The position numbers and the translations under genes were made by a program. Under the pieces are notes generated by a model. It was given only the letters and a program-made list of their open reading frames with translations, was not told the DNA's origin and did not search any database. Shown here piece by piece: positions 1 to 64,000 of a stretch of DNA of 64,000 bases. The stretch is taken from IMG/VR virus record IMGVR_UViG_3300042898_000786, positions 1 through 64,000 of that record; one strand, 5' to 3'. The stretch comes from a virus. Each line of letters starts with the position of its first letter. The first letter of the stretch is position 1.

Positions 1-521
1 CTGAAAACGGTGGATTCACCGTAAAGCGTGGTAATGCCGCCAACGTATCGTTCCTGTGGGACGAGACAAACGACCGATTCACTACGGTTGACCAGCCATT
101 GCACGTCGGTAGCCTACCTTCACTAACACCGAGTGGAACAACGACCGACCACTTCATTATGCAGAGCAATGCAAATGGTCAAGCTGGAGTTCTTCGTTTG
201 GCTACGTTTACTGCGGTTGCTAACTATCTCGGTCTTCCCATACACTTCTCACTTGACGACGCTCAGGGTAATGTATCAAAGGCCGCTAACGCATACACGG
301 TTACTCACAACTTTGGGACTAAGGCTGTTATGGCTGAGGTTATTGCATACGCAACTCAAGAGACTGTTATTGTTGATATAACCAGACCCACAGTTAATAC
401 CATTGTAGTTACATTCGGTGGGGCGGTAACGGACAATACACACTACGTTGTATTACAAGCGTCAAAGCGCACTGGTGATACGGTAGCTGGCTCAGTAGAG
501 GGTGACGCTCCTGCCTCATAA
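1..521 (+). CDS. tail/virion structural protein, 5' truncated
   Basis: Frame open from position 3 (ENGGFTVKRGNAANVSFLWDETNDRF...THNFGT), fibre-like motifs, followed by terminator. Confidence 0.6.
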   Translation, partial: ENGGFTVKRGNAANVSFLWDETNDRFTTVDQPLHVGSLPSLTPSGTTTDHFIMQSNANGQAGVLRLATFTAVANYLGLPIHFSLDDAQGNVSKAANAYTVTHNFGTKAVMAEVIAYATQETVIVDITRPTVNTIVVTFGGAVTDNTHYVVLQASKRTGDTVAGSVEGDAPAS

Positions 522-551
522 CAATTAATTGCCAATAGCTAAGCAAATATA

Positions 552-580
552 GGGGGGGGCAATGGCCCCCCTTTTATTTT
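552..580 (+). terminator. intrinsic terminator
   Basis: GGGGGGC-AATG-GCCCCCC followed by TTTTATTTT. Confidence 0.8.
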
Positions 581-581
581 G

Positions 582-589
582 TACTTTTG
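582..589 (+). promoter_or_regulatory. Bacteroidota -7 promoter box TACTTTTG
   Basis: Matches TAnnTTTG just after terminator, upstream of tail fibre. Confidence 0.65.
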
Positions 590-615
590 CTTATGCTGTA
601 TAAGTTTGGTAAACT

Positions 616-3600
616 ATGAAGTTTTTATCTCAAATTAATGTCAACACGGAGTACACCCTTCCGATGGTTGATGGAACAAACGGACAGGTGCTATCCACCG
701 ATGGTAATGGTGTTGCTTATTGGGGTACCATCAGTATCGGTTCACTACCCCTCGATGGGCTTTCGGATGTAATCATCACCTCTCCGTCTAGCGACCAAAT
801 GCTACGCTACGGCCTCCGGCAGGGGGATACCGTACCCGTATGGCATAACTTCACGCCGAACTTCCTAACCCCATCATCGTCCATTGATGCGCTTAATGAT
901 GTAACCATTACTAGTGCGGCCACTGGGCAGGTATTACAGTGGAGTGGTAGCGCCTGGGTTAACGCCACAGTTACAAGTGCTGGTTATGTATCTAAGGTAC
1001 AGCACGAGGTAAAGGCCGGTGTGGCGATTACAAAAGGGCAAGCGTTATATGTTACTGGGGCAGATGGCACAAATATGGTTGTAGGTAAAGCCTCAAACGT
1101 ATCTGAAGCTATGTCTTCTAAGACCATAGGTCTAGCCGCCGCTTCTGCCGCAGTAAATGGTAAGTTTTTCGTAATTACCGAGGGTCTTATTGATGGATTA
1201 AATACATCTTCCGCTAACGCAGGTGATGCTGTTTGGTTAGGCGTAGATGGAGCTTTAATCTTTGGACTCACAAACAAACCTGTAGCTCCAGCCCACTTAG
1301 TTTACCTTGGTGTCGTAACCAGAGTAAATCAGAACAACGGAGAGATTTTTGTTAGCATACAGAATGGCTTTGAGCTTAAAGAACTTCACGATGTGCTCAT
1401 CAATGGAGTTACCACCGGACAGCTAATCAGAAGAGAGGCTGATGGTCTTTGGAAGAACTGGACCCCTAACTTCCTTACTTCGCTACCTGCTCACAACCAT
1501 AACGATATATATTATACCGAGGAGGATATTGATGCGTTCTTTGGTGGAGATACTGCCATCGGTGGATACAACCAAAGTAACTGGGATGTAGCTTACAACG
1601 ATAAGATTAACAGCGCATCGTTTAGTACTACCACTGGCGTCCTTACTCTTACTCAGCAAGATACAGGCACCGTAACGGTAGACCTTGATGGTCGCTATCT
1701 TGAGTCTGAGGCTGATACCCTTCAAAGTGTAACATCAAGAGGGTCATCTACAAATACAGATATCCGTATTAAGAGACCAGCTAACAAAGTAGACAATGCT
1801 AGTTGTACAGAGTTACCTTCTAGAGTAGAATTTAACAACGCATTCGTAGCTGGTTCTACTGGTTATACTGTATTCACATACCCAACGTCATCTGTATTTA
1901 GAATATATGGAGACTATGACGGTAATGTGGGTGGGGTTCAACCAGACCTTCAGTTGGGGTTGGGGTACTTGACAGTTAAGAATAGTGGAGCTACTATAGG
2001 CAACGTCGGCATTGGTACGACGGCGCCAGCGGCTCCTCTAGATGTTAACGGTAACGTATACATAAGAGCGGCCGGTGCTTTATATACAAATACAATAGCA
2101 GGTTATTCCACTAATGTTGTTTCTATAGGAGCAAGTACAAATTTTATAGTGCCATCCGGTAATGTCGGAATAAGAACAACTACTCCTCAAAAGTTTTTAG
2201 ACGTAAATGGAAGTGGAATAGTAGCGTCTTTTGGCGGGGGTCTTAGCCCGGGTAGTTTTGCTGGTATTCACTTTGGTTATTCAGAATCATACGTTAATAA
2301 TGATAACTATAAGAAATCAGCATTAGTATTTGAAAGGACAGACAATCACGGTCAAGGCGGTAACGCTTCCGGAAAGATACACTTCCTACTTAATAATATA
2401 GGCTCAGGGTCGGCTACATCTCTGGCCCACTCCGTGATGGTAATTGATACAAACTCTACTGCCACCCAAGGGTCTGCTAGAGTCGGTATAGGAACAACTT
2501 CTCCGAACGCAACTCTTGATGTAAACGGAGCAGCCAACGCCACATCATTCTCGTCAACGGCGTTATTGATTGCAAACGCAGACACAAGCGGAAGTCTTCA
2601 ACCAGACCAAGGAGACCCAGCCAATAAGATTTACTCTTTTAGATGGCAGGGTAATGAGGTCGGATACATTGACACTGACAACAAGATAACATTCTCTGGA
2701 TTCAAGACTCCCGCTGGGACATCATCTCAGTTTTTAAAGGCCAACGGAACGGTTGATTCTAACACATACATCACCTCAACCGCCCTTAATGGATACGCCA
2801 CTGAATCTTGGGTAAACACAAACTATTACAATCGGGACCAGATTGATGACTTCTTCGGTGGGGCTGAGGCCATTAGCGGATACAATAAGTCTAACTGGGA
2901 TGCGGCCTACAACGATAAGATTAACAGCGCATCGTTTAGCACCACGACCGGTGTACTTACGCTCACTCAGCAGGACACAGGCACCGTTACTGTAGACCTC
3001 GACGGTCGATACCTTGAGTCTCTACCTGCTCACAATCACGATGACAGGTACTACACTGAAACAGAATCTGATTCTAGGTATATAAACGCATCTGGAGACA
3101 CAATGAGCGGCAGTTTATCGTTTGATGCGGCTGCTGTAATTAAAAAGAAAATTACTGGCGTTGGTGATAATCCCGTAAAGACCGCATCTGGAGTTTTAGC
3201 GTCTCGTTCTGACAATGGTGGTGGGGCTACGTATTACATTATTGAAACTACTGTACCGCAAGATGATTATCAAATGGGTGGTTTCACCATTGAATTATTT
3301 GGAAGATATGGCGAAACAAATAACAAAACAAAGATTGACCTAGGCGGGTATTGGAATCCGGAGGGGAATGGTGGCTTTGCGGGATTTGAGGCTCACGGTA
3401 CAAACCCAGAGTATAAGCCTACGATTCAAGTCGCGAGAAACAACAACTCTGGTAATACCGCATTTATTATTTCTGGTGTTTCTTGGTCATATCCTGTTAT
3501 TGTTGCAAGAGACCTTTGGTTAGGATACAATAGCACAGATGGTGGGTCATATGGCGAGGGTTGGGTTATTGCTTCTGCAAACAACCTTGATTCTTATTCA

Positions 3601-5874
3601 AATAGAGACACTGTAGTTTGGAGAAATGGATATTCTGATTCTAACCCCGCTGGATATATTACTGGTTATACTGAAACTGATACTCTTTCTTCAGTAACTG
3701 GTAGGGGAGCTACAACTTCTACTCCAATAACTATTAATGGTGGAGGTGCTCAACCTCTTACTTTAACAACAGCTAATGGTTCTCCTTGGCATATTGCTTT
3801 AGTACGTAATGATTTAGGTCTTACTAGTAGAGTATTTGCTTATAACATTCCTTACAATGGTTGGTATTTTGAACATAATATAATTATTGCTGGTAATACA
3901 AACTGGCATAGTGGCAACCTTACCAACCTAAATCAGCTTAGTAACGGTCCTGGATATATCACCTCATCAGGTAATACTAGCGGATACTCTGGGTCTTTAT
4001 TAGCTGACGATAACCGAACAATTTCTCCGTCTGAGATAGGCGCAAATCAATTAAAATTCGGTTTTACTTCTTGGGGAAATAATAATACTTCACCTTGGGC
4101 TGACTACCTACATCTCCGCTCTTACGGGGATGGTTCAGGTGGTTCAGACAATCTTGTTATGTTCAAGAAGTCTGGTATTGGGATGCGTATCTGGCAGCAG
4201 ACATTCGGTTCTGCCACCGCATACTCGTCATACGCTGATGTTTGGACAACCGGAGATTTTACATCTAGCAACGTATCAAGTTGGAATACTGCTTATGGCT
4301 GGGGAGACCACGCCAGTGTAGGTTATGCTACTGAGGAGTTTGTTACTGGTCAAGGTTACCTAACATCCTTACCTGCTCACAACCACGATGACAGGTATTA
4401 CACTGAAACTGAGTCAGACGCTAGATATCCTTTATCCAGAGGTACACTAGGTACAACAACAAATGTTGGTGATGCAACTGGATTTGGAAATAATTTAGCA
4501 TCTGGTACATATACTAGAAATTATGTTGGTCATTCTGGACAAGTGTGGATGTCCCACGATACTGGGGGTAGTACTGGAAATTTTGCATTAGAAGTAACAT
4601 ATTATGGTGCTATGTATGTCCACACAAATGTGGATAGTTCTTCTTGGGTAACAAAGCAAATATGGACTTCAGATACATTTGCTAATAACTCCTCTAACTG
4701 GAATACTGCATTTGGATGGGGTAACCACGCCGGGGCTAATTATATAGTAAGAGGCTCAACGCAATCACCGGGGTCGTGGCCAGAGGCTACAAAATTCCAG
4801 TCGTCGGGAGACATTGGAACTGATACATCGAGTGCTCACTCATTGCAGATTTACTCTGCCGAAGGGAATGACGCATTTATGGCGTTTCACATATCCAACG
4901 ATTTTGCTGTATTTTTTGGTCTTGACAACACCACGAATAGACTCTATACTGGCGGTTGGTCTGATGGAAACAACAAGTATCAACTTTGGGATACTAGAGA
5001 TTTTACATCTACTAACGTATCAAACTGGAACACGGCCTACAACGACAGGATTTCTTCTGCTACAGTAACGGGAACTACTACCAAGACACTTACCCTCACT
5101 CAGGGTGACGGAGGTACCGTTACCGCCTCGTGGACAGATTACGATACTGATAATGACGCGCAGCAATTATCTTACGACCCCGGTGCAAACCAACTCTCTA
5201 TATCTAACGGTAATAGCATTATCCTTACAGGATTAGCTACCGAAGAGTTTGTCACAGGTCAGGGGTATATTACTGGTTCTTATTTACCACTTTCAGGGGG
5301 CACACTAAGTGGCGCCGTTGTTGTAAACTTAGGAAACGTATCTTCTGATACTGTTGCATTTAAGGTGGGTGGTCCGTCAAACTACGACTCCCTTACCATC
5401 GGTATGGAGGACACTCCTGACTATGATGCGTTCATTGCTTCCTATGGTAACGATATACGCTTCTATTCTGGTAAAGGTTTAAGCTCAGAAAACCACAGTT
5501 TCTATTGGTTCACAAGTAAGGCAGGAACAGCACAGCACGGCGTTGTCGCAATGCAGCTTGACCATAATCAGAACTTGACTATTGGTGGAACATTTACCGA
5601 GCAATCATCTATTCGATACAAGGAAAACGTAAAGTCTATACCTAGCGTATCACAGAAGGTAGAGAAACTTGATGCTGTATCCTACAATAAGATTGGGAAC
5701 AAAGAAGAAGAGATTGGTCTCATCGCAGAGGACGTAGCCGAGCTATTCCCAGAGGTAGTAAAATATGATAATGAGGGTAGGCCTGACGGGGTCAACTACT
5801 CTCGCCTGAGCGTAATTTTGCTGAAGGCTGTACAGGAATTAACAGAACGAGTAAACAAGTTAGAAAACAAGTAA
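616..5874 (+). CDS. long tail fibre with C-terminal peptidase S74 chaperone domain
   Basis: G/S/T/N-rich, GNVGIGTT repeats, HNHDDRYYTE repeats, C-terminal SSIRYKENV...IGLIAEDV...coiled coil. Confidence 0.85.
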   Translation: MKFLSQINVNTEYTLPMVDGTNGQVLSTDGNGVAYWGTISIGSLPLDGLSDVIITSPSSDQMLRYGLRQGDTVPVWHNFTPNFLTPSSSIDALNDVTITSAATGQVLQWSGSAWVNATVTSAGYVSKVQHEVKAGVAITKGQALYVTGADGTNMVVGKASNVSEAMSSKTIGLAAASAAVNGKFFVITEGLIDGLNTSSANAGDAVWLGVDGALIFGLTNKPVAPAHLVYLGVVTRVNQNNGEIFVSIQNGFELKELHDVLINGVTTGQLIRREADGLWKNWTPNFLTSLPAHNHNDIYYTEEDIDAFFGGDTAIGGYNQSNWDVAYNDKINSASFSTTTGVLTLTQQDTGTVTVDLDGRYLESEADTLQSVTSRGSSTNTDIRIKRPANKVDNASCTELPSRVEFNNAFVAGSTGYTVFTYPTSSVFRIYGDYDGNVGGVQPDLQLGLGYLTVKNSGATIGNVGIGTTAPAAPLDVNGNVYIRAAGALYTNTIAGYSTNVVSIGASTNFIVPSGNVGIRTTTPQKFLDVNGSGIVASFGGGLSPGSFAGIHFGYSESYVNNDNYKKSALVFERTDNHGQGGNASGKIHFLLNNIGSGSATSLAHSVMVIDTNSTATQGSARVGIGTTSPNATLDVNGAANATSFSSTALLIANADTSGSLQPDQGDPANKIYSFRWQGNEVGYIDTDNKITFSGFKTPAGTSSQFLKANGTVDSNTYITSTALNGYATESWVNTNYYNRDQIDDFFGGAEAISGYNKSNWDAAYNDKINSASFSTTTGVLTLTQQDTGTVTVDLDGRYLESLPAHNHDDRYYTETESDSRYINASGDTMSGSLSFDAAAVIKKKITGVGDNPVKTASGVLASRSDNGGGATYYIIETTVPQDDYQMGGFTIELFGRYGETNNKTKIDLGGYWNPEGNGGFAGFEAHGTNPEYKPTIQVARNNNSGNTAFIISGVSWSYPVIVARDLWLGYNSTDGGSYGEGWVIASANNLDSYSNRDTVVWRNGYSDSNPAGYITGYTETDTLSSVTGRGATTSTPITINGGGAQPLTLTTANGSPWHIALVRNDLGLTSRVFAYNIPYNGWYFEHNIIIAGNTNWHSGNLTNLNQLSNGPGYITSSGNTSGYSGSLLADDNRTISPSEIGANQLKFGFTSWGNNNTSPWADYLHLRSYGDGSGGSDNLVMFKKSGIGMRIWQQTFGSATAYSSYADVWTTGDFTSSNVSSWNTAYGWGDHASVGYATEEFVTGQGYLTSLPAHNHDDRYYTETESDARYPLSRGTLGTTTNVGDATGFGNNLASGTYTRNYVGHSGQVWMSHDTGGSTGNFALEVTYYGAMYVHTNVDSSSWVTKQIWTSDTFANNSSNWNTAFGWGNHAGANYIVRGSTQSPGSWPEATKFQSSGDIGTDTSSAHSLQIYSAEGNDAFMAFHISNDFAVFFGLDNTTNRLYTGGWSDGNNKYQLWDTRDFTSTNVSNWNTAYNDRISSATVTGTTTKTLTLTQGDGGTVTASWTDYDTDNDAQQLSYDPGANQLSISNGNSIILTGLATEEFVTGQGYITGSYLPLSGGTLSGAVVVNLGNVSSDTVAFKVGGPSNYDSLTIGMEDTPDYDAFIASYGNDIRFYSGKGLSSENHSFYWFTSKAGTAQHGVVAMQLDHNQNLTIGGTFTEQSSIRYKENVKSIPSVSQKVEKLDAVSYNKIGNKEEEIGLIAEDVAELFPEVVKYDNEGRPDGVNYSRLSVILLKAVQELTERVNKLENK
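1594..3021 (+). repeat. intragenic direct repeat (1594-1707 and 2908-3021)
   Basis: Both copies encode YNDKINSASFSTTTGVLTLTQQDTGTVTVDLDGRYLES with only synonymous DNA differences. Confidence 0.9.
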
Positions 5875-5875
5875 T

Positions 5876-8800
5876 ATGGCAAATCTTTTAAGTACTACAT
5901 TATCGGGGAACAACCACATAACACTTGGTCCTAATGCAACTTGGTCATCATACTTAAGAGTTGGTGGCAATGGGTATAGTGTAAGTGGAAATGAATATGC
6001 TTCTGTAGTTACCACTAATGGAAACCTTCACCTTGATGCTGGTACTTCAAGGGCAATATACTTAAACCACTATGCTGGAACATCCGGTGTGGCTTTTGGA
6101 AATGGCGCATCTGGAGTTTCTGCTTGGATGGGTGCCGATGGAGACTTATGGAAGGGTAGCGGTGATAATTCTGGAACTCAGTATGTATACAACTCCGGGA
6201 CCTGGGGAATTAGTATTACGGGTAACGCAGGTAGTTTAGACGGCTATGACTATTCTCAATTTACTGGAGTTCTAGCTAGATATATCACTACTGCTAATAA
6301 TGGTACGAGAATTAGAATAACCGCTCCATTTAACACTGACTCAGGTAAGATGTTTAGTGTTGATATTACTATGTATGCTGGATATACTCAATATAAGTAT
6401 ACCGTTAGTGCTTATATGTATAGTACTACTAATCAATGGTATAATCCAAAAGCATTATTTACTGGCGACGGAGCTCCTGACATATATGTAGGTAGAGATA
6501 ACAGCGGTAAGGCTTATATAAGTATTGCCAATGGAGCCTATACTGGAATTGTAGTAAATAATTTAGTTGGTGGATACGTAGCTTCTGAAGTAGATTCTTA
6601 TAGTCCTTGGGTCATTACACTTGATTCCGGCAACGAAAACTCCGTAGGTGTTAGCGTCATAACGACTATCACATCTAATAACATCGGCTCTCAGTCTGTA
6701 AGCTATGCAACTACTGCGGGTTCTATAACCAGCCAGGCAAACTCTGCAACAATAACGGCAACTACGTCAAATACAGCAAATGCAATAGTATTAAGGGACG
6801 GAAGTGGTGATATATATTCTAGATATTCTTTTAGTAATTATGTCAACACAACTAACAATGATGAAAGCGGAATTACTAGATTCATAATTAAAAACGGGGA
6901 CGACTACCACAGGTCAGCCACTACAACCGTTGCCGCAGATATTATTAGAGGTGTTGCATCGGGAAGTTGGGCTATTAACATTACTGGTAGTGCTGGTTCC
7001 GTAACTAATGGAGTCTATACGACTCAAAGCATAAATAATCTTACTGGTGTTTTAAATTTTGGAGTACACAACGCGACCCCATACAACGACGCAACTGGAG
7101 TCAGCAACGGAATCGCCTTTGGTGGGATAGAGTCATCTACATTAAGGACATACGGCATTTTTACTGAATTAGAAAACATTGGAGGGAATTATTCTAAGTT
7201 AACATTAAATTACCACACCGGGATTAGAATTGGAGCATCTTCCTCGTACGGAGGAACAAGGTTTTACAATAATTTTGCGGGTGGTTCAGGCGGTGGCTCT
7301 GTGATATTTTCAGTAGGTAATGGAGATAACCACGTTAGAGTATTAAATAATTTATATGTTACAGGTACTGTAACTGGAAGTAATTTAAGTGGAACTAACA
7401 CAGGCGACCAGACTAATATATCAGGCAACGCTGCGACAGCTACAAGTGCGGGTACAGTAACTGGGTCTTCTACTATAGGAGGATATCTTACATTAGCTAC
7501 TGACTGGGGTGTAAGTCCTTACACAGCAGCTTTTAATATTGTTGGTACACATCCGTCAATGGTTTTTAGAGGCAGTAATGGAGATACACATTACTTAATC
7601 CATATGGATTCTGCTGGAGATATACAATATTATTTTGGACCAGGATATACAACTAATAACTGGACTCAAAGATATACGTTTACCAAAGGTGGGGACTTTA
7701 GTGTTCGTACTGGAAATATTTCAGCATCAGGTACAATTACTGGTTCTAACTTATCAGGCACTAACACAGGAGACCAAACTAATATTAGTGGTAATGCGGC
7801 AACTGCAACATATGCAACTACTGCGGGTGCATTAACCTCAATGAACATCTCTCAGTTCACAAATAATAGTGGATATATTACGGGTACTTATGTTGTTGCC
7901 AATGGAACCAGTGCTGGTGATATTGATGCCGATTGGGGTCAATCATTTAAAACCTTTGACCCGGTACCGAGCGGTACACCACCATTAGCATCACCAAATA
8001 TTAGAACAATAAACATTGGTGAGAACTATGCAAGAAGAACACAATTAGCATTTGATTATGCATCGGATGTTGCTTATTTTAGAAGAAGAAATGACAGTGG
8101 ATGGCAAACTTGGAGAGAGTTTATTCATAGTGGTAATATTGGTTCACAAACTGTAGCAACTGCTGGAAATGCCACAACAGTTGGAGGATTAGCCGTTCAC
8201 GCTGGTAGAAACAATGAAGTAAACAAAATTGTAAGAACAGATGCCAATGGATATATTCAAGCGGGATGGATTAACACAACTTCTGGAGCATTTTCAAGTG
8301 GTATAAATAAAATATATTGTTCTGATGATGACTATATGCGTTATCAAACTCCAGCAAACTTTATATCAAACTTGGGATTAATTACTACTGGTAATATAGG
8401 TTCTCAGTCAGTATCAACAGCAACAAATTTATATGGACTTGGTACCATACAATCAACTTCAACGGGAACATCTTATCAAAATAACTATCAAGTAAGAGAA
8501 AATTCCGGAGGTAGTGGAAATACAAGTGAGATATATGCACCTCAGTTAGCATTCCATTGGGGAGGTATTGTTGCTTCTAGTATTATGATGGAGTCTAGTG
8601 GTAGGATAGCTATTAGAAATAATCCAGGAAGTAGTTATGAGAACTTTATAGCTAATATAGTATACGCTTCCTCCGATATGCGTGCTCCTATCTTCTACGA
8701 TTCTCAGGACACTACATATTATTTAGACCCCAACAGTAGTGTGTCTGGAATTTTTGCAGGTAGTGTGGGAATCAATAACACATCTCCAGTTAATGCTAAT

Positions 8801-10249
8801 TGGGGTAACGCTAGTAATACAAAACAACTGTCCATTAATGCCACTGATTACGCAGTAATAAATCTTTTGGGGGGCTCTAGAAGATTCTCTATGGGGGTCG
8901 GTGATAACATATTTTATATGTGTTATGATAATACAGCTGGTAGACACAATATTACTGTAAGTAGTAGCGGTAGTGTTAGCATACCTGTTGATGTTAGGTC
9001 TCCAATTTTCTACGACTCACAGGATACTGCATATTACGGAGACTTTGCAAGCACGTCAAGAATGAATGCTATAGTTTATGATAATTTATATTTTTCAGGA
9101 GACCAAACGTATGGTTTTATTGGTAGGAATGTTTATGCTGATACTATTAACGGCAGAGGCTCCGACCCATTAGAATTAAACTATTATGATGGTGGTTCTG
9201 TAATCATAGGCACGGGTGCTACAGGAAGTAAGGCATTATATGCTGGTTCATTATTCTCTGGTGGTAGTGCTGTAATAACCGCAGCAAACATCGGCTCTCA
9301 GTCGGTAAGTTATGCTGCATCCGCTGGTGGTGTCTCTTGGGCTAATGTATCAAGCAAGCCATCCAGATGGCTTAATACTACAACCTTAATTGATAACAAC
9401 GAACCAGACACAATAACGGAAAGCGGATTCTGGCAAAGTTATCTTGGCTCTGGGAACCCAACTGGAACTTGGTTTAACTACGTTAATGTAAGGCACTCAA
9501 ATCCTGGGAATGCACACGGATTCCAATTAGGTATGTCTTACTACGACAATAACTTGTGGTTTAGAAGTTATTCGGGTAACGTAACATATCTGTCTTGGTC
9601 TAGGGCACTAGGAACAAACACTGACCCGTATCCATCAAATATGAACCAGTATGTGAGGACCACGGATGACGTTACTCACAACTCTACCACGTCTACGCTG
9701 TTCTTAGTAAACGGACACTCAGATAACACTAAAGGATACCGTATTCACAACACTAGCGGTTCATCTGTCAGTGCAATGTTTACCAACTCATCCAACCAGC
9801 TAGTAATAGCCGCAGGTGCGGTTGACCAGATAAACCTCAATAAGAAGGTATATGTAAACGGTGTGGCACTCGGTGTTAACGTAGCGCCATCAGCAACCGC
9901 TGGACGTATTGACGCCTCCAACGACATCGTGGCATTCTCATCCTCTGACGAACGTCTTAAGGATAACATCACACCCATTGAGAACGCACTTAACAAAGTG
10001 AAGTCACTCACCGGAGTAGAGTTTGACTGGAAGCCAGAACATAAGGAAGCACACGGACACGAAGGACGTGATACGGGTATCATAGCACAGCAGGTGTTAG
10101 CCGTTATGCCATCTGCCGTTAGGACTAACGATACAGGCTACCTAGCCGTACGCTACGAGAAGCTCATCGGTCTCTTGATTGAGGGTATGAAAGAGCAGCA
10201 GACACAGATTGATGAACTTAAAACTAAGCTAGATGGCCTTACAAAGTAG
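5876..10249 (+). CDS. second tail fibre with C-terminal peptidase S74 chaperone domain
   Basis: NIGSQSV, GTNTGDQTNISGNAATAT and PIFYDSQDT repeats; C-terminal SSDERLKDNI...GIIAQQV...YEKLIGLLIE. Confidence 0.85.
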   Translation: MANLLSTTLSGNNHITLGPNATWSSYLRVGGNGYSVSGNEYASVVTTNGNLHLDAGTSRAIYLNHYAGTSGVAFGNGASGVSAWMGADGDLWKGSGDNSGTQYVYNSGTWGISITGNAGSLDGYDYSQFTGVLARYITTANNGTRIRITAPFNTDSGKMFSVDITMYAGYTQYKYTVSAYMYSTTNQWYNPKALFTGDGAPDIYVGRDNSGKAYISIANGAYTGIVVNNLVGGYVASEVDSYSPWVITLDSGNENSVGVSVITTITSNNIGSQSVSYATTAGSITSQANSATITATTSNTANAIVLRDGSGDIYSRYSFSNYVNTTNNDESGITRFIIKNGDDYHRSATTTVAADIIRGVASGSWAINITGSAGSVTNGVYTTQSINNLTGVLNFGVHNATPYNDATGVSNGIAFGGIESSTLRTYGIFTELENIGGNYSKLTLNYHTGIRIGASSSYGGTRFYNNFAGGSGGGSVIFSVGNGDNHVRVLNNLYVTGTVTGSNLSGTNTGDQTNISGNAATATSAGTVTGSSTIGGYLTLATDWGVSPYTAAFNIVGTHPSMVFRGSNGDTHYLIHMDSAGDIQYYFGPGYTTNNWTQRYTFTKGGDFSVRTGNISASGTITGSNLSGTNTGDQTNISGNAATATYATTAGALTSMNISQFTNNSGYITGTYVVANGTSAGDIDADWGQSFKTFDPVPSGTPPLASPNIRTINIGENYARRTQLAFDYASDVAYFRRRNDSGWQTWREFIHSGNIGSQTVATAGNATTVGGLAVHAGRNNEVNKIVRTDANGYIQAGWINTTSGAFSSGINKIYCSDDDYMRYQTPANFISNLGLITTGNIGSQSVSTATNLYGLGTIQSTSTGTSYQNNYQVRENSGGSGNTSEIYAPQLAFHWGGIVASSIMMESSGRIAIRNNPGSSYENFIANIVYASSDMRAPIFYDSQDTTYYLDPNSSVSGIFAGSVGINNTSPVNANWGNASNTKQLSINATDYAVINLLGGSRRFSMGVGDNIFYMCYDNTAGRHNITVSSSGSVSIPVDVRSPIFYDSQDTAYYGDFASTSRMNAIVYDNLYFSGDQTYGFIGRNVYADTINGRGSDPLELNYYDGGSVIIGTGATGSKALYAGSLFSGGSAVITAANIGSQSVSYAASAGGVSWANVSSKPSRWLNTTTLIDNNEPDTITESGFWQSYLGSGNPTGTWFNYVNVRHSNPGNAHGFQLGMSYYDNNLWFRSYSGNVTYLSWSRALGTNTDPYPSNMNQYVRTTDDVTHNSTTSTLFLVNGHSDNTKGYRIHNTSGSSVSAMFTNSSNQLVIAAGAVDQINLNKKVYVNGVALGVNVAPSATAGRIDASNDIVAFSSSDERLKDNITPIENALNKVKSLTGVEFDWKPEHKEAHGHEGRDTGIIAQQVLAVMPSAVRTNDTGYLAVRYEKLIGLLIEGMKEQQTQIDELKTKLDGLTK

Positions 10250-10628
10250 TGGTGCAATAAGCATAGATAACATCAGGACAGAATTAGGTCAAGCACAGGC
10301 AAACAGCTCGTTGCGTGCGCTATCGGCATTGGCTAATTTTTCTTCTCCTGATGCTATGAGTGAGTTCTATGGCTTCTCCGCCGCAACTGAATACCAGTTC
10401 TATCAAGGAGACGGAGGGGGTTTTGGAAATTTCGCTGAGGCCTGCTCTGATGCATCGAATCCTTTAACTCTATATTCGGCATCTACGTCATTAGCGGTAA
10501 ATGTGTATCTATACAATGATGCTGCATTAACTAGTCCTTTTGACGGAGGTGGCCTATGGTATAAATATGGAGCATCAGTATATGAAATAAGAAACGGTGG
10601 TAAGATAGATGCTGTTCGTGGTTGCTAA
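10233..10628 (+). CDS. tail-fibre-associated virion protein
   Basis: MALQSSGAIS..IRTELG N-terminus typical of small genes after phage fibres. Confidence 0.6.
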   Translation: MALQSSGAISIDNIRTELGQAQANSSLRALSALANFSSPDAMSEFYGFSAATEYQFYQGDGGGFGNFAEACSDASNPLTLYSASTSLAVNVYLYNDAALTSPFDGGGLWYKYGASVYEIRNGGKIDAVRGC

Positions 10629-10665
10629 TCTTTTTGTATATTTGTATAACTAATTAGTAATCAAA

Positions 10666-11046
10666 ATGGCTGTAATCGCAACTGTAGATAAATTCGGGAT
10701 GACTTTCTCCGAAGCATATCATAAAATCACTCGTCTAACATACGAGTCAACCGACCAGAAAACATACATCTACGCGGCACCTGTGGCCGCTACCGTAGAT
10801 GCCGACGGTGCACCCGTGCCCACTATGCCTACGCCTCCCATGGAGACTTGGGTAAAGAAGAACTTCTGCCACATCGAGGTGGCTACCTACGCGACTGAAG
10901 AGACTCGTGAGAATCACTCTGAGCCTATCTATCGCACGCACCTTAACTTCGAAGCTATCGTTAGCGCCGAAGCCGCCGACATCATCGTTCAGGCATACGA
11001 GTACCTAAAGGCTCAGCCAGGATACGAAGATTCGGTAGACTGTTAG
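10666..11046 (+). CDS. putative tail fibre assembly chaperone
   Basis: Position, and C-terminal QAYEYLK...DC motif; TATATTTG box at 10637-10644. Confidence 0.5.
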   Translation: MAVIATVDKFGMTFSEAYHKITRLTYESTDQKTYIYAAPVAATVDADGAPVPTMPTPPMETWVKKNFCHIEVATYATEETRENHSEPIYRTHLNFEAIVSAEAADIIVQAYEYLKAQPGYEDSVDC

Positions 11047-11080
11047 TCCTTTCTTTTCTTAATTTTAATTCTATTTTATT

Positions 11081-11356
11081 ATGGCTCAGATTTCTGAAGA
11101 CCAACTAACTAAGGCACGTGAAGTACGCGCCAAACAACAGCAAATCCAAATGGAGCTTGGGGCTCTGTACGTAAGCGAGAAAGACCTCGCCGCACGTCAG
11201 GAAGCTTTAGTCACTGAACTGCGTGCAAGCGGTGAGGAGATTCAAGTTCTTATGAAGGCGCTTTCTGAGGAGCACGGACACGGAAGCCTAAATCTTGATA
11301 CAGGTGAGTTCACCGTACAGGAGCAAGAAGCTGCACCAGCCCTCGAAAAAGAGTAA
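11081..11356 (+). CDS. coiled-coil protein
   Basis: Helical, ends with G.GSLNLDTGEF. Confidence 0.6.
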   Translation: MAQISEDQLTKAREVRAKQQQIQMELGALYVSEKDLAARQEALVTELRASGEEIQVLMKALSEEHGHGSLNLDTGEFTVQEQEAAPALEKE

Positions 11357-11380
11357 AATCACACCATTAAAGTGTAGTAT

Positions 11381-11406
11381 GGCCCCATCAGGGGCCTTCT
11401 TTTTTT
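11381..11406 (+). terminator. intrinsic terminator
   Basis: GGCCCC-ATCA-GGGGCC plus T tract. Confidence 0.75.
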
Positions 11407-11423
11407 ATTATACTTTTGTATCT

Positions 11424-11642
11424 ATGAAAGAGTGGGTTAAGAAGCTATTAGGTAACGGAGATGAGGTATCGTCTAAGAGGGTCGTAGGACTCCTAGGCGC
11501 GTTAGTGCTGTTCGGCACCCTGATAGCTAACAGCTTCTCTCCTAAAGATATAGCCCCAAGTAAAGAGCTTGTAGAGGCCGTTGAATACTTAACTATAGCT
11601 ATGTTCTTCGGAACAGCAATAGAGAAGTTTGCAAAGAAGTGA
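11424..11642 (+). CDS. two-TM membrane protein, holin candidate
   Basis: Start refined to MKEWVKK; SSKRVVG followed by two hydrophobic helices. Confidence 0.55.
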   Translation: MKEWVKKLLGNGDEVSSKRVVGLLGALVLFGTLIANSFSPKDIAPSKELVEAVEYLTIAMFFGTAIEKFAKK

Positions 11643-11654
11643 GACACATAAAAA

Positions 11655-11846
11655 ATGACTATCAAGATGAGTGCCGAGGATGTTAAGATTACCGCAATAA
11701 ATGGTGGTACTATGCTGGTATCTTTTACAAACATTGAGGCAACCTTGAAGATTATCCTTCTAGTGGGCTCTATCGTATACACATTCTATAAGATATACGA
11801 ACTATATCAGAGTCGCAAGGCTAGAAAAAATGGAGGAGAGAGCTAA
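11655..11846 (+). CDS. small membrane protein, holin candidate
   Basis: Hydrophobic segment followed by basic tail. Confidence 0.5.
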   Translation: MTIKMSAEDVKITAINGGTMLVSFTNIEATLKIILLVGSIVYTFYKIYELYQSRKARKNGGES

Positions 11847-12114
11847 GAACCTCCTTAAGAAGTACGGACTCTCTGGCGTCAATAAGGCCAAGAAGACTCC
11901 AACTCACCCAAAGAAGTCTCATATCGTTCTAGCTAAGGTCGGTGATAAGGTTCGTCTTATCCGATTCGGAGAGCAAGGTGCTAACACTGTAACTGAGAGC
12001 AATCCTACTGGTGCTCGTGCTGCAAAGCGTGCTAGCTTTAAGGCCCGCCACGCTAAGAACATCGCTAAAGGAAAGATGAGCGCCGCATACTGGGCGGATA
12101 AAACTAAGTGGTGA
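11830..12114 (+). CDS. small basic phage protein
   Basis: IRFGEQG...RASFKARH...SAAYWA..KW family motif. Confidence 0.7.
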   Translation: MEERAKNLLKKYGLSGVNKAKKTPTHPKKSHIVLAKVGDKVRLIRFGEQGANTVTESNPTGARAAKRASFKARHAKNIAKGKMSAAYWADKTKW

Positions 12115-12167
12115 ATTTGCGTATTGATTATACGTATAACTTTGCCTGCAACTAAAATTAATTTATT

Positions 12168-13265
12168 ATGAGTGAGTTTGAAAAAAACATTGAAAACGCT
12201 TTAAAGGATATGGGTGTCAATTTTGTTGACGCTCCACCCGACGAAGTCACACCCGAATTACAGCCTCAGTCTACTGATTCTGTATCAACACTAACGGAAC
12301 CGACACCCGATGAGGTCGGAAGTTCTTTTAATAACTCTGTTCAGCCACAAGCTGTTTCAGAGCCCGCACCCGCTACAGATTCTTCTGAAGATATGAGTGA
12401 CGAGGAGTTCGAGAGTATGTTTGTTTCACACCTTAGCGAAAGGCTAGGGTTACAGCTTAACTCTTTTGACGACCTATCACTTCACCTCAAAGGAAATGAC
12501 GTGGCAGCAACCATCGACGAGCGAGTCAAAGTAATCGCTGACTTCGTGGCCGAGACTGGACGCAGCCCACAGGACTGGTTTAATTATCAATCGTTCAACC
12601 CATCTGAAATGGATGATTTGTCGGTTGTAAAAACACAGCTCTTGACTGATAACCCAGACTTGTCTTCCGGAGATGTCGACATCCTTATCTCACGCAAGTA
12701 CAAACTTGATGAAGATTCGTTTGATGAAGACGAAGTGAAGTACTCTCAGCTTCAGCTTAAGATGGACGCAAAAAAAGCTCGTGTAGAGTTAGAGCAGATT
12801 CGAGAAAACTTTAAACTACCAACAAAGCAAGATTACAGTGCTGAACCCCTTTTCGATGAGAATTGGATTAACACTATGTCTGCCGAGGTTGATTCCATTG
12901 ATGGGATTGACTTTGACCTTGGTGGTGATAAGACTTTCACGTTCGGCCTCGATGAGAAATATAAACCAACACTCAAAGAGAAGAACGCGAATCTAGAGCG
13001 CTACTTTGACGAGTACGTACGTAACGACGGCTCTTGGGATTTTGAGAAACTGTCACTGCATCGCTCCGTTATTGACAACGTCGACAGCATTGTCCGTTCT
13101 GTTTACCAGCAAGGTATTTCAGACGGCCAGCGCAAAGTTGTTGAGAACGCCGCGAACATTCAGTCTAACAATGTTCCTAACGTCGGAAGCGCACAAAACG
13201 TACCATCACTTCGTGAACAAGTTTCTAAGTATTTTAATACTGACGATATGATGAGAATTCGTTAA
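12168..13265 (+). CDS. acidic scaffold-like protein
   Basis: Very acidic, directly upstream of MCP; TAACTTTG box at 12137-12144. Confidence 0.6.
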   Translation: MSEFEKNIENALKDMGVNFVDAPPDEVTPELQPQSTDSVSTLTEPTPDEVGSSFNNSVQPQAVSEPAPATDSSEDMSDEEFESMFVSHLSERLGLQLNSFDDLSLHLKGNDVAATIDERVKVIADFVAETGRSPQDWFNYQSFNPSEMDDLSVVKTQLLTDNPDLSSGDVDILISRKYKLDEDSFDEDEVKYSQLQLKMDAKKARVELEQIRENFKLPTKQDYSAEPLFDENWINTMSAEVDSIDGIDFDLGGDKTFTFGLDEKYKPTLKEKNANLERYFDEYVRNDGSWDFEKLSLHRSVIDNVDSIVRSVYQQGISDGQRKVVENAANIQSNNVPNVGSAQNVPSLREQVSKYFNTDDMMRIR

Positions 13266-13294
13266 CCCTAATCACAACCCCAAAAAACAAAAAA

Positions 13295-14677
13295 ATGGCT
13301 ATTACTACCGGTACTGGCTTTTACGGAACACCCGCAGTTGATGCGTTCCGCAAAGCAACCCCTGATAAATACGTTTCCCTAGGAGACTTTATCGACGAAA
13401 TCAACAAACCTGATAACCGCACCCAACTCGTTAAGTCGTTCGGCGCTCAAACTATCACTGGATTCCTGCAAATGACTGGAGCTGTTAAGGCTCAAGGAAT
13501 TGCTGACGAAGTTCAATGGTGGGAAGAGGCTCGCTTGCACGCCACTCAAGTAGCTGGTACTGCTACTATCGCTTCTGCTGCTGCTGGAGCTGCACAGACC
13601 ATTACTTTGGCTTCTAGTGCTTCCGTCAACATCCGCTTGAACGATATCCTTATGCTTCCTAATGGAAACCGCGTGTTTGTTGCCGCTATCACCGCCACAG
13701 GTGCTACTCCACAAGCTCAAGTTTACAACCTTAAGAATGCTACGCTTCCTACAGCCGCTGCCAACCTTACCCTACCTATCGTTGGTAACCTGTACGCTCA
13801 AGGTACAGACCAACCTAGTGAGTACTTGGAGAGCAACGTATTGAAGCGCACCAATCCTTATATGATTATCAAGGAGTCTTACAAAGTGACTGGTTCACAA
13901 GCCACCAACCTCGGTTGGGTTGAAGTAGCTCCTGGCGACTTCCGTTGGTTTATGAAAGGCGAGATGGACACGCGTCAGCGTTTCATCGACAAGCGTGAGC
14001 TTATGATGCTTTTGGGCCAAAAGGTTACCAATACTGCTGGAATTACTTCCGCTACTATCTCTGGTTCAGAAGGTTACTTCGATGCTATTGAGAATCGCGG
14101 TCTTGTTTCAGGTGGTCGTATTACTACGCTTGCCGAACTAGATGCTGTCGTTAAGGAGCTTGACCGTCAAGGTGCAGGTCCTGAATACGCTATGTATGTA
14201 GACCGTACTCAGGATTTTGCTATCGATGACCTAGTCGCAGAAGGTCTAGGTTCTTCTTTAACTTCTGGTGTCGCTACTCAGTTCGGCGCGTTTAACAACA
14301 GCGCTGATATGGCTATCGCCCTAGGGTTTAAGTCATTGAGCCGTGGAGGTTACACGTTCCACAAGCACTCTTGGAAGCTTCTTAATGACCCTACTATGTT
14401 GGGCATTACGAACAGTTCTGTTGAGCTTTCTCCATACGCTGGCGTAATGATTCCTCTTTCGACTGTTGTTGACGCCAAGACTGGCGACCGCAGCCCGTCT
14501 TTGGAAATCAACTACAAGGCTTCTAACGGCTACAGCCGTGAGATGGAGCACTGGTTGACCGGTTCTGTACTTGGTTCTTCTAATGCTACAAGTGATTTGG
14601 TTCAGTTTAACTACCGTTCTGAAATCGCTCTTGTAACTCGTGCCGCTAACCGTCACGTGGTCATCAAAAAGTCCTAA
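13295..14677 (+). CDS. major capsid protein (crAss-like)
   Basis: 460 aa; GSEGYFDAIENRG and LGFKSLSRGGYTFHK motifs; high-expression codon bias; hairpin downstream. Confidence 0.8.
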   Translation: MAITTGTGFYGTPAVDAFRKATPDKYVSLGDFIDEINKPDNRTQLVKSFGAQTITGFLQMTGAVKAQGIADEVQWWEEARLHATQVAGTATIASAAAGAAQTITLASSASVNIRLNDILMLPNGNRVFVAAITATGATPQAQVYNLKNATLPTAAANLTLPIVGNLYAQGTDQPSEYLESNVLKRTNPYMIIKESYKVTGSQATNLGWVEVAPGDFRWFMKGEMDTRQRFIDKRELMMLLGQKVTNTAGITSATISGSEGYFDAIENRGLVSGGRITTLAELDAVVKELDRQGAGPEYAMYVDRTQDFAIDDLVAEGLGSSLTSGVATQFGAFNNSADMAIALGFKSLSRGGYTFHKHSWKLLNDPTMLGITNSSVELSPYAGVMIPLSTVVDAKTGDRSPSLEINYKASNGYSREMEHWLTGSVLGSSNATSDLVQFNYRSEIALVTRAANRHVVIKKS

Positions 14678-14687
14678 TCCTTAGGAT

Positions 14688-14727
14688 TTTGGGAAAGGGG
14701 GGGCTCCGGCCCCCTCTAACTCCCAAA
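14688..14727 (+). terminator. hairpin after MCP
   Basis: TTTGGGA..GGGG..CCCC..TCCCAAA inverted repeat, no clear T tract. Confidence 0.5.
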
Positions 14728-14753
14728 CTTATTAACTATCAATTTCATTCAAT

Positions 14754-15578
14754 ATGTCAACTCAAAGAAAAGTCCGCACGGACGCATACGGTCCCACTGG
14801 ACCATTAACCCAATCAGAAGTCGAAAAGTCTTCTCAATCGCTGTCTCACGAAGCTCTTATCAAAAAGCTAGACACAGCATCACGCAAAACAAAAGTTTAC
14901 TCAGTAGTTAACGCCGGCGGAATCTGGTATAAGATTCGCAGTATTGCCACTACTAAAAACCCTATACGACAGATTCGTTTTTGCCCTAATGAGCCTTCTA
15001 TCTACGTAGATGAACAATCTCAGTACGCAATCTTAGAGGCTGTGGTGTTTCGCGAAGGAACGCTTATGGCTACGGCTGACCAGCCCAACCTTCAGGACTT
15101 TATGGATGCCCACCCTGACAATGTGGCCAACGGAGGCAGCTCTTTCTATGTTATTGATTTGGAGCACGACGCTGAAGATGAGCTCGATATTGAATTCCTT
15201 GTCCACGATGCTGTATCTATGGTCCGCGATACGGAGCTAGACGGTCTTTTACCTGTGGCTATGTTCTTAAACATTGACCCAAAGAAACCAAGTGTAGAGA
15301 TTCGTCGTGAGCTTTTAAGCCACGCTAAGGCCAACCCAAAGGCATTCATTGAGATGTTCGACAATCCTATTGTTAAGGTTAAGGCTATAATCATACAAGC
15401 TGTAGACTTCCAGATTCTAAAGATTAACTCTGAGAGTATGCGCTGGCACGACAATAACCAAGTGATTATCACGACTCCAGCTGGTCAAGATACTCTTGAT
15501 GTGATGGCTCGTTTCTGCCTCACTGACAAAGGTGCTCTTGTATATGCTGAGATTACCAATAGGCTTTCGAAGCTGTAG
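14754..15578 (+). CDS. conserved protein downstream of MCP
   Basis: Position and size as in crAss-like capsid modules. Confidence 0.6.
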   Translation: MSTQRKVRTDAYGPTGPLTQSEVEKSSQSLSHEALIKKLDTASRKTKVYSVVNAGGIWYKIRSIATTKNPIRQIRFCPNEPSIYVDEQSQYAILEAVVFREGTLMATADQPNLQDFMDAHPDNVANGGSSFYVIDLEHDAEDELDIEFLVHDAVSMVRDTELDGLLPVAMFLNIDPKKPSVEIRRELLSHAKANPKAFIEMFDNPIVKVKAIIIQAVDFQILKINSESMRWHDNNQVIITTPAGQDTLDVMARFCLTDKGALVYAEITNRLSKL

Positions 15579-15598
15579 TACTCATACTATATGCTTAT

Positions 15599-15631
15599 AA
15601 GAGGGGTTGCAAGTGCGACCTCTTTTTTTTT
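15599..15631 (+). terminator. intrinsic terminator
   Basis: GGTTGCA-AG-TGCGACC plus T tract; TAGATTTG box follows at 15633-15640. Confidence 0.75.
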
Positions 15632-15657
15632 GTAGATTTGTAGCAAATTATGCATAA

Positions 15658-16386
15658 ATGGCTGGTGTTTACCAAGTATATACGATACTCAAAAACTTAG
15701 CGAATAAAGACGAGCAGGGCTTTGTGACGCCACAAGCTTTTAACACTTTTGCGCCCGTGGCACAACAGAAGCTTGTTAATGACTTGTTCTCTAAGTTCGA
15801 TACTATCAACGCTGCCGCGAGAAGGAATTCCTATCAGCCACAGGACGTATCTCTTGAGAAGCGTCTTAGAGAAGACCTTTCTTTCTTTCATAAGTCTGCT
15901 AAGTTGAGTCGAGTTGCTGCGGCTTTCACTCTGCCTACTGATTTTATGCGTCTTATAAGTGTTCGAACAAACGGAGCGTTCCTGCTTAATCAGTCAACCT
16001 CTGAGCCATTGGATGTGCTTCACGAAATCCACAAGCTTGACGACATCTTATCAAATGATATGCTGCGTCCCACCAGTGCCAATCCGCTAGCCGTTATGGA
16101 AAACGGAATTACGCTATACCCGAATGCGGTTTCAAATATAGTTATCTACTATTACAAAAAGCCTCAAGGTAAGCTTGCAACGACTGGAGCTAAGAGCGCA
16201 GGTAACCCAAGGTTTGGATACACTCTAGTAGGCACTAAGGAGGTATACTCTGCCGCGAACAGCATTGACTTTGAATTACCAGCCCATTACGTTCCAGACT
16301 TAGTCGCTGAAATTGCCAAAATGATTGGCGTAAGCATTAGTAGTGCTGACGTGTATAACTACGCAGTACAAGAAGAGAATAAGTAA
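15658..16386 (+). CDS. head-tail ring protein
   Basis: NKDEQGFVTPQAFN...YYKKP...DFELP motifs typical of crAss-like ring proteins. Confidence 0.6.
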   Translation: MAGVYQVYTILKNLANKDEQGFVTPQAFNTFAPVAQQKLVNDLFSKFDTINAAARRNSYQPQDVSLEKRLREDLSFFHKSAKLSRVAAAFTLPTDFMRLISVRTNGAFLLNQSTSEPLDVLHEIHKLDDILSNDMLRPTSANPLAVMENGITLYPNAVSNIVIYYYKKPQGKLATTGAKSAGNPRFGYTLVGTKEVYSAANSIDFELPAHYVPDLVAEIAKMIGVSISSADVYNYAVQEENK

Positions 16387-17189
16387 TGGCAAGGAATATA
16401 GTAACACTGTCCCAGGTAATATCTAACTTCAAAATATTAAACGAAGCTGATAGTTACTGTGCTGGAACAAGCGACACCGTAATTAGAGCTCTTGCTCTAC
16501 GCGGAATCCGAGAGATGGGATTCGATATGATGAAGCGAATCCGTTCGCTACGTTTACCAGTAAACACCTCTCTGAGTACAGTAGACCTGCCGGATGATTT
16601 TGTTGACCTCACTAAGATTGGATACGTAGGACTTGATGGCCTAGTATATGTGTTCGGTGAGAATAAGAATATTAACTATTCACAATCATACGTTATGCCA
16701 ATGATTGATTCAGATGGCGATGGCGTGTACGACAGGGAGGATGATAAGGATTTATCTGGTTCGTCTTCAGGCATCCAAAGTGGTCAGGAGTCATTCTTAT
16801 TTAACAACTATCTGTACGGAAATACGTACGGAGCTCTGTACGGTCTTGGTGGCGGTCAGTATAGCGGTCAGTACCGACTAAACCTTGACCAGAACAGAAT
16901 TGAAATATTTCCCGCTGGAGGTGCTAACGAGGTTGTCATCGAATACATTGCCGACGAAGCCCGTTCATCTAATCCTAGTGTACACATATACTTAGAGCCA
17001 GCTTTAAACTCATACATATACTATAAGATTGTAGAGCGTAAGGCTATCGTCCCGTCTAACGAAAAGGCTAGGGCAAGGCAAGAATACTATAACGAAAAAA
17101 GAATTGCTAATTCAAGGATAAAAAGCTTTAGCAAGGAAGAGGCGCTTAAGACTATTCGCAAGAACTTCAAGCAATCTCCTAAGTATTAA
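16386..17189 (+). CDS. tail ring protein
   Basis: LPDDFVDLTKIG, VIEYIAD motifs; includes a DSDGDGVYD Ca-binding-like loop. Confidence 0.6.
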   Translation: MARNIVTLSQVISNFKILNEADSYCAGTSDTVIRALALRGIREMGFDMMKRIRSLRLPVNTSLSTVDLPDDFVDLTKIGYVGLDGLVYVFGENKNINYSQSYVMPMIDSDGDGVYDREDDKDLSGSSSGIQSGQESFLFNNYLYGNTYGALYGLGGGQYSGQYRLNLDQNRIEIFPAGGANEVVIEYIADEARSSNPSVHIYLEPALNSYIYYKIVERKAIVPSNEKARARQEYYNEKRIANSRIKSFSKEEALKTIRKNFKQSPKY

Positions 17190-17194
17190 TAGGT

Positions 17195-20100
17195 ATGCCA
17201 GTACAGAAGATAACGCCTAGGAGTCTAAATCTAGATGATGACTTTCTTGTTGTTAAGTCAACCGAGATGGTTGATGCTTTCAATATTGAGATAGCATCTG
17301 ATGATGACGGAAATGCCAATGTCCTTAAGTCAATTCAAGGCAATACAGCTATATCATTTGCTGGAGGTTCCGCCTTGGCTGCTGGTACAAACACGGTAAT
17401 AGGCTCCGGTCTAAATACTGAGAAGAACGAGATTGTTTTCGCTATTTGGAACTCTAATAACGACCACAGCATATATCTATACTCAACATCAACAAACGTA
17501 TGTACGCTTGCTTATCGTGATGCTATACTTGGCTTTACTCAGGGCGCATTTGTAAAGTTTGACTTTATTGTATTGCAGAATGGAAATACCATAGCATACT
17601 TCACCGATGGCGTTAGCGAGCCTAAAAAGATTAATATCACTAAGGCTATTGGTGCATCTGGATACCCATACAAAATCGCTGGTGGTTACTCTTACAATGA
17701 TGACGAGAAGCTCTTAAGTATTGCAACTCTTCGCCAGCCACCTGTTGAGCCGCCAGTTGCATCTTTTGCAAGAGTTGGGAACGATGATGGATTTGTCTAT
17801 GATGAATACTTTCAGTTCGCATACCAGTATCTTTATGAAGATGGTGAGATATCTGCAATATCTCCGTACACCGAGCTTTCTTTAAACACATACCAACTGC
17901 TAGAAGACTACATTGGTTACGACACAAAGACTTACTATAATACGATAAACGTAACAGTTAAGCCCAGTCGCGGTGATGTATCTAAAATAAGATTACTCGC
18001 TCGTTCATCTGAGTCTCTTAGCTTTTTTGTTGTTGGTGAAATTTCAAACGACCGGACGGCCGGTAGTGCTGTAGTGGCATTTACCAATTCAAAACTTAGG
18101 GCATATGTTGCTGACTCAGAACAGAACAAGATGTATGACAACGTGCCCAAAAAAGCAAACGCTCAAGCCATCACATCTAACCGACTCGTGTATGGAGGAT
18201 ATACAGAGTTCTATGATAACATATCACCTAGTGTATCTATTTCTGAGATAGATTTTGCTGCCGGTACGAACGTACCAATCAGTGTAAACCCAACCACCGG
18301 CCAGAGCGTACAATACGCCCCGGCCGTTCCAACCGTTACGTCAAAGTTCAACATTGTAGTTGGAGACACTATGAACTTAATGCAGGACCAGAGTGAGGTA
18401 TTATTAGACTTTAGTGTATCTGGAGGTGCAAGTATTACTATCGGAAGTTCAGCTGTAGTACAACTCACACCTACTGAGTCAACTTATGATTTACTTCTAG
18501 GTAAGGTGGAGTTTGACGTAATTAAACGGTTTACCATACCAGCATATACGAGTCTTACTAGTCCAAGCCCTAGCATATATACCTACTTTATCAATAACAT
18601 TATCGGGAACTACGAAGTAGCTATCGGTGACGCTGAAGCTGATTTAATAACCTCAGGAGATAATCACGGTTTTAAAGGCACAGCCGTTGTAAATGTTTCT
18701 TTTGATGCTGTTAACTATGGTACTACTCAGGTTTCATTTATAGTTAAGATTGTTTCCGTAACGCTAGAAACCTATGAGGGCCGTGATGGAACAACTGGCG
18801 AGCCAATCCCAAGAGCTGATTTCATATCGTTTTCCCTAAACACGAATTTGCTCAATACGTCTTACGTTACAACGTGGGGTGGATTTAGGGCTTTTAGGAA
18901 CTACAACTCTCGCCAATACGCTGTTGCATCTAGCCGGTCTTTTAAGTCAGGCCAACGCCACAAGTTTGGCATTGTATACTATGATTTGTTTAATAGAAGC
19001 GGCGCTGTAAATGAAATTGGGGAGAAAGAGGTTTCGTTTATTTCGAATCGCCAGGGTGCCGCAAATGGTCCTGTAGCTCTGCAATTTAAGTTACAGCATA
19101 CACCACCTAGTTGGGCTAAGAAGTGGCAACTTGTGTACTCACCATTTTCGTCTTACAACTACAGCATACAGCATAGCGTAAGCGAAGCTTTTAGCAATAC
19201 AACAGATAGCTTCATTTACGTATCTATGAATACGCTTGAGGGCAAGGTATATTCTTATAAAGACTCTAAGGATGCAAAGCTTGATTATTCATTTGTAGAA
19301 GGAGATAAGCTTAAGATTGTTAGCTACGATGATGGAGTAGGCCGCACTTTTGTAGAATATGAATTTGATATTCTTGCGTACGAGTACTATGACGCAAATA
19401 ATACCCCAATCCCAGGTGCCATTAACCCTGACCGAAAAACAGGATGGTTTTTAAAGCTCAGGGATAATGTGGACGCCACTAATTTCGCAAAAAGTTTTGT
19501 TGCTGCGAGTTCAGACTCTTGGAATAATAAAGCTGTTGTTGAAATTTACAGACCAGCACGGGATAACGATTCTGTTATATATCGTGAAATCTCAGAGGTT
19601 TATGATGTGGTATTCAGTGGCGGCTCTTATAAACACAAAGGAGACCGTGATTTCTCTTATACTTGGACATCGGGGTCATCAAATATTACGGTACTTAATG
19701 GCATAGCCACTACCACTTTAGATATTAGGACTGGAGATACTCTAACTATTAGTCATACTGTATTCGGCTCGCCCGAGAGCTTTGAGGTCCGGGTTGGAAC
19801 CATATCTACATTCGGCTCAGATAAGACATTCTCCGTGACTAATGCTAATGTCGTTGGACAAGTTGGAGTCTCTATACCATCAAACGATAACTACTCGTTA
19901 GCAAGTATTACTGGACTATCTAACGCTATTGTTCAGACATCAAATGGTGATGTTTACTACAGGCCACGTAAAATGATATTTATCGTTGGATATCCCGGTA
20001 GCGGAAATCTAACGACTACCACTAATGATATATTCGTTGAGGATAACTCTATAAGTGACTTTAAGGTATCAAATGTTTCTGTTTTTGGCAGGCCCAATGC

Positions 20101-21454
20101 GCCAGTACCAACAGCTTTATCTGTATACAGAAAGGCTAGTATAACATATTCTGAGCCATACGTTATTGATTCGTCTGTATTAACGCTTTCATCGTTTAAC
20201 CTTAGCTTAGCTAACTTCAACGACTATGCTAGCAAGTATGGAGGCATTAAATACATACACTCAAATGATGATTCAATTTTTGTTCTTCAGGAGAGAAAAT
20301 CTTCGATTATACCTGTTGGCCGAAACTTAGTTGAATACGCAGACGGAAGTGCTAGCCTTGCCATCAGTAACAACTTCTTAGGAGTACAAAACTTTTACAC
20401 TGGTGAATACGGAGTAAACGACAATCCAGAGTCTGTTGTTGAACGCGCCGGCCGACTCTATTTCTGCGACATCATTTCTGGTAAGATACTTCGACTTGGT
20501 GGAGATGGTATAACTCCAATCAGTGACTACGGTATTGGTTCGTTTGTTGCAAATAAGTTTAACGATATTACTTCTAGCGCCTCAAGTCACAGGGTAATTG
20601 GAGCTTACGACCCAGATAAAGATTACTACATCTTTAGCACATCACCCATATCTGGTTCTGGAGTATCGTTGACTATGACTTTTGATGTTAATGGAAATTC
20701 TTGGATTAGTAAGCATTCTTGGAATCCTGAGTCAGGTTTACCTCTTGGCGACAACCTTATTACGTTCAAGTCTGGAGTTATGTATAAGCATTCTGATGCT
20801 GCGTCTTATGGCGTTGTATACGGAGTGTCTTGTCCTCCGTCTTTATCTGTTATTGCCAACGAGAATCCATCTCAGGTAAAGGTATTTAAGTCTATATCTC
20901 AGGAGTCTAACAAGCCATTTGGCTTCACTGTAGATAACAGCAAGCAAACATCTATGACTGTTCCATCTACGGACTTCACTAATGTGGCGACGGCAATATT
21001 AGACGAGACTGGCAGCACAATTGGCCTCGGCTTCCAACAGAATCGTGAGGGTATTTATTACGCCGAGATTCCACGTGATACCACTAATACAACTCAAGCT
21101 ATGGTTGTTATAGGTACGGCAGAATCTGTAGGTGCTGATACCATCACTTTCTCTAGTAATGTATCAAATACTCCTTTTGAGTTTGGAAAGCCTGTAGCTA
21201 TACTTACTGGCGGAGCATTTGTCAATCAAGGGTATAATGTCACGGATATCGTCAACTATAATACTATACGAGTAAGCGCAGCGCCATCAGGAGCAATCGT
21301 TGGCTCGGTAATAGCTGTACGTAGTGAAAATGCTGTAAATGGTGATTCTATGCGTGACCGATACGCTAGGGTAGCTTTCTCTGGTTCAACTGGAGCTTTT
21401 GAGTTATATGCGGTAAATGTAAACTATGCAGAGTCTAAACTACACTTTGCTTAA
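17195..21454 (+). CDS. tail nozzle / stabilization protein (P22 gp10-like)
   Basis: 1419 aa; FAYQYLYEDGEISAISP, NRLVYGGY, SFKSGQRHKFGIVYYD, YGVNDNPES motifs. Confidence 0.75.
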   Translation: MPVQKITPRSLNLDDDFLVVKSTEMVDAFNIEIASDDDGNANVLKSIQGNTAISFAGGSALAAGTNTVIGSGLNTEKNEIVFAIWNSNNDHSIYLYSTSTNVCTLAYRDAILGFTQGAFVKFDFIVLQNGNTIAYFTDGVSEPKKINITKAIGASGYPYKIAGGYSYNDDEKLLSIATLRQPPVEPPVASFARVGNDDGFVYDEYFQFAYQYLYEDGEISAISPYTELSLNTYQLLEDYIGYDTKTYYNTINVTVKPSRGDVSKIRLLARSSESLSFFVVGEISNDRTAGSAVVAFTNSKLRAYVADSEQNKMYDNVPKKANAQAITSNRLVYGGYTEFYDNISPSVSISEIDFAAGTNVPISVNPTTGQSVQYAPAVPTVTSKFNIVVGDTMNLMQDQSEVLLDFSVSGGASITIGSSAVVQLTPTESTYDLLLGKVEFDVIKRFTIPAYTSLTSPSPSIYTYFINNIIGNYEVAIGDAEADLITSGDNHGFKGTAVVNVSFDAVNYGTTQVSFIVKIVSVTLETYEGRDGTTGEPIPRADFISFSLNTNLLNTSYVTTWGGFRAFRNYNSRQYAVASSRSFKSGQRHKFGIVYYDLFNRSGAVNEIGEKEVSFISNRQGAANGPVALQFKLQHTPPSWAKKWQLVYSPFSSYNYSIQHSVSEAFSNTTDSFIYVSMNTLEGKVYSYKDSKDAKLDYSFVEGDKLKIVSYDDGVGRTFVEYEFDILAYEYYDANNTPIPGAINPDRKTGWFLKLRDNVDATNFAKSFVAASSDSWNNKAVVEIYRPARDNDSVIYREISEVYDVVFSGGSYKHKGDRDFSYTWTSGSSNITVLNGIATTTLDIRTGDTLTISHTVFGSPESFEVRVGTISTFGSDKTFSVTNANVVGQVGVSIPSNDNYSLASITGLSNAIVQTSNGDVYYRPRKMIFIVGYPGSGNLTTTTNDIFVEDNSISDFKVSNVSVFGRPNAPVPTALSVYRKASITYSEPYVIDSSVLTLSSFNLSLANFNDYASKYGGIKYIHSNDDSIFVLQERKSSIIPVGRNLVEYADGSASLAISNNFLGVQNFYTGEYGVNDNPESVVERAGRLYFCDIISGKILRLGGDGITPISDYGIGSFVANKFNDITSSASSHRVIGAYDPDKDYYIFSTSPISGSGVSLTMTFDVNGNSWISKHSWNPESGLPLGDNLITFKSGVMYKHSDAASYGVVYGVSCPPSLSVIANENPSQVKVFKSISQESNKPFGFTVDNSKQTSMTVPSTDFTNVATAILDETGSTIGLGFQQNREGIYYAEIPRDTTNTTQAMVVIGTAESVGADTITFSSNVSNTPFEFGKPVAILTGGAFVNQGYNVTDIVNYNTIRVSAAPSGAIVGSVIAVRSENAVNGDSMRDRYARVAFSGSTGAFELYAVNVNYAESKLHFA

Positions 21455-21465
21455 ATTTGTAAATT

Positions 21466-22380
21466 ATGAAGAGTATTAAGAAATATCAAGGCGGCGGGAC
21501 TAACCTGAATCCCGGAGCAAATATTTATCGATTCCAAGGAGGCTCATCTCCTACGTTTAACAGTATGTCTCAAGGAAATCAAGGCTCCGGTGTTGGTAGT
21601 AGCTCTATGTATGGAGATGCTAGTTCCGCACAGCGTGCATCATCTATTGCCGCTGGCGTTGGCGGAATCGGAGACATTGGCGTTGGTATATATAATATTG
21701 CTAACAGTATACGTGAATCAAAACAATCAAAAGCTGAAATCGAAAGATTACAAAAAACAGCTCCGGTATTGACTACTCCAAGTCAGTTTTATGAAGCCCA
21801 AAAGATGGCTTATGACTCAAGGCTTGTTGAGCTCCAGCGTGATGCTGTCGCCCGCAACGTATCTCAGTCATTACAGACAGTAGGTCAGCTTGGTGGACGT
21901 GCTGCTTTAGGGGCTGTAAGCGCTCTACAGACTGGTGCAGACCGAGCTATGCAAGACATAGGTCTAGATGTAGCTCAGCAGCGTATGGCAGCGACCTCAC
22001 AGCTAGGAGCTGCGCGAGAGCGCGAGACAACTATGAAAGAGTCTCGCTACAGAATGGACTTAGGCAATGAGCAAGACCGCTATGCGGCATCGCGGGCGGG
22101 CATTGGACAAGGAGTCGGCCAGCTTGTTGGAGGCGCTGCTAATGTAGCGGCTATGTTTGTTAAAGACGGTGGAGTAATAAAGACTCCTGGTAGCTTCTCT
22201 CACGCTAAAAACCCAATTGACATCGTTAAAAGCGGCGCCAAGATTGGTGAGATGACTGGCGGAGAGTATATCTTTAACCCTAAGCAAATGGAAAAGATTA
22301 AGACATTTGTAGCAACAGACGACAAATCAAAGCTTCATAGCTACGTTAAATCGCTCATTAGAAAATTCAATAGCAAATAA
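21466..22380 (+). CDS. putative ejection/cargo protein
   Basis: A/G/Q-rich helical; C-terminal TPGSFSH...EMTGGEYIFNP; position after nozzle. Confidence 0.6.
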   Translation: MKSIKKYQGGGTNLNPGANIYRFQGGSSPTFNSMSQGNQGSGVGSSSMYGDASSAQRASSIAAGVGGIGDIGVGIYNIANSIRESKQSKAEIERLQKTAPVLTTPSQFYEAQKMAYDSRLVELQRDAVARNVSQSLQTVGQLGGRAALGAVSALQTGADRAMQDIGLDVAQQRMAATSQLGAARERETTMKESRYRMDLGNEQDRYAASRAGIGQGVGQLVGGAANVAAMFVKDGGVIKTPGSFSHAKNPIDIVKSGAKIGEMTGGEYIFNPKQMEKIKTFVATDDKSKLHSYVKSLIRKFNSK

Positions 22381-23603
22381 TGGCCCAGACAATTTACGCT
22401 CCAATTCAAACTGGTAGTTTATCAGAGATTGCAGCAGCTCCCTTTAGAGAGCGCGAACGTCAAGTAATGACCCGTATCGCTAACGCGGAGAAGGCTACAG
22501 ACCAGACTGGTATTTATGACGTTAGTACTTCTGGATTAGCGCCTAATATGCAGGCTGTAGCTCAACCTTGGATTGAGTCTATTAAAAAGAATATGACGGA
22601 AGGTTTTTACGCTAACGATAATCAGCGCGTTAACGAAGCCCGTCGGCAAGCTCAAGAGCTAAAGTCTTTTGTTGAGTCTGGTAAGCTTTCTACCAAATCT
22701 GCTAATGAATCTGCTCTATATGGAGAAAAGAATATGTGGAGGGGTCTTAGCGTAGACGAAAAGACCGGCAAACAGCTATACTCTGACTACACTCAGAAAC
22801 CCTTTAATACGCAATACGATGCTAACGGGTATCCACTTGTGGTTAAGGACGATGGAAGCTTAAGCTCTCCGCTCGGTATATCTAACCTAAGTCCTCAGAA
22901 TTATTTAATTTTTACCCAGGAGATTGACTGGGGTAAAAACATTGACCCAAAGGCATACGTAAATAACTACAATGACTTTATAGTTAATGCTAAAAGCGAA
23001 AAGGATGCTATTGCCATTATTACAAAGCAGTACAATGAGGATAAAAAGCTTGGTCGAGTCAAACCCGATGATATTGGTGTTTCTTATTTGCTAAATAAGG
23101 ACTACCTCGGAATCCGCCCTGAAGAAATCGGGCAGTCTAAAATTATTGAAGAGAAAGATATTGTTGTTAATGACAAAGAGTTATTCGCCGAAGCTGATAA
23201 TTATTACTTAAACAATGCTATTAATGCCGGTCTGGTTAACTACCGTTCAGCGCAAGCCGCTGCTGCTAAGCGTGTGACTCCAGCGACTCCGAAAGCTCCT
23301 AAGTTTGAGCAACGTACTACTAACCTTGATTTAGGTGATGGTAAGTCATCAAGCGCTACTCAATATACACTCACTGCACCCCTTAAGATTGGAGCTAAGA
23401 CATTCTATAATTTCTATCAGACTCCAGATGGTATTTGGTACGGGTTCACTGCTACGAATAAGCGCAAGGGCTCACAGACGTTTGTAGAGGAGGAACTTTT
23501 AAAGTTAGACTCCAAGCAATCTGACTACGTTGTAGGGCAGCTAGGACTTAAAGGCTCCGGTGAAATTACTAATCGAGCTACACGCGCCGCTGGTCGTATG
23601 TAA
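22380..23603 (+). CDS. putative ejection/cargo protein
   Basis: Position between cargo genes; helical. Confidence 0.5.
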   Translation: MAQTIYAPIQTGSLSEIAAAPFRERERQVMTRIANAEKATDQTGIYDVSTSGLAPNMQAVAQPWIESIKKNMTEGFYANDNQRVNEARRQAQELKSFVESGKLSTKSANESALYGEKNMWRGLSVDEKTGKQLYSDYTQKPFNTQYDANGYPLVVKDDGSLSSPLGISNLSPQNYLIFTQEIDWGKNIDPKAYVNNYNDFIVNAKSEKDAIAIITKQYNEDKKLGRVKPDDIGVSYLLNKDYLGIRPEEIGQSKIIEEKDIVVNDKELFAEADNYYLNNAINAGLVNYRSAQAAAAKRVTPATPKAPKFEQRTTNLDLGDGKSSSATQYTLTAPLKIGAKTFYNFYQTPDGIWYGFTATNKRKGSQTFVEEELLKLDSKQSDYVVGQLGLKGSGEITNRATRAAGRM

Positions 23604-23635
23604 GGTTTCCTTATATTTGCGGTTGTAAAGCTACA

Positions 23636-26600
23636 ATGATGAATGAAGAACTAGACGGACTAGTATCTCTTGGAATTGAGCGAGGTAGGGATTTTCTCTA
23701 TATCTCGAACATATTAAAAGAAGAAGGCTATTCTGAAGCTGATATTAAATCAGCAGAACAGTTTTATAATCAAAAAAAAAAATCCCAATCGGACTCTACA
23801 TCCGCTTCGAAGCCAGCGATGGATTCTGGGGCTTCGGGATTGGGCGGTCCTCGCGTTGGAAAGTCAGGATTGGTTTCTGGCTTTTCAGAAGCATTTAAGG
23901 AAGTACAAGGTCAGCAAGTAGCTGTTCAGCAGGCTTCGGTAGTAGCCAACGAAAGAGAGGCACTAGGTGCTATTCAATTTGGCCTTACCGGTAAAGCTCC
24001 TCTTTCCTACCAACAGGAGAAACTTCTCGTTGCCGACAAAGAGAAAATTAGTTCTGAGTTTGAAGCTCAAAAGAGTCAATCTGCAAAGATATTCTTAGCT
24101 AATAAAGAAGCTGGTAACGACCCATATCAAGACCCGGAGTTTCAGGCTGCTAAGCAGAAAGAGAATGAATTTGTTGAGCGTGGAGCGAATGTAAATCGTC
24201 AGCTTCACCCAGAGTTACCTGAGGACGCGTTCGTGGCTTACAACGACCGTGGTGAGGCCAGAGAGACTCCTTTGTCTGAGACTAAGTACTTACAGTCAGC
24301 TATTAAAGTTATCCCCGGATTACAGCAAGATATAGACTTTGCTCGCATACAAGAGCGTAAGCAAGCTGAAGACGCAGTAGAAGCTGAAGAATTTCGTAAG
24401 TCTTACGAGTTTGGAAATATTCCAGTTATAAGTAAAGCTGCTAATTTAGGAATTGCCGTGGCGTCAGGACTCACGGATATGGTGGCTAATGTCGCTGCAT
24501 TTATTACAGAGCCCTTTGCTGGGACTACTGATGAGTACGAAGGTATTATACCAGAGGTAGCTCAAAGCATATACGAAAGTGCTAAGTTTACCTCTAGTGC
24601 TATGCGACAGCAGCGTGGCGTTAACCTAGAGAACTACGGACTTACAGCTTCACAGCAGGAAAAGGACCCTTTCTCCCTTTGGGCTGAAGGAGATATTGAG
24701 GGCGGAAGCAAGTCTTTAGCTGTTATGGTTGCTGACGCTGCTTTGTTTAGCCGCGCAATTGGCGCACTATATGGAGTTGGAGGCACCGCCGCAAGAACAC
24801 AAGTAGGCCAAGCAGTTTTGTCGACAGGTAAGGAAGGCGCTCAAGGTGTTGTGAATAACCTATCTCGCAACGTAGCAACTAATGTAGCTGATAGTCCTGC
24901 TATGTTTGGCGCTATGGCTACACTATCCGCTCAGCAGTCTTGGGACGCTGTTAAAGGCCGTGATGACCTTACTCTTTCTGAGAAGTTGTTTTATCAGTCT
25001 GTTGGGATTGCAGCAAATACCCTCACTGAAGCTCTTAACGTAGACGACCTACGGCTTGTAACAAAGGGACTTCCTTCTGCCCAGCGAGAAATAGCTCTTA
25101 AATCGTTCCGTGGTACTGTTAAAAGCTACTTTGATGATGTAGCTAAGGTTGGTACGCCAGAGGCATTTGAAGAGACTTTAAACTTCTACGCTGATGCTTT
25201 TGCTAAGTATGTGATTGACGGAGAGTTACCAACTATTACTGACCCGTTGTCTAGCATTGCTGTAGGCTTCCTAGCGCCATCACTTAATGTTACGGCCACC
25301 TATGCTCCTGCTATGATTGAAACAGCCCTCGCTACCACTCCGTGGAAGATGGCTAAGACCAAGGAGTTTGAACGCAATCGTAAGCTTGCTGACGAACGCG
25401 GCCGAATTGTAGAGGCTCTTGCTAATGAGAACCTACCGCAAAACGAAAAGAAAATACTTCAAAAAGCTCTTAACAATATTGAGACAGCTATTGAAGACCA
25501 AGAGCGCAAGGACTTTGAGTTCTATTCCGGTATGCAGTATGCTGATGCTAATGAGATTCTAAACATCCACGGACAGATTGGAACAAAAGTACAGCAGTAT
25601 AAAAAGACACGCTCTAAAGAGCTACGTACTGTTCTTGAGGCTGAGATTCGTGGACTTTATGGACGTAAAGTAGAAATAGAGAATAATTATGATAGTACGC
25701 AAAAATCAGGGATATCAAGTTCTGTCTTCCAAGGGCAAGCCACTGAGCAAGCCAAGCCTGAGCAAGGGGCAAGCCAAGAAACGATTGAAGCAAGTGGAGT
25801 TCTTCAAGTATCTACAGAAGAAGGCCCAGAAGTAACAGCAGAGCAGGAGACAACACGCCAAGAAGCATCTAAGGGCGCGTCAGAGGAGTTTGCTGTAGGG
25901 GCTGTTACTCCGGGTAAAGTAATTACAGAGGGATTAGCCCGTGTAATGAACAACATATTTAATGCGACTAAAGCTATTGTTCGTGGCGGCAAGGTGCAGT
26001 TCCACTATAGCCAAGAGTCTATTGCTGATGCTAACGAGGTTACTCGTTCTCAGAAGGCCAAAAACCCAAAGATTTTCTTTGACGGATTTTACGACCGCAC
26101 TAACAAAGTCTTTCACGTATATATCCCAACTGCTGCCGACAGCGCTAAGGTTGTTAAGCAAGAGGATGGTAAGTACGCTCTTGTAGACCCAAAGTTCGCA
26201 GGTCAGGTAATCAAGACATACGACGACCGCACTACAGCATTCCAAGCCAAGCAGAAGTACGACGAGAACTACATTAAGTTCGCCACTAGTAAGGCGCGTC
26301 ACGAAGCTATCCACCCAGTCATTGATGCTCTTATTCTTGAGGATAAGCCTATCCTTGATGAGAGCGGTAATCAAGTTGTAAATAACGCTGGCGAAAAGCA
26401 GTTTATCCCTAATAGCTTCCGTCAGTTCCTGTACGATAACATAGTAAGCCTGTACAGCTCTTCTCCTGACGCTCAGCGCATCTTCGATAACTTCCTGGAC
26501 CCTTACATACAAAGTGGCGCTACGAGCGCTACAATGCAGCGTGAGGCAATCACGGAGTTCTTAGCTGCTATGGCAGACGAGAAGAAGTTTAAGCAGCTCG

Positions 26601-29600
26601 ACAGAGGATTTGTGCAGAAAGTTAAAGACATCGTCAATGAGTTATTAGTTCGTGCCGGTATACGTGACATCAGCATATCAACGGATGACGATTTGTATAC
26701 TGTGGCTCGTGCGTTTAAGACCGCTATGGCCCTTGGCGTAGAGGTAAAGGTTCAGAAGGGCGGCTGGAAGAACTATACTCCAGTTGGGGAGGTATTCTCT
26801 GTGGGTATGTTAGATGGTCTTAAGGCTTCTAGTCTTACCGACAAACGTCTAAGAAGCATTATTACCGCTGGTAAGTTTGGTATGCTCACCGGGCAGAATC
26901 CCCGTGGTACCAAGTTTCCAGAGGAAGTTCGTGAGAAGTTTAACCGAGAAGCAGAAGCTTGGCTTAAATCTCGTGGGTACGAAGCCATTCCTATCCTTGG
27001 TAAGTTTGAAGGCATTGCAGAGAACAGTTTCCTAGTCCCTAACCTCACTTCTGACGATGCTCTTTTGTTTTCTCGTGAATTTAACCAAGAGGCTGTTGCA
27101 CATAACTCTGGATTCATTCACTTCGATGGTTCATTTGAGCCGCGTAGGCCAGACAACAACGTATTCGGGGTAAAGTACGAAGACAAAGACACCGACTACT
27201 TCTCAGCCTTGCGAACTAAGGATGGCAAACTAACAGCATTTAAGGTAGACTACAACTGGGATGTGCGTCTTAACTACCGCGCCTTAGAGGATGGCCTTAC
27301 TAACCAAATTGACTTCTCTATCTCTATCCCAGAAGGTCAGACATACGCTGAGTTCTTCGACTCTATCGGTGACCAGTCAATGCGAGCTCAGGCTACAATG
27401 CTTCAACTACTCGCTGAGAAGGTCGGATACAGCAAGCCTATTCTATTCTCTACAAAAGGGACTACTTCTTTTGACGCAACAAAGGATTACACCATCTTTA
27501 ACGTAGCGGAAGACCGTGAGCTTAACGAGTCTTTCGGTTACTTCGCTAACGCACTATCTACTATTATCTCTAAGGAGAATATGGGGCTTTACCGCTCGCT
27601 ACTTGATGAGACTAAGAAAAACTTCCCAGAGCTCGTAGAGTCTAAGAAGAAAGAAGTTAAAGAAAAGTTTAATAACTACGATTTTGCCCCCGACCCACAG
27701 GCTAGTGCCGAGGCAGCCAGCGGCGACAGTTTTGTCGAGCGTTTAGCCATCAAGGCTGCACTTGACGAGAAAATGGTTGAATTCTTTAAAACCAACGAAA
27801 CAGACTTCGAGGCTCTTCGCAAGAACTGGGAGACCAACAAGAAACTAATTGGTGAAGCCATCAACGTAGACATCACGGACATCGTCCCGAATATGAAGAT
27901 TGACGGCGTGATGGAAATACTTGCTAGTCCGACTCGCGATATCTATGCCGCAACTGAAGTTGCTACTCGGCTAAAAAGAACGGCTCTCGGCGGCGGCGAA
28001 TCCCTAACTGTAGATGAAGCTCGGTTGTCGATTCAGGAACTACAGAATGTTGCCGCAGTCGTTGGTCAGGATGCTGTTGTGGGACTCAATGGATTTGTAG
28101 CCAGCAAAGACTTGGTAGATGGCTTAGCTTTAATCTTAGTCGAGGTTGGTAAAACAAAAGACGGCACCTCTACTTTTAAGTTCAGTGAGAGCCCCGACTC
28201 TGCCACAAAGGGTGACGAGCTTCGTCAAAGACTAAGGAATATTGATTATGATGAGCTCTACGACTTGGCTCGTGGTTTCTGGATTGGCGCCTCGATGTCA
28301 AATCCAGAATTTGTCAGAGAATATCAGAACTCTAATTTTGACGCTGAAATAGAAAAATTAAAAAGCTTTCTTGAAGAAACAGTTAATAATCTTAAAGATG
28401 TTGCCGCGAATACCCTTAGGGGGTCCAATATAAGGAAAGCACTGGAGGTGATAGATGAATACAATAGTAGAATATTGACCGAAATAGAAAGTTCTCTCGG
28501 TAGGGCGTTTAACCCTTTTTCAAGCTATGAGATTCTATACAATTCATACAACGACATCGCCTATGACGCTAAAGATTTTTTTGAGGCGGAGTTTAACAGA
28601 CGTATAAACGACCCACGTCGTTTAATGAATATGTCAATCAGGGGCGCAATAATAGAGATTAGCGAACTAGATACGTTTACTATTGAAGATGCGAAGGCTT
28701 ACATAGCTTCAGAGCTATCAAATTCTGCGAATAATTTTGGTAAAATGAATACATCGGATGCAGTGTACGCAGATATTGATGGTTATTCAGTAGGCGGGGC
28801 AATGTATACCTTAAGTCCTGACGCAAATTATTACAGATTGCGGGATTTTATTGGAAACGATAATCTTAGCTCTGTTGTATCTGACTATGGTCCGTTTAGT
28901 TACCGCCTAGGTGACGTTATAGGAGAAGCTAATTCTGCTATATCCCGAAGAACCGCCGAAGCTTCAAAGACAACACGATACAAGTTACCAGAGGCGGATG
29001 ACTTCACCTCCGCTAGAATAGAAGTATTCATTCCTAAGCTTAACGATACATATGTGGTTACTGGTACTTACTATGATGGTGATGTTGGCGTAGCGTTTAG
29101 CTCTACAACTACAGGATATGACCTTAAAGACCCAGGGGCGGCTTTATCTGTTATGCCGGAAGTTATCAAGGCTATTAGCCGTATGTTCCCAGAGCGCGAC
29201 GTTAAATCGATTTCATTCAGCCCTATTGATGCCACCAGTAACAAACGTCAAGGTGGCGAGCTTCGTCGTGGTGTTTACCGTATGTTCGCTCAGCGCCTGT
29301 TCGGTAATTACTTCCCAGTAGGGTTAACATCAGATGATGAGAACGTCATTCCAATTCCTTACGCGTTCCGAAGCACTGAAAATACTAAGCCGGTGTACGA
29401 GGATATGGCGAACAAGCAAATCAACCGACCTAGGGACATTGACTTCGCTATCTCTAACTTTGAGAACATCCCACAAGAAGTTACTCAGGGTCTAAATGCC
29501 ATTAGCAATGCTGTTGCGTTCGCTTCACAATCATCATTCGCAAATAAGCTATTGTTCAAGGATGAGCTTCAGAATCGATTTAAGTCTTACGAGAAAGAGC

Positions 29601-32600
29601 TTAAGAAGAAGTACGGTATCAAATCGTTCAAAGTTGGGGGCAAAAAGAAGTTTGTTGATGCTGGCCTGAAGAACTACTTGGTTGACGCTTACGTATACGA
29701 GACACTCGTAGCGATACAGGCATACCCAGATGCTCTAGGATGGTACGACTACAAGACACGTGCTGCTATGGCAATTATGAGCTTGATTCACCCCGAGCTA
29801 AATACTGACCCAATGGCGGCTGTCGCATTTAAGATTGCTGTAGCTGTTACGTCGAACGGAAATAAGGTATTTGATAACTTCAAAGAAGCCGACCGTCAGT
29901 ACGAGTACTTTAAGAAGAATGGTAATTTCGATGGCGAAAAGAGCATTGGAACTCAGAGTGCTGGAATCAAGTCTACTCTTAAGCTTGTAAACAACGTACT
30001 TGACCGTATGACGATGGAGGAGTTTAACAGCTTCCTCACGTCTAAGTTTCGTGCTGGCGACTTGAAGTACGTCAGCAAAGGAAAGAGTAAAACATTACTT
30101 AGCGGATTTAACGTAAACACCGAGGTATACGGAGCCTCTATCTTCGGTCCTAAGATTGGGAACGGTTTCTTTATGAATCTTAACGGCCAGTTTGACCAGC
30201 TCACAATGGACCGATGGTTTATGCGTCAGTACGGTCGTCTTACCGGAACTCTTATTGAGCGTGATGCTAATAAGATTGCAAGCGGTAAAGTTCGTCTTAA
30301 GGGTGCGGTTACCGCTCTAAGTTCTAAAGAGAAGTCTATCCTTACTAAGGTTATACCGGGCTTCGCTAAAATGAGCGTAGACGAAAGAGCTACTGCGATT
30401 AATAAGGTTTCAATAGTAAAGGAGAAGCGTGATATGCTTTCATCAACCGATGCTTTGAATGAGCTTCGGAAGGCCGGAAACAACCTAGCTAAAAATCTGT
30501 CTGGTGAAGTCGAAGCACCGAATGGCGGAACTCAGCGTGACTTTATCATCGACGTCTTCAACGTGGCGCAGAAGGAGCTCAAGGAGAAGTACGGAATTGA
30601 TATCACGATTGCCGACCTGCAAGCTGTAAACTGGTATCCAGAGAAGGCTTTATATCAGACGTTCCAAGATGGGCGTGACGAAGAAGATGGCTCAGTGGAG
30701 ACTAGCGACAACGAACAGCCCGACTATGAAAGTGCTGCCGTTAAGTTGGCTCAAGAGCGTGGAGTAACTAATCAACAAATAGAAAATGCAAGAGCAAGAA
30801 CAAATAGTGGAGAACGTGCTGCTGAATCTAACGGACTCCGAGCTGAACTCATTGGCGGAGACAGTGTCAAAGCTAGTGCCGAAGAAATCCGTCGTAAAAT
30901 CCTCAGCGTCAAAGCTGGGCAACAAGAGCCTGTAGACTTATCTATAAGCGTTCAACCTCCTAAGTTCGAGATTGAAGGCAAGACGATTCGTGGCTTTGCT
31001 GAGCGTATGGCTGATTCTAATATTCAGTTGTACTCAGATATCATTGAGAACCCAGAGAACTATTACACACCACAGACTCTAGAAGAGATTCAGTCTCAGC
31101 TTGTGATTATGACTATTCCTGAGCTTCTAGATAAGATGACTACCGATAAGGTTACCGCCCTTAGTGGAAGCATAAAGGTTGATTTGGCTGACGAAGATAA
31201 CATATCAGTACTTTTAGGTGCTGAGCTTATTAAGAGGTATTCTGCTGAAGGAGATGACGTTAAGCTTCTGGAGATGATTGAGCGTATGTCTAAGATGGGA
31301 ACTACCGTCGGACGTATGTTACGTCACTTTGGAGAGATTAAAAATGCTACACATATTGGAATCGTACAGACTGTGGTGGCTATGGCTCAACGTGCAGGAA
31401 GGCGTCTTACCGACACTCAAATAACGAAGCTAAACACTTTAGCCCAAGAGTTATTTGCTTTGCAGGTAGAGGGTAAAGATATGATGTCAGAAGCCCTTAG
31501 GGCTCCGAGGCCTGCGCTTGACAAGGCAATCAAAGAGAAAGAGACGCAGTTGAAAATAGCTACAAAAAGGCTTGATGACTTTATCTCAACAGCAGTACCA
31601 AAGAGCGCTCAAGATATATTCGGAGGTCTAATCAAAGGAAACCTTCTTACTCCTGTTTCTCAAGTAGTTAACGTATTTGCCAACCTAGCTAATGTGTTTA
31701 CACGTCAGTTTTTAGTAAATCCTCCAGCTGTTCTTATTGATGCTGTCCGGGCTTTTGCATCCGGTAAGCCTCGAGAGATTACCCCTAGTGTAGCTGCATT
31801 TTTCTTTGGAGTAAAGCGTGCTGCCTTTGTGGGGATACCGGAAGCCGTAGAGTATATTTTTAAAGGAACACGCCCAACTGAGGAGACGTTCCAATATGAA
31901 TCTCGGCAAGGGTTTCTACCGATTCAAGCTATGATTGCGGCACTAAGCGACACTAAGGTTGCAGATGCTATCAATAAGGCTGCTGGTAAAGAGGTAATTA
32001 AATCAGACCAACTTGCCCGTCTTGAAGATGGTAGCATATCATTCTCCGATAGGTTAAAGAAGATTACTGAGGCTACATTCGGAATTGCTCCTGAAGTTAT
32101 GTTCCGACTACTTACTCTTGGTGACCGGCCATTCGCACGTTTCCAAGAAGGCATTGAGATATATCGTCGCGGTAAAAAGCTTGGCCTGCGTGGCGAAGCG
32201 CTTGACAACTTCATAAAGCATCCAGACCCTGCTACTATCAAAGCTGGTAGAGAGGCTGGTCGTGAGATTACTTATCAGGCTGACACATCATTCTCTACTA
32301 CTGTACAGAAAATACTAAATACAATAGGAAATACTAAGCTCGGTAATTTCTTGGTGACGATTATCGTACCGTACTCAAAGACTCCTTCTAACATTATCTA
32401 TGACACCCTTAACTACGTAGCTCCCCCGGTAGCTATTTTCCGGGCCGTGAAGGCCGCTAAGGACCGTCGCTTCGACCAGTTTGCCACGTTGCTAGGTAAG
32501 TCTTTTGTAGGTTTTACCCTATACGCTTTTGCTGATTTCTTAGTCAAGAACGGCTTAGCTACTGCTGGGGTTGGAGACGACGAGAAGAAAGAAAAGGAGA

Positions 32601-33583
32601 TGTTCTATAGCTTGTTCCCTTATAACAGTATCAACCTAAGTGGATTACGCAGGTATATTAACGGAGAGGGTACTGATTTACGTGATGACGACGTTTTCAT
32701 AGACTACTCTAAAGCTGGACCTATAGGTGCTATTATTGGAGCACGTGCAGCCTACTGGTCTAACAAGGATGCGAAGCCAGTAACTATTGCCAACGAGGCG
32801 GAGAACTACGGTGCTATCGCTACAATGTACTTAAGCGAGACGATAGGAACTACGATGTCTTCGTTTCAATTTATGGCTCAACAATCATTTTTGGCTAATA
32901 CAAATCAAATCCTAGAGCTGTTGACCACCAAGGGAGACATTGAGCCTGACTACATCCTTAATAGTTTGTTCAAGACAACCAGTGCTGCTATTCTTCCGAA
33001 TACCTTGACTGCTCTTAACAGGGCTACCCGCACGAAGCTTCCAGACTTGTACGACAAGAACAGCCTATATAATAGTTTGACAAACGTCATTAAAGACCGT
33101 ACATTCAATACTGATGGCATCCCGGCAAAGTTTAATATCTGGGGTGATGCTGTAGACCAAACGCCAGTAGGTGCAGACCCAGTATTCTATAACTTGTTTG
33201 ACCCGATTCGATATCAGAAGCGTCAGTACAGGCCCGAGCAACTTGAGGTGTTCCGTCTTTACGAAGACCTAGGGCAAGACACCAAGGTGATACCCACTAT
33301 ACCTCGTGAGCTTATGTCGCGCAAGTTCAAGGATACGGAGACTGAAATTGAGTATACGTTTACAAACGAAGAGGTCAACGCTATGATGGAAAAGCTCGGT
33401 AAAGAACGGTCAAAGGCTATGGCTGAGCTCATCAAAGAAGACTGGTATAAGAGCTACAATGACGAAGATAAGGCTTACGAATTGGAGTACCTTTACAAAG
33501 ATATTTCTAAGAACGGAGAATGGAAGCAAATGCTCTACAACTTTATGGAAACAGCAAAACAAGAAAACAGAATCAAAGAATGA
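23636..33583 (+). CDS. giant polyvalent ejection protein (3315 aa)
   Basis: HEAIH zincin motif (26300-26314), GMLTGQNP..ENSFLVP DUF3293-like domain, HhH-like GPKIG..TMDRW domain; TATATTTG box at 23612-23619. Confidence 0.7.
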   Translation: MMNEELDGLVSLGIERGRDFLYISNILKEEGYSEADIKSAEQFYNQKKKSQSDSTSASKPAMDSGASGLGGPRVGKSGLVSGFSEAFKEVQGQQVAVQQASVVANEREALGAIQFGLTGKAPLSYQQEKLLVADKEKISSEFEAQKSQSAKIFLANKEAGNDPYQDPEFQAAKQKENEFVERGANVNRQLHPELPEDAFVAYNDRGEARETPLSETKYLQSAIKVIPGLQQDIDFARIQERKQAEDAVEAEEFRKSYEFGNIPVISKAANLGIAVASGLTDMVANVAAFITEPFAGTTDEYEGIIPEVAQSIYESAKFTSSAMRQQRGVNLENYGLTASQQEKDPFSLWAEGDIEGGSKSLAVMVADAALFSRAIGALYGVGGTAARTQVGQAVLSTGKEGAQGVVNNLSRNVATNVADSPAMFGAMATLSAQQSWDAVKGRDDLTLSEKLFYQSVGIAANTLTEALNVDDLRLVTKGLPSAQREIALKSFRGTVKSYFDDVAKVGTPEAFEETLNFYADAFAKYVIDGELPTITDPLSSIAVGFLAPSLNVTATYAPAMIETALATTPWKMAKTKEFERNRKLADERGRIVEALANENLPQNEKKILQKALNNIETAIEDQERKDFEFYSGMQYADANEILNIHGQIGTKVQQYKKTRSKELRTVLEAEIRGLYGRKVEIENNYDSTQKSGISSSVFQGQATEQAKPEQGASQETIEASGVLQVSTEEGPEVTAEQETTRQEASKGASEEFAVGAVTPGKVITEGLARVMNNIFNATKAIVRGGKVQFHYSQESIADANEVTRSQKAKNPKIFFDGFYDRTNKVFHVYIPTAADSAKVVKQEDGKYALVDPKFAGQVIKTYDDRTTAFQAKQKYDENYIKFATSKARHEAIHPVIDALILEDKPILDESGNQVVNNAGEKQFIPNSFRQFLYDNIVSLYSSSPDAQRIFDNFLDPYIQSGATSATMQREAITEFLAAMADEKKFKQLDRGFVQKVKDIVNELLVRAGIRDISISTDDDLYTVARAFKTAMALGVEVKVQKGGWKNYTPVGEVFSVGMLDGLKASSLTDKRLRSIITAGKFGMLTGQNPRGTKFPEEVREKFNREAEAWLKSRGYEAIPILGKFEGIAENSFLVPNLTSDDALLFSREFNQEAVAHNSGFIHFDGSFEPRRPDNNVFGVKYEDKDTDYFSALRTKDGKLTAFKVDYNWDVRLNYRALEDGLTNQIDFSISIPEGQTYAEFFDSIGDQSMRAQATMLQLLAEKVGYSKPILFSTKGTTSFDATKDYTIFNVAEDRELNESFGYFANALSTIISKENMGLYRSLLDETKKNFPELVESKKKEVKEKFNNYDFAPDPQASAEAASGDSFVERLAIKAALDEKMVEFFKTNETDFEALRKNWETNKKLIGEAINVDITDIVPNMKIDGVMEILASPTRDIYAATEVATRLKRTALGGGESLTVDEARLSIQELQNVAAVVGQDAVVGLNGFVASKDLVDGLALILVEVGKTKDGTSTFKFSESPDSATKGDELRQRLRNIDYDELYDLARGFWIGASMSNPEFVREYQNSNFDAEIEKLKSFLEETVNNLKDVAANTLRGSNIRKALEVIDEYNSRILTEIESSLGRAFNPFSSYEILYNSYNDIAYDAKDFFEAEFNRRINDPRRLMNMSIRGAIIEISELDTFTIEDAKAYIASELSNSANNFGKMNTSDAVYADIDGYSVGGAMYTLSPDANYYRLRDFIGNDNLSSVVSDYGPFSYRLGDVIGEANSAISRRTAEASKTTRYKLPEADDFTSARIEVFIPKLNDTYVVTGTYYDGDVGVAFSSTTTGYDLKDPGAALSVMPEVIKAISRMFPERDVKSISFSPIDATSNKRQGGELRRGVYRMFAQRLFGNYFPVGLTSDDENVIPIPYAFRSTENTKPVYEDMANKQINRPRDIDFAISNFENIPQEVTQGLNAISNAVAFASQSSFANKLLFKDELQNRFKSYEKELKKKYGIKSFKVGGKKKFVDAGLKNYLVDAYVYETLVAIQAYPDALGWYDYKTRAAMAIMSLIHPELNTDPMAAVAFKIAVAVTSNGNKVFDNFKEADRQYEYFKKNGNFDGEKSIGTQSAGIKSTLKLVNNVLDRMTMEEFNSFLTSKFRAGDLKYVSKGKSKTLLSGFNVNTEVYGASIFGPKIGNGFFMNLNGQFDQLTMDRWFMRQYGRLTGTLIERDANKIASGKVRLKGAVTALSSKEKSILTKVIPGFAKMSVDERATAINKVSIVKEKRDMLSSTDALNELRKAGNNLAKNLSGEVEAPNGGTQRDFIIDVFNVAQKELKEKYGIDITIADLQAVNWYPEKALYQTFQDGRDEEDGSVETSDNEQPDYESAAVKLAQERGVTNQQIENARARTNSGERAAESNGLRAELIGGDSVKASAEEIRRKILSVKAGQQEPVDLSISVQPPKFEIEGKTIRGFAERMADSNIQLYSDIIENPENYYTPQTLEEIQSQLVIMTIPELLDKMTTDKVTALSGSIKVDLADEDNISVLLGAELIKRYSAEGDDVKLLEMIERMSKMGTTVGRMLRHFGEIKNATHIGIVQTVVAMAQRAGRRLTDTQITKLNTLAQELFALQVEGKDMMSEALRAPRPALDKAIKEKETQLKIATKRLDDFISTAVPKSAQDIFGGLIKGNLLTPVSQVVNVFANLANVFTRQFLVNPPAVLIDAVRAFASGKPREITPSVAAFFFGVKRAAFVGIPEAVEYIFKGTRPTEETFQYESRQGFLPIQAMIAALSDTKVADAINKAAGKEVIKSDQLARLEDGSISFSDRLKKITEATFGIAPEVMFRLLTLGDRPFARFQEGIEIYRRGKKLGLRGEALDNFIKHPDPATIKAGREAGREITYQADTSFSTTVQKILNTIGNTKLGNFLVTIIVPYSKTPSNIIYDTLNYVAPPVAIFRAVKAAKDRRFDQFATLLGKSFVGFTLYAFADFLVKNGLATAGVGDDEKKEKEMFYSLFPYNSINLSGLRRYINGEGTDLRDDDVFIDYSKAGPIGAIIGARAAYWSNKDAKPVTIANEAENYGAIATMYLSETIGTTMSSFQFMAQQSFLANTNQILELLTTKGDIEPDYILNSLFKTTSAAILPNTLTALNRATRTKLPDLYDKNSLYNSLTNVIKDRTFNTDGIPAKFNIWGDAVDQTPVGADPVFYNLFDPIRYQKRQYRPEQLEVFRLYEDLGQDTKVIPTIPRELMSRKFKDTETEIEYTFTNEEVNAMMEKLGKERSKAMAELIKEDWYKSYNDEDKAYELEYLYKDISKNGEWKQMLYNFMETAKQENRIKE
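25689..25835 (+). CDS. nested +1 frame small basic protein (48 aa)
   Basis: MIVRKNQGYQVLSSKGKPLSKPSLSKGQAKKRLKQVEFFKYLQKKAQK; AATAATT-ATG context; resembles small phage proteins ending KKRL.Q.E.FK. Confidence 0.55.
   Translation: MIVRKNQGYQVLSSKGKPLSKPSLSKGQAKKRLKQVEFFKYLQKKAQK
30786..30935 (+). CDS. possible nested +1 frame protein (49 aa)
   Basis: MQEQEQIVENVLLNLTDSELNSLAETVSKLVPKK...; preceded by ACAAATAGAAA. Confidence 0.35.
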   Translation: MQEQEQIVENVLLNLTDSELNSLAETVSKLVPKKSVVKSSASKLGNKSL

Positions 33584-34002
33584 AAATATGGAAATTAAGT
33601 TCAATCCTATTAATTACTGGGTTGTTAACAGGTTGCAGCGCCACGTGGCACTTAAATCGAGCAATCAAGAAGGACCCATCTGTATTGAAGCCCACGGTTG
33701 TTACGATATGGGATACGATAGTGACCCCAGCGATTTACCTCGTTGATACGGTAAGTATTCCGAGCGGTTTGGACTCTTCTGTTATTGATAACGACACCGT
33801 GAGGATTGTCATTACCAAATACCAAGACAAGATTATAGTAAAGACACAAGTCAAGGAGATTCCATATACTGTATCAGTACAGGCGGAGTGCCCTCCACAG
33901 CTCGTGCGTCCAGATTCTAAGACGGACAAGGTAAAGAATTATTTACTTTTGTTTTTGGCGGCTGCGCTTGCCGTTATGACGTTTTTATATCGATACAGGT
34001 AA
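33580..34002 (+). CDS. unimolecular spanin-like lipoprotein
   Basis: Start MKIWK overlaps stop of giant gene (ATGA); lipobox LLTGC; beta-rich middle; C-terminal TM helix. Confidence 0.7.
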   Translation: MKIWKLSSILLITGLLTGCSATWHLNRAIKKDPSVLKPTVVTIWDTIVTPAIYLVDTVSIPSGLDSSVIDNDTVRIVITKYQDKIIVKTQVKEIPYTVSVQAECPPQLVRPDSKTDKVKNYLLLFLAAALAVMTFLYRYR

Positions 34003-34142
34003 TGGCTAAAACCAAAGCACAAACAGCATCAACATTCCAAGCAAAGCCTAAAGTAAGCAGGCCCGGCGTACATTCTAAGACCAAGAGCAGCAAGCTCAAA
34101 ACGTCTAAGCTGTATTCTAAGTCCTATCGTGGGCAGGGCTAG
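34002..34142 (+). CDS. small basic protein ending YRGQG
   Basis: MAKTKAQ...RPGVHSKTK...KSYRGQG; translationally coupled to upstream gene. Confidence 0.65.
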   Translation: MAKTKAQTASTFQAKPKVSRPGVHSKTKSSKLKTSKLYSKSYRGQG

Positions 34143-34208
34143 AGAGAAAACTCAATCAAACACTGAGCCTGTACGTTATTGCGATACGAAGCCAGTAGAG
34201 TGCTCCTG

Positions 34209-34619
34209 CTACGGTAAGGTATGCAGTAAGGCTGTTGCCTTGACTAAGTAACCTATAGAGGTATCCTTATCGCCTCCCTTTACGTCTTTGCGGTGATGGT
34301 GTTCATCACATATTACTTTTAACCGAGCGGTGGCGATTATGATGCTATACATAACGTCTTCAGATGTATAGTGCCCTTGGGCTATTAGTTGTTTGTTAGC
34401 TTGTTTTGTAGCGGCTATCAGACACCAGAACTTTGCTTCTGTAGTAATAATCCCCGAAGGCTTACCTCTTGATTCGTATTCTATGTAGAAGTTGCCGGAC
34501 CAGTGTGTGCCGAAGTCAAACTTTACTTCGATTGTGTGGTCAGACAACATCTTGCCGAGGGCATTCTCTCCAACTTGACCAAGCTTTAGGTCGTACCGAA
34601 AATCGCTATTATAATCCAT
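34209..34619 (-). CDS. PD-(D/E)xK-like nuclease
   Basis: DLKLGQVGE...IEVKFD...GNFYIEYESRGKPSGI. Confidence 0.6.
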   Translation of the reverse strand: MDYNSDFRYDLKLGQVGENALGKMLSDHTIEVKFDFGTHWSGNFYIEYESRGKPSGIITTEAKFWCLIAATKQANKQLIAQGHYTSEDVMYSIIIATARLKVICDEHHHRKDVKGGDKDTSIGYLVKATALLHTLP

Positions 34620-35407
34620 TACAGCTTATCTACAATCATATATGAGTCTAGGTCCTTGCCCTCAATAAAGAATGTCTTAAAACGCTCTATAGCCAGCTCT
34701 ACCTTCTGCTCTCCATCAAATAGGAACTGCTCTGACACGGTAAATAATCCTATGTCTAAACTCTTCTTATCTATAGCTATAAAGTAGAAGTCTTTTACTC
34801 CAAATATCTGCGTATAGATATAGGCTTGCATATCATACCCGTACTTACGTGCGGAGAATCGAAAGTTAGAACTAAGGTCTGTTGTCGTCTTGATGTCAGC
34901 GATAAAACCTTCCTCTAGATTAAGGATGTCAGCCTTAGCCCTAAACGGAATACCAGATAGCATACCCACTCCCGGCTTCTCGAACATCGCCCCCTCTAGG
35001 TATTTACTTACTATTTCATTGCGATTAAACGCACCTACAATTCTCATAGCTGAGTCGTACTCTGCTGAGGTAACAACGTCCTTCTTAGACGCCTCCTTAA
35101 GCTCTTTAAAAGCCTTTGTAGTCTTTCCCTTGGTACTGGATATATCGAACCTATTTTCGAGCTCGTGAGGCTCTAAAATCATCGTATGAATAAGCTTACC
35201 CATAAGGAGAGCTGGAGAATCCTCCTTCTGTCCATACTTAGTTACGTAGTAGTAAGTCTTAGGGGATTCTAAGAGCATCTTACACGCAGAGGATGATAGA
35301 GCGTGCTTGCCGAGATGGCCATAGTAGAAGTCGTCATCTACCATTAGACTCAAAAGGTCTGGAGCGTTATACTCCTCGCCGTTGAGTAGTGTTATAATAT
35401 CTTTCAT
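34619..35407 (-). CDS. PD-(D/E)xK exonuclease (RecE/ExoVIII-like)
   Basis: LSSS..K, GKLIHTMILEP, KADIL, DIKTT, YDMQAYIY. Confidence 0.8.
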   Translation of the reverse strand: MKDIITLLNGEEYNAPDLLSLMVDDDFYYGHLGKHALSSSACKMLLESPKTYYYVTKYGQKEDSPALLMGKLIHTMILEPHELENRFDISSTKGKTTKAFKELKEASKKDVVTSAEYDSAMRIVGAFNRNEIVSKYLEGAMFEKPGVGMLSGIPFRAKADILNLEEGFIADIKTTTDLSSNFRFSARKYGYDMQAYIYTQIFGVKDFYFIAIDKKSLDIGLFTVSEQFLFDGEQKVELAIERFKTFFIEGKDLDSYMIVDKL

Positions 35408-35452
35408 TTATGTTCAATTGAGGGTGTTTTATTTAATTTTGGGCTGGGCATA

Positions 35453-37213
35453 CTAGCCGTCGCAGCTACCGCATTCTGGGTCCATAGCTTTTGCAGCTAG
35501 GTCGCCCCTAAGGACAGACTCAGTACGCATATAGTATAGGGTCTTGATACCCTGCCGCCACGCTTCCATATGTACTTGGTTAATCCATTTTGGAGTGGCC
35601 TCAGAAGGGAACGCTAGGTTTAGGCTAACCGACTGGTCAACGTATCGCTGCCGCACACCTGCTTGCCTTATTAGTTCAAGTTGATTAATTTCCTTAAAGG
35701 TCTTAAACACATCCTTAATGGGAATGATGTCATCCTTGTGTTCACAATCACTAACTCGTACAAGCTTGCTGTTTAGGTATCCCCAGTCGTCAAGCTTATC
35801 AAGGTTCTGCACTGAACCACCATCTAGTAGAATCTGGTCCCAAGAATCTTTATTATTAATACCAATCTTTCTAAGTGCTCTCTCTAGGGTTGGGTTCTTA
35901 CGTATGAACGTACCCTTGGCAGACTGCTCGGTAAACACGTTTGCGGCCCAAGGCTCAATACCTGCTGATACGTTGCCACTGAGCTTACTATTGGAAACTG
36001 TAGGCGCTATAGCACGGAGGTGGGTGTTACGCATACCAGTACCCCTGCACCATAACGGCTCGCCGTAGGTCTTAGCCATATCGCGACTAGCGCGGTCTGA
36101 CTCATCTTTTATGTGAGAGAAAATCTTACGAGTGTGGAAATGTGTTTGCAGCCCTTCAAACGGAATCCCCTTTTGTTGTAGATAGGTGTGCCATCCGAGT
36201 ACTCCCAGACCAAGTGCCCGTCCCTTTTCAGCAGAACGAACCGAATTTTCGAAGCCCCGCATATTCTTGGCTTTCTGAATGAACTCTTCAAGCACACCAT
36301 CTAAAAACAACGTACTATAGTACACAAGTTCTGTATTACACCATTCGTCATACTTGGCTAAGTTCAGTGATGACAAGCAGCATACAAAGCTGTGCGAGTC
36401 GTCAGTATGTAGTACAATCTCAGAACAGATGTTAGTCATATATACCTTTAGACCGTTTGTCTTATATGCGTCGGGGTTCTGCTTGTTTACGTTACCTCGG
36501 TACATAATGTAAGGCTCTCCAGTAGCCTTGCGCTTTTGTAATAACTTACTCCACCTACGGCGGGCATCGCTATCACCCTCTTCAAGCTTACACATAAACT
36601 TATCACCTATGATAGCACACTGATGTAAGTTCAAAGACTGACGATTGACGTCGCCCTTAGGCTCACGAATCTCAATCCAATCATCGAAGTCTGGGTGGTC
36701 GATATTTAGATTCACAGAAGCCGCGCCTCTACGTACATTACCTTGTGATGTAGCGAGGATAGTAGAATCATAAATCTTACAGAACGGAACAACGCCATCT
36801 GTGGTGCCGTCGCCGTTACCAATGGGAGAACCGGAAGGACGAATCATATTGATTCCAATGCCTACTCCTCCTCCGTGCTTAGCTAACATCATAAGCTCTA
36901 GGTTCTTAGCACCGATATCGTGGACGCTGTCTGCAACGTCTATACCGAAGCAGCTAATAGGAAGGCCACGGTCGGAGCCAGTGTTAGCTAGAACCGGTGT
37001 AGCCAAGCATAGCCAGTTGTTCCATATATACTCAAAGAACTTAGGGGCAAGCTCGGGTCGCTTCAGTCTGTTCGCTGCCGTTGTTGACACGCGCCAGTAC
37101 GCGTCCTTAGGGGACTCGTCACCTATTAGGTATCCTTTGCTGATTGTCTTTAGATATACCTCCGTATCACCCCACTCTGGGTAATCAATTCCTGCTTGCC
37201 AGTTATTTTTCAT
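35453..37213 (-). CDS. nrdA: ribonucleotide reductase class I alpha subunit
   Basis: ATPVLAN, ISCF, GGGVG, TNICSE, IAPTVSNS, DQSVSLN, KTLYY, C-terminal CxxC; no ATP cone. Confidence 0.95.
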   Translation of the reverse strand: MKNNWQAGIDYPEWGDTEVYLKTISKGYLIGDESPKDAYWRVSTTAANRLKRPELAPKFFEYIWNNWLCLATPVLANTGSDRGLPISCFGIDVADSVHDIGAKNLELMMLAKHGGGVGIGINMIRPSGSPIGNGDGTTDGVVPFCKIYDSTILATSQGNVRRGAASVNLNIDHPDFDDWIEIREPKGDVNRQSLNLHQCAIIGDKFMCKLEEGDSDARRRWSKLLQKRKATGEPYIMYRGNVNKQNPDAYKTNGLKVYMTNICSEIVLHTDDSHSFVCCLSSLNLAKYDEWCNTELVYYSTLFLDGVLEEFIQKAKNMRGFENSVRSAEKGRALGLGVLGWHTYLQQKGIPFEGLQTHFHTRKIFSHIKDESDRASRDMAKTYGEPLWCRGTGMRNTHLRAIAPTVSNSKLSGNVSAGIEPWAANVFTEQSAKGTFIRKNPTLERALRKIGINNKDSWDQILLDGGSVQNLDKLDDWGYLNSKLVRVSDCEHKDDIIPIKDVFKTFKEINQLELIRQAGVRQRYVDQSVSLNLAFPSEATPKWINQVHMEAWRQGIKTLYYMRTESVLRGDLAAKAMDPECGSCDG

Positions 37214-37514
37214 CTTGTATTTTTTCTATTTCGTTGACAATGTTGTCGTAAAGTATAGAGTGCTTTTTGCTTGTCTCTATTAAGTTCTGCAATGAACGCA
37301 GGGCTAGCGATACACTTGCGTGGCCCTTCTTATTGAACGCCTTCGCAAGACTCACGTGAGTGATATTTGTGTAGTTGTATAGAATCTTATAGGCGATGTG
37401 GCGTGCTGCCACTACTTCACCCCTACGAGATACAGAAAAGAGAGAGGGCCTATTGACCCCCGTCTCCATACAGATAGTATCTATGATACGCTCTTGAAAT
37501 TTATTTAGTCCCAT
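37203..37514 (-). CDS. DnaA C-terminal-like HTH protein
   Basis: SRRGEVVAARHIAYKIL...SLAKAFNKKGHASV. Confidence 0.65.
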   Translation of the reverse strand: MGLNKFQERIIDTICMETGVNRPSLFSVSRRGEVVAARHIAYKILYNYTNITHVSLAKAFNKKGHASVSLALRSLQNLIETSKKHSILYDNIVNEIEKIQDEK

Positions 37515-38500
37515 ATTGATTCGAAGTCTTCTCCTTCGCTTGCTTTTGAGTAATCTGTTGACCGCATAGCGAAGAAATCTGTATGCGTAACGCCTCCGGT
37601 AAGGTGATAAAACCAGTCAAGTTCTCCTGCTGAGTCCTTATCATACTCAAAGATAGCGCTATAGCCGAGCTCCTGCAACTTCTCATTAGCTCTTTTTTTG
37701 ATGAACTCCTTTAAGTCTTTGGCTTTCAGGTTCTCAAGGTCTCCCATCTCAAACATCTTATCGATAAAGTTTACCTCCATCTGCACGGCAAGGCGAGAGG
37801 CTTCTTCTACCTCCGCACGAACAGCATCTCGAACCTCAGGATACTCCTCACATAGTTGATTAAACAATGTGATTCCCATCGTACTATGCAGGCTCTCGTC
37901 ACGGACACTCCACTTCATCTGTTGACCGATACCCTTTAATAGGTTTCGCATCTGGAATGAGTATAGAACAGCGAACGAAGAGTATAAAGCTACTCCTTCC
38001 GCTAATGCTGAGAACACGGCAATCGAGCGAGCCACATCTTGACGAGCTTGAGGGCTGACCTTAAGGGTGCTGTGGTTGTACTCAGCCTTTGTGTTGACAA
38101 GATTCTCAAAGCGTGCAGCAGTGGCAGGCTCGTGGAGAAAAGCTTTGAAGTCATCGAGGCCAAGGGTCTCATTTAAGTAGCTGTATGCAGCCGCGTGGAT
38201 TGTCTCCTGCGAACCGAATGCCATAGCCATCTGCTTAATCTCGTGCTTAGGAAACCACTTGGTAACCATACCGGTCCAGTAGTCGGCAACAGCTGTCTCT
38301 GTCTGTGCGAAGCCTAGAAGTATGTTACCGACAAGGTTACGCTCAGCATCCGTAAGATTCTCACGAAAGTCTTTTACGTCGTTCTGCATCGGGATTTCAG
38401 TATGCAGCCAGAAGGCCTGCATCTGGAGCATCCAACCTTTAGTAAAGTATATTGGATATTCAAAGGGTTTGTACTCTATACGTTCATCGAAGATTCCCAT
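37505..38500 (-). CDS. nrdB: ribonucleotide reductase class I beta subunit
   Basis: YKPFEYP, ETIHAAAY, EGVALYSSF, RDESLH, DFFA. Confidence 0.95.
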   Translation of the reverse strand: MGIFDERIEYKPFEYPIYFTKGWMLQMQAFWLHTEIPMQNDVKDFRENLTDAERNLVGNILLGFAQTETAVADYWTGMVTKWFPKHEIKQMAMAFGSQETIHAAAYSYLNETLGLDDFKAFLHEPATAARFENLVNTKAEYNHSTLKVSPQARQDVARSIAVFSALAEGVALYSSFAVLYSFQMRNLLKGIGQQMKWSVRDESLHSTMGITLFNQLCEEYPEVRDAVRAEVEEASRLAVQMEVNFIDKMFEMGDLENLKAKDLKEFIKKRANEKLQELGYSAIFEYDKDSAGELDWFYHLTGGVTHTDFFAMRSTDYSKASEGEDFESIWD

Positions 38501-38587
38501 TGTTTTGGATTATATGTTAGACAAAAAAGGTCACCAAAGTGACCGAAGAAAAGGGGTTGCGAATGTAAGCTTTAATAGCTTTGTAAG

Positions 38588-38980
38588 CTAATTGTTTCTC
38601 ACTTGGCTAAACTTAATAGTATCAGGCAGATGGCCAAAAACATATTGTGTTACAGAGCACAACCACATACGAGAACCGCTCTTTTCATATATAACTCCGT
38701 CGTGCTCCCATAAGTAATACCACGCTCCTCCATCGTCCGTGTCTTCGTCTTTGACTAAGAGTCCGTCGTGCTTGTGTGCACAAGTGTTGGGGCATACCAA
38801 CAAGGAGCATTTGTCCCCGCTGTCTGACAGGAAGTCTAGGAAGTCATCAGCACCCTCTACCATTTGTAGTGATGCTTTTTCTCCTTCCCAGTCCGGTAGG
38901 TCTACATACCAGTTACCGTTACTCTCCTTCGTGAATGATAGTGGCAATGCCTCTGTTGAGGCTTTCAATTCTGATTTCAT
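38588..38980 (-). CDS. hypothetical protein
   Basis: WYVDLPDW...LQMVEGAD..LD...WLC.VT.YVFG motif. Confidence 0.65.
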   Translation of the reverse strand: MKSELKASTEALPLSFTKESNGNWYVDLPDWEGEKASLQMVEGADDFLDFLSDSGDKCSLLVCPNTCAHKHDGLLVKDEDTDDGGAWYYLWEHDGVIYEKSGSRMWLCSVTQYVFGHLPDTIKFSQVRNN

Positions 38981-39911
38981 TTACTTTTTTTATATTTCTT
39001 GATTCAACATATGTTTTTGCTAAGTTTGCTGCTAACTCCTTAGCTTTCTTTTTAGTCATCGTATCGATAGCCTCCTTCCATTCCTCAGGTGTTGAGCATA
39101 GGATACCATTGTATCCATTGACTATATAGTCCTTGTATGGGGAGACATTTGAAGCAATGACAGCTGTGCCAGTGAACGCCGCTTCTACGAGCTTAAGGTC
39201 CGACTTGCATTCATTGAAGATATTCTTCTTTAGTGGAACCAGTAGAACGTCAAGGTTCTTATACACTTCTGCGTAATCAAAGATGTTAGTCCAAGGTACA
39301 GGGTGCGAAGCCTTTAGCTTATTGACGTATTTCTCTACGTTGGTACAATAAAGAGTCTTACCTTCAAATGTATATCCGATTTCATCGACGTCATCGTTAT
39401 GAGAACCGGCACCAGTATATCCAAATCTTAACTCTTTGGATTTTACTTTCTTATGACTCCATTGCTTAGCGTCTGGGTCAACGGCATTAGGAACTATAAC
39501 AACATCAGCCTTTGGTGCTAGGCGCTTTACATACTTCGCTAGGATTTCTGAAGGAGTCCATACGACATCCGCTATCTGTAATGTTTTCTTAATCATATTT
39601 CCTACTTCTTTTTTCCATAAATTGTAATTAAAGTTATCTTTGTTTAGAACCCAGTAGTCATCTACGTCTACAATGATGCGAATATTGTTAGCGCGTTTCA
39701 TAATATGACGAAAGTGTTTATGGTTCCTAGCGTTTACAACCCTAGGGATTACTACGTTACTGACTAAAGTCAAGTCCATATCTACCATCTCCTTAAGTTC
39801 TTTGACGAGATGTATTTTATCGTAGCCGGAGTTCATAAGGTTTTGAGCCGGCACCATAATACGGTGGTAGTTAATACCGTTTATGTCATCCAATAAGATA
39901 ATAGTATACAT
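38919..39911 (-). CDS. glycosyltransferase (GT-B, family 4-like)
   Basis: YHRI..P, DVDDYW, VPNAVD, FNECKSDLKLVEA, ASNVSPY. Confidence 0.8.
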   Translation of the reverse strand: MYTIILLDDINGINYHRIMVPAQNLMNSGYDKIHLVKELKEMVDMDLTLVSNVVIPRVVNARNHKHFRHIMKRANNIRIIVDVDDYWVLNKDNFNYNLWKKEVGNMIKKTLQIADVVWTPSEILAKYVKRLAPKADVVIVPNAVDPDAKQWSHKKVKSKELRFGYTGAGSHNDDVDEIGYTFEGKTLYCTNVEKYVNKLKASHPVPWTNIFDYAEVYKNLDVLLVPLKKNIFNECKSDLKLVEAAFTGTAVIASNVSPYKDYIVNGYNGILCSTPEEWKEAIDTMTKKKAKELAANLAKTYVESRNIKKVNEIRIESLNRGIATIIHEGE

Positions 39912-40126
39912 TACATTCCCTCGGAGTGCTGTCGAATAGCAGAACGAATTAATTCAACCTCTAGCCTGACTTTCTTTATGTAATTGTCAACTAATATCTT
40001 GACAGCATCTTGGTCCTCGAGTGGTTCTCCGTTCTTGTCGTGCAGAGACTCATATAGTTCTGTTGTAGTCTGAGCAACAAAGTTTGTCGCCACAAAATAC
40101 ATCCGTGAGAGTTCACTTACTTGCAT
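39911..40126 (-). CDS. hypothetical protein
   Basis: Coupled ORF in replication block. Confidence 0.6.
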   Translation of the reverse strand: MQVSELSRMYFVATNFVAQTTTELYESLHDKNGEPLEDQDAVKILVDNYIKKVRLEVELIRSAIRQHSEGM

Positions 40127-40556
40127 CGGAGATTATTTTAATAGTTTCGTCTACTTGGTTTTTGTTCTTCGGGATGAAGAAATGCCAATCATACATACCA
40201 TTCTCTTTGCAATGCTTTAAAAACATTTTCCAACGCAGAGGAAAGTCTGCCGACATAACGTATCCTTTAGTCTCTATAACAAATTTATGCTCGTAGCTCA
40301 CGAAGTCTGGAGTATATATTATTTGGAGGATTGTTTTGTTAGAACTTTCCACAAGGTCTCCCTTTTTCGGAACAGACTTGTAATAAAACTCTGGACCTTT
40401 AAAAGAATCCTGGAGAATATACTTGTGCTTTTCGTACTCGAAGTGAGTACCGCTTTCTTTGAGGGCTTGGGCGCAGTACGCTTCGAGGCCCGACTTGTAT
40501 TGGCCCGTTGTCTTGGCTCTTGTTTTGTTTTTTGCATTTTTCTTTCTTTTAAACAC
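40113..40556 (-). CDS. T7 endonuclease I-like resolvase
   Basis: KSGLE, FEYE, YTPDF, IETKG; minus-strand TACTTTTG box at 40561-40568. Confidence 0.8.
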   Translation of the reverse strand: MFKRKKNAKNKTRAKTTGQYKSGLEAYCAQALKESGTHFEYEKHKYILQDSFKGPEFYYKSVPKKGDLVESSNKTILQIIYTPDFVSYEHKFVIETKGYVMSADFPLRWKMFLKHCKENGMYDWHFFIPKNKNQVDETIKIISDASK

Positions 40557-40587
40557 TTAGCAAAAGTAAACTAATATATTTTAGTAA

Positions 40588-42423
40588 TCAAAATATTTTA
40601 GATAAATCGGTAGAAGTTTCTAACGGAATTTGTTGAGGCCTTTGCTCAAACAAAGGCACGAACAAGCGTGACGAAGAGCCCTGCAAACATCCAAAGGAAG
40701 TGTAGTGCTTGTTCATCTCAAAGGTAAGAGGCGAGAAAAGAGGAGTCGGCATACCACCAGACTCTACCTCGCGCACTTTGCGTACGTGAAAGTCAATAGT
40801 ACGGCGTGTAGGCTCATCTTCGTGCTGGATTTTTCTGTGGACAGTAACGAACCCATCGGCACGGTTAACGAACTTCGAGCCACCCTCAGTGTCTGCGGCC
40901 ATAGGAGCAACGGGATGTCCGTCGTCTCCAATTCGGCGTTGAGACTCTGTAACTGCGTGGGTGTTAAGCCATACAGCTATACTTTTAGCATTCGCGAACG
41001 TAAGTAATTCTGATGCTGCCTCGTAGTGATACTCGTGCACACCTATAGATGCTCCATTGGCCAAGTCAATCTTTAAGCTGTTGTAAGGGTCTACAAATAA
41101 ACCATCAACCTGCTGGCCCCTTATAAGCTTCTCGGTAAATATCATAAGGTCGTAGTACGAGTATACCTGCCGGTTAGATATTACTATGAAGTGCTCTTGT
41201 ATCCACTCAAAAGCTAGCTTACGCTGCGCGTAGTTCATATACTTTAGCGGCATACCCGTCACGAACTGCATAAGCTTGTACTTAATGGATGCTGTTCGGT
41301 TCTCTGAGGAGTATACAACCCACTTCCATCCGTGCCTCATAGAGGCGGTCACCATCAGGTATAATATAAATGTAGTCTTACCTACGTTGCTGTGTCCATT
41401 AACAATAAAGAACTCACGCTTAAACCTAAAGAACTTATCAAAGTATTCGTTACCGGTATCAAGACCAACCTCCACTTTCCCTTCGGCGAGGTCGTTAATC
41501 CAACGAAAGTCTTCGTCGTCCGAGGATACGAATGACATATCTCCGTCGTTAATAAGCATCTCACGTTGAGCCTTGTCCTCTTGCTCTACGATTTCACGTA
41601 TAGGGAGTTTCTTTCCTTTCTCAATGCCGTCTACTATAGTCTTTCTAGCTAAGTCTTCCGACTCTATCTCGCGCTTTGATATCTCACGTAGAAGCACACG
41701 AACAACTTCATCCTCTTCCATCCTTCCGGCGGCTACATATCCGCCACATAAGACGCTTGCCTTGAGTAGAGTAGCGTGCTTCTCTCCATCTGAGGCGTTC
41801 CGAATCATCCGCGCTGCGATGTTTAGCTTATGGTAATCTGTGTAGCTGTCAACAGACTTACTCTCTTGGTGTACGGATGCTTGCTCGGTAAGTATATGAC
41901 CGAAGGGCTTAGCAAACTCTTTGATTACAATCTCTGGGTCGTAAGACTCAAAACAAGCCCTAGATTCGTTTACTCCACTAGGGTCAATGTCAATACCATA
42001 TTGTTTATCAAAGTACGTTTGTAGGGCACGGAAATGGTCTCTGTGTCGCTCTGGGTTGGTTACCTGCACAAGGGCCTTGAGTCCATCTCCGGATGGAGAC
42101 ACCCAACAAGCAAAGACATACTCGTCCGTAGATAGTATTGGCTTTAGTTTTGGTACGTCTACGTGGTCTAGGTCAATGACTATGATACCACTATGGTCGT
42201 GAAGCGATGAGTCCTTACGCTCAAGGAATGCGCCGCTCCATAGAACTATAGGGAGTGTTTTCTTTTGGTCCTTATCGCCGGCCCTCAGTAAATCAATCGT
42301 ATCGCTGCTCTTGCCAGTCTTGATACGTTGAAGTGCTGCTTCCGCTGATATATGGTGTGGATGATTGGTTTGAAGGATATCCTTGAATATCGTCACTGTG
42401 TTTTGTAGTACGCTCATTTTCAA
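40588..42423 (-). CDS. primase-helicase (BT4734/VirE-N-like plus SF4 helicase)
   Basis: HSGIIVIDLD, SPSGDGLK, RACFESYDP; Walker A GHSNVGKT; FVDPYN. Confidence 0.85.
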   Translation of the reverse strand: MKMSVLQNTVTIFKDILQTNHPHHISAEAALQRIKTGKSSDTIDLLRAGDKDQKKTLPIVLWSGAFLERKDSSLHDHSGIIVIDLDHVDVPKLKPILSTDEYVFACWVSPSGDGLKALVQVTNPERHRDHFRALQTYFDKQYGIDIDPSGVNESRACFESYDPEIVIKEFAKPFGHILTEQASVHQESKSVDSYTDYHKLNIAARMIRNASDGEKHATLLKASVLCGGYVAAGRMEEDEVVRVLLREISKREIESEDLARKTIVDGIEKGKKLPIREIVEQEDKAQREMLINDGDMSFVSSDDEDFRWINDLAEGKVEVGLDTGNEYFDKFFRFKREFFIVNGHSNVGKTTFILYLMVTASMRHGWKWVVYSSENRTASIKYKLMQFVTGMPLKYMNYAQRKLAFEWIQEHFIVISNRQVYSYYDLMIFTEKLIRGQQVDGLFVDPYNSLKIDLANGASIGVHEYHYEAASELLTFANAKSIAVWLNTHAVTESQRRIGDDGHPVAPMAADTEGGSKFVNRADGFVTVHRKIQHEDEPTRRTIDFHVRKVREVESGGMPTPLFSPLTFEMNKHYTSFGCLQGSSSRLFVPLFEQRPQQIPLETSTDLSKIF

Positions 42424-42673
42424 TTGCTATTTTAAGTAAGATTAAGTAACCTATTAGGTCTTGGACTGTGTCCTCAGTTGAATCATTGATTCCCTTGTTC
42501 TTGATTCTCATTAGCTTATCATCAATTCGACAAGCTATGTTATCAACCGCAGAGCCACTCGCAAATATATTCGATGGCTTTAGTGCGCTGTCTCCGTACG
42601 CATTGTTTTTTTCTAGTAGTAGGTCACGGACAGAGTTTGCTACCTCTACTATTTGTTCAGCTGTTGTTTTCAT
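42293..42673 (-). CDS. nucleotide-modification-associated all-alpha NTP-PPase-like protein
   Basis: KNNAYGDS..RIDDKLMRI..EDTVQDLIGYLIL. Confidence 0.7.
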   Translation of the reverse strand: MKTTAEQIVEVANSVRDLLLEKNNAYGDSALKPSNIFASGSAVDNIACRIDDKLMRIKNKGINDSTEDTVQDLIGYLILLKIAIENERTTKHSDDIQGYPSNQSSTPYISGSSTSTYQDWQEQRYD

Positions 42674-42675
42674 TT

Positions 42676-42954
42676 TTACCAATTAAAATCATCTACCCAT
42701 ATTGGAGTACGCTCTCCGACATAGGCTGCAAAAGTATTATATTCTGCAAACTCAGAAGCCTCCTCGAAGTCTCCATCCATATCTTCCGCTAGTATGTCAA
42801 CAACTTTCGAACGTGAATATACCACTCGAAAAGAGTCTGGTTCAAAGCCAATGATGGCATCATCAAGTCCGTCGGCAAACAAAATCCCTTCGTCGTCGTG
42901 ACCCGAATATAGTTCTATAATTAATTCTCTTTTACTCATAAATTTGCGATTCAC
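42676..42954 (-). CDS. conserved phage protein
   Basis: ADGLDDAIIG...EA.EF.EYN...AYVGE.TP motif. Confidence 0.75.
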   Translation of the reverse strand: MNRKFMSKRELIIELYSGHDDEGILFADGLDDAIIGFEPDSFRVVYSRSKVVDILAEDMDGDFEEASEFAEYNTFAAYVGERTPIWVDDFNW

Positions 42955-43177
42955 CCACTTGTTTTTTAGTGAGTATTTTGGTTATCAATATTCTGCGTTC
43001 TCCTTTATAGTTCGACCCATAGATTTCGTCATTGAGTCTGTCTATTGTCTTGGGGTCTCTAGTCATTATATCTGTAGCTGACTCGCATTTTGACACAGCC
43101 CAGGTTTTTTTGATTAGCGTTTGCTTTGTCTTTCGATAAGATACTTCTATGTCGTAAAGATATATTGGGTAAGCCAT
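42932..43177 (-). CDS. hypothetical protein
   Basis: Start refined to MAYPIYL. Confidence 0.55.
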   Translation of the reverse strand: MAYPIYLYDIEVSYRKTKQTLIKKTWAVSKCESATDIMTRDPKTIDRLNDEIYGSNYKGERRILITKILTKKQVGESQIYE

Positions 43178-43182
43178 TTGCG

Positions 43183-43278
43183 TTACTGTTGAATGCAGTA
43201 GCATTCGCTATTGCCTTCGTTAATCTGCTGGGTTGTACGTAGGCATACCGGGCAGGTATCTGTGGTTTCTGTTTCCAT
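43183..43278 (-). CDS. tiny Cys-containing protein
   Basis: METETTDTCPVC...CYCIQQ with A-rich leader. Confidence 0.4.
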   Translation of the reverse strand: METETTDTCPVCLRTTQQINEGNSECYCIQQ

Positions 43279-43283
43279 TGTTT

Positions 43284-43577
43284 TTATTTATTGATTGGGC
43301 GATAGCCTATGTTATAAAGGGTATCGGTATCTGCGGCTAGGAGTGCCTCGACTCCGCGTTTGATTGCGTTGTAAGCGACTTCAATGTCATTGTCGGTCTT
43401 CATATTCTTATATAGTACATCAAGTTGTGACTCGAGGTCTTTTATGAGATTGTTGACTGCTCGTTTGATATTGTGACGATACAGCGGTGTGGCCTGCAAT
43501 TCATCAAGCAGTTCGAGTTGAACTTGCATAATGATTAGCAGCTTCACGAGTTTTAGTTCTATGCTTAATTCGCTCAT
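43284..43577 (-). CDS. hypothetical protein
   Basis: Helical ORF with A-rich leader. Confidence 0.6.
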   Translation of the reverse strand: MSELSIELKLVKLLIIMQVQLELLDELQATPLYRHNIKRAVNNLIKDLESQLDVLYKNMKTDNDIEVAYNAIKRGVEALLAADTDTLYNIGYRPINK

Positions 43578-43620
43578 TTCTATTTTCTTTTTTGTACATT
43601 TAACATTAAATTAACATTCT

Positions 43621-43764
43621 ATGAAGAAACTTTTATTGGTTTTAGCAGCATTAATTGCTACATCTTGCGCCTCAGTAACTCCAAACAGCTTTAGTACTTT
43701 GACGAGCTGTGGCGTGGGTGGGTGTACAAATCTGACAATACATCATCACGTTTTTTTTGAGTAG
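43621..43764 (+). CDS. small lipoprotein (47 aa), opposite strand
   Basis: MKKLLLVLAALIATSC lipobox; C-x4-C-x5-HHH. Confidence 0.6.
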   Translation: MKKLLLVLAALIATSCASVTPNSFSTLTSCGVGGCTNLTIHHHVFFE

Positions 43765-43879
43765 ACTTTTTGTCTTTCCCTAATAAGCGAGGCATATTTA
43801 TTACAATCCATCGGCAGAAGTCTTTGGAATCTAGCTCGTTTAGTTTGTCTTCGACTTCTTCAATTGCTGTCTTATTCAT
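43691..43879 (-). CDS. hypothetical protein
   Basis: MNKTAIEE start; 3' end overlaps lipoprotein antisense. Confidence 0.45.
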   Translation of the reverse strand: MNKTAIEEVEDKLNELDSKDFCRWIVINMPRLLGKDKKSTQKKRDDVLSDLYTHPRHSSSKY

Positions 43880-44137
43880 TTTATTTGTCAACTTATTGGT
43901 TTATATTTTGGTTAGCGGTGTCAACCTATTGGTTTAATAACTAGATGATTTTTATACTGTAGGTATAAGTTTGGGCGGCTATAATCATCATTAACAACGA
44001 TAGAGCTTTATAATGCAAGATAAAGGGTTCATCTATATTCTGCCAAATCGGGGTTATCAAGGGTACATTTGGCAAATTATAGACAACAGCTCGGATGATT
44101 TCCGAATTAGTTCGTGACAAAAAACATAGCAGATTTG

Positions 44138-44437
44138 TTACGAAGGTTCGTTCCAATCACTATACTTAAGCCCCCACTGTAGGTTAATCCACTGCATTTC
44201 TTTCTCGGCTAAGGTTTTGTTTAGCTTGAGATTCTTACGCAGGTAGTCCGTGCCCCAGGCCTTCCACTGGTCACCCTGATTCACAGTCATAGTCCACTCG
44301 GTCCACCAGTTGTCGGTTCTACCCTTGATGTCTTCGTAGGTAACATTATGTCCGGCAATAACAAACATCTGATTAAGTAAATCAATCACCGCTTGCTCAC
44401 GCTTTTGGTCTCGGGTTAGTCTTTTTTTAGTTTCCAT
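44138..44437 (-). CDS. hypothetical protein
   Basis: Trp-rich small ORF. Confidence 0.6.
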   Translation of the reverse strand: METKKRLTRDQKREQAVIDLLNQMFVIAGHNVTYEDIKGRTDNWWTEWTMTVNQGDQWKAWGTDYLRKNLKLNKTLAEKEMQWINLQWGLKYSDWNEPS

Positions 44438-44769
44438 AGTTCGTATGTGCTGTTTAACGTGTTGAATTTAATATAATCCTCTCGCTCCTCCAAAATTTCT
44501 GTAACAGGGCTAGTTTGCCAAGTAAAAAACTGGTTAAATGGAGACATAATTAGTGAATAACCAATTGCTGGTTTATCGTGACGGGCTTTAAACTTATTTT
44601 CTCCATTCCATTCAACCCACATCACTTCCTTAGATTGGTTGGTTAGTCCGTCTCGTTCACGAACTAATTTCCAATTGAATTCGTTTTCAATTACATTTTG
44701 TTCAAGAGCAACTTTCAAGACATTATCTTCTAATGTCATTGGAATTTTAGTTTGTTTTAACTTGCTCAT
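44416..44769 (-). CDS. hypothetical protein
   Basis: Starts in junction repeat ATG; WQTSPVTEI...FNTLNS.YEL. Confidence 0.65.
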   Translation of the reverse strand: MSKLKQTKIPMTLEDNVLKVALEQNVIENEFNWKLVRERDGLTNQSKEVMWVEWNGENKFKARHDKPAIGYSLIMSPFNQFFTWQTSPVTEILEEREDYIKFNTLNSTYELWKLKKD

Positions 44770-44781
44770 TTCTCGTTGGTG

Positions 44782-44934
44782 TTAAGGGTTAAGCAATAGC
44801 CAAACGCCAAACCACAGGTGCAATATAATTGACCCAATAGCGCCAAACATTTTTGGTAACTCTTTTTGTTTTGACGCTGTTACGCCTGCGCCTACTGCTC
44901 CGAGAAGGAGGTAGATTGCGATAATTGTTTTCAT
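44782..44934 (-). CDS. small two-TM membrane protein
   Basis: MKTIIAIYLLLGAVGAG...LWFGVWLLLNP; bounded by junction repeats. Confidence 0.55.
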   Translation of the reverse strand: MKTIIAIYLLLGAVGAGVTASKQKELPKMFGAIGSIILHLWFGVWLLLNP

Positions 44935-45182
44935 TTCTCTTTGGTTTTAAATCGTAAACTGTAGTATTCTTCTGCGATGCCGCTATTAGGGTCGAGGTGC
45001 TGCATTTCCATACCTGTGTGGAATGACTCTATGATTTCAGCCATCTCTTTCTCAAGCATTGATTCTGCCTCATCAATTACATTAGACAATGCTTTTTGAT
45101 AACCAGTCTGCCACTCATTTGATGCGGTCATTTGTTCTGCCTTAAGACTTTGAATAAGTTCTTGCATTGGTGTCTTCTTCAT
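44931..45182 (-). CDS. hypothetical protein
   Basis: MKKTPMQELI...FKTKEK. Confidence 0.6.
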   Translation of the reverse strand: MKKTPMQELIQSLKAEQMTASNEWQTGYQKALSNVIDEAESMLEKEMAEIIESFHTGMEMQHLDPNSGIAEEYYSLRFKTKEK

Positions 45183-45216
45183 AAGCAAATTTATTTGCGG
45201 TGAGGAGCCTTGCGAC

Positions 45217-45357
45217 TCATTTCTCGTTGGTTTTAAGCATTTCGTTTAGTTCAAGCATCAACTCAAATGTGTCAATGAGTTCATCAGTTGGTTCATCCTC
45301 CCGATGTATTAAACTTTGAGGCATTCCTATTTCTATAATTTCAAGTATCCTTTTCAT
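45217..45357 (-). CDS. small acidic protein
   Basis: MKRILEII...LKTNEK; bounded by repeats. Confidence 0.5.
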   Translation of the reverse strand: MKRILEIIEIGMPQSLIHREDEPTDELIDTFELMLELNEMLKTNEK

Positions 45358-45369
45358 TTATCGTTGGTG

Positions 45370-45588
45370 TTAAAGGTTTTCAATTTCAAAATATTCATAA
45401 TATTCCTTAACCTCTTTTTTGGTTAATGCCTTTACCCAATCTTTACTTGCGTACAACGGCATTGATTTTCTCCCGTGAGGTTCTACTACAATTTCATCTA
45501 TGTCGCATTGTGATTGCAATTCTACATCAGATATTGATGCAAGAACCCATACCAATGTTTGATTTTTAATTTCGTCAGTTATTTTCAT
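45370..45588 (-). CDS. hypothetical protein
   Basis: Bounded by repeats. Confidence 0.55.
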   Translation of the reverse strand: MKITDEIKNQTLVWVLASISDVELQSQCDIDEIVVEPHGRKSMPLYASKDWVKALTKKEVKEYYEYFEIENL

Positions 45589-45776
45589 TTCTCGTTGGTT
45601 TTGTATTCTTTATCAAAAGAATCTGCAATCTCACGGGTGGTCAAATCTCCGTACTTGAAAGCGAAGTCAATCATCTGCTCCTTCTCAATTCTTTTTGCTT
45701 CTCTAATATCAAGTGGTGTGATTGTACCTTGCATCTCCCACATATTAACAAGCCACTCTACTGCTGTTTTTTTCAT
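45585..45776 (-). CDS. hypothetical protein (KTAVEWL family)
   Basis: MKKTAVEWL...AKRIEKEQMID...YKTNEK. Confidence 0.65.
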   Translation of the reverse strand: MKKTAVEWLVNMWEMQGTITPLDIREAKRIEKEQMIDFAFKYGDLTTREIADSFDKEYKTNEK

Positions 45777-45834
45777 CTCTCTAAAATTTAATTGGTTTTG
45801 TTTGCCCTCATTTAACCGCATCAGGCTTCTCGGT

Positions 45835-45996
45835 TTATTTCTCTTTGGTGTTAGTCTTCCACTGGTATTCGCACTTGCCGTCCTTAATAGGTGAGTTCAT
45901 AAAGTAGGATTGATACATATCTTCGGAGGCAGTGAATCGGTAGCAGGTCATCTTGAGGTCGCAATTTGCGCCACTACATTTAGTTATGTCGGTCAT
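45835..45996 (-). CDS. small Cys-rich protein
   Basis: MTDITKCSGANCDLKMTCYRF...CEYQWKTNTKEK. Confidence 0.65.
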   Translation of the reverse strand: MTDITKCSGANCDLKMTCYRFTASEDMYQSYFMNSPIKDGKCEYQWKTNTKEK

Positions 45997-46019
45997 TTTT
46001 ATTTAATTTAAAAGAAAAA

Positions 46020-46086
46020 GACTCCGTTAATCAGGGCGGTAGCTTGCCGCTTACTGAATCCTAATGCGCCATAAGCGGGCGGAGTT
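46020..46086 (-). ncRNA. structured RNA element or terminator
   Basis: ACUCCG/CGGAGU closing stem, internal hairpins, followed by U tract. Confidence 0.4.
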
Positions 46087-46087
46087 C

Positions 46088-46216
46088 TCATTTCTCTTTG
46101 GTGTTAAATTCATTTTCAGTATAGAAGTCCGTGCCTTCGTTGTCTTCTGGTTCGATGCCATTCTTAATCATATCAACGATTAACAACAGCTCGGTCATTG
46201 TCAGTTCTATTTTCAT
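46088..46216 (-). CDS. small acidic protein
   Basis: MKIELTM...EFNTKEK. Confidence 0.5.
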   Translation of the reverse strand: MKIELTMTELLLIVDMIKNGIEPEDNEGTDFYTENEFNTKEK

Positions 46217-46515
46217 TCTTCTTCGTCGTTATATTCTGGGTAGTGTTCACCGGTGTTGCCATTCTGCATAATCACAATCATACGTTCGTCAAGTCTCTCC
46301 TGCTCTAGCAGGTCTTCTTGCTTTACCCTAGCGATGCAGCAGGGCTTACGGAGTTCATTATAAGCAATCTCGGTTTTCCAAGGTGGGCAGTTGCATTGGT
46401 TGTCGACGCTATCTTGGCTATCACCTGGGTCATCCCAGAAAACAAACTTCATATCTGAGCCGGGGCCTTTATTAGTCATAATCGATTCTATTTTTATAAA
46501 TGATGTCTTCAACAA
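46213..46515 (-). CDS. hypothetical protein
   Basis: ERM.VIMQNGNTGEHY motif. Confidence 0.55.
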   Translation of the reverse strand: MLKTSFIKIESIMTNKGPGSDMKFVFWDDPGDSQDSVDNQCNCPPWKTEIAYNELRKPCCIARVKQEDLLEQERLDERMIVIMQNGNTGEHYPEYNDEEE

Positions 46516-46801
46516 TAGTCTTAGCGTCTATGGTTCCGAGCCTTATTGCATCGGCGTGGTCTTTTGCACGTATAACGACAAAATTATCGTTAGCCTTGCC
46601 TAGAACCAACAACGACAAAAAGTTTGGCATTATCGAATTCATAAACGGGTCAAAGTTAAGCATACTGCCATCGCTTGTAGCAACCGCAATACCCATAACA
46701 TATTCTTTATCGCCTTTCTTAAAAACAAAAATGGGGGACTTATCCGATAACGGAATCATCCCCCACTCAAGGCATAGCAGTCTCGAAATCGAGAGTTGCA
46801 T
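46472..46801 (-). CDS. hypothetical protein
   Basis: Coupled ORF. Confidence 0.5.
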   Translation of the reverse strand: MQLSISRLLCLEWGMIPLSDKSPIFVFKKGDKEYVMGIAVATSDGSMLNFDPFMNSIMPNFLSLLVLGKANDNFVVIRAKDHADAIRLGTIDAKTIVEDIIYKNRIDYD

Positions 46802-47052
46802 TAGAACGGCATATCGTCGTTGCTGCTTTGCTTAATGCTTACAGCACCTTTAGATGATGGGTCCCAAACACTCATAATTGTGTATGGCTTTTTGCTCTCT
46901 TTCGCTACGCCGGAACGTACCGTTAGAAATGCACGACCCTTCTCGGTCATATTCCTTTGAAGGGTTTCGATATCTTGCTTTGAGAGCGAGAATCGCAGGT
47001 TAAGAGTGGGCGACTCAACGTAGCCGACCATCTCGTCTTTCTTATCTTGCAT
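46801..47052 (-). CDS. putative ssDNA-binding protein
   Basis: Acidic C-terminal DDMPF tail, near annealase. Confidence 0.55.
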   Translation of the reverse strand: MQDKKDEMVGYVESPTLNLRFSLSKQDIETLQRNMTEKGRAFLTVRSGVAKESKKPYTIMSVWDPSSKGAVSIKQSSNDDMPF

Positions 47053-47069
47053 AAGACTTGGGGTTTTGG

Positions 47070-47363
47070 TTAATTAAAAAGAAAATTTTTGTACGATACG
47101 TAAGTATCTCGGTACACATTGTCAGACTCGATGAGTTGGTCGTGGCGGTCAAGGTAATAAATGATTAGCGGATGCTTTAGACCAGTAATCTCAGAAATTG
47201 TAGCGTTGGTAATACCTTGGTTACGAATTAAGAAGTTAACGAGCATAATGCGAGCCGTTACGACGCGCCTACGGGCGGACTTAGACATCGAGTCGACACC
47301 AAAGTATTTATTGCTTCCAGAGATGAAGCCTTCAATTTGTTCTGGAATCGACTGAACTATCAT
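47070..47363 (-). CDS. second DnaA C-terminal-like HTH protein
   Basis: ARRRVVTARIML...ISEITGLKHPLIIYY. Confidence 0.55.
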   Translation of the reverse strand: MIVQSIPEQIEGFISGSNKYFGVDSMSKSARRRVVTARIMLVNFLIRNQGITNATISEITGLKHPLIIYYLDRHDQLIESDNVYRDTYVSYKNFLFN

Positions 47364-47899
47364 TTTACGAACTTCTCTAGAGCCAAGACTTGCTTCTCAG
47401 AGAATTTATCTCCGTACTTAGTGACGACTTGACTATAGGCTTCGCGCTTATTACTAGCAGCCTTGATGTAGTTGACAGACTTTTCGAACAGAGTCTCCTC
47501 CTTCTCGGGCTCAGATGCCTCTGTAACTTGCTGCGGGGCTTCTTGCTTAGCAATCGCTGTCTCTACCTCGTCGGCAGTAGCGATTGAAGTGTCGATGCCT
47601 ATACCTAGCATACCTAGGGCCCGCCCAACGGCAGAGGTTTCGCAGTTCTCGATATACGATGTTCTGTTGATGTTTGAAGATGACTTCTCCTCGTGAGCAA
47701 AGCCCGTACTGACTATCCTGCCAGCCTCATCACGTACCACGGCACGGATAATTACTGACTCGCTATCAACGGCGTATATCTCGGTCTCAAGACTCATACT
47801 CTTGAACTCGGGAAGAGCACGAAACGCTTTGACACGCTCGTTAACCTCAACGTATTGCTTGCCCTTGATGTTGGTTGTTTTGAATTTATGTTGTGACAT
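47360..47899 (-). CDS. Rad52/Sak-like single-strand annealing protein
   Basis: YVEVNERV, ENCETSAVGRALGMLGIG; minus-strand TATATTTG box at 47918-47925. Confidence 0.75.
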   Translation of the reverse strand: MSQHKFKTTNIKGKQYVEVNERVKAFRALPEFKSMSLETEIYAVDSESVIIRAVVRDEAGRIVSTGFAHEEKSSSNINRTSYIENCETSAVGRALGMLGIGIDTSIATADEVETAIAKQEAPQQVTEASEPEKEETLFEKSVNYIKAASNKREAYSQVVTKYGDKFSEKQVLALEKFVK

Positions 47900-47940
47900 A
47901 TTGATTTAATTTGAATACAAATATAAGAAAGGTTGAAGCA

Positions 47941-48078
47941 TTACACAATAGCGGAACGCTTTTTTTGTCGCTCTAGAAAGTCGACCCACATACGTGCAGC
48001 AACTGCGCGACGTTGTAGTAGGAATGGATATTTGGTTTTTAGTCTCGCCATAGCGATACGCATAAATTGGTCTCTCAT
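47941..48078 (-). CDS. small basic protein
   Basis: MRDQFMRIAMARL...QRRAVAARMW. Confidence 0.5.
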   Translation of the reverse strand: MRDQFMRIAMARLKTKYPFLLQRRAVAARMWVDFLERQKKRSAIV

Positions 48079-48088
48079 TGATTTTTAA

Positions 48089-48250
48089 TTATAGTAGTTG
48101 ATACCTGTCCATAAGACCCATAGAGGCTGTCCCTAGTAGCATCAGCAGAAAAGAATTGATTAAGTTGCCGTCTAGCATAGAAGCCACACTAAGCAGAAAA
48201 AAGATTGTTATGAGTGTGAATCCAATCTTCTTGAATGTGGCCTTACTCAT
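48089..48250 (-). CDS. small membrane protein
   Basis: Two hydrophobic segments. Confidence 0.5.
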   Translation of the reverse strand: MSKATFKKIGFTLITIFFLLSVASMLDGNLINSFLLMLLGTASMGLMDRYQLL

Positions 48251-48573
48251 AATTTTATATTGAATGATAGTTCTATGTTTCCATCTTGATACCTACCGAC
48301 GAGTTTGAAGTCATCGGTTTCTGGCAACTGCTTGTCAAAGCCGTCGTAAGTTATAGCGTAGTTCTCCTTGTAGAAGTACTCCACCTCAGCATCGACAATG
48401 CCGTCTTCGTCAATAGATATAAACACGATGTACGTGATGTCTCCGTCTTCGTGTAGCATCGAATGCCAATTACCTTTTGGGGATATTGACACCTTGTGTT
48501 TCTTGCCGTTGTGTTCAAAGCATACTAAGAACTCAGCGGCCAAGAATGTTTCTTCGGGGATAATCATAGTCAT
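48247..48573 (-). CDS. hypothetical protein
   Basis: Start refined to MTMIIPE. Confidence 0.55.
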   Translation of the reverse strand: MTMIIPEETFLAAEFLVCFEHNGKKHKVSISPKGNWHSMLHEDGDITYIVFISIDEDGIVDAEVEYFYKENYAITYDGFDKQLPETDDFKLVGRYQDGNIELSFNIKL

Positions 48574-48593
48574 AGGGTTTCTTGTAAAAATAA

Positions 48594-48619
48594 GAAAAAG
48601 AGCGGGGTTTCCCCCGCCC
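48594..48619 (-). terminator. intrinsic terminator
   Basis: GCGGGG-GAAA-CCCCGC followed by TCTTTTT on minus strand. Confidence 0.75.
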
Positions 48620-48621
48620 AT

Positions 48622-49524
48622 TTATGCCATATCAGCAAGCAGTTCGTAGACGCGTTGGTCGGTCTTCTGAAGCGAGCCTGCCATCTTAGAGGAGTCTCGG
48701 CTATCATTACGGCCGGCCTTGTGGCTAGTGTAGTGAGTCACACCCGAGAACAAGCCCCATAAGTTGTCACCTTTGTACGACATCTCACGAGTGATAGACG
48801 TTACTAGGTCACGTGCTTGGTTGAGTCGGCGAGTAGAGTACTCGTCATTAGCGACGCTCCTAGTCTTCAAGATATCGACACCGACAACAGCATCTACAAC
48901 TTTCTGAATCTGACGCTCGTTGGTACGCACGTCTACCATCTTGCGGAACATATCGTATAGGGTAGCATCAGCCTCCCTAATGCCCTTGATGGCACGTAGT
49001 GAGTCCTCAACGGCCTTTCGCATATTCGCGGTATGTCGTACGCTATCCTTTAGGCTACGTGATGCAGCGTTAAAAGTGTTAGAGCACGAGATGGTAACGC
49101 TAGAGGCGCCCCATCTTAGCGCAGTCGTTCCGTCGTGGCTGTTGATTGCCGTGGCGTAACGCTTTACAAGGTCACCACCTACTCTTTCATCCTCCATAGG
49201 GACTTGTAGGTATACCTTGCCACCTCCGTTGAATAAGCCTCCGCGTACTACGTCTACACCGAGTACTTGCCCTACCTCTTGGACGAGGTCGCTGAGTTCG
49301 TTGTTCTGAAATACTTCGTACTGCTGAGTGGCGGTGGTGAATACTTTCTCCGTGTCTTTGCGAACGATGCCGAAGAAACCCGACTCAGTACCCGACGGCA
49401 GGAGAAGAGGTTGCTTTTCTACATCCCAATTGAGGCCGAAGCGGTCAAGGATGTCAGCGGTGTTTTTAGCAGATACGAATGAGTTGTGTGTGTCAACGAG
49501 TTGACCGAATTGATTGATTTCCAT
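48622..49524 (-). CDS. DUF932-like protein
   Basis: GLNWDVEK, YEVFQN, GGKVYLQ, NSHDGT, CSNT, LWGLFSGVTHY. Confidence 0.85.
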   Translation of the reverse strand: MEINQFGQLVDTHNSFVSAKNTADILDRFGLNWDVEKQPLLLPSGTESGFFGIVRKDTEKVFTTATQQYEVFQNNELSDLVQEVGQVLGVDVVRGGLFNGGGKVYLQVPMEDERVGGDLVKRYATAINSHDGTTALRWGASSVTISCSNTFNAASRSLKDSVRHTANMRKAVEDSLRAIKGIREADATLYDMFRKMVDVRTNERQIQKVVDAVVGVDILKTRSVANDEYSTRRLNQARDLVTSITREMSYKGDNLWGLFSGVTHYTSHKAGRNDSRDSSKMAGSLQKTDQRVYELLADMA

Positions 49525-49546
49525 TTTATTTGAGTTTTTAAATTAA

Positions 49547-50074
49547 TTATTTTGATAGTCTTTCTTTAGCATTATTAAACATCTCCTCCATATTACGGAG
49601 AGACGCGGTGTCGGGAGTATTCTCCCAATCGCGAAGCATTATCTGCTTCACGTCTTCGAATGTGCAGTCTTTCTTCATCGTCATAACGAGTGTCTCTAGT
49701 TGTACTTGAAACTCGTCTAGGTTATTGAAGAAGAAGTACTCATAGAACTGAAGGCAAAAGTCGAAGTCTTTTCCGTTCTCGTAGTACGTATGCCCAGCAA
49801 AACACACACCTATCTCGTCATACTCAAGGCGTATGGAGACGGAGTGCTTACTTGATATCTCTTTGAGCATATCGTGTGGTGGTACCCAAGCACTAGGCCC
49901 GCTTACCATAAGGATGATGTCATCCCTCTCGATAGAATCTATCTTCCATCTAGGAGGCTCCGTCTCAAGACCCGTATCTCTACGTTCCTTGTGCGCTTTG
50001 AATATCTCAGAGACGGCATCTAGTTCTGAATCTTGGCCGTGTATGACTAAGAAGTTATTACATAGGTTTGGCAT
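49547..50074 (-). CDS. YubB/DUF1281-like ferredoxin-fold protein
   Basis: MPNLCNN...SAWVPP...YDEIGVCFAG. Confidence 0.65.
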   Translation of the reverse strand: MPNLCNNFLVIHGQDSELDAVSEIFKAHKERRDTGLETEPPRWKIDSIERDDIILMVSGPSAWVPPHDMLKEISSKHSVSIRLEYDEIGVCFAGHTYYENGKDFDFCLQFYEYFFFNNLDEFQVQLETLVMTMKKDCTFEDVKQIMLRDWENTPDTASLRNMEEMFNNAKERLSK

Positions 50075-50180
50075 TATCGATTTGTTTTTGCAGTTCTTTG
50101 ATTTTATCTTGAAGTTCTTTGTTGTAATCCTCAAGGGCTTTGATTCGATGCATTAAATACATTGTTTGTGAGTCTACCAT
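50058..50180 (-). CDS. small coiled-coil protein
   Basis: MVDSQT...RIKALEDYNKELQDKIKELQKQ. Confidence 0.5.
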   Translation of the reverse strand: MVDSQTMYLMHRIKALEDYNKELQDKIKELQKQIDNAKPM

Positions 50181-50204
50181 TTGTTTATTTGTTTTTAAAG
50201 TAAA

Positions 50205-50264
50205 GTGAAAATAAGGAGCCGTGCCTCCTTATCTCACCAAACAAAATATCGTTACACGGACGAT
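50205..50264 (-). ncRNA. two hairpins with complementary loops
   Basis: AUCGU-CCGUGUA-ACGAU and AUAAGGAG-GCACGG-CUCCUUAU. Confidence 0.5.
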
Positions 50265-50270
50265 TGTACA

Positions 50271-50840
50271 TTAGGACAATGCTGTTTTTAGTTGCTCTCG
50301 AGTCATATCTGCCTCGTCTGCTAGCCAATTTAGGAACGTGTCAACTTGATTGACACGCACTACGATATCAGTAGCGGTAGAGAACACGTTGCTAGTCTGA
50401 GCGAATATGAACCATACGGGTACGGGAGGAATCAGTTTGCCATCCGCGATGTTCTCGAAGAACTCGTTGAAGTCCCACTTCCACTTTACGTCATCCCACG
50501 AGCCTGTAGACCACCCATTGGCGATACACTCGTATCCATCAGCAAGTTCTACGTTTACATACCCACGCCAAGCGCTAGTAGACTTCCACTCTGCACTCTT
50601 GATGCATTGCGGTGGGCCGTCAACTTCCTCGCAGTCTTCATAGTCTCGGGTCTTGTCTAGGCTATAAGCGTAGTCGGTTCTGACTAACTGCTCATCAAGA
50701 TTGTACTCGTACACCTTAACGGATGACTCCCAATGAGAGTAGTAGCAGTCCTCGCATAGCACGTTGTCTTCCTTGTCATAGTTGGAATAGTCGTTCTCTG
50801 AAATCTCGTAGTCGCAGTTACTGCATTTATTGGTTTCCAT
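50271..50840 (-). CDS. early protein with N-terminal CxxC..CxxC
   Basis: CSNC...CEDC; SAWRGY; TSNVFS. Confidence 0.65.
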   Translation of the reverse strand: METNKCSNCDYEISENDYSNYDKEDNVLCEDCYYSHWESSVKVYEYNLDEQLVRTDYAYSLDKTRDYEDCEEVDGPPQCIKSAEWKSTSAWRGYVNVELADGYECIANGWSTGSWDDVKWKWDFNEFFENIADGKLIPPVPVWFIFAQTSNVFSTATDIVVRVNQVDTFLNWLADEADMTREQLKTALS

Positions 50841-51324
50841 CTTCTGATTCTTTTATGGTGATAAACGCAGACTTGAGGTCTTCGCCTAGATTAATTATTT
50901 GACGTTCTATGATTGTGAAATCAATAAGTTTGTTTAGCGTTGAGTCATCATTCGCCTCCTTAAACTTTACTGCACTCCGCAAAAAGACAGCATAAGATGC
51001 TAGCAAAGAGCGCATACTTGTATCTTCGATGCTATCTGCAAATTTAGCAAGCATTTGAGGCTTTGAGTCTTTCTTCGGCTTTCTACCTCGGATATGCTTT
51101 AGGTCGTGGTCGGCCACATACCAACCGCATCCTTCTCTTATAGTAATACCCTCGTTGTTACCTTTGTGCCCATTCACATCCTCGTCAAACTCAATGAGAA
51201 ACGATGTCTCTGATTCGGCAAAGACTATCGTTGCTTGTTTGCCGATTGCCTCGGGCGCACTTGGTGCGCTTGTCGCACTTCTAGGATTATAGACCACGCG
51301 GTCTCCAGTTTTAAATGTTTTCAT
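50827..51324 (-). CDS. early protein with SH3/KOW-like N-terminus
   Basis: MKTFKTGDRV...IEFDE...GH..G..GWYV; leader ACAAATAGAAATT. Confidence 0.6.
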   Translation of the reverse strand: MKTFKTGDRVVYNPRSATSAPSAPEAIGKQATIVFAESETSFLIEFDEDVNGHKGNNEGITIREGCGWYVADHDLKHIRGRKPKKDSKPQMLAKFADSIEDTSMRSLLASYAVFLRSAVKFKEANDDSTLNKLIDFTIIERQIINLGEDLKSAFITIKESEDGNQ

Positions 51325-51337
51325 AATTTCTATTTGT

Positions 51338-51562
51338 TTATAATTGGTGTTCGGTAATGTATAGTCGGATGGTTTGGTAGTCATCTACCTCAACAAAGTA
51401 TTCGGACTCTTCATCGCAGTATACTTGTTTGATTTCGTGCCTTTCATTTATTGACTTCTTAGTTGAGTCAAAGAAGTACTGCGCTGCACTTTTTGCGCCA
51501 AAGGCTTCGTGGTCATTAAGGTCGAGGTCGGAATGAGTCTCGTGAAGGATGTAGAATTTCAT
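51338..51562 (-). CDS. early hypothetical protein
   Basis: ORF with A-rich leader. Confidence 0.6.
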   Translation of the reverse strand: MKFYILHETHSDLDLNDHEAFGAKSAAQYFFDSTKKSINERHEIKQVYCDEESEYFVEVDDYQTIRLYITEHQL

Positions 51563-51581
51563 AGTTGTTATTGTTTATTAG

Positions 51582-51998
51582 TTATTGAATCGTGAACCAA
51601 TCTTCGTCCATATTGAACTCATCGATTTGTGCTTGACTAACGAACGCTTCGCAGTACCACGAATCGCCTCCGTCACTATTGCTAGTTAGGTCTGCCGATA
51701 CGTTACTACCTAGCAAGGTTTCCCACTCACGGGTGAAGTCGTTAAGGTCTTCCTCAGTTCCGACAAAGTATGTCCACACTCGAAGTTCATTTGCTTCTTC
51801 GTGGCCTCCCTCCATCACTACTATATTGCCTAACTCTAGCACTTTCTTGAGTTCTTCCTCACTAGTAATTAGCGCCTCATTCAGTTCATCATTAAGTTCA
51901 AATAGTGGTACACTATTGGTTGCCCATAGAGCCAAGGCTAGGTCGGTTACGTTTACGAATGTGAATCCGTCTTCAGTTTTAATTATTCGATTTTCCAT
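51582..51998 (-). CDS. early acidic protein
   Basis: ORF with leader ACAAATAGAAACT. Confidence 0.65.
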   Translation of the reverse strand: MENRIIKTEDGFTFVNVTDLALALWATNSVPLFELNDELNEALITSEEELKKVLELGNIVVMEGGHEEANELRVWTYFVGTEEDLNDFTREWETLLGSNVSADLTSNSDGGDSWYCEAFVSQAQIDEFNMDEDWFTIQ

Positions 51999-52017
51999 AG
52001 TTTCTATTTGTTATTGA

Positions 52018-52227
52018 TTAAAGTTCTAAAACTGCTAGTGAAAGGTTGCCCTCTCGGTCAAACCATCCCTCCTTGATTAAGGCGGTGGCAGTTCGGCCAT
52101 AGTGGCCTTGAAGTTCCCAAGCCAAGCCACTACGGACTAGTTCGGCAAAGAGGCACACGACTTCTTGGTCGTTGAGTGCGCCTTGTTCGTATGCGATGAT
52201 GTTCGCGATTTGTGATGTGTTGTTCAT
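52018..52227 (-). CDS. conserved early phage protein
   Basis: IIAYEQG...LF.ELV.SGLAW.LQGHYGRTA. Confidence 0.75.
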   Translation of the reverse strand: MNNTSQIANIIAYEQGALNDQEVVCLFAELVRSGLAWELQGHYGRTATALIKEGWFDREGNLSLAVLEL

Positions 52228-52242
52228 ACTGATTATCTATTT

Positions 52243-52294
52243 GGTTAAGATGCCTCACGGCATTTCGGCTAATGTCAAGCCTCTTCAGTTAACC
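52243..52294 (-). ncRNA. type I hammerhead ribozyme (AUC site)
   Basis: GGUUAA CUGAAGA GGCU-UGACAUU-AGCC GAAA UGCC-GUGA-GGCA UC^ UUAACC. Confidence 0.9.
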
Positions 52295-52471
52295 TTTGTT
52301 TTGCTCCACAAACTTTTCTAAAATGTCGAGAAGTTCGTCACCACATTTGTCTAACCTATCTTGAAGTTCGGGCGAAAGGTCGCTTGACTCAAGGTTGAAT
52401 TCCTCGCACACTGAGTCGAACAGCAAATCAATTTGAGAGGTAAGGATTCCGTAGATATTTTCGTTTTTCAT
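52289..52471 (-). CDS. small acidic protein flanked by hammerheads
   Basis: 60 aa; stop TAA lies in stem I of the downstream ribozyme. Confidence 0.7.
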   Translation of the reverse strand: MKNENIYGILTSQIDLLFDSVCEEFNLESSDLSPELQDRLDKCGDELLDILEKFVEQNKG

Positions 52472-52486
52472 AATTTCTATTTGTTT

Positions 52487-52537
52487 GGTTAAGACCTACC
52501 GAAGTAGGTTTCGGGCATTAGCCCTCATCAGTTAACC
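52487..52537 (-). ncRNA. type I hammerhead ribozyme (GUC site)
   Basis: GGUUAA CUGAUGA GGGC-UAAU-GCCC GAAA CCUAC-UUCG-GUAGG UC^ UUAACC. Confidence 0.92.
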
Positions 52538-52716
52538 TGCCACTCAGTAAGCGTAGTCCAACCGAATGCCGTCACGATACCGCGCCTCTGAAGTTGTTCT
52601 AGAACTTTGTACTCTTTAGTGGTATCTGCACCCAAGACAGACTCTACGCTATAAAAGGGTATGTCGGTTGCGATGCCGTCAACATACTCGCGGAAAAAGA
52701 AATTGTAAGTGTTCAT
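52528..52716 (-). CDS. early hypothetical protein
   Basis: Stop TGA is the UGA of the ribozyme CUGA core. Confidence 0.6.
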   Translation of the reverse strand: MNTYNFFFREYVDGIATDIPFYSVESVLGADTTKEYKVLEQLQRRGIVTAFGWTTLTEWQVN

Positions 52717-52745
52717 ATTGTTTGGATTTAGTTATTGAATTGTGT

Positions 52746-53102
52746 TTAGTTTTGGTCTCTATGGATTACGTTCACCAACTGAATGGCGGCATTGTCACCG
52801 ATAAATTCACGGGCAGTGAGGTATGCCTCTGTGCGGCTCACTCGCAGTCCTCCTAAGAGGAAGTCGAATAGTGTGCCGTTCGTACTTTCTACGCTACGTA
52901 CAAATACCGACTGATTGGTCAGTAATTTCATTAGCGACTTCACTAATTCAGCCTTGGTGTCGAACGCTTTTCGGGCGCTCCCTTGGCGAAGATTACCGAC
53001 TTGTAGGAGTTTAGTGGTCTCTGCCTTGTCGGTGTAACGAATCAAGAATTCTACTTCGCGAGTTGTCTTTTTGCTTTGTAGTCTAACTTTGAACTCTCCC
53101 AT
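52746..53102 (-). CDS. first early protein
   Basis: Start refined to MGEFKV after A-rich leader. Confidence 0.6.
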   Translation of the reverse strand: MGEFKVRLQSKKTTREVEFLIRYTDKAETTKLLQVGNLRQGSARKAFDTKAELVKSLMKLLTNQSVFVRSVESTNGTLFDFLLGGLRVSRTEAYLTAREFIGDNAAIQLVNVIHRDQN

Positions 53103-53136
53103 TTTGATTTGATTTTTGAATTGATAAAAGAAAATT

Positions 53137-53186
53137 TGAGAGGGCGTTTGGTCTCGAACCAACGGCAACTAAATTGCTACGCCCCC
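53137..53186 (-). ncRNA. anticodon-less tRNA-like element
   Basis: GGGGGCG UA GCAA-UUUAG-UUGC C GUUGG-UUCGAGA-CCAAA CGCCCUC UCA. Confidence 0.65.
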
Positions 53187-53189
53187 AAT

Positions 53190-53590
53190 TGAACATCAAC
53201 TTAGGGGTACCTTATCGTGTCGTTATGTGCAGTGATGCCGTGGTTCCACCGCAACGAGGTTGTCAGTCCTAAGAAGCACTAAGGAGCAGATGAGCATCGT
53301 TGTATCCGTGTAGCATATGTTCTAAGAACTCATACGACCAAGGTCGCTCCGCTACACATCAACAAACCCGAACTCCATCACCACTCAGTAGCCGTACGTA
53401 CATCAAAGTGCCGTGCGGTCATCTACCTAGTCGTGCGGAACTCCGCTCGCTTAGTGGTCACTATGGTTATGGGTTCAAGCCCCAAGGCACGCTTTTCGCT
53501 TACCATCTTCCTCGGCCCGCCTTACGGCTTCGTCCTCGAGGTGACCTCAACTCGTTTCCCTATTTGGGCGCAGTCGGTCGGTGACACTGC
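53190..53590 (-). ncRNA. putative large structured leader RNA
   Basis: GC-richer than flanks, many nested hairpins, no credible ORF, directly downstream of promoter. Confidence 0.55.
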
Positions 53591-53622
53591 AATACTACAA
53601 CAATCTAGATACGTTTGTCAAG
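53590..53622 (-). promoter_or_regulatory. early promoter
   Basis: TTGACA ... TAGTATTG on minus strand. Confidence 0.55.
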
Positions 53623-54545
53623 TGTTGTTCAAAAAATAATTGTAAGTTGCTGAGAATCAGCGAGAAAAATTTCCACTCTGAATTATAATGTGTCTCTTAC
53701 GCGTGTCATATTAATATACTAGCACCTGAGAACATAAGCCTAGCCTAGCAAGCACGTGCCGCTCTAGTATGCATTGAGCGTAGTGGGGGGAAGTGGGTTG
53801 AAGTGGGAGTAAGTGAGAGTGCTTAGGGGTAAGGTGTGGGGATTGTTGGAGGGTTCTGAGGTACTCGAACCATAACCCAAAACTAGTTGGCGGTAGGGTA
53901 GGAGCGGAGCCTACAACGGAGCCAATTAACATAATATATATTATAGGATGCTTTTGGACACCGATTGCAACTCCGATACTAGAGCGAGGTAGGTCAAGGA
54001 TAGTAGCACGTCCTAGTATGGCTACCAAAAGGCTAAAACATTGCAAGTGAATCATTTAACACGGAGGGGCATACGTTCAGCATTCCGTTTCGGTTCTTGG
54101 CTTGTAACGCTATTATAGTACGATAATCCCCACGGTACGTATAACTCAAACCAGAAATGCGATAACCGCATCCCGGAAGATTGCGTAATTCTGTTCAACA
54201 CATATGCTTGTCCTTTGCAATGTGAACAGATTCTTATGTTATTTCTCGGAAGCGCATAGTTGCGCCTTTGCAAACGTAGTAAAAGTTAGAGCCTTGTTTG
54301 CAGTATCCGAATCAAGCTTTGGCCGGCTCCTTTTGCGCGGGGCGGTTTGGCCGCCCGCTTTTTCCGCCGTCTTAAGCGTTCTATTCGTTTTCGGTATTAG
54401 AAGCTTGCAGTCTATTAAGAGGAAGCTCTGCTTTAGCGAAGTTATAGTTAAAAATCGACATTAGCAAGTTTTTTACACACACTTATAATAGTCGTTATCA
54501 ATTAGTTGACTAATAACCTACTAATTTAGTATGTGTTTATTCTGC

Positions 54546-55067
54546 CTAAAGTGAGTCCTGGGACTGCAAGAACATACGAAAATGGGTTTTCTCGTCCACC
54601 ATAATGGGTATCCTTCCGTGTATCTTATCTAGGTATCTCTTCACCACTCTTCTTCCTGCTATGCTGATGTTGAATCTAGCTGTTTGTTTATTGTTGCGTG
54701 CTGAGATGATTGGAAGGTCGTAGTCCTGAGCTGGGGAGTACTGCTTTAGGTGACCGCCATCTACCATAGGCTGTACTACCATATCCATAAAGTTGTCGAA
54801 CCGTCCTGTATAACCGAACGCACACATAGTATAGCGTATCGAGAATATCTCCAGGTCGTATACGAAGAACAGGAACATAAGCTGTCTCTGGTCTATGTTA
54901 TAGCTATTCTTGGCGTCTGTGAACACGTGGTTCAACAGCTTCAGTATATTATACTGGTCGTGGACAAGGTCCTTTCGCTCTCTGTGCTCGTCGATTCGTT
55001 TTGCTTGAAGCTCTGCCATACGGCGTAGTTTCTCACTACGAGAGGGTTTCTTTCTGTAGCTCGGCAT
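54546..55067 (-). CDS. putative winged-helix regulator
   Basis: LFFVYDL...MVDGGHL...FNISIAGRRVV pattern; divergent from endolysin. Confidence 0.5.
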   Translation of the reverse strand: MPSYRKKPSRSEKLRRMAELQAKRIDEHRERKDLVHDQYNILKLLNHVFTDAKNSYNIDQRQLMFLFFVYDLEIFSIRYTMCAFGYTGRFDNFMDMVVQPMVDGGHLKQYSPAQDYDLPIISARNNKQTARFNISIAGRRVVKRYLDKIHGRIPIMVDEKTHFRMFLQSQDSL

Positions 55068-55113
55068 ATTGTATTGAATTATCTCGTAAAGATACTATGT
55101 TTATTTTTGCGGT

Positions 55114-55578
55114 ATGAAACTAAGTAACTATGTATCGCTGTCTGAGGTCACTAAGAGTGATACCGCCAGCCGCCGGGGTATCAGCAACGAACCCACACCA
55201 GAACACCTAGAGAACCTAAAGACAATCTGTACTGAGGTATTCGATAAGATACGTGAGCACTTCGGTGTTCCTATCTACATCTCTTCGGGCTACCGGTCTG
55301 CTGCCTTGAATAAGGCTATCGGGGGGAGCTCTACCTCGGACCATAATCTAGGAAGGGCTTTGGACCTGGACCAAGATTTTAGGTCTAACGGTATAACCAA
55401 TATGGATGTTTTTAAATTCATTAAGGACAACCTGGAATTTGACCAGCTTATCTATGAGTTTGGAAACAGCAAGAACCCCGACTGGGTTCACGTTGGATAT
55501 CGTAAGGGAGCGAACAGGAAGCAGATACTTATAGCCTATAAGGACGGCGCTAAGACAAAATACAAAGCATTTAAATAA
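55114..55578 (+). CDS. endolysin, peptidase M15 family
   Basis: ISSGYRS..LN.AIGG...SDH..G.ALD, FDQLIYE, WVHV. Confidence 0.85.
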   Translation: MKLSNYVSLSEVTKSDTASRRGISNEPTPEHLENLKTICTEVFDKIREHFGVPIYISSGYRSAALNKAIGGSSTSDHNLGRALDLDQDFRSNGITNMDVFKFIKDNLEFDQLIYEFGNSKNPDWVHVGYRKGANRKQILIAYKDGAKTKYKAFK

Positions 55579-55591
55579 TATCTTTGTAACT

Positions 55592-56284
55592 ATGAAAGCA
55601 AAGAAGAGCGTTTACCAATCAGGCGGCAAGATGCCTGTTGGAGCAAAGAAGAAGATGACCGATATGGAGATTGCCAAGGCAAACCGTATGCAGATGCTCA
55701 CCGAGGAGCGCAACACTATTCGTAAGTATGACCCAGACGCTCTAGCTGCCTTTGACCGCGACCTCAAAGCTAAAGGCTATATGGTAAACAAGAAGCCCGC
55801 CAAGAAGATGTCCGAAGGAGGCAAGATGGATACGTATGGTATGGGTGGTAAGATGAAGAAGTATCTTGCTGGTGGCCAAGTGAAGCTTGACAAGAACAAG
55901 GACGGAAAGATTTCCGGAGAGGACTTCAAGATGATGAAGAAGTACCAGATGGGCGGTAAGATGCCCGTTGAAAAAAAAGATAGTTTCGTAGGTAAAGGTC
56001 TATACCCAAAAGACCCAACAGCTAAAGGCGGACCAACTGAACTTGAAATCCTTGAGCAACTCACTTGGGATAAGTCTGTGGAGGCTCTAAAGCGCCGTGG
56101 TGTATCTATGGTAGACCAAGCTCCAGCCTCTAAGAAGATTCTTGGACAAGGAAACAGAAACATCCTTGATAACAACTACGAACTGGCTCTTAAGAAAGCT
56201 AAGGAGTACGGCGTATACGACGAAGCCCGTCAAGAAGCTGTTAGACAGTACCGAGAAGAAGGAAAGAAAAAAGCCGGAAAATAA
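55592..56284 (+). CDS. basic protein with xxxGGK repeats and EF-hand-like motif
   Basis: YQSGGKM, MSEGGKM, YGMGGKM, YLAGG, YQMGGKM; LDKNKDGKISGEDF. Confidence 0.7.
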   Translation: MKAKKSVYQSGGKMPVGAKKKMTDMEIAKANRMQMLTEERNTIRKYDPDALAAFDRDLKAKGYMVNKKPAKKMSEGGKMDTYGMGGKMKKYLAGGQVKLDKNKDGKISGEDFKMMKKYQMGGKMPVEKKDSFVGKGLYPKDPTAKGGPTELEILEQLTWDKSVEALKRRGVSMVDQAPASKKILGQGNRNILDNNYELALKKAKEYGVYDEARQEAVRQYREEGKKKAGK

Positions 56285-56310
56285 AAGAGGGGGCATCGCC
56301 CCCTTTTTTT
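56283..56310. terminator. bidirectional terminator
   Basis: AAAAGA-GGGGGC-ATC-GCCCCC-TTTTTTT between convergent genes. Confidence 0.8.
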
Positions 56311-56677
56311 ATCGGATGTCAGTCCCGTATTCTGTAGAAACGTGGAGCAAGCCAGTTCTTTCGTGTGGGTCCTTTAACAGCATTACTACCGTCTTGGTAT
56401 TGGGGTTCCAGTAGTATCGTGAGTCAATCTCGTTAAAACCATTAGACTTTAACTGCTGCCGATGACTAGTCCATTGTGTTACGGTCATAAGCTCGCTTGT
56501 TGTGCTGTCCGGGGCAAGGTAGAATGATTTCTCCTCGGCCAATACCCACTTGGCGAAAAGACCTTTGTTCACAACAGCTGTATAGTTGTGTCCGAAGAAA
56601 TTAAATTCTGAGTGAAAGTTTTCTTGAGCAAAGAGGCTTCCAGAAAAGAGTAGTGCTGCTGCGATTAAATGTTTCAT
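56309..56677 (-). CDS. secreted protein with signal peptide
   Basis: MKHLIAAALLFSGSLFAQ; opposite orientation in late cluster. Confidence 0.65.
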   Translation of the reverse strand: MKHLIAAALLFSGSLFAQENFHSEFNFFGHNYTAVVNKGLFAKWVLAEEKSFYLAPDSTTSELMTVTQWTSHRQQLKSNGFNEIDSRYYWNPNTKTVVMLLKDPHERTGLLHVSTEYGTDIR

Positions 56678-56766
56678 TGTTGATAATTTGTTAGTTTCTT
56701 ATACAAGTATACGACATTGAAACAGCTTTGTCAATAGTGTAATGAAATATTTTTTATTTTTGTAGG

Positions 56767-56997
56767 ATGAGAGCTATCAAGAAGCAGAACGTACAGGTAA
56801 AAGGGTACAGTGATGGCTCGCCCTACCGCACACGAAAGTATATCATCATTGATGGAGATACCATCGATATGTCTAAGACTGGGCTGACACTGAGGTTGAT
56901 TCCTAATGTCGGGGATGAGAAGATTGCTGAACCGTATTCTGGGAAGCACACCTTCCCCGGAGCTACGTCTGTAAAAGAAGTACCTTTACGACGATAA
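56767..56997 (+). CDS. small putative virion protein
   Basis: GYSDGSP..I.GDTIDM..TFPGATSVKEVP. Confidence 0.6.
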   Translation: MRAIKKQNVQVKGYSDGSPYRTRKYIIIDGDTIDMSKTGLTLRLIPNVGDEKIAEPYSGKHTFPGATSVKEVPLRR

Positions 56998-57010
56998 AAA
57001 ACAAACAGTT

Positions 57011-57187
57011 ATGAAAGCGAAAAAGTATAACGGAGGCGGTAAGATGGAAGAGTCTGGCGCCGAGATTGAAATAAAGGCTATGGACTTGATGGAAGCTGTT
57101 AAGCAGTTGCAAGCAGCTGTTAAAGCGGGCTCACAAACTCCTACTCATTACAAAGTAAAGGCTTGTTTCTACGAAGGTGAAGAATGA
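57011..57187 (+). CDS. small protein
   Basis: MKAKKYNGGGKM... Confidence 0.55.
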   Translation: MKAKKYNGGGKMEESGAEIEIKAMDLMEAVKQLQAAVKAGSQTPTHYKVKACFYEGEE

Positions 57188-57194
57188 TGTTTTA

Positions 57195-57347
57195 ATGGGG
57201 TACGTTTTCCACTACAATCCTTATAAGGAAATGTGGGCTGCTATTCCTCGTGAAGCGTACCTCGACTACTTCAACGGCATCTACGACCGTACTACGTTTC
57301 ATCAGAGCGTAAAAGAACTCGTTAAATACACAAGTACTAATGGCTAA
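57195..57347 (+). CDS. small protein
   Basis: YVFHYNPYKEMWAAIPRE.Y.DYFNG. Confidence 0.55.
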   Translation: MGYVFHYNPYKEMWAAIPREAYLDYFNGIYDRTTFHQSVKELVKYTSTNG

Positions 57348-57462
57348 GTCATCGAAGAAGCGTCTTAAAAGCGGGCGCGGAGTAAAAAAAGTGAGCGCAA
57401 AGCGCTCGATAGTCGGCGTTCGTAACTTAGCGATTATAAACAAAATTGCTTATGAAAGCTAA
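57340..57462 (+). CDS. small basic protein
   Basis: MAKSSKKRLKSGRG..., overlapping neighbours. Confidence 0.4.
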   Translation: MAKSSKKRLKSGRGVKKVSAKRSIVGVRNLAIINKIAYES

Positions 57463-57616
57463 TAAGAAATCTAACAAGGTGATGGTCGCTGCCCCGGAGG
57501 GTTATCACTGGATGATAGAAAAGGGCCGTTACTTCCTTATGGAGCACGAAGGTAAATTTGTACCACACACCGGCGCATCCCTAGAGGCGGCGTTCAGAAT
57601 AAAGAAAGCACACTGA
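57452..57616 (+). CDS. small basic protein
   Basis: APEGYHWM...LMEHEGKFVPHTGAS. Confidence 0.6.
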   Translation: MKANKKSNKVMVAAPEGYHWMIEKGRYFLMEHEGKFVPHTGASLEAAFRIKKAH

Positions 57617-57771
57617 TGAAAGCGAATAAGAAAACAATTAAGCGTGCCGACGGTTCGTACTCGCCCCGAGGTTTATGGGACAATATCCGAGCTAATAAAG
57701 GTTCTGGTAAAACTCCAACTAAAGAGATGCTCGAACAAGAAAAGAAGATTCGTCGTGAAAGCAAGAACTAA
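57616..57771 (+). CDS. small basic protein
   Basis: KRADGSYSPRGLWDNIRANKGSGK.PTKEML. Confidence 0.6.
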   Translation: MKANKKTIKRADGSYSPRGLWDNIRANKGSGKTPTKEMLEQEKKIRRESKN

Positions 57772-58006
57772 GACATCTGCATTCTACAAGGATAACCCAG
57801 AATCTGCTGAGAAACGCCGGGAGTACCAGCGTGAGTATAACAAGACAGAAGAGCGAAAGAAGTACCGGGCCTACTTAAATAAAAAGAACCGGGAAGCTGG
57901 AACCTACGGTAACGGCGACAAGCTTGACGCATCACATACCAAGAAGGGTGGGATAGTGTTCGAAGCACAAGGTGCTAACAGGGCAAGAAACCGCTCAAAG
58001 AAGTAA
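57755..58006 (+). CDS. HNH-like small protein
   Basis: GTG start; GDKLDASH...ANRARN. Confidence 0.5.
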   Translation: MKARTKTSAFYKDNPESAEKRREYQREYNKTEERKKYRAYLNKKNREAGTYGNGDKLDASHTKKGGIVFEAQGANRARNRSKK

Positions 58007-58047
58007 AGTATCTTTGTCCTAATTTAGTAGCTAATAAAAATTAGGAT

Positions 58048-58356
58048 ATGGAAGAATATGAATCTAAAGAGTTCTATAGGGAACTCCGTGAGCGTTACGA
58101 CGACATCCAAAATTTTATCTCTGAGCGAGATAAGGATGGTGAGTTCTTTACCCTTATGGCGGTAGGACGATATGTAGAAGGCGAGGTCGACGACTCAATA
58201 GAGATGTCTTTCGCCACAAACATAAGCGACGAAGAAGAACTCGACGATATAATGAATTCGTTATACACATCCATAAACAACCAGCTCGACGAGCCAAAAA
58301 GTGTAAATTACTGGATTCGACTCTTCGGAGGAGACCCAGACAAATACTTAAACTAA
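58048..58356 (+). CDS. acidic hypothetical protein
   Basis: ORF after TATCTTTG box at 58009-58016. Confidence 0.6.
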   Translation: MEEYESKEFYRELRERYDDIQNFISERDKDGEFFTLMAVGRYVEGEVDDSIEMSFATNISDEEELDDIMNSLYTSINNQLDEPKSVNYWIRLFGGDPDKYLN

Positions 58357-58593
58357 ATGAATATAATAAGAAAACTAATCATCGGGCAAAACCCGAAGGA
58401 CGCCCTGGCCTATCTATTAGATATGAAGGCAGGAGCTGGAACCGTATCGGTCATAGAGTTCGATGAGCGTACATACCTAAAGAACGGCCAACGCTGCTAC
58501 AACATATATATCACTAGCCCCAATGGCACTATGCTATGGAAGCGCGTTGAGAATATGCCGACACTAGCAGAATACGACTGTCACTTCGAGTAA
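58357..58593 (+). CDS. conserved hypothetical protein
   Basis: IIRKL.IG..PKDA...LWK...MP...EYD. Confidence 0.65.
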   Translation: MNIIRKLIIGQNPKDALAYLLDMKAGAGTVSVIEFDERTYLKNGQRCYNIYITSPNGTMLWKRVENMPTLAEYDCHFE

Positions 58594-58629
58594 CGGAGTA
58601 AAACCCTAATAATTTTATTGGAATTTAAT

Positions 58630-59199
58630 ATGAAACCACTTAATCACTTTATCGTTGAGCTACCAAAGAAGTTCAAGGACACCATAGAAATCGCAGGCAA
58701 GACGCTATACCTGGCATCTAAGTTTGACGAGTTCGCCAACAGAATTACATCTGGAAAGATACTGGGCGTACCAGAGCGTGTTGACACCGGAGCCAAAGTA
58801 GGCGACACTATCTACTTCCATCATCACGTTGTGATGAACACATCTTTTGAAATTGAGAAAGGGCGTTACTTAGTTATGTACGACCCCAAGGGAGCATACG
58901 GTAACCACGCTGTTGCATACAAGAATGAAGAAGGTATGCATATGCTAGGAGACTGGGTATTCCTTCGTGAGATAAAGGAGAAAGAACTTAACTCAAGTGT
59001 TGTAATCCTGATTGACGAAGAGAAGCGCCAGCGTCGTGGCGTCATAGCTTTTGACCATCCAGCGTTATTGGAGATGGGCGTAAAGGTCGGTGACACCGTA
59101 GGTTACGGAGCCTCAGCAGATTATGATATGGAAGTAGACGGAGAAAATATGCTGCGTATGCTTTTACACGAAATTCTATATGTCGAAGAGGCCCATTAA
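58630..59199 (+). CDS. groES: GroES-like co-chaperonin, two domains
   Basis: MKPLNHFIV...KVGDTIYF; LGDWVFL...GVKVGDTVGY...DGENML. Confidence 0.7.
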   Translation: MKPLNHFIVELPKKFKDTIEIAGKTLYLASKFDEFANRITSGKILGVPERVDTGAKVGDTIYFHHHVVMNTSFEIEKGRYLVMYDPKGAYGNHAVAYKNEEGMHMLGDWVFLREIKEKELNSSVVILIDEEKRQRRGVIAFDHPALLEMGVKVGDTVGYGASADYDMEVDGENMLRMLLHEILYVEEAH

Positions 59200-59476
59200 G
59201 TTCACCACCATCGTCGCGTCTCAGAACCTCATCGAGGCTATGGAACAGGCTATACATAATATGACCGAGGAACTGAAGAAGCCTGTAGACCCAGAGCTAA
59301 ATGGTTCCGCTAGAAAAGCTGAGCTTGCCGCGCTTAAGGAAACCGCATTAGCTTGTAAAGAACTTATTATAGAAAGGCAAAGGCTAGAGCAGCTTGTCGC
59401 CGACCTCAAGAACACCGATATTATTGCTGAGCATTCAGACTTCGCTGGTGGCTTTGCGGAGAGATACCGTAAGTAA
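59180..59476 (+). CDS. putative terminase small subunit
   Basis: Helical, directly upstream of and coupled to TerL. Confidence 0.5.
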   Translation: MSKRPIKFTTIVASQNLIEAMEQAIHNMTEELKKPVDPELNGSARKAELAALKETALACKELIIERQRLEQLVADLKNTDIIAEHSDFAGGFAERYRK

Positions 59477-61599
59477 TGGCAGGTATAAAAGACATAGAAG
59501 GATACGATGACTTCGTTATCAATATATGTCCGGATGGGACAGGTGAAGAAATTATAGAAATTTCACGTCTTTACATCCAGCTTCCTGAGATGCCAGACGA
59601 CAAACAGATTCTATTTAACGAGCTCCCCACAGACCAACAGTATTGGCGCAGGTTATCTGTCCCTAAGGAGCTGGAGCGAATCCGAACTATGGACGAGTGG
59701 TCCGAGGCTCCTAAGGAGTTTCGAGATAAGTTCACACCTTACATAGAGCGTGAGTTCTCGAGAAGGAAAAAAGGCTTGTGGTTTTATAACAACGGAACAC
59801 CGACGTATATCACCGGACACCACTATATGCTGTTGCAGTGGAGCAAGATGGACATAGGATACGCGAGCTATCTTGACTTCCAAAGAAAGCTATTCATACA
59901 CTACGCGGCCTGCGAAGCCGACCCCCGATGCATTGGACAGGTATACGTCAAGTGCCGCCGCTCCGGATATACCAATATATCCGCTTCTATACTTGTGGAC
60001 GAAGGCACGCAGGTGGCAGAGAAGCTTCTAGGAATCATATCAAAGACAGGTAAGGATGCTCAGGACAACGTCTTTATGAAGAAGGTGTTTCCTATGTTCC
60101 GTAGCTATCCGTTCTTCTTTAAGCCGGTACAGGATGGTACTACTAATCCACGTATGGAACTTGCGTTCCGTGAGCCATCTCAGAGAATCACGAAGAACAA
60201 CAAGGCTGTTATGATGACCCAGGCACTGGATACCGTCATCAACTGGAAGAACACAGTAAACAACGCCTACGACGGAGAAAAGCTCCACACTCTGTTTCTT
60301 GATGAGGCTTCAAAGCTAGAGAACCCATTGGATATAAATGAGTTATGGCGTATTCACAGGACCTGTCTTATCGTGGGAAAGAAAGTTGTCGGCAAGGCCC
60401 TCGTAGGCTCTACAGTTAACCCGCTCGATAAAGGCGGCTCGAACTATAAGAAGCTATACTACGATTCAGACCCAAAGAAGCGTAACGACAACGGAAGAAC
60501 AAAAAGCGGTCTTTATAAAATATTCATACCAGCGCACGAGGCCCTAGAGGGGTTCTTTGATATATACGGCCTACCGATAGTAAACGACCCTGATAAAGCT
60601 ACAAGTACTATGGAGGGAGACATCGTGAAAATAGGAGCTAAGACCTACCTGAATAACGAAAGGAAGGCCCTGATGAGCGACCCCTATGAGCTAAACGAAG
60701 TAATACGCCAGTTCCCTTGGACAGAAGAGGAGGCTTTTCGAGACTCCACAAAGACATCTCACTTTAATATATCTAAGATATACGAGCAGCTGGAGCACAA
60801 CAGCAGCCTCTTTCCCAATCCGGTGATACGTGGTAACTTCATATGGGCGAACGGCCAGCAGGATACTAAAGTGGTTTTCAGTCCAGACCCTAATGGTAAA
60901 TTCCACGTGTCTTGGCTTATGCCGTTTGAGGAGTCTAACAAGCAGTTGATACAAGGCGGTAAGCGCTCACCGGGTAATGTACTGCTCGGCGTCGGGGGGG
61001 TTGACTCCTACGATATCGACGAGACAGCAGACGGTCGTGGCTCTAAGGGCGCTTTCCATCTTTTTAATAAGTTCAATATGAACTATCCTAGCAATAGGTT
61101 TGTAGTGGAGTACGCTGAGCGACCAGAGCTAGCTCGTATTTTTTACGAGGATGTTCTCCTGACTGCTGTATACTACGGATACCCACTGCTAGTGGAAAAC
61201 AACAAGTATGGTATCGTGCGATACTTCGAGTCGCGGGGATATGATAACTATATTATGGATAGGCCATCACATCTAACGCCACCTAACCAGCGCGGCAGCG
61301 TTCGCACTAAAGGTGTTCCTTCTAACTCACAGGAATTCATACAGGCTCACGCTCAAGCGATTGAGGCATATCTCCACGAGCATATAGGATATAAAATGGA
61401 TACGGATGAGCACGGTAAGATGTATTTCAATAGGACACTACAGGACTGGATAGGATACAAGATTAGTGACCGTACTAAGTTTGACTTAACGATTAGTTCT
61501 GGCCTTGCTTTACTAGGTGCTCAGACAATAGTAAAGGAGAAAAGGCTAAGCGACACAACTGATAAAGTATTCTTTAGGCGCTACAAGGCGCGTTTCTAA
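59476..61599 (+). CDS. terL: terminase large subunit
   Basis: Walker A KCRRSGYT, Walker B LFLDEASK, GST, nuclease GGVDSYD, VENNK, FDLTISSGLAL. Confidence 0.9.
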   Translation: MAGIKDIEGYDDFVINICPDGTGEEIIEISRLYIQLPEMPDDKQILFNELPTDQQYWRRLSVPKELERIRTMDEWSEAPKEFRDKFTPYIEREFSRRKKGLWFYNNGTPTYITGHHYMLLQWSKMDIGYASYLDFQRKLFIHYAACEADPRCIGQVYVKCRRSGYTNISASILVDEGTQVAEKLLGIISKTGKDAQDNVFMKKVFPMFRSYPFFFKPVQDGTTNPRMELAFREPSQRITKNNKAVMMTQALDTVINWKNTVNNAYDGEKLHTLFLDEASKLENPLDINELWRIHRTCLIVGKKVVGKALVGSTVNPLDKGGSNYKKLYYDSDPKKRNDNGRTKSGLYKIFIPAHEALEGFFDIYGLPIVNDPDKATSTMEGDIVKIGAKTYLNNERKALMSDPYELNEVIRQFPWTEEEAFRDSTKTSHFNISKIYEQLEHNSSLFPNPVIRGNFIWANGQQDTKVVFSPDPNGKFHVSWLMPFEESNKQLIQGGKRSPGNVLLGVGGVDSYDIDETADGRGSKGAFHLFNKFNMNYPSNRFVVEYAERPELARIFYEDVLLTAVYYGYPLLVENNKYGIVRYFESRGYDNYIMDRPSHLTPPNQRGSVRTKGVPSNSQEFIQAHAQAIEAYLHEHIGYKMDTDEHGKMYFNRTLQDWIGYKISDRTKFDLTISSGLALLGAQTIVKEKRLSDTTDKVFFRRYKARF

Positions 61600-61653
61600 T
61601 TGCTTTATATTTGCCGTTGAAAGCATAATATGCTTATATAAAGGAATTACTAT

Positions 61654-64000
61654 ATGTACAACGGGAAAAATCCTCATCCCATTAATAATTTCCCTGACCC
61701 GCTTGCACCATATGATGTCAAGCAGTCAAAGGATTACGGTCTTCAGTATGCGAAAAGCATAGAGACACAATGGGGTCGACCTGAGGACGATGGTAGCTTA
61801 TTTCGTCGTAGACTCAAGGAGTTTGAGCAGAACAGAGACTACGCCAACGGCACCCAGGATACTGCTATATACAAACAGATTCTTAATTCACTGGACCCAA
61901 ACAACGGTGATGGAACGCTACTTAACATCGACTGGTCTCCAGTGCCGATTGTGCCTAAGTTCGTTAAAATTGTCGTAAACAAAATTCTGTCTCGTAACCC
62001 ATATCCAAACATAGAGGCTGTTGACCCACTTTCAGTATCTCAGAAAGAAAAGAAAAAAGCGGAGGTAAAAGCAGGTGTCGAGCTTAAGCCATTACTCAGT
62101 GAGCTTGAAGGTCTAGGCGTTAGAACTGGATATGACGTACCTGCATTACCAGATACCCTAGAAGAGGCAGAGATTTTTCTTGACACAAACATCAAGATTG
62201 CTAGTGAAATAGCCACCCAGATTGCTACAGAGCTAACGCTAAGCTGGAACGAGTTCGGTGAGCGTATCTATCGACGTTGTGTTGATGACCTCGTGTCTAT
62301 TGGTATGGCAGTCGTAAAGCGTGAAAATGACCCTAACTACGGAATCGTAGAGAACTACGTAGACCCTGCATACTTCATACACAGCCATACCGATGACCCT
62401 AATATGTCTGACCTTATCTATGCGGGTCACGTACGTCGTATGAGCATTATGGACCTCAAGCGTCAAGCTGGAGACCAGTTTACAGAAGATGAGTACCAGA
62501 AGCTCGCTACAATGGTGCAGAACCGGTATAGCAACAATTCATCAGGACTAAACCAGTCTTACTACGACAAGAACTTACAGTCCGTCTCTTATGGATATGA
62601 CGAATTTATAGTAGAAGTACTTGAGTTTGAGTACCTTAGTGTTGACGATGTATACTTTGAGGAGAAAGAGTCACGCCACGGCAACGTAGGATTTTACTAT
62701 AAGGGCTTTAAGTATGAGGCCGCTCGCGAAAGCGTATATGACCGTAAGCCTTACCGTATGCAAACAGCTACCGTATATGGAGGTAAGTATATCATCGGAA
62801 CTAGTTTTCTCTTCGACTACGGTGTGAAGAAGAATATACCTAGGAACGTACACGACCTAACTCGTGCTCGTCTAAGCTACAGCGTAGTGGCGACCAACTT
62901 GCGTCGTATGATTCCTAAGTCTATGGTCTCAATGGTGAAGAGCTTTGCTGACCAGCTGCAAATCACTCACCTTAAGATTCAACAAGCTATAGCCAAGGCT
63001 AAGCCTGATGGTCTTATGATTGACATCGAGGGCCTCGAGAACGTACAGCTAGGACGCGGTGGAGAGCTTCAGCCTCTCGACATCCAAGATATCTACGAAC
63101 AGACGGGTATCTTCTATTACCGCTCTAAGAATCCTGAAGGAGGATTCCAGAACCCACCGGTACGTGAGATTAGCAACCAGATTCGCAACATCAACGAACT
63201 GATTTCTCTGTACAACCACTACCTGCGTATGATTCGCGACGCGACAGGACTCAATGAAGTGGTAGACGGAAGTACTCCAAAAGGTGAGCAACTAGTAGGC
63301 GTCCGACAGCAAGCGATTGAAGCCTCCAACAATGCTACTTACGATATCACTAATTCCGCTATGGTTCTATTCAAGAAGGTATGCGATGACATAGTGCGAT
63401 GCTTGCAGATTATTCCGAAGGATAGCGTTTTATACCGTACCTACGAACAAGCCCTAGGCAGCAGCAGTATGGATGTGATATCCTCGTTCGCAGACCTGCC
63501 TATGTATAACTTCGGTGTGCGCGTAGTCGCAGAGATGGAAGATATGGATAAGGCTTACTTAGAGTCCAATATCCAGCAGTCTTTACTACAAAAAGAGATT
63601 GACCTCGAGGACGCTATCGCTATACGTAGGCTTAAAGATGTAACGCAGGCAGAGCAGTTGTTAATTGTGCGTCGTAAGAAGCGACAAAAACAACAGCAGC
63701 AGTTGGCGCAGCAGAACTCTCAGATGCAAGCTCAAGTCAATGCCCAGTCGGCACAAGCCACAAGTCAAGCTAGGATGCAAGAAGAGCAAATGAAGGCCCA
63801 ACTCGGAGCTCAGAAAATGCAGCTGGAGACGCAGATGAAGACTCAACTATTGCAGGTAGAGTACGAACTCAAAATGCGCCTCGCAGAACTAGAAGGTCGT
63901 TATGGCTTACAGCAGCAGGAGATTGAATCCGGGGTACGTACAGATATCGAGTCCGACCGTGAGGACCGGAAAGACTCTCGCGTTAAGAAGCAAGCTGTAG
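61654..64000 (+). CDS. portal protein, 3' truncated (absent from ORF track)
   Basis: MYNGKNPHPINNFPDP...NIDWSPVPIVPKFVKIVVN...IRDATGLNEVVDGSTP; Q-rich C-terminus; follows TerL and TATATTTG box at 61606-61613. Confidence 0.85.
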   Translation, partial: MYNGKNPHPINNFPDPLAPYDVKQSKDYGLQYAKSIETQWGRPEDDGSLFRRRLKEFEQNRDYANGTQDTAIYKQILNSLDPNNGDGTLLNIDWSPVPIVPKFVKIVVNKILSRNPYPNIEAVDPLSVSQKEKKKAEVKAGVELKPLLSELEGLGVRTGYDVPALPDTLEEAEIFLDTNIKIASEIATQIATELTLSWNEFGERIYRRCVDDLVSIGMAVVKRENDPNYGIVENYVDPAYFIHSHTDDPNMSDLIYAGHVRRMSIMDLKRQAGDQFTEDEYQKLATMVQNRYSNNSSGLNQSYYDKNLQSVSYGYDEFIVEVLEFEYLSVDDVYFEEKESRHGNVGFYYKGFKYEAARESVYDRKPYRMQTATVYGGKYIIGTSFLFDYGVKKNIPRNVHDLTRARLSYSVVATNLRRMIPKSMVSMVKSFADQLQITHLKIQQAIAKAKPDGLMIDIEGLENVQLGRGGELQPLDIQDIYEQTGIFYYRSKNPEGGFQNPPVREISNQIRNINELISLYNHYLRMIRDATGLNEVVDGSTPKGEQLVGVRQQAIEASNNATYDITNSAMVLFKKVCDDIVRCLQIIPKDSVLYRTYEQALGSSSMDVISSFADLPMYNFGVRVVAEMEDMDKAYLESNIQQSLLQKEIDLEDAIAIRRLKDVTQAEQLLIVRRKKRQKQQQQLAQQNSQMQAQVNAQSAQATSQARMQEEQMKAQLGAQKMQLETQMKTQLLQVEYELKMRLAELEGRYGLQQQEIESGVRTDIESDREDRKDSRVKKQAV

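Follow-up and report, generated by a model that had tools for sequence, protein, structure and literature searches.

What does a tRNA-like fold that has no anticodon arm do in front of an early gene of a phage? We have addressed this question for an RNA element, here called the mini-tRNA, encoded in a stretch of 64,000 nt (positions 1 to 64,000 of IMG/VR record IMGVR_UViG_3300042898_000786), which we refer to as the window. The record encodes a large terminase subunit, a primase-helicase, a ribonucleotide reductase and very large virion proteins, and its source is an uncultured freshwater crAss-like phage. An earlier sequence-only reading of the locus had proposed two functions for the element, a processing signal between a leader RNA and the mRNA or a decoy for tRNA-targeting defence nucleases, and had named covariation in homologues as a check on the fold.

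Results

Structure of the mini-tRNA

The mini-tRNA is encoded on the minus strand and reads, from 53186 to 53137, GGGGGCG UA GCAAU-UUA-GUUGC CG UUGG-UUCGAGA-CCAA A CGCCCUC UCA. It consists of the following parts.

53140-53186, minus strand: mini-tRNA core (sequence, fold, covariation in six variants, covariance model)
53186-53179 with 53147-53140, minus strand: closing ("acceptor") stem, 8 bp
53177-53165, minus strand: side hairpin, 5 bp
53164-53163, minus strand: CG linker
53162-53148, minus strand: T-like arm, 4 bp, with a T-loop-like 7-nt loop UUCGAGA at 53158-53152
53137-53139, minus strand: 3' tail UCA (N73-C-A, not CCA; sequence)

The core of 47 bases represents the top half of a tRNA only. 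A cloverleaf with an anticodon arm is not formed, and just 2 nt (CG) separate the side hairpin from the T-like arm. Folded in isolation, the element forms a three-way junction (dG -20.4 kcal/mol, z = -3.15), and one of 200 shuffled sequences folded equally well. In a 461-nt fold of the leader the mini-tRNA persists as a separate 3' domain, and in one context fold, of 171 nt, the minimum-energy structure does not contain it. In the 171-nt fold, CCCC at 53207-53204 pairs with the 5' strand of the acceptor stem; we rejected this pairing as not conserved, the counterpart of CCCC being AACCC in L122, L129 and L141, CCGG in L075 and CUAG in L127.

Covariance model R1 has a single match in the whole window, the mini-tRNA, with 87.7 bits. 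A loose descriptor for an acceptor plus T-arm is expected to match about 1.35 times per shuffled genome, so the motif alone proves nothing and its significance lies in conservation and covariation. ARAGORN, run with default and relaxed settings on the window and on the whole 75.8-kb record, found no tRNA or tmRNA genes, the relaxed run giving scattered false positives only. The window element had no match in Rfam, either at the gathering threshold or at E<=10, including the tRNA (RF00005) and self-cleaving ribozyme families, and blastn against the INPHARED phage collection gave zero matches.

Variants and covariation

Homologues were collected by pattern scans and by a terminase-anchored search, and six distinct variants were obtained from related uncultured freshwater crAss-like phages. 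The module of leader and mini-tRNA is present in near-identical contigs (L006/L130 and L129, and also L122, where U54 is changed to C). The module of L141 is 82% identical and those of the L075 group and of L127 are about 76-80% identical, while L137 is a distant form, its terminase being 79% identical. The alignment (A4) was guided by a covariance model, since MAFFT misaligned L137.

Covariation was indeed found. Across the six variants, under which lie about three to four independent lineages and among which the L137 row was aligned by the model itself, 98% of the cells are standard pairs, and both sides have changed in 8 of the 17 pairs. With the partners slid as a control, 42-58% of the cells paired and zero to two pairs changed on both sides. 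The side hairpin occurs as GCAAU/GUUGC, GCACU/GGUGC and ACACU/GGUGU, the second pair of the T-stem as U-A, G-C or A-U, and the eighth pair of the closing stem as U-A, G-C or G.U. In L137 the acceptor stem is re-coded as GGAGGUG/CACCUCC, and GGGG-UUCGUGA-CCCC is retained. Because these compensatory changes affect both strands, selection acts at the RNA level, and by this comparison the mini-tRNA fold is under selection and is not a product of chance. The tRNA-like three-way junction without an anticodon arm, as described by the sequence-only reading, is thus borne out on the minus strand by both the isolated fold and its conservation in the six variants.

A 7-bp acceptor-like stem followed by U8-A9 had also been described. 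We confirm the stem, with a G.U at its second pair in the window, but it comprises 8 bp rather than 7, as U8-A40 covaries: U8 most likely pairs with A40, giving an 8-bp stem and a 4-bp T-stem. Since pair 8-65 covaries and 49-65 does not, the stack is best given as 8 + 4 = 12 bp. This coaxial acceptor/T stack under a 7-nt loop is found in all six variants, with covariation in both helices. The constant features are GGUUCGNGACC and the invariant pair G1-C72; the five closer variants also share U-1 and an invariant trailer UCAAA, which is ACUAG in L137. The loop of hairpin 2, UUCGNGA, is retained even in L137.

Further pattern scans of IMG/VR for L137-type and L014-type elements returned the source contigs only, and a protein-anchored search with the 66-aa downstream gene as query yielded no additional loci. 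A 19-mer search of metagenomes gave eight matches, three of which fall in GC-rich coding DNA and are due to chance. Scanning IMG/VR for the promoter motif gave mainly unrelated loci and helped with L075 and L058 only.

The GC-rich stem, and in the window a U-rich run beginning 6 nt past it, could also be taken for an intrinsic terminator or attenuator, and the tRNA-like shape for a decaying tRNA gene or an attP remnant. However, the U-run is missing in L075, L127 and L137, so that no conserved U-tract directly follows the stem, and a terminator scan reports none at the mini-tRNA. Integrase and tRNA genes are absent, which speaks against a tRNA-gene remnant or attP, and compensatory changes are not expected of a pseudogene or an att site. 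As the U-tract is not conserved and the compensatory changes show selection at the RNA level, we regard all of these as very improbable.

Resemblance to tRNA and tmRNA

The residues of the tRNA tertiary core (U8, G18G19, T54-A58) are not kept across the six variants. Position 8, which is U or G (G in three variants), covaries with position 65; A58 occurs in two variants and U58 in the other four, and position 54 is C in L122. A GG resembling G18G19 is absent from the side-hairpin loop of all variants examined. The T-arm motif GGTTCRANYCC, by which plant-mitochondrial t-elements were found in a motif screen (PMC1920247), is matched at 10 of 11 positions by GGTTCGAGACC of the window, and the relatives' GGTTCGTGACC lacks A58. 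The form GGTTCRANNCC occurs four times in the window, with 0.58 copies expected, and the mini-tRNA copy alone stands in a stem context. The other three, at 53472-53482, 42839-42849 and 46149-46159 (all plus strand), have no flanking stems and look like chance occurrences; one of them is antisense to the leader.

The combination of G3.U70 (the alanine identity pair), A73 and CCA that marks tmRNA and mini-tmRNA was not found. The window shows G2.U71, G3-C70 and U73 and ends in CAA, whereas L137 shows A3-U70 and A73 and ends in CUA. Against the Rfam tmRNA model, the L137 element scores 18.6 bits and lines up with the two ends of the model, at the tRNA-like domain. This is an architectural likeness and not membership, since the element lacks G3.U70, CCA and an mRNA-like domain.

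Position in the early operon

The mini-tRNA lies in a stretch of about 600 nt without ORFs (53103-53710). The order on the minus strand is promoter, leader of about 400 nt, 13-nt linker, mini-tRNA, 34-nt spacer and the ATG at 53102.

53592-53621, minus strand: promoter TTGACA, 18 nt, TAGTAT(TG) (sequence)
53187-53586, minus strand: structured, GC-rich leader non-coding RNA of about 400 nt (RNAalifold, RNA-library contigs)
53103-53136, minus strand: A/U-rich unstructured 5' UTR (sequence)
52746-53102, minus strand: 118-aa gene (MGEFKV...; ORF list)

The element had been placed about 35 nt upstream of a start codon, in agreement with its 3' A at 53137, 34 nt before ATG 53102. The gene behind it had been called the first early gene. 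This holds relative to the promoter at 53621-53592 but not overall, as three ORFs on the same strand lie upstream. The homologues of the 118-aa product begin at residue 1.

Each genome has one mini-tRNA, and it invariably stands right after the long leader. Four different first genes occur behind it: MGEFKV in the window, MNTYNF in L006 and L141, METYKI in L122 and L129, and MIFIPAK in L075, L127 and L137. The A/U-rich spacer between the mini-tRNA and the start codon measures 27-35 nt in all carriers, whichever gene follows. Since the first gene varies and the spacer is constant, the mini-tRNA belongs to a promoter-proximal module and not to one gene. When 52700-53136 of the window is compared with L006:1011-1060, MNTYNF directly follows the mini-tRNA in L006, as it does in L141, and the 118-aa MGEFKV gene is inserted between the two in the window, with breakpoints in the A-rich spacers before the ATG. 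By this alignment, the genes behind the mini-tRNA are subject to cassette shuffling.

This arrangement bears on a function in trans: the element could titrate a tRNA-binding protein, of the host or of a defence system, as a decoy or sponge, or it could be a small RNA to which CCA is added. The acceptor branch is certainly tRNA-like. Yet the element lacks both an anticodon loop and G3.U70 (it has G2.U71 in the window and A3-U70 in L137), only one copy exists, without a dedicated promoter, and positions 8 and 58 vary. We therefore consider a tRNA mimic acting in trans quite improbable. The more specific proposal of the sequence-only reading, a decoy for tRNA-targeting defence nucleases, gained no support: the anticodon loop, which is the target of known anticodon nucleases, is missing, U8 and A58 vary, and the only copy sits in cis at a transcript junction.

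Hammerhead ribozymes in the same slot

Four relatives (L002, L003, L004 and L005) lack the leader, and a type I hammerhead ribozyme precedes their homologue of the 118-aa gene. The order in these phages is promoter, small ORF, type I hammerhead, the same 23-nt sequence before the ATG, and the gene, and the hammerhead cut site lies 26 nt before the ATG. The shared 23 nt are the last 23 nt of the UTR at 53103-53136. As far as can be judged from this synteny, hammerhead and mini-tRNA share one slot before the same gene. Type I hammerheads are also found further down in the operon of the window.

52487-52537, minus strand: type I hammerhead, same operon (by eye, own descriptor, and a weak match of 18.6 bits to Rfam HH9)
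52243-52294, minus strand: second type I hammerhead, same operon (by eye, own descriptor)

All 13 hammerheads found in this phage group (window, L002, L003, L005, L130 and L141) have the identical stem I GGUUAA/UUAACC and differ in stems II and III. The L075-type and L137 loci yielded no hammerhead, though the mini-tRNA is present there.

The equivalence of the slots raises the question whether the mini-tRNA is itself a self-cleaving ribozyme of a new class, as it is known that, close to phage genes, one class of small ribozyme can replace another. The hammerhead core CUGANGA or GAAA is absent from it, and it matches no Rfam ribozyme family. Moreover, its junctions contain few nucleotides, and these vary: the first junction has A, C or G and the second either CG or GUAAA. 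Conservation is confined to a hairpin loop. Because the junction nucleotides vary, there is hardly any chance, in our view, that the element is a ribozyme.

The slot comparison likewise touches on the idea that the mini-tRNA is kept on the mRNA as a 5' stabiliser or translation-context element against 5'-end-dependent decay, with or without a 5' cut by RNase P. A GC-rich stem at the 5' end is a known stabiliser design, and the distance to the start codon is constant (27-35 nt) whichever gene follows. For this purpose, however, a simple hairpin would suffice, and a tRNA-shaped 12-bp stack with a T-loop-like cap would not be needed. In addition, cleavage by the hammerhead of the relatives leaves no such structure on the mRNA. 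We hold a stabiliser to be improbable.

The leader RNA

In L075, L127 and L141 the -7 box of the promoter is a perfect TAnnTTTG (TACGTTTG), which is the Bacteroidota -7 consensus. The leader behind the promoter has three covarying domains, followed by the 13-nt linker ending in GUUCAAUU, which is single-stranded in the RNAalifold prediction. With five homologues, RNAalifold gave 137 pairs, 34 of them compensatory, and the mini-tRNA formed an independent fourth domain. The 5' domain (domain 1, 53586-53454) shows 93% identity between lineages whose divergence is otherwise 20-25%. By its pattern of substitutions the leader is a genuine structured RNA, and it had no match in Rfam. We also considered the leader as an RNase P RNA on account of short resemblances (GAGGAAG.. 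and CCAAAUAGGG), and rejected this, as there was no Rfam RNase P match at E<=10.

The leader of L137 (L137:4395-4860, minus strand) is purine-rich, and blastn against the window leader aligned the promoter only. Covariance model R2, built for domain 1, did not match it with filters and gave a weak match of 8.4 bits without filters. The L137 leader shares GAUGGUAA... with that of the window and carries GAGGAAAGU.

Six metatranscriptome runs from lakes and rivers contain the leader. Contigs from four metatranscriptomic libraries of four studies cover the leader only, with lengths of 266-342 nt and a depth of up to 43. They span from 53226, 53249, 53285 or 53304 to 53568-53578, and never include the mini-tRNA, the gene or the promoter. 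Towards the mini-tRNA they break off 40-118 nt short of the predicted RNase P site, on its upstream side, and contigs cannot show RNA ends; likewise, 53103-53225, which they leave uncovered, is a hole and not evidence of absence. These data argue for a leader that accumulates as an RNA of its own, whose start lies close to the predicted start site.

The main rival to a cleavage signal is that the three-way junction is the 3'-terminal domain of the leader itself, left uncut and serving as an exonuclease cap or as a tRNA-mimicking protein handle. The mini-tRNA could be such a domain, because it has never been found apart from a long leader; it stands directly behind one, once per genome, in all six variants. 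The leader is moreover a covarying structured RNA, and the UUCGNGA loop retained even in L137 suggests specific recognition. On the other hand, RNAalifold separates the mini-tRNA as an independent domain behind a single-stranded linker, a hammerhead fills the slot before the same gene in the relatives, and in L137 the mini-tRNA is present behind a leader that is not recognisably similar in sequence. The leader contigs never extend into the mini-tRNA, which is weak evidence. Taken together, we find a leader domain rather unlikely.

Discussion

Of the two functions suggested by the sequence-only reading, the processing signal between leader and mRNA has gained ground, because of the compensatory fold, the fixed boundary between leader and mRNA, the hammerhead in the same slot and the contigs that contain the leader only. 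That cleavage takes place, by which enzymes and at which exact phosphodiester bonds, is what we infer from these observations. We give an even chance to the mini-tRNA being a cis signal at which host RNase P and/or RNase Z cut, so releasing the leader from the mRNA. Transcription from the Bacteroidota-type promoter near 53600 would yield one RNA comprising the leader of about 400 nt, the mini-tRNA and the early mRNA. RNase P would then cut between U53187 (U-1) and G53186 (G+1), leaving a clean 3' end on the leader. The other cut, after U53139, would be made by RNase Z or a related 3' activity, and the mRNA would keep a 34-nt A/U-rich unstructured 5' UTR, an outcome comparable to that of the hammerhead in sister phages. 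The excised mini-tRNA of about 48 nt might gain CCA and persist as a small RNA.

Against a cleavage signal, the contigs end short of the predicted RNase P site and not at it, the tRNA core residues are not conserved, the tail is not CCA, the mini-tRNA is always accompanied by a long leader, and the lineages compared are few, about three to four. As for the enzymes, Pfam and PHROGs searches with the neighbouring early proteins revealed no RNA-processing enzyme, and an RNase Z family model found none in the phage and matched the Bacteroides thetaiotaomicron control genome. A broader proposal, which we put forward more tentatively and at somewhat less than an even chance, is that host enzymes release a stable, abundant leader of about 400 nt, as a counterpart of the MALAT1-mascRNA system, with a cutter that is interchangeable with the hammerheads of sister phages.

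If the mini-tRNA is cut as predicted, Bacteroidota phages would punctuate their transcripts by two interchangeable devices, ribozymes and tRNA mimics that borrow host enzymes, and the organelle principle of "tRNA punctuation" and t-elements would extend to bacterial viruses. In that case, cleavage would further fix where a new, abundant and highly conserved non-coding RNA of phages, seen in lake metatranscriptomes, has its 3' end, and would provide a compact natural host-dependent RNA-processing module for Bacteroidota. In the literature we found no publication on tRNA-like punctuation elements in phages. The principle as such is known from organelles, and what is new here is the link to a large conserved, apparently abundant leader, together with indirect RNA-library data.

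Other anticodon-less folds were observed in unrelated phages. An IMG/VR phage contig, L014, carries two tRNA-like folds without anticodon arms (L014:9908-9955 and L014:10712-10760, plus strand), which flank an ORF-poor, purine-rich stretch of about 750 nt. The second has G3.U70, A73 and a tmRNA-like 5' end (GGGGGCGUUAC). Neither fold has relatives in IMG/VR, and both are unmatched by ARAGORN and Rfam. A further unrelated phage contig contains a 59-nt tRNA-like fold without an anticodon arm (L073:768-826, minus strand), made up of an acceptor, a D-arm with GG in the loop and a canonical T-arm (UUCGAUU), and ARAGORN reports no tRNA at this locus.

Several known systems resemble the mini-tRNA in part, and among them plant-mitochondrial t-elements, MALAT1-mascRNA, tmRNA precursors and the C4 RNA of P1 and P7 are precedents for the proposed cleavage. 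Phage non-coding RNAs other than tRNAs are matured by host RNase P, namely the C4 RNA precursor of P1 and P7 and the M3 RNA of phi80. Unlike the module described here, these RNAs have other folds and involve neither a large leader nor an mRNA junction. The tRNA-like domain of tmRNA is a natural RNase P substrate without an anticodon, and the alignment of the L137 element to it counts in favour of a cleavage signal. Like the mini-tRNA, tmRNA (Rfam RF00023) combines an acceptor stem with a T-arm, has a reduced D region and lacks an anticodon arm, whereas the mini-tRNA has no G3.U70, encoded CCA, mRNA-like domain or pseudoknots, and the two strands of its acceptor stem are 33 nt apart and not about 300 nt as in tmRNA.

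Perreault et al. (2011) reportedly described clustered hammerhead ribozymes between phage and prophage genes. The mini-tRNA has in common with phage hammerheads the operon, the intergenic slot and the presumed cutting of polycistronic RNA, but hammerheads are self-cleaving and differ in fold, while the mini-tRNA would need host enzymes. For MALAT1-mascRNA and MEN-beta, Wilusz et al. (2008) are said to have found that RNase P, cutting at the 5' side, makes the 3' end of the non-coding RNA and that RNase Z frees the small RNA. Here, too, a long non-coding RNA is directly followed by a small tRNA-like fold. MALAT1 and mascRNA differ in being mammalian nuclear RNAs, and mascRNA has a short anticodon-like stem; no homology is implied, and for the phage element processing is predicted.

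Plant-mitochondrial t-elements, on which Hanic-Joyce (1990) is reportedly a source, resemble the mini-tRNA as non-canonical tRNA-like folds within longer transcripts. Their ends coincide with the 5' and 3' ends of mRNAs, which has been ascribed to the action of RNase P and RNase Z (Forner et al. 2007, PMC1920247). In contrast to these organelle elements, the mini-tRNA belongs to a phage operon, stands behind a large structured non-coding RNA and has predicted ends, and the loops of its relatives have U58. A close parallel for the stack comes from the 8/4 "allo-tRNAs", in which an 8-bp acceptor stem and a 4-bp T-stem form a 12-bp acceptor branch (Mukai et al. 2017, PMC5389517). They differ from the mini-tRNA in possessing anticodon arms, and they can be aminoacylated. 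The total stack of the mini-tRNA variants amounts to 12 bp in every case, the length found in tRNA acceptor branches and in the 8/4 allo-tRNAs.
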